A stretch of 15,972 nt of DNA, taken from NCBI GenBank assembly GCA_039794085.1, contig JBDIWC010000073.1:1-15972 (forward strand), in the 5' to 3' direction. Positions 1 through 15,972 of this stretch are shown one piece after another. The position numbers were made by a program, and so were the translations under genes. Source of the DNA: Gemmatimonadales bacterium. Its GTDB lineage: Bacteria > Gemmatimonadota > Gemmatimonadetes > Gemmatimonadales > GWC2-71-9. The notes under the pieces were generated by a model that was given only the letters and a program-made list of their open reading frames with translations, searched no databases and was not told where the DNA came from. How positions within the stretch are numbered: position 1 is the first letter of the stretch; every line of letters begins with the position of its first letter.

Positions 1-97
1 AGGAGTCGAAGCCTGACAGCGGACGTCACTCCTGAGAGGACTCACGCGAAGACGCGAAGGCGCGAAAGGACAATGGATTCCGGGCATAAACCGAAAC

Positions 98-124
98 GTC
101 ATCCCGAGCGAAAGCGAGGGATCT
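98..124 (+). repeat. REP-like short palindromic element (GTCATCCCGAGCGAAAGCGAGGGATCT)
   Basis: ATCCC/GGGAT outer stem, GA/GA internal mismatch and GC-GAAA-GC tetraloop stem. Resembles the GTCATCCC...GGGATC repeats often seen near small GIY-YIG genes. Confidence 0.5.
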
Positions 125-199
125 GAGGAGGTCGATGGAGTACTTCCCATCGTCCGGACTTTGATGCTTGCGGAACTGCCTCGCACGAAGACACGAGGG

Positions 200-271
200 G
201 GAAGTTTGAAGTTTGGAAGTTTGAAAGTTTGAAAGTTTGAAGTTCGAGGTTCGAGGTTCGAGGTTCGAAGT
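200..271 (+). repeat. Heptamer tandem repeat (GAAGTTT)n grading into (GAGGTTC)n
   Basis: About 10 imperfect 7-8 nt units read directly: gaagtttgaagtttggaagtttgaaagtttgaaagtttgaagttcgaggttcgaggttcgaggttcgaagt. Confidence 0.9.
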
Positions 272-433
272 AGGGATGAAATACTTTCGCCCCGGTGGGG
301 GTGCCCCCTCGGGATCCCGAAGGTTGGCTGAGTACTTCCCGTCGTGCGGGCCGCGATCTTTGCGGAACGGCCCCCCACAACAAATGCCGGTCTCGGCGCG
401 CCAGGCGTGGTGCGCCGGACATCACGCGGAGAC

Positions 434-458
434 CCTCTGCGACCTCTGCGACCTCTGT
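434..458 (+). repeat. Short 9-nt tandem repeat (CTCTGCGAC) x ~3
   Basis: ctctgcgac-ctctgcgac-ctctgtg. Similar low-complexity repeats lie at 45-68 (cacgcgaagacgcgaaggcgcgaaag) and 184-197. Confidence 0.7.
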
Positions 459-539
459 GGTGCCCCTCCCCCAACCCGCTTTGAACCCCGGAGGATGCGG
501 AGGAATTGGGGTTGCGAACGTACACCGGAACGTCAATTC

Positions 540-565
540 CTTCAAACTTCAAACTTCAAACTTCC
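540..565 (-). repeat. Inverted copy of the heptamer repeat, (AAACTTC)n
   Basis: 550-565 is the exact reverse complement of 200-215. It contains the TGA stop of the sigma factor gene. Confidence 0.85.
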
Positions 566-1152
566 AAGCAGGTGGTGCTGCCTTCGGTGGCCACGGAACA
601 GAGTCCCGCGTCCTCCGCCCGGGTCCGCAAGGCCTGCTGCAGGGCACGGCGCCCGCGGTAGAGCCGGGACCGGATGGTGCCGATCGGGAGCCCCAGTTTG
701 GCTGCGGCGTCCGCATAGGGCTCTCCGGCCACATCGATCATCACGAACACTCTCCGGTGCGCGTCGCTCAGCTTGGCGACCTCCGCGTTGATCGCCTCGC
801 CGAGATCGCGTTGCTCGGCTTCGTCCATGACATGGTTGGCCCGGGATGAATCGGCCGCCGCCAGGAGCGATTCCAGAACGGCGTCCTCCGTGGGCACGAT
901 GCGCGCACCTCGGCGGCAGGTGGTCAGAAAGGCGTTCCGGCAGATGCCGAAGAGCCACCGCCGCGCCTCGGTGCCCGGCTGGAATGTGTGCCAACCGCGA
1001 AGCGCGTTCAGGTACGTGGTCTGGGTGAGGTCGTCGGCATCGGCGCCGCTTCCGGTAAGCCGGTAGGCGTAGGAGCGCACATCCTCGCGCCAGGGTAGCG
1101 TTTGCTCGAATCGGTCACAGCGGGTGGCAGCATTGGTCAGGGGTGCGGACAT
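556..1152 (-). CDS. ECF-type sigma-70 family RNA polymerase sigma factor
   Basis: Region 2 (YAYRLTGSGADADDLTQTTYLNALRGW...WLFGICRNAF) and region 4 (YADAAAKLGLPIGTIRSRLYRGRRAL). Start placed at the ATG at 1152, after a GGAG RBS. Confidence 0.93.
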   Translation of the reverse strand: MSAPLTNAATRCDRFEQTLPWREDVRSYAYRLTGSGADADDLTQTTYLNALRGWHTFQPGTEARRWLFGICRNAFLTTCRRGARIVPTEDAVLESLLAAADSSRANHVMDEAEQRDLGEAINAEVAKLSDAHRRVFVMIDVAGEPYADAAAKLGLPIGTIRSRLYRGRRALQQALRTRAEDAGLCSVATEGSTTCLEV

Positions 1153-1410
1153 GGTGAACTCCCGGAGTTCCACTGGGTCTGGTGACGTCACCGATCCGTT
1201 CGACGACGGGCACGGCATCCTCACGGGCGAATCCTCCGTCCCCTGGCGACGTGCCACAGGAAGGAGATGGTCGCGGTGTCATTGGGAACTCTACCGTCAA
1301 CCCGGCGCGACGGGAATCGCTCGTTGGTGTGGATTCGGGACTCGCTCGAAAGGACTATCGGGACCCCCGGGACGCCGAGCCGACGTCCGTGGAGGGACCG
1401 TGGCGGAGGA

Positions 1411-1716
1411 TCAGGAGGCCGATGAGGAGGACCGCCGGACGGCGCCGGTCACCATCTGTGTGATCGTGGACCAGAGCCGGGGGGCGCCACGCAGGCGATC
1501 GACCGACCATCCGGGCACCCGGCCGTCAATGATGCGACGTCCCCATGCCGCGCAGCGAACGACCGCTTCGGCCTCGGTCGGGCATCGCTCCGTGGTGCTG
1601 AACGATTGCCGTCGGCCGTGGCGTTCGATTTCCAGGCTCACCGACCAGTGCCCGGTGACCCGGAGCTGGTAGGGTCGGGCGAAGATGCAGAACCCCTTGT
1701 ACCGAGTGGTCGTCAT
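1411..1716 (-). CDS. Small hypothetical protein (101 aa), possibly HlyU/CV_2116-like beta-beta-beta-alpha fold
   Basis: Pattern YKGFCIFARPYQL..WSVSLEIER...TEAEAVVRCAAWGRRIIDG. Its ATG overlaps the upstream gene's TGA (ATGA at 1713-1716). Confidence 0.7.
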   Translation of the reverse strand: MTTTRYKGFCIFARPYQLRVTGHWSVSLEIERHGRRQSFSTTERCPTEAEAVVRCAAWGRRIIDGRVPGWSVDRLRGAPRLWSTITQMVTGAVRRSSSSAS

Positions 1717-1949
1717 GATCGAGGCCCCCCGGACGTGACCACCATCCGGTCTGGCACGCCAGGCACTTCCACGAAAACCGGTTTCGTGCTCGTGAACCAG
1801 AGCTCCACCAGGAGCCGATCTTCCACCGGAATCATCGCAGGAACCGCTTTGTGCCCGTCCCGGTTATCCCGCACCCGGTCGATGGCTGTCGCCAGTTGAT
1901 CCAGTCGAAATCCGGTCACACCTTTCGGATCGTAGGCCACTGATGTCAT
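1713..1949 (-). CDS. Small hypothetical protein (78 aa, MTSVAYDPKG...)
   Basis: GAGGA RBS before the ATG at 1949. The stop overlaps the next gene's start, suggesting translational coupling. The upstream extension to 2288 looks non-coding. Confidence 0.55.
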   Translation of the reverse strand: MTSVAYDPKGVTGFRLDQLATAIDRVRDNRDGHKAVPAMIPVEDRLLVELWFTSTKPVFVEVPGVPDRMVVTSGGPRS

Positions 1950-2370
1950 CACATTCCTCGTGTCTGGGTGAACCACTATTCCAGCCCTGGACAGGGTGCT
2001 GCCCCCGGGAACCCCTCCCGCTCGATCGAGGCGGGGTGCGGCAGTGGGCCCGCACTTCCCGTCATGAAACGACCCCATGGCAGGGTCACATGCCGGGCAG
2101 AACGGGCCCCTCGTGCGATCTCGCTTCGCTCCGACGCTCGATCCACCGTTCCTCGATTTGCGATCCGCTACTGCGACGGCAACGCACCCGGTCAAGGGCG
2201 GGAACAACCCACGTGGATTGCCTCCCAGGATGCTGCGCGGAGGGTCCACGTGGACCTTCAATTTCAGGGAATTGAGCCGGAGGGACAATCGGTCGAACGA
2301 TGGGAAACTGATCTAGTCCGATGGGATGGGTTTCGCGCCACGCCCGGGGGGCGCCGGTCGGCGCGGTGGG

Positions 2371-3051
2371 CTATCGATCGAGGGCCTTCTGTCGCTTCTC
2401 GTTGTGATGGAAGGCGGCCACCTCCAACCGACTGTGCAGTGCCAGCTTCTCGAGCACATTGTGGACGTGGCTCTTGACAGTGTGGACCGCGATGTTCAGC
2501 CGCGTCGACAACTCCTTGTTGCTCAGGCCTTCACCGAGGAGGTTGACGATTTCCCGCTCCCGACTGGTCAGGCGAACCGACTCCAGGGCCTGAGCCCTCG
2601 TCCCCTCGGAGAGGCCGCGGGTGATCTGGGCAAAGAGGGTATTGGTCAACTGCCGGGGGAGGACCTCCGCCCCGCCCGCCACCGCCCGGATCGTCGCGAA
2701 GAACTCCTCGAAGGTGGCGTTCTTCATGGTGAACCCGGAGGCTCCGGCGTGAACGTAGGTGGCCACATCCTCATACAGGGGCAGGAGCCCCATGATGATC
2801 ACCCGCGTCGAGGGGACCTCCGCGCGGATGGTCGCAGTCAGAGCGAGACTGTCGTGGTCCTCCAATCCGAGGTCGAGGAGGACGATGTCGGGCTTGGCGT
2901 CCCGCGCGGTGGTCATGGCCTCGTCGACATCGGCGCAGGCCGCCAGAACGCGATACCCCGGCTGCTCATGGATCATGGTGGCCAGGCCCTCGCGGAACAG
3001 GCGGTTGTCGTCGATCAGTACGATGGCGATGGGGGCGGCCTTCTTCACCAT
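2371..3051 (-). CDS. NarL/FixJ (LuxR-type HTH) response regulator
   Basis: Receiver motifs IVLIDDNRLFREGL and PDIVLLDLGL. C-terminal LTSREREIVNLLGEGLSNKELSTRLNIAVHTVKSHVHNVLEKL. Confidence 0.95.
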   Translation of the reverse strand: MVKKAAPIAIVLIDDNRLFREGLATMIHEQPGYRVLAACADVDEAMTTARDAKPDIVLLDLGLEDHDSLALTATIRAEVPSTRVIIMGLLPLYEDVATYVHAGASGFTMKNATFEEFFATIRAVAGGAEVLPRQLTNTLFAQITRGLSEGTRAQALESVRLTSREREIVNLLGEGLSNKELSTRLNIAVHTVKSHVHNVLEKLALHSRLEVAAFHHNEKRQKALDR

Positions 3052-3376
3052 GGGGCAGCCGAGGTGCCCGTGCGGACGATCACCGTGTCACCTTTCCAGA
3101 TCGCGAGCCGGAATTTCGGACGCGAGGAATCGAGACCAAGGAAGAGTTTTCGGGCCGAGTTCGAACGGCGAGCTCAATGATATCGTCCCCCCCCAGTCTC
3201 CCACAAGCGACCGGGGTGGGTATCTTCGAGGGAGTGGGGGGAGGGTGTTTGCAGGACGGGACGGGGCGGTTCCGAGAAACCCGAGCGCCACGCGTTGCGT
3301 ATGGCGTATCTTCCGGGACATGTCTCGGCGGGAGAGGGACTCCAGGCTCACGATGCTCAGGATACCGATTGGCGTG

Positions 3377-4042
3377 ATGATCACTCAGTACTTCCGAACC
3401 ATGCTTCTTCTCGGCGCCTCCCTGACCGGGGTGGCCTGTGGCGGTGCGGCTCGGAGTCCGGCGGGCCCCGCCCCCGTTCCCGCGCCGAGCAGCATGGAGG
3501 CTCTCTACCGGGCCCGCCTCGACAGCGCCCGGACCCGGTTCACGCCCGCCGATGTGCACTTCATGACCGGGATGATCAGTCACCACGCCCAGGCCCTGGT
3601 CATGGCCCGGTGGGCCGAGAGCCATGCGGCCAGTCCCGGAGTCCGCACCCTGGCGGCGCGCATCACCAACGCGCAGCGAGATGAGATCACCCTCATGCAG
3701 GCCTGGCTCCGGGACCGGGAACAGCCCGTCCCCCAGGTCGAGATCACCGACCGGGGGATGATGATCCACGGCGGGCACGCCATGCGGATGCCGGGGATGC
3801 TCACCGACACTCAGATGGCGGAGCTCCAGAAGGCGCGCGGCGCCCAGTTCGACCGGCTCTTTCTCACCTTCATGATCCAGCACCATCAGGGCGCCGTGAC
3901 CATGGTCCACGAGCTCTTCGCCACCGACGGCGCCGGCCAGGACGAGGCGGTGTTCAAGTTCGCCTCCGATGTGCAGGTGGATCAGGCCACGGAGATAGCC
4001 CGGATGGAGATCATGCTGGGACAACTGGGAGATAGGGAATAG
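3377..4042 (+). CDS. DUF305 domain (ferritin-like, CopM-like) lipoprotein
   Basis: Two repeats, DVHFMTGMISHHAQALVMA and FDRLFLTFMIQHHQGAVTM, plus MPGML and a lipobox-like GVAC. Start uncertain (3353, 3377 or 3401). Confidence 0.92.
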   Translation: MITQYFRTMLLLGASLTGVACGGAARSPAGPAPVPAPSSMEALYRARLDSARTRFTPADVHFMTGMISHHAQALVMARWAESHAASPGVRTLAARITNAQRDEITLMQAWLRDREQPVPQVEITDRGMMIHGGHAMRMPGMLTDTQMAELQKARGAQFDRLFLTFMIQHHQGAVTMVHELFATDGAGQDEAVFKFASDVQVDQATEIARMEIMLGQLGDRE

Positions 4043-4147
4043 TGACAGGGGCGACGCGCAGCGTCGCCCGAGGCCCGGATGTTCCCGGCGCGGTAGGGAA
4101 CAGGGAACAGGAAACGACAACCTTCAACTTCATCGGAGCAATTGTTC

Positions 4148-6148
4148 ATGCACTCGACCTCTTCCCATCACCGCGGCCTGCGGAGGCCCGCTCCCCTCGC
4201 GCTGCTGCTCGGGGTTGCGGCCACCGCCGCCTGTGGTACCTCCACGTCCACGCCGGCTGCCCTCCCGGCCCCGGCGCAGAATGTGTCCGCCGCGCCTCCC
4301 TCCCCCGATCCGCGGATCGGTCTCCGTCCCGGGCTGCTGAACGCGGGCGAGGCGATCTGGAATCTCCGGCTCGTCTCGGCCACGCCGGCGCCGAAGGATT
4401 TCCTCGGGGTGACCAATTCCGATCTTGCATTCACCGGGAAGTACGCCATCCAGGGGAATTACAACGGTTTCCAGGTCTGGGACATCTCCAATCCGGCCGC
4501 TCCGGTTCTCGCGAAGGGGTTCGTCTGCCCGGCTTCCCAGAGCGACGTCTCCGTCTACAAGAACCTTCTGTTCGTCTCGGGAGAGGGATTCGGGGGACGG
4601 ATCGACTGCGGGAGTCAGGGAGTTCCCACGGCCGTGAGTCAGGACCGGCTCCGCGGCATCCGGATCTTCGACATCAGCGACATCCAGAACCCGAAGTACA
4701 TTGCCAACGTGCAGACCTGCCGGGGATCCCACACCCACACGGTGCTGGAGCACCCCGGTGACACCGAGAACGTCTACATCTATGTGTCCGGGTCCGCCCC
4801 TGTCCGTCCGGCGGCGGAGCTGCCGGGCTGCGTGAGCGCCCCACCGGGCGACGATCCCAACAGCGCCCTGTTCCGGATCGAGGTCATCCGGGTGCCGCTC
4901 GCCGATCCCACGAAGGCGGCGATCGTGAGCAGCCCGCGGATCTTCGACGATCTTGTCGCTCCGCCGACTCACGGGCTGGCTCCGGAGGACCGGGCACAGA
5001 TCGAGCAGGCCCGGGCGCGTGGCGCGTTCATCGCCGAATTCGGTGGACAGCAGTTCGTGTTGCCGAACGGAATGGTCGCCGCTCTGCTCGACAGCGTGGT
5101 GAAGGCCCGCGGCGGCAGCGGCGCCCCCACGGCGGCCGACAGCTCGACACTCCGTGCGGGGCTCCCGGCCCTGATTGAGAGAATGACAGGCCAGAGGGGA
5201 GGAAATGGTCCTCGCCCCGGACCCACCCAGTGCCACGACATCACCGTCTATCCCGGCATCGGGCTGGCCGGCGGGGCCTGCGAGGGATACGGGCTCCTGC
5301 TCGACATCAGCGACCCCGCCAATCCGAAGCGAATCGGGGCGGTGTCGGATTCCAACTTTGCCTACTGGCACTCGGCCACCTTCAACAACGACGGCACGAA
5401 GGTGCTCTTCACCGACGAGTGGGGCGGTGGTGGCCAGCCCAAGTGTCGCGCGAGCGACCCCAAGGAGTGGGGTGCCAACGCCATCTTCACGATCGAGAAC
5501 CGCCAGATGCGGTTCCGGAGCTACTACAAGCTTCCCGCGGCCCAGACCGCGCTGGAGAACTGCGTGGCCCACAATGGGAACCTGATCCCGGTGCCGGGAC
5601 GCGACATCATGGTGCAGGCGTGGTACCAGGGTGGCATCTCCATCTTTGACTGGACCGACGCGTCGAATCCACGCGAGATCGCCTTCTACGACCGGGGTCC
5701 GGTGAACGCGTCGCAGATGGAGATGGGGGGGAGCTGGTCGGTGTACTGGTACAACGGGGTGATCGTGAGTTCCGAGATCGCCCGGGGGCTCGACATCTTC
5801 GAGCTGGTGCCGAGCCCACTGCTCAGCCGGAACGAAATCGAGGCGGCGAAGACGGTGCGGCTCGACTACCTGAACGCGCAGGGCCAGCCCAGGTACACCT
5901 GGCCCCCCACCTTCTCGCTTTCGCGGGCGTACGTCGACCAGCTCGAACGGTCGAACGGTCTTTCCGCCGCGCGTATCGCCGCGGTGCGCTCGACGCTCGT
6001 GAACGCGGAGCGGATCTCGGGGAGCGCACGGCGGACCGCGTTGAGCCAGCTCGCCGGAGAGCTGCACCGGGAGGCCACGGCGTCGAGTGACGCGGCCAAG
6101 GTGCATGCGCTGGCGGGGTCGCTGGACCGGCTTGCTGCGGGAAGCTGA
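4148..6148 (+). CDS. LVIVD-repeat beta-propeller lipoprotein
   Basis: Repeats of NSDLAF..YAIQGNYNGFQVWDISNP, IRIFDISD..P and LLLDISDP. Lipobox TAAC; GGAG RBS before the ATG at 4148. Follows the DUF305 gene, a pairing I recognise as common. Confidence 0.88.
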   Translation: MHSTSSHHRGLRRPAPLALLLGVAATAACGTSTSTPAALPAPAQNVSAAPPSPDPRIGLRPGLLNAGEAIWNLRLVSATPAPKDFLGVTNSDLAFTGKYAIQGNYNGFQVWDISNPAAPVLAKGFVCPASQSDVSVYKNLLFVSGEGFGGRIDCGSQGVPTAVSQDRLRGIRIFDISDIQNPKYIANVQTCRGSHTHTVLEHPGDTENVYIYVSGSAPVRPAAELPGCVSAPPGDDPNSALFRIEVIRVPLADPTKAAIVSSPRIFDDLVAPPTHGLAPEDRAQIEQARARGAFIAEFGGQQFVLPNGMVAALLDSVVKARGGSGAPTAADSSTLRAGLPALIERMTGQRGGNGPRPGPTQCHDITVYPGIGLAGGACEGYGLLLDISDPANPKRIGAVSDSNFAYWHSATFNNDGTKVLFTDEWGGGGQPKCRASDPKEWGANAIFTIENRQMRFRSYYKLPAAQTALENCVAHNGNLIPVPGRDIMVQAWYQGGISIFDWTDASNPREIAFYDRGPVNASQMEMGGSWSVYWYNGVIVSSEIARGLDIFELVPSPLLSRNEIEAAKTVRLDYLNAQGQPRYTWPPTFSLSRAYVDQLERSNGLSAARIAAVRSTLVNAERISGSARRTALSQLAGELHREATASSDAAKVHALAGSLDRLAAGS

Positions 6149-6471
6149 CGATACAGATCACCAATACGGGGTGACGCCACGTCGGCGCCACCCCGTGTTG
6201 GTGATACACTCAGGGCGCAGCTTCGGCAGCCTGGATCAGGCAACTCACGGATCGAGGGTGACGTTGCAGACTCCACGGTGCAGTGTGTATCGTTGATGCA
6301 TTCCACCGTGAAGAAGCAGCAGTTTGTGCAGCAGAAGCCGCTCTCAGGCGTCGTGCATACGCAGATTCGGCACCTCTGCTCCGCTTGCAAAGGGCTCACC
6401 TGCACCGTCGTCAAAAGCACGGCCAAGGCTGCGTTGAGCACAGCCCACGACAAGATTGCGCGTTTCGTCAT
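5866..6471 (-). CDS. Secreted cysteine-rich peptide precursor (credible part ~6217-6471; the 3' tail reads antisense into the LVIVD gene)
   Basis: Sec signal MTKRAILSWAVLNAALAVLLTTVQVSPLQA, then EQRCRICVCTTPESGFCCTNCCFFTVECINDTHC. Very strong Shine-Dalgarno site upstream. Confidence 0.75.
   Translation of the reverse strand: MTKRAILSWAVLNAALAVLLTTVQVSPLQAEQRCRICVCTTPESGFCCTNCCFFTVECINDTHCTVESATSPSIRELPDPGCRSCALSVSPTRGGADVASPRIGDLYRQLPAASRSSDPASACTLAASLDAVASRCSSPASWLNAVRRALPEIRSAFTSVERTAAIRAAERPFDRSSWSTYARESEKVGGQVYLGWPCAFR
6157..6205. terminator. Long hairpin between convergent genes; probable terminator
   Basis: Arms 6157-6178 and 6184-6205 pair at 20/22 Watson-Crick positions around a 5-nt loop, starting 8 nt after the LVIVD stop. 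There is no U-tract. Confidence 0.65.
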
Positions 6472-6473
6472 CT

Positions 6474-6486
6474 TGGATCACCTCCT
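6474..6486 (-). promoter_or_regulatory. Extended Shine-Dalgarno site of the Cys-rich peptide gene
   Basis: The minus strand reads AGGAGGTGATCCA-AG-ATG, with 13 nt complementary to the conserved 16S 3' end (TGGATCACCTCCT). Confidence 0.85.
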
Positions 6487-6533
6487 CTCCACGAAGAAGG
6501 CGGGTATCCCCAACACTGAGGGGCGGATCCCGG

Positions 6534-7673
6534 TCATTCGAACGGCATCCGTACAAGTCCAATCCTTTCAATGCCATCGGCCTCCTGAAAGACCCCTACG
6601 AGAGTATCCCCTCGTATCTGATGCGCTTGGAATCCGGGGGGTACTGCAAAACGTTGTTGCTCACTGTTTGGCGGCGGCTGGATCAAAACCCACACGTTAC
6701 CGTAACCGATCGGAGAATAACGCGTGTCGAATTCTTGAAGCAATGCGGCGCCGTCCGAGGAGCAGAGCATCGATACCGCACGAGGCGCGACTGTTGCGAA
6801 CTGTTGTTTTGTCTCGCCGAGCATCTCTTCGATACGTGCCACGAATTGTGCGCGGGCGGCCGGCGATCCCCTTGCCTCCTCCCCCGCCGTGAGTTCCATG
6901 AAGCGACGCCGGTCCTCCACCGTGATGGTACGGCGGACCGGGGTCCAAGGACGACTCGACCGGCTATAGTCTATCAGGGACAGCCACACGATTGAATCGC
7001 CCACGGCGGACGTGTGAGCGATCAGGCTATCGTTGCACTTCGCCCACAAGGGAACGTCAAGAAAGTATTGTGCTGTTTCCCCGGAAGGCCTGGCACCTGG
7101 AAAGGACGCAAGCGTGTCGGCCTTCCCCGATGCCTTCAGGCGGATCAAGTCTGACGAGGCGAGATCCGCCAACCCCATGACAAGTGAGCGTGGAACTAAT
7201 GCCAAGGGATCGCCATCGGTCGCATATTCGATGTAGCCAGGTCTTCCGTAGAAGCGGCGAGCATACCTGACGAAGACTTGAGTGGCGAGCGCGTCAAGAG
7301 TGGGATGAGGGTGTGGGCTGAGATTTGTATCCACACGGATGACCTTGTGCGTGCCGAACTCCAGGACCAGTGGGTTGGAAAAGTCATTGCGTGTGATGAG
7401 TTGGGCTGGTGCAAGCATTTCGACCGGGCCCCGACCTTGTTCCACCATGCTCTTGACGTACTGGCCGTCTATGGTCCAGGCGCGAAGGTAGGGAGCTGGT
7501 GAAACCAATGCCCACACATAACCTCCGCGGACAGAGATCTCACGATAGAGCTGAACACTGCTGTCGGGTTGGTATCGAAGGATCTCCTCAGCGTGTCTGT
7601 GGACTGTGGGTATGGGGGCAGATGGCTGACAAGCCGAAAGACCCAGGATAATGCAGGTGCATGCTCGCTTCAT
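6534..7673 (-). CDS. Six-bladed beta-propeller-type (NHL/TolB-like) lipoprotein, 379 aa
   Basis: MKRACTCIILGLSAC lipobox, DGQYVKSMVEQGRGPVEM (G-x-GP-x-E blade motif) and C-terminal VPPGFQAHQIRGDTLVGVFQEADGIERI. The start at 7673 lies 13 nt after the redoxin stop. Confidence 0.7.
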   Translation of the reverse strand: MKRACTCIILGLSACQPSAPIPTVHRHAEEILRYQPDSSVQLYREISVRGGYVWALVSPAPYLRAWTIDGQYVKSMVEQGRGPVEMLAPAQLITRNDFSNPLVLEFGTHKVIRVDTNLSPHPHPTLDALATQVFVRYARRFYGRPGYIEYATDGDPLALVPRSLVMGLADLASSDLIRLKASGKADTLASFPGARPSGETAQYFLDVPLWAKCNDSLIAHTSAVGDSIVWLSLIDYSRSSRPWTPVRRTITVEDRRRFMELTAGEEARGSPAARAQFVARIEEMLGETKQQFATVAPRAVSMLCSSDGAALLQEFDTRYSPIGYGNVWVLIQPPPNSEQQRFAVPPGFQAHQIRGDTLVGVFQEADGIERIGLVRMPFE

Positions 7674-7686
7674 CTCGAAAACGTGG

Positions 7687-8256
7687 TCACGCGGCATCGC
7701 TTGAACGCTCCGAGCCACTGCTGTACAGACCCCCGCTGCGCAGGACATTGAGAAGATCACCCCCGACGCCGGTGGCACGGACCACGCCCAGAGTATCCAC
7801 CACGTAATACCACGGAGTGCGAGCTGTCAGGGCTCGTTCCGGGCTCGTGGGGGGGAGGTCAGTCGGAATCGAGAACACTCGAAGGTTACGGTTGTGCGGC
7901 AACTCCTCCCTCGCGACACCAGGAGAGTCGGCGGTGAGAATGACGAAATCGAGGGATGAATTCTCGCCAAGAATGCTGTCAAGGATCGGCTTGAAGCGTT
8001 GGCAACCGTTGCAGGATCTCTCAAACGATACGAGGACCAATGGTCCAAGCCGCCCCGCAGTCAAAGAGAACCTCGTGGGCGTACTGTCATTGGTTAGCAG
8101 CGTAAGGGCTTCAAGGTGATCACCCACCTGCGGCAGGCGTGGCGGCACTGCGTCGTTGGCAGTCGATAGACGGGAACCCTAGGTCACCAGTTGCACGATC
8201 GCGAGCAGGACCAAGCCCCATCCAACCATCCTGCGGACCTTCCCATGAATGGCCAT
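7687..8256 (-). pseudogene. Membrane-anchored TlpA/redoxin-like thioredoxin-fold protein with an in-frame TAG at codon 26
   Basis: GAGGT RBS, then MAIHGKVRRMVGWGLVLLAIVQLVT*GSRLSTANDAVPPRLPQVGD... with TAG at 8179-8181. CxxC (SCNGC) after a hydrophobic strand and a TP cis-Pro loop (TPWYYVVDTLGVVR). Confidence 0.75.
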
Positions 8257-8383
8257 TTTTTGACCTCGTTGTGTTGCGAGTGTGCCAAGTCCGGGGAGTT
8301 GACCCACGTCTTTTCTCGTTCCTGGGGGGCCGAGCTCTGAAAGCAATGTAGTACAGCACTAACTCGTCTATATATATGTATAT

Positions 8384-8412
8384 ATAATAAAGTACCACCA
8401 CTACGATGAGAA
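8384..8412 (-). promoter_or_regulatory. Candidate sigma70 promoter for the island operon
   Basis: Minus strand TTCTCA-N17-TATTAT inside the most AT-rich tract of the window, about 130 nt upstream of the redoxin ATG. Confidence 0.35.
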
Positions 8413-8468
8413 CCTCAGTCAACCTCAATTTAAGAAGCTTTGAATGGGAGGTCAAGTAGTTAGTGATG

Positions 8469-8497
8469 CTGTTGACCCATCTTAGGAGGGTCAACAG
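8469..8497. promoter_or_regulatory. Perfect 10-bp inverted repeat (operator or hairpin)
   Basis: CTGTTGACCC-N9-GGGTCAACAG. Confidence 0.5.
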
Positions 8498-8732
8498 ATC
8501 ACGGAGGGATTGCATCGAACCAGTTCGTCAACGAGGGTGTGAGAGGGAGGGGGCCCCGGAGTCGGCCAGATTCGGGTCTACCGTACCGGCCGACGCTCCT
8601 CACGTTTCAGGTCGCTCACGTCGGACCCCGGAGGCGAAGGTTCTCCACGTCCATCGGCCCTGGGGCCTGCCCGCGGACTCCTTCTTGCGGATCAGCGTGG
8701 GGAGGGACACAAGCCTCACGAGGAGAGAGAAA

Positions 8733-8807
8733 AGAGGAGTGAGAAGTGAGATCGATTGAGAAGTGAGATCGATCCTCTCACGCCTCACTCCTCTCCCCTC
8801 ACTCCTC
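8733..8807. repeat. GAG(A/G)AGT-type heptamer inverted-repeat element with an internal 17-bp tandem duplication
   Basis: TGAGAAGTGAGATCGAT x2 (8740-8756, 8757-8773). AGAGGAGTGAG (8733-8743) is inverted to CTCACTCCTCT (8784-8794). Lies directly after the PBP stop. Confidence 0.8.
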
Positions 8808-8808
8808 C

Positions 8809-11010
8809 CTACGGCCGACCGCCGCGCCGCCGCCGCTCCCGGTCCCCGCGCTCGAGCAGCCGCTCGATCCACCGCTCCACCGAGCGCTCGATGCGCTCCG
8901 CCTCCCGTCCCCACGCCTCGTCGCGGTCGATGTTCCCGAGTCGCTCCCTGAACCAGTCGGCGAGCCGGAAACCCCCGCAATCGCTCTCGGGTGCGGTTCC
9001 CTCGAGAAAGAGCTCGCGGGTGCATCCGGTTCCACTCTCCCACCAGTTCGCTCCCTCGCTGTTGCGGACCCACGCGCTCTCGATCCCGTCGGGAACCGGG
9101 AAGGAGCCGGACCAGTCATCGGAATCGACGTCGTCGAGGAACCGGGAGACGATCGGGAGTGCCGCTCCCGCTCCGGTGGTGCCCACGGTGCGCCCGTCGT
9201 CATACCCGACCCAGACGCCCACCACGAGCTTCGGCGAATAGGCCACGAACCAGGCGTCCCGCCAGTCATCCGACGTTCCCGTCTTCCCGGCCAGGCCACT
9301 CCCCTGCCCGTTGACTCGCTGGAGAGCTCTTCCCGTCCCCCGTTGGATGACTCCTTCCAGAGCAGAGGTCACCAGATAGGCCTCGGCAGGATCGGTCACC
9401 CTGATCTTTTCCGGCGCGGGAATGGGGGGCAGAGGGTCCCCGGCGGCTGAACGGGACAGCACCGACCGGGTCGCGGCGAGGTCCCCTCCCGCCGCCAGCA
9501 CACCGTATGCCCTCACCAGCTCCACCAGCGTGACCTCCGAACTGCCGAGCGCCAGACTCGGCACCGGCCGCATGGGACTCGTGATGCCCAGCACCCGGGC
9601 GGTGGTGGCGATCTGTTCGGGCCCGACGTCGAGTCCCACGCGCGCGATGGGAACGTTCAGGGATGCCTCCAGGGCCTCCCGCAGGGACACCGCGCCGCGG
9701 AACGACCGATCGTAGTTGGCGGGCGCCCAGAGTTTCCCTCCACTCCTCACACTGAACGGCGCGTCCTCGAGCCGCGATGCCAGCGTGAACCGCGGGGTTC
9801 CGTCCCGTCCGCGGGAAAGCGCCGCGAGGGCCACGATCGGCTTGAAGGCGCTTCCCGGCTGCCGGCGGGCTGCCACGGCGCGATTGAACTGGGACGTTCC
9901 GTAGTCGCGGCCGCCGACCATCGCCAGGATCTCTCCGGTCCGGGGATCGATCGCGACGAGAGCCGCCTGGAGCTCCCGGGCCCGGAGTCGGCCCAAACCA
10001 TCCTGCACCGCCCGTTCCGCCGCCCTCTGGAGTGCGGGATCGAGCGTGGTATGAATCGCCGCGCCACGACGGGGGAGGTGCATCGGGAGGTCGACCCGGG
10101 CGGCGTCGAGGAACCAGCGCGCGTCCACGGTCTGGCTCCGGTGCTCCCGCGCCCCCAACCGGGCGTTCGCCGCGCGCTCCGCGTCCTGCTCGCTGATCCG
10201 TCCCTGCTCGGACATCGCGCGCAGGACGGTGCCACGGCGTTCGCGCGCGGCCTCGGGGTTCCGGACCGGGTTGTACCGGTTCGGGGCCTGGATCATCCCC
10301 GCCAGGAGGGCGGACTGGGCGAGGGTCAGATCCGCCGCGTCCTTGCCAAAGTAGAACTGCGCGGCGGCGCCCACGCCATGGATGGCCCGGGAGCCGTCCT
10401 GCCCGAGGTAGGTCTCATTCAGATAGGCTTCGAGGATCGCATCCTTGGACGATCGCGTCTCCAGCACGGCGGCCATGGCGGCTTCCCGGAGTTTCCGGAG
10501 GGGGGTGCGGTCCGAGGTGAGAAAGAGATTCTTGACCAGTTGCTGGGTGACGGTGCTTCCCCCTTGGGATATGCGCCCGGCGCGAAGGTTGGCGACCAGG
10601 GCTCCCCCGATTCTCCAGACGTCGAGTCCATGGTGCTGGTAGAACCGCCGGTCCTCGATGGCGAGAACGGCCTGGACCATGTGGGGCGATATCTCATCAA
10701 GGGCCACCGGGACCCTGAGCTCCAGGGGGTGGCCATCCACCGAGCCCAGAAGGGCGGGGGAGCTCCGTCGTGCCGACTCGCCCCAGGCCACGGGGCGGGA
10801 CCAGATGGCCGTCTGCACCCGGGCCTCGGAAGGTGCAATCCGTGCTCTGACAAGCGCTTCTGTGGCGAGGAGCAGGACGCCGAGGCCTCCGATGGCTCCC
10901 AGCCCGAGGAGGCCGAACTTCAGGTGATGCCGGGTGATTCCGGATCGGACGGAGCCCCGGATCGAGGCCCAGATGGTGCGACAGCGGATCAGGATGGACT
11001 GCCTTGACAT
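8809..11010 (-). CDS. Class A bifunctional penicillin-binding protein (transglycosylase/transpeptidase, PBP1A/1B family)
   Basis: GT51 motifs EDRRFYQHHG, GGSTVTQQLVKN and RKLRE; transpeptidase motifs SAFK, SLN and KTG; N-terminal TM helix; GGAG RBS before the ATG at 11010. Confidence 0.96.
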   Translation of the reverse strand: MSRQSILIRCRTIWASIRGSVRSGITRHHLKFGLLGLGAIGGLGVLLLATEALVRARIAPSEARVQTAIWSRPVAWGESARRSSPALLGSVDGHPLELRVPVALDEISPHMVQAVLAIEDRRFYQHHGLDVWRIGGALVANLRAGRISQGGSTVTQQLVKNLFLTSDRTPLRKLREAAMAAVLETRSSKDAILEAYLNETYLGQDGSRAIHGVGAAAQFYFGKDAADLTLAQSALLAGMIQAPNRYNPVRNPEAARERRGTVLRAMSEQGRISEQDAERAANARLGAREHRSQTVDARWFLDAARVDLPMHLPRRGAAIHTTLDPALQRAAERAVQDGLGRLRARELQAALVAIDPRTGEILAMVGGRDYGTSQFNRAVAARRQPGSAFKPIVALAALSRGRDGTPRFTLASRLEDAPFSVRSGGKLWAPANYDRSFRGAVSLREALEASLNVPIARVGLDVGPEQIATTARVLGITSPMRPVPSLALGSSEVTLVELVRAYGVLAAGGDLAATRSVLSRSAAGDPLPPIPAPEKIRVTDPAEAYLVTSALEGVIQRGTGRALQRVNGQGSGLAGKTGTSDDWRDAWFVAYSPKLVVGVWVGYDDGRTVGTTGAGAALPIVSRFLDDVDSDDWSGSFPVPDGIESAWVRNSEGANWWESGTGCTRELFLEGTAPESDCGGFRLADWFRERLGNIDRDEAWGREAERIERSVERWIERLLERGDRERRRRGGRP

Positions 11011-11385
11011 GGTACTCTCCCGACGGGTCGTGAGACCCTGACGGATCAAACCTAATGGGTGTTTCACTTTGCATCCTGGGGCGATGGCAACCAGTCCCTT
11101 GACGAAGGGATGACCCGCACGAGAGGATCGTCGCGGGCGCCCGGGGGCTGAGCACGACGCGCCAGGCGGCATGGCCGCCGCTGGGCAAGCCGGGATGCGA
11201 TGGGGCCTTCGCTTCGTCGGCGGGTTGGGTCATGAGCCGGAGGCGAGAGCCACCTTCATCGCGCAGCTGGTGGAGGGTGAGCCGGGAGCGCGGTCGGGTG
11301 GAGGTTTGAAACGGGAGGGTCGCAGTGCTCGTCGGGAGGAAAGTCGTGAGTCTCGAGAGATTCTTCTGCAACCGCGCGAGGCCCC

Positions 11386-12306
11386 GTGGTCACCGTCATT
11401 CGACATGCCGTCCAACTTCTGATGGTCGGCACTCTCCTTCCGCTTTCATCACTCCGCGCCCAACACCTGGTTCCCGAGGTACTCATCGAGGGGCGCTTCT
11501 CCGGGGCGGAGGGGCTCACCTTCAACGCGGAGGGACGGCTGTTCATGGCAGCAGATCGGGCGGTGTGGGAAGTGTTCCCGGATCACTCGACCCGTCGCCT
11601 GGCAGGGTTTTCGTCCAATCTCGGACTGGCGGCATATGGCCCGCGTGACATTCTTATGGCCGATTTCGGCCCCCTGGTGAGACCGCAGGCGGGCCCGAAC
11701 ACCGACGGAGTCGTCTGGCGAATCACTCCGGAGGGGGACACGACGCGGGTGGCGGACGGAGTCGGCGATCCCAACGCGATCGTGGTCCTCCCTGACGGCG
11801 ACTTTCTCGTTTCCGACGATTTTACGCATGACATCTACCACGTGACCCGCAACGGGGAGGTGAGCCTGTTCACGGATGCAATCCCCTTTCCCAACGGACT
11901 GGCACTCGCCCCCGACGGATCGACCCTCTATGTCGCCCGGATCTTCAGCAGGGCGCCGACTGAACCTCCCCCGGTCCGTTTTCAGGACTTCAGTGACGAA
12001 GTGTGGCGTCTCCCTCTGCGAAACTTCCGGCCGGCGGGCCCCCCCGAGGTGATCTTCCGGACCGGCGGCGCGACGGGTCCTGATGGGCTCGCCGTGGATG
12101 AACAGGGTCGGCTCTATCTGTCGGCGGCCCGGGAGGGGCAGCTGTGGCGCATTGACCCGGCCACGGGCCGCGGAGAGCTCCTGGCGGAAGGGCTCCCCGG
12201 ACTCGCGAGCCTGGCGTTTGGTCGAGGAGAATTCGATCCCCATTCCCTGTATGCCACTCAGATACGGGGAGGGCGTCTCCTTCGGTTCGTGCTGGGCGCC
12301 AGGTGA
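11386..12306 (+). CDS. SMP-30/gluconolactonase/LRE family exported beta-propeller protein
   Basis: AEGLTF, DPNAI, FPNGLALAPDGSTLYVA and GPDGLAVDEQGRLY motifs (E/N/N/D metal-site pattern). Signal-like N-terminus ending LRA-Q. Confidence 0.88.
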   Translation: MVTVIRHAVQLLMVGTLLPLSSLRAQHLVPEVLIEGRFSGAEGLTFNAEGRLFMAADRAVWEVFPDHSTRRLAGFSSNLGLAAYGPRDILMADFGPLVRPQAGPNTDGVVWRITPEGDTTRVADGVGDPNAIVVLPDGDFLVSDDFTHDIYHVTRNGEVSLFTDAIPFPNGLALAPDGSTLYVARIFSRAPTEPPPVRFQDFSDEVWRLPLRNFRPAGPPEVIFRTGGATGPDGLAVDEQGRLYLSAAREGQLWRIDPATGRGELLAEGLPGLASLAFGRGEFDPHSLYATQIRGGRLLRFVLGAR

Positions 12307-12781
12307 TCGGAGAACCGGTCCTGGAGGGGTGACCCCTCGGAATTCCCGAAGGCAACGGTCCCGTGTGATGGCACCCAGCCGCCGAATAGTGACGACAGCA
12401 TGTGTGGTCCGGGATGATCGGTTTCATCGCGCAACCGAGGCTGGACGGGCGTGGGTGTCAACAGATGGTGGACCGGTCCCGGAAGAGTCGATCCCGCAGA
12501 GGTCACGGCGGTATTGGCTGTGGACGATGAAGGGCGTGCTTCGGCCTGGTGCCGATCATTCGGCGGTCACGCCGGTTCCGGATGGGTGTTCCTGCCGTGG
12601 CGCGCGGACCGGGAGCGGGTGCCGGCGCTGATGTGTGTCGCCGAAGCAGGTGTCACCAGGCCACCCGCGCCGGGTTGCCAGGGCTGACAAGGTGAGGGAT
12701 TGACAACGCTGGGTGATTGAGGTGTGAAGGCGAAACGTGGGACGGACGAATTGAACCGTAAAATCTGGTTCGGAGAACACG

Positions 12782-12892
12782 ATGACAAACGGGAAGAAAA
12801 AATGGTTGGACCGTGCCGAGATCGTGCTGACGATCAGCGCCCTGGTGATTGTGGGAGTCGTCCTTGTCGTCTCCCGATTGTTTGGGTCGTAG
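12782..12892 (+). CDS. 36-aa single-pass membrane microprotein (not in the ORF track)
   Basis: GGAGA RBS; MTNGKKKWLDRAEIVLTISALVIVGVVLVVSRLFGS*. Confidence 0.65.
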   Translation: MTNGKKKWLDRAEIVLTISALVIVGVVLVVSRLFGS

Positions 12893-13356
12893 CCCAGTCC
12901 TGGTGGCCTGCTCCGGCTGAGCATACGCGCTGGGTCGCAACGACACAGTGCTGGCGGCTGGATACAGTGCGCGAGGGGTGGGTCACGCGTCGAAGTGCCC
13001 CGGGTCGAGGAGCACCGGACCGGCGGGTGCGCCGGATTGGCCCGACGGCACCGGGTGACCCGGGCCCGGACCCTGGACCATGCAGTTTTGCATGCGGTGA
13101 GAAACCGGTGACCATTCATTTCATTTCATAGTGCCCTGGCGACCGCGGACACTCCGCAGGTGGTGACACCTATCGTTTTGACGCGTGAGCCAATGGGTGT
13201 AGACCATGTCGCTCGCACGAGCGATTGTCCACGCTGCGGGGATTGCTATGTTGCATTACCTGGTTTGTCGGCGCTCCGCCGGCTAGCCACTTTGAATTAA
13301 AATTCCCTTTCCCACCAGGCACGAGCTTGGCGGCTGACTGAAGAGAGGAGAAGACC

Positions 13357-13440
13357 ATGAGCACCACCACAGTGATCGTCATCGTCCTGCTGGTCCTGTT
13401 CCTGGGCGGTGGCTGGGGCTGGTCGCGCCGTAGGCGCTAG
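13357..13440 (+). CDS. 27-aa membrane microprotein, DUF3309-like (not in the ORF track)
   Basis: GAGGAG RBS; MSTTTVIVIVLLVLFLGGGWGWSRRRR*. Confidence 0.75.
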   Translation: MSTTTVIVIVLLVLFLGGGWGWSRRRR

Positions 13441-13500
13441 GGCGAAGGTCATGCCCCGTCGGGGCAGGCCATACTTTGACACACCGGGAGGGAAACTCCA

Positions 13501-13869
13501 ATGACAATGACTGGAACCGCAGGGGGACGAGTACTGTCCTCGAGCAGCTTGACAGGTGACACGGTGGTGGATTCAGCGGGCGAAAAGCTGGGCACCATTG
13601 ACAACCTGATGATCGACACGGACCGAGGCACCATCGCCTATGCGGTGCTGTCCGTCGGCGGCCTCTTCGGCATGGGCGACAAATTGTTCGCCATTCCCTG
13701 GCAGGCCCTCCGAGTGGACCACCAAGAGAAGCAGCTCGTCCTGAACGTCAAGAAGGACAAGCTCGAGAAGGCCCCTGGCTTTGCCAAGGACAACTGGCCG
13801 GACTTTGCGGACCAGTCGTGGGGGCGGACGGTGCACAGCCACTACGGCACGACACCGTCCTCGAAGTAG
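13501..13869 (+). CDS. PRC-barrel domain protein
   Basis: LTGDTVVDSAGEKLGTIDNLMID...IAYAVLSVGGLFGMGDKLFAIPW...LEKAPGF..DNWPD; GGGAGG RBS. Confidence 0.93.
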   Translation: MTMTGTAGGRVLSSSSLTGDTVVDSAGEKLGTIDNLMIDTDRGTIAYAVLSVGGLFGMGDKLFAIPWQALRVDHQEKQLVLNVKKDKLEKAPGFAKDNWPDFADQSWGRTVHSHYGTTPSSK

Positions 13870-14217
13870 CCCCCGCCTTGTCGGTCCGGCGTGCGCCGAG
13901 GCGTAGCCGGATCGTGGGCCCCGCCCACCACCGGGACCCGTCCTCCGGATCCCTCCGGTCCATGGACCGAGCTCGGTCCAGGGGTCGAGATCGTGGACTA
14001 CCACGATTGAGGTGCAGGAGGCAGGGGTGGGGCCCTGTCTGAACCACGGAAGAGCGAGACGCAGAGCTGAGCCCGGCTCGAAGGGAATAACTCCTTCCGT
14101 GGTGGGCCAACCCGGATTCTCGACCTTTCGGGCGATACCTGGAGGCGACCGGATCCACGATTGTTCTCGTGATCGGCCGCGTTCGGATCGGATCCGACAC
14201 GGCATCAGGGAGGTTCC

Positions 14218-14550
14218 GTGAGTGAAGAATCCGGGTCGGGCAAGCGTCAGAACCGGAAGGTTCGCCACCGTTACAGGATCTCGGACCCGCAGTTCCGGCG
14301 CGAGATGTTGGTGCTGCTGGGTCCGTCGCTCACCTCGGGAAACCGTGTCACGGCGCTCCACAATGGCGACGAGATCTTTCCTGCGATGCTGGACGCGATC
14401 CGTGGAGCATCCGTCTCGATCACCTTCGAGACGTACATCTACTGGTCCGGGGAGATCGGGCGGGAATGCGCCACAGCGCTCTCGGAGCGCGCGAGGGCCG
14501 GACTGCCCGTCCCACATCATCCTCGACGGCGATTGGCATACCAGCCGTGA
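14218..14550 (+). pseudogene. cls: Cardiolipin synthase / PLD-family N-terminal fragment, frameshifted and truncated
   Basis: GNRVTALHNGDEIFPAMLDAIRGASVSITFETYIYWSGEIG...ALSERARAG. The continuation V-HIILD-AIG needs two single-base corrections (~14512, ~14528), and no HKD motif follows. Confidence 0.85.
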
Positions 14551-14725
14551 TACCGCGGCGTGACGTGACCCTTGTCGGGGATTTGGTGGTGGAGGGCCGC
14601 GGTTCGCTCCTTGGATGGGGGATCGGTGCGTCTGCTCGATGGCCTCGACCCGGTTCCGCGTGGAAAGACCCCGGGTCGCGTGGAGTTGGTACCGCGCTCC
14701 GACTCCCTCGGCCCCATCATGGTGC

Positions 14726-15046
14726 ATGGCCAGCACCTACTTCGTCTACATCATGGCGAGCGACACCCGGGTCCTCTACACCGGGCTCACGACCCGCCTC
14801 CATTCCCGGGTCGAAGAGCACCGGGCGAGCGGGTGCGCCGGATTTGGCCGGAGGCACCGGGTGTCGAAGCTGGTCTACTTCGAATCGCACGTCTCGCGGC
14901 GCATCGCCACTCTCCGCATGCGTCAGATCCGGGCGTGGAACCGGGCCCGCCGAGTGGCCATGGTCACGGCATGGAATCCGGCCTGGACCGACCTCGCGGC
15001 GGCGTGGTTCGAGGAACGGGCGGCGTTGGTGTCGGGAGACGGGTGA
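14726..15046 (+). CDS. Small GIY-YIG nuclease family protein (degenerate)
   Basis: YFVYIMAS..RVLYTGLT..L.SRVEEH...KLVYFE...QIRAWNR...NPAWTDL. Confidence 0.88.
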   Translation: MASTYFVYIMASDTRVLYTGLTTRLHSRVEEHRASGCAGFGRRHRVSKLVYFESHVSRRIATLRMRQIRAWNRARRVAMVTAWNPAWTDLAAAWFEERAALVSGDG

Positions 15047-15098
15047 CGCGTACCGGCTTGCCTTGCCGATCGGGGGGGGGAGGCCGCATCTTGGGCCC

Positions 15099-15791
15099 AT
15101 GACCGACCGACGCTACAGCGAGGAAGAGGCGGAGGAGATCTTTCGCCTCGCCGCCGAGTCAGAACATGGTGCCTCCCCGGCGCTGACACCGAACGAGGGG
15201 ATGACCCTGGTCCAGTTGCGGGAGATCGGGCGGGAGGCGGGGCTCCATCCCGATCTGGTGGAGCGGGCGGCCCGCACTCTCGATCGGGTGCCGTCTTCCA
15301 CCCGGCGGTTTCTCGGGTTCCCGCTCGGCGCGGGCCGGGTCGTGGAGTTGAACCGGGAGCTCACTGACTCCGAGTGGCAGCGACTGGTGGGCGAGTTGCG
15401 GGACACCTTCGACGCCCGGGGGGTGATTCGGGAGGACGGCGCCTTTCGGCAGTGGACCAATGGCAACCTGACCGTGGCGGTGGAGCCGACGCCGTCAGGC
15501 CACCGGGTCCGATTCCGCACCGTCCGGGGCGGAGCCCGGGAGATGATGCTGATGGGACTCGGCATGGTCGGGGTGGGCCTGGTGCTTCTTCTGGTGACCT
15601 CGCTCCCCGGCGGACCGGAGACCTCGTTGCCCGGGGCCGGGTTTCTCTCCCTGATGGGGCTCGGGATGTTCGGCGTAAGCGCCGCCCGGCTTCCCGGATG
15701 GGCCCGGCTCCGGCAGCGACAGATGGATGCGCTTGCCGAGCGGCTGGCGCTGCCGTCTGAATCCCTCCGCCCGAGCCAAGCCGACTTCTGA
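15099..15791 (+). CDS. Hypothetical membrane protein (230 aa, two C-terminal TM helices)
   Basis: MTDRRYSEEEAEEIFRLAA...GMTLVQLREIGREAGL followed by two hydrophobic segments; GC-rich third codon positions. The ORF-track extension upstream of 15099 is low-complexity. Confidence 0.8.
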   Translation: MTDRRYSEEEAEEIFRLAAESEHGASPALTPNEGMTLVQLREIGREAGLHPDLVERAARTLDRVPSSTRRFLGFPLGAGRVVELNRELTDSEWQRLVGELRDTFDARGVIREDGAFRQWTNGNLTVAVEPTPSGHRVRFRTVRGGAREMMLMGLGMVGVGLVLLLVTSLPGGPETSLPGAGFLSLMGLGMFGVSAARLPGWARLRQRQMDALAERLALPSESLRPSQADF

Positions 15792-15845
15792 GACCGTTCC
15801 GGTGGAGCCCACGGAGGAAGTATATTCGACTAATATTTCGATGAT

Positions 15846-15972
15846 GGCTCTTCCCCTGATCGAGTGGGTAAGTTAGCCTGCATCCATGAGAGATCGAGAT
15901 CTGTATAGCAGGATTCTGGGCCTCCCCAGCCCGTGGCGCGTGTCCGAGGTGGAGCTGGCGCTGGGCCAAGGG
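15846..15972 (+). mobile_element. Left end of an ISL3-family insertion sequence (continues beyond the window)
   Basis: Begins GGCTCTTC, typical of ISL3 terminal repeats, directly after an AT-rich tract and 40 nt before a transposase start. Confidence 0.8.
15886..15972 (+). CDS. ISL3-family transposase, N-terminal 29 aa (partial)
   Basis: MRDRDLYSRILGLPSPWRVSEVELALGQG matches the ISL3 N-terminal pattern LY..ILG...PW.V..VEL. Confidence 0.82.
   Translation, partial: MRDRDLYSRILGLPSPWRVSEVELALGQG

Follow-up and report, generated by a model that had tools for sequence, protein, structure and literature searches.

A cassette for a redoxin, a beta-propeller lipoprotein and a secreted cysteine-rich peptide, conserved in Gemmatimonadota and represented by a decaying copy

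The locus described here raises the question of whether three adjacent genes on a GC-poor island constitute a peptide system that is equipped with its own folding catalyst, as had been suggested by a first-pass annotation of the DNA. The window, by which we mean the entire analysed stretch of 15,972 nt, is a whole contig of a 4.16-Mb Gemmatimonadales genome with a GC content of 66.8%. Its DNA is present in hot-spring sequencing runs, and no RNA dataset carrying it is listed by the same run look-up. The annotated layout proved accurate: three co-oriented minus-strand genes (8256-7687, 7673-6534 and a third starting at 6471) are separated by gaps of 13 nt and 62 nt, and are preceded by an AT-rich, promoter-like tract (Table 1). 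The lower GC content of the island, originally read from correct counts of 32/60 in line 6541 and 42/60 in line 9841, amounts to 57.2% over positions 6150-8502 versus 66.9 ± 2.3% in genome windows of equal size, which places the island within the lowest 0.13% of 7,835 such windows. The long hairpin reported at the opposite edge is also present, with no second full copy in the genome, but it lacks a U tract and receives no terminator call. An open reading frame spanning the AT-rich tract (8120-8515) was dismissed as spurious; it belongs to no family and overlaps the redoxin gene out of frame.

Table 1. Features of the cassette and its insertion site
Feature	Coordinates	Strand	Basis or remarks
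Secreted Cys-rich peptide gene with aberrant 137-codon run-on tail	5866..6471	-	signal peptide and Cys core resemble the family up to about 6270
Inserted block with the cassette and a nucleotidyltransferase remnant (8597-8710)	6147..8719		congener G001 and soil-run contig
Long hairpin at island edge, possible terminator	6157..6205		z = -7.8; single genome copy
Six-bladed NHL/DUF5128-like beta-propeller lipoprotein of 379 aa, reading frame unbroken	6534..7673	-	AlphaFold2, Foldseek, Atlas
Membrane-anchored thioredoxin-fold redoxin gene, probable pseudogene	7687..8256	-	CNGC, TPW; in-frame TAG at 8181-8179
AT-rich putative promoter region of cassette	8341..8500	-	39% GC; two sigma-70-like sites versus 0.6 expected

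The island is flanked by genes for an LVIVD-repeat protein and a penicillin-binding protein, which end at 6148 and 8809, respectively. Homology to a congener (G001) ends at 6149 and restarts at 8802, with flanks that are 89-91% identical on both sides. At the same site, the congener carries a nucleotidyltransferase gene and a small partner gene, of which all that remains in the window is a frameshifted 115-nt stretch of the nucleotidyltransferase gene. An empty version of the site, in which 6146 is fused to 8720, is found on a contig from a soil sequencing run of a separate study, and five further short contigs from that run span parts of all three genes at approximately 91-97% identity; the soil-run evidence consists of single contigs at a depth of 2-4. 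Because both the congener and the soil-metagenome contig lack the three-gene block, the block is foreign DNA inserted between the two flanking genes. A plasmid search returned no match for it, the island shows no trace of genes for an HTH protein, an ECF sigma factor or a membrane protein, and the host genome was found to hold no second peptide or cognate redoxin elsewhere. Differences from related strains fall at third codon positions in 9/21 cassette sites versus 15/19 flanking sites (Fisher p = 0.03, for 40 of 74 differences shown), a pattern that would be compatible with relaxed or diversifying selection.

All three products had been credited with export signals. As judged by inspection and hydropathy, hydrophobic N termini and a lipobox-like LSAC sequence are indeed present, but a membrane-anchored redoxin is not encoded by the window. 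An in-frame TAG at codon 26, directly after the anchor helix, separates this helix from the CNGC domain. The reading frame aligns straight through the stop with that of an intact homologue, the anchor resides in the same frame in 49 of 50 distinct redoxin relatives, and a related strain represented by a soil-run contig has an A at 8180 that creates a Leu codon in place of the stop. Assembly error was ruled out as the source of both this TAG and the run-on of the peptide gene described below, as the same letters occur in three runs of the source sample, which represent one sample and are not independent.

The assignment of the redoxin as a TlpA-type CxxC protein holds for its fold motifs, with CNGC and TPW in the window and CxxC/S/T and TPW in relatives, but not for the active site of a typical two-cysteine reductase. 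Whereas the first cysteine is conserved in 45/45 family members, the motif reads CxxC in 18, CxxS in 19 and CxxT in 8, such that the second cysteine is replaced by Ser or Thr in 27/45. In thioredoxin chemistry, a single cysteine suffices for shuffling disulfides or for holding mixed disulfides. Because the second cysteine is so often Ser or Thr, the family appears to fit a catalyst of this one-cysteine type better than a classical TlpA reductase. The redoxin domain of the window has no Pfam match, and two intact relatives score 19.5 and 24.6 bits against AhpC-TSA, below the cut-off of 26. In a tree of the family the window sequence occupies a long branch with unsupported placement, and therefore no donor can be named. 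The host encodes DsbA-like, VKOR and DsbD genes.

The third gene was described as a short peptide open reading frame, whereas it in fact has no stop before 5866 and comprises 201 codons. It crosses the hairpin and then runs antisense through 283 nt of the adjacent gene, giving a tail that is the longest seen in a family where the median is 4 residues and the next longest is 69. The encoded peptide has nine cysteines, the ninth of which lies in the first loop (C-x2-C-x-C-x7-CC). Just past the last canonical cysteine, another frame supplies one extra cysteine, the tenth, and a stop within ten codons (at approximately 6247). A library member (P0183) has the same ten-cysteine design, CC-x-C-x7-CC-x2-CC-x5-C-x5-C-x4-C. 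Because the alternative frame yields both a cysteine and a stop, and P0183 shares the design, the likeliest history of the window peptide would be the loss of one base near 6270 in a ten-cysteine variant. Contigs of the related strain cover the cassette to 6273, short of this putative frameshift site.

Beyond the window, this peptide belongs to a large and apparently undescribed family defined by a signal peptide with a conserved Asn followed by CC-x8/9-CC-x2-CC-x5-C-x5-C and a short tail. Exactly eight cysteines are present in 53/54 genomic members, the window being the exception, and in 51/56 and 141/150 library members, while the loops between them are variable. The library comprises 231 clusters at 50% identity, and the peptide profile hits 55 places in 22/401 genomes, 20 of which belong to a single family (f7), with up to 5 paralogues per genome. 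The composition of the peptides is 26% Cys, 1.6% His and 0.6% Met; the cores are neutral to acidic, with 37/52 carrying a net negative charge, and no invariant Trp is present in the alignment. No Pfam, NCBIfam or PDB family was matched by the peptide alignments, and Atlas matches all score below 0.9 and serve as leads only. A structural model of low confidence (pLDDT 69, pTM 0.38) consists of the signal helix, two short strands and one helical turn.

The middle gene is the intact member of the trio, with an alternative start at 7697 that overlaps the redoxin stop. AlphaFold2 models its product as a propeller (pLDDT 86.6, pTM 0.86) with a helical insertion at residues 252-287. Foldseek aligns this model with NHL six-bladed propellers and with the Bacteroides structure 4raa at a TM-score of about 0.5, the sequence profile likewise matches 4raa, and Atlas clusters of DUF5128 match at 0.95. 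None of the three window proteins has a Pfam or NCBIfam family; specifically, PF17170 is not matched by the window propeller and is matched weakly by 3/42 relatives (best E 0.00024). A search with the single propeller sequence recovered only itself, and relatives occur in 62/401 genomes of the phylum. In Bacteroidales, small proteins of the NVEALA type (PF14055) occur in propeller neighbourhoods. The arrangement studied here is similar to that of DUF5128 (PF17170) lipoproteins in placing an NHL-type six-bladed propeller resembling 4raa beside a small secreted protein. It differs from the Bacteroidales loci in that the window propeller lacks a PF17170 match and the peptide is not of the NVEALA type, with PF14055 matching 0/20 peptide members. 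The propeller lipoprotein may bind the peptide at the cell surface.

Homologues of the three genes recur together elsewhere, as would be expected of a system. Redoxin, propeller and a signal-bearing CC-x2-CC peptide occur in the same order in two further genomes (G077 and G509) and in three metagenome contigs; G077 encodes a 74-residue eight-cysteine peptide, and G509 and metagenome contigs encode two peptides together with a TAP-like peptidase. Among 46 distinct propeller open reading frames scoring above 100 bits, with profiles seeded from five of the surveyed loci, a redoxin lies upstream in 19. These 19 are accompanied by a peptide downstream in 16 cases (one being a signal part alone at a contig end) and upstream in 1, and the remaining 2 lie at a sequence edge. 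A redoxin is missing beside the other 27 propellers, of which 26 are without a peptide and one, at a contig edge, has peptides. A second survey started from the peptide and covered 40 of the 55 profile places, all from family f7 and mostly from one genus, so that these loci are kin rather than independent. A redoxin is present in 36/40, a cognate propeller in 14/40 and another DUF5128-type propeller in 23/40, and in 22/40 the redoxin occurs without the cognate propeller. The peptide thus has the redoxin as its constant partner, and the cognate propeller is optional. Frameshifts also interrupt the cassettes of G147 and G348. We have high confidence, far more than in any role proposed for it, that this type of cassette is real and that the window copy is broken.

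The peptide-first loci are further associated with a regulatory set, a context that the first-pass annotation had not anticipated. An ECF sigma factor and a six-helix membrane protein each occur in 36/40 loci, the latter directly downstream of the peptide and co-oriented with it in 29, and a zinc-motif-like membrane anti-sigma factor occurs in 23/40 and an AraC-like HTH protein in 11/40. The profile of the membrane protein matched no solved structure. The same set is present in 13/20 propeller loci that lack a peptide, in 12 of which the propeller is fused behind an anti-sigma-like domain; such fusions in this propeller family lie behind an ECF gene. Because the set occurs without any peptide in these 13 loci, it may simply control varied cargo. 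Conversely, the peptide is retained without the set, as the window island and the G077 and G509 cassettes all lack it, G077 showing a weak HTH match only.

These observations are best accommodated by the proposal that a disulfide-rich peptide is encoded with its own folding catalyst, although the copy in which this was first suspected is broken twice. We assign a probability of roughly 0.45 to the reading in which an intact cassette would carry out dedicated oxidative folding of a secreted four-disulfide miniprotein, an envelope signal or ligand, with the propeller as an optional surface binder. The peptide would be exported by the Sec pathway and its signal cleaved, whereupon the redoxin, for which the first cysteine would suffice, would rearrange the eight cysteines until four disulfides are in place, with host DsbA/VKOR and DsbD serving as putative electron sink and source. 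More tentatively, variable loops displayed on the fixed scaffold might be recognised by the propeller and, in loci that have one, by a relay of six-helix membrane protein, anti-sigma factor and ECF sigma factor. An extended form of this proposal is somewhat doubtful: Gemmatimonadota four-disulfide miniproteins would be peptide signals that are folded by the one-cysteine redoxin, caught by the propeller lipoprotein (sometimes fused to an anti-sigma domain) and read by an LptF/G-like six-helix protein, anti-sigma and ECF module, with several channels per genome. For the window, the history begins with the arrival of the block between the genes for the LVIVD-repeat protein and the penicillin-binding protein and continues with the redoxin nonsense codon and the peptide run-on. 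The block there is a decaying copy of the conserved cassette, and it is probably inactive because of the TAG inside the redoxin and the stopless peptide gene; it has no relay, its redoxin would be unanchored or absent, and one cysteine of its long-tailed peptide would be left unpaired.

Could this copy nevertheless still be active, through read-through of the stop, re-initiation at GTG 8148 or programmed frameshifting? The intact propeller frame and the strong ribosome-binding sites ahead of the redoxin and peptide starts would favour such activity, but GTG 8148 has no ribosome-binding site and the third-position differences between cassette and flanks, although a partial list, also speak against it. 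The tRNAs found include none with a CUA anticodon and the stop is a sense codon in the related strain, on which grounds recoding of the TAG was rejected; activity is highly improbable overall. A different analogy is provided by the mau cluster, which encodes the propeller MauB, the redoxin MauD and the disulfide-rich subunit MauA, and which resembles the cassette in combining a propeller, a redoxin and a small exported Cys-rich protein. A role for the peptide as small subunit of an enzyme built on the propeller, after the model of methylamine dehydrogenase, would agree with these shared parts and with a weak match of the window redoxin to MauD (E 0.13, 11.7 bits, cut-off 188.6). Unlike the mau cluster, however, the peptide family keeps no pair of invariant Trp residues that could form a quinone cofactor, neither MauG/MauE nor a radical SAM family recurs among the neighbours, and the propeller is six-bladed, of NHL type and optional, leaving this the least credible of the explanations considered.

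Two further alternatives concern what the peptide does. It is rather unlikely, but conceivable, that the peptide is an output, namely a periplasmic buffer against stress or metals, induced through the ECF factor and resembling bufferins or metallothioneins, that the redoxin keeps reduced or repairs. The available text of one study describes the bufferin loci of Caulobacter, buf1/buf2, as encoding Sec-exported Cys-rich proteins under SigF/NrsF control (PMC11626156), and the peptide genes here similarly head operons linked to an ECF sigma/anti-sigma pair and encode acidic cores with abundant cysteine. Unlike the bufferin loci, as that text presents them, the peptide cassette lacks MNIO (DUF692), DUF2063 and DoxX, and neither MNIO nor DUF2063 was found among the clustered recurring neighbours or the window genes; the partners are instead a thioredoxin-fold protein and a propeller. 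The eight cysteines are moreover fixed and even in number and arranged in CC pairs, His and Met are scarce, and the many divergent paralogues per genome would suit specificity over bulk buffering. An antagonistic function, in which a disulfide-rich bacteriocin or receptor-targeted toxin is paired with an immunity protein, a role that would fall to the propeller lipoprotein, is unlikely. The cassette is mobile, patchy and often broken, G509 pairs two peptides with a peptidase, and sublancin, whose operon is given in the accessible part of its source as sunA-sunT-bdbA-sunS-bdbB, is likewise a secreted disulfide peptide with an operon-encoded thiol-disulfide oxidoreductase, BdbB (PMC6391423). In contrast to sublancin as described there, whose leader is removed by a SunT-type exporter, the peptides bear a hydrophobic Sec-type signal, and the cassette has no glycosyltransferase, a core that is not cationic and a Gram-negative host. 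Of the hallmarks of glycocins and disulfide bacteriocins, the double-glycine leader gives way to this Sec-type signal, and the recurrent neighbours include no peptidase-containing exporter or modifying enzyme. These features and the predominantly negative cores disfavour the classical bacteriocin that had been offered as one option, and an immunity gene would be expected to be obligatory, yet the cognate propeller is missing from 26/40 peptide loci.

A search of the literature, mostly at the level of abstracts and excluding subscription journals and supplements, found no published description of the peptide family or of the cassette, and the Cys-rich peptides of marine Gemmatimonadota mentioned in the available portion of one study are of the ranthipeptide type only (PMC11651109). 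The peptide family and the cassette are real and apparently undescribed, and the window holds a copy that is decaying. This copy is poorly suited to experiments, for which the intact cassettes of G077, G509 and G365 are better choices. With its fixed cysteine frame, variable loops and adjacent folding enzyme, the cassette offers a test system for the folding and use of disulfide-rich miniproteins in Gram-negative bacteria, and it suggests a candidate role for many orphan DUF5128-type propellers. If the signalling reading is true, the family would represent a new kind of Gram-negative peptide communication, as well as a naturally occurring collection of compact disulfide scaffolds.

Tandem copies of the cassette (redoxin, propeller lipoprotein and eight-cysteine peptide genes) occur in two genomes, as a near-identical duplication on G189:C1 (L049) and as three diverged copies on G348:C121 (L090/L131), the third of which carries frameshifts in both the propeller and the peptide. 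At three further loci with propeller relatives (L059, L060 and L073, in genomes G119, G018 and G180), a DsbA-like gene precedes the propeller in place of the cassette redoxin, and no eight-cysteine peptide was detected at these loci.

Features of the window and of comparison locus L105
Feature	Coordinates	Remarks
Stutter repeats, 7-8-nt unit	window 202-254 + 542-567	together an inverted pair
Nucleotidyltransferase 3′ remnant	window 8597-8710	DUF6036/AbiEii-like, frameshifted
Inverted-repeat pair	window 8720-8751 + 8776-8807	REP-like family, dispersed
3.5-kb block	window 11137-14668	SGL-family propeller, PRC-barrel, truncated phospholipase D-like start
GIY-YIG nuclease remnant	window 12999-13057	59 nt, 86% identical to gene
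Truncated phospholipase D-like start	window 14218-14550	within 3.5-kb block
GIY-YIG nuclease gene	window 14615-15046	
Six-helix membrane protein	L105:6325-7059	unannotated; 25 relatives; alignment A10

At the site of the nucleotidyltransferase remnant, the congener G001 carries a complete gene with a 62-residue partner, and the host genome has an intact pair of this kind on another contig, C72. The REP-like repeats are represented by 52 matches in the host genome (G000) and 22 in G001, arranged in part in tandem. Between the two arms in the window, the 5′ part of the G001 nucleotidyltransferase gene is absent; the start of the first arm, 8720, is also the landing point of the empty-site join. 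Farther along, G001 lacks the 3.5-kb block at the same site, and the GIY-YIG remnant lies 1.8 kb upstream of the nuclease gene. The host genome also has a selenocysteine tRNA.

The six-helix membrane protein, a recurring neighbor of peptide or propeller relatives, exhibits weak similarity to LptF/LptG (E 0.004), and a periplasmic loop is conserved between it and its relatives. Another form of the protein carries a fused anti-sigma-like tail. Cassette-type propellers are likewise found fused behind an anti-sigma-like two-helix domain (L043:5732-7405, L045, L047, L048 and L050, and further L052-L054, L056, L058, L084 and L085). These fusion genes sit downstream of the membrane protein and ECF genes, and the lipobox is located within the fusion, which might represent either a polyprotein that signal peptidase II cleaves or a fusion of receptor and anti-sigma.
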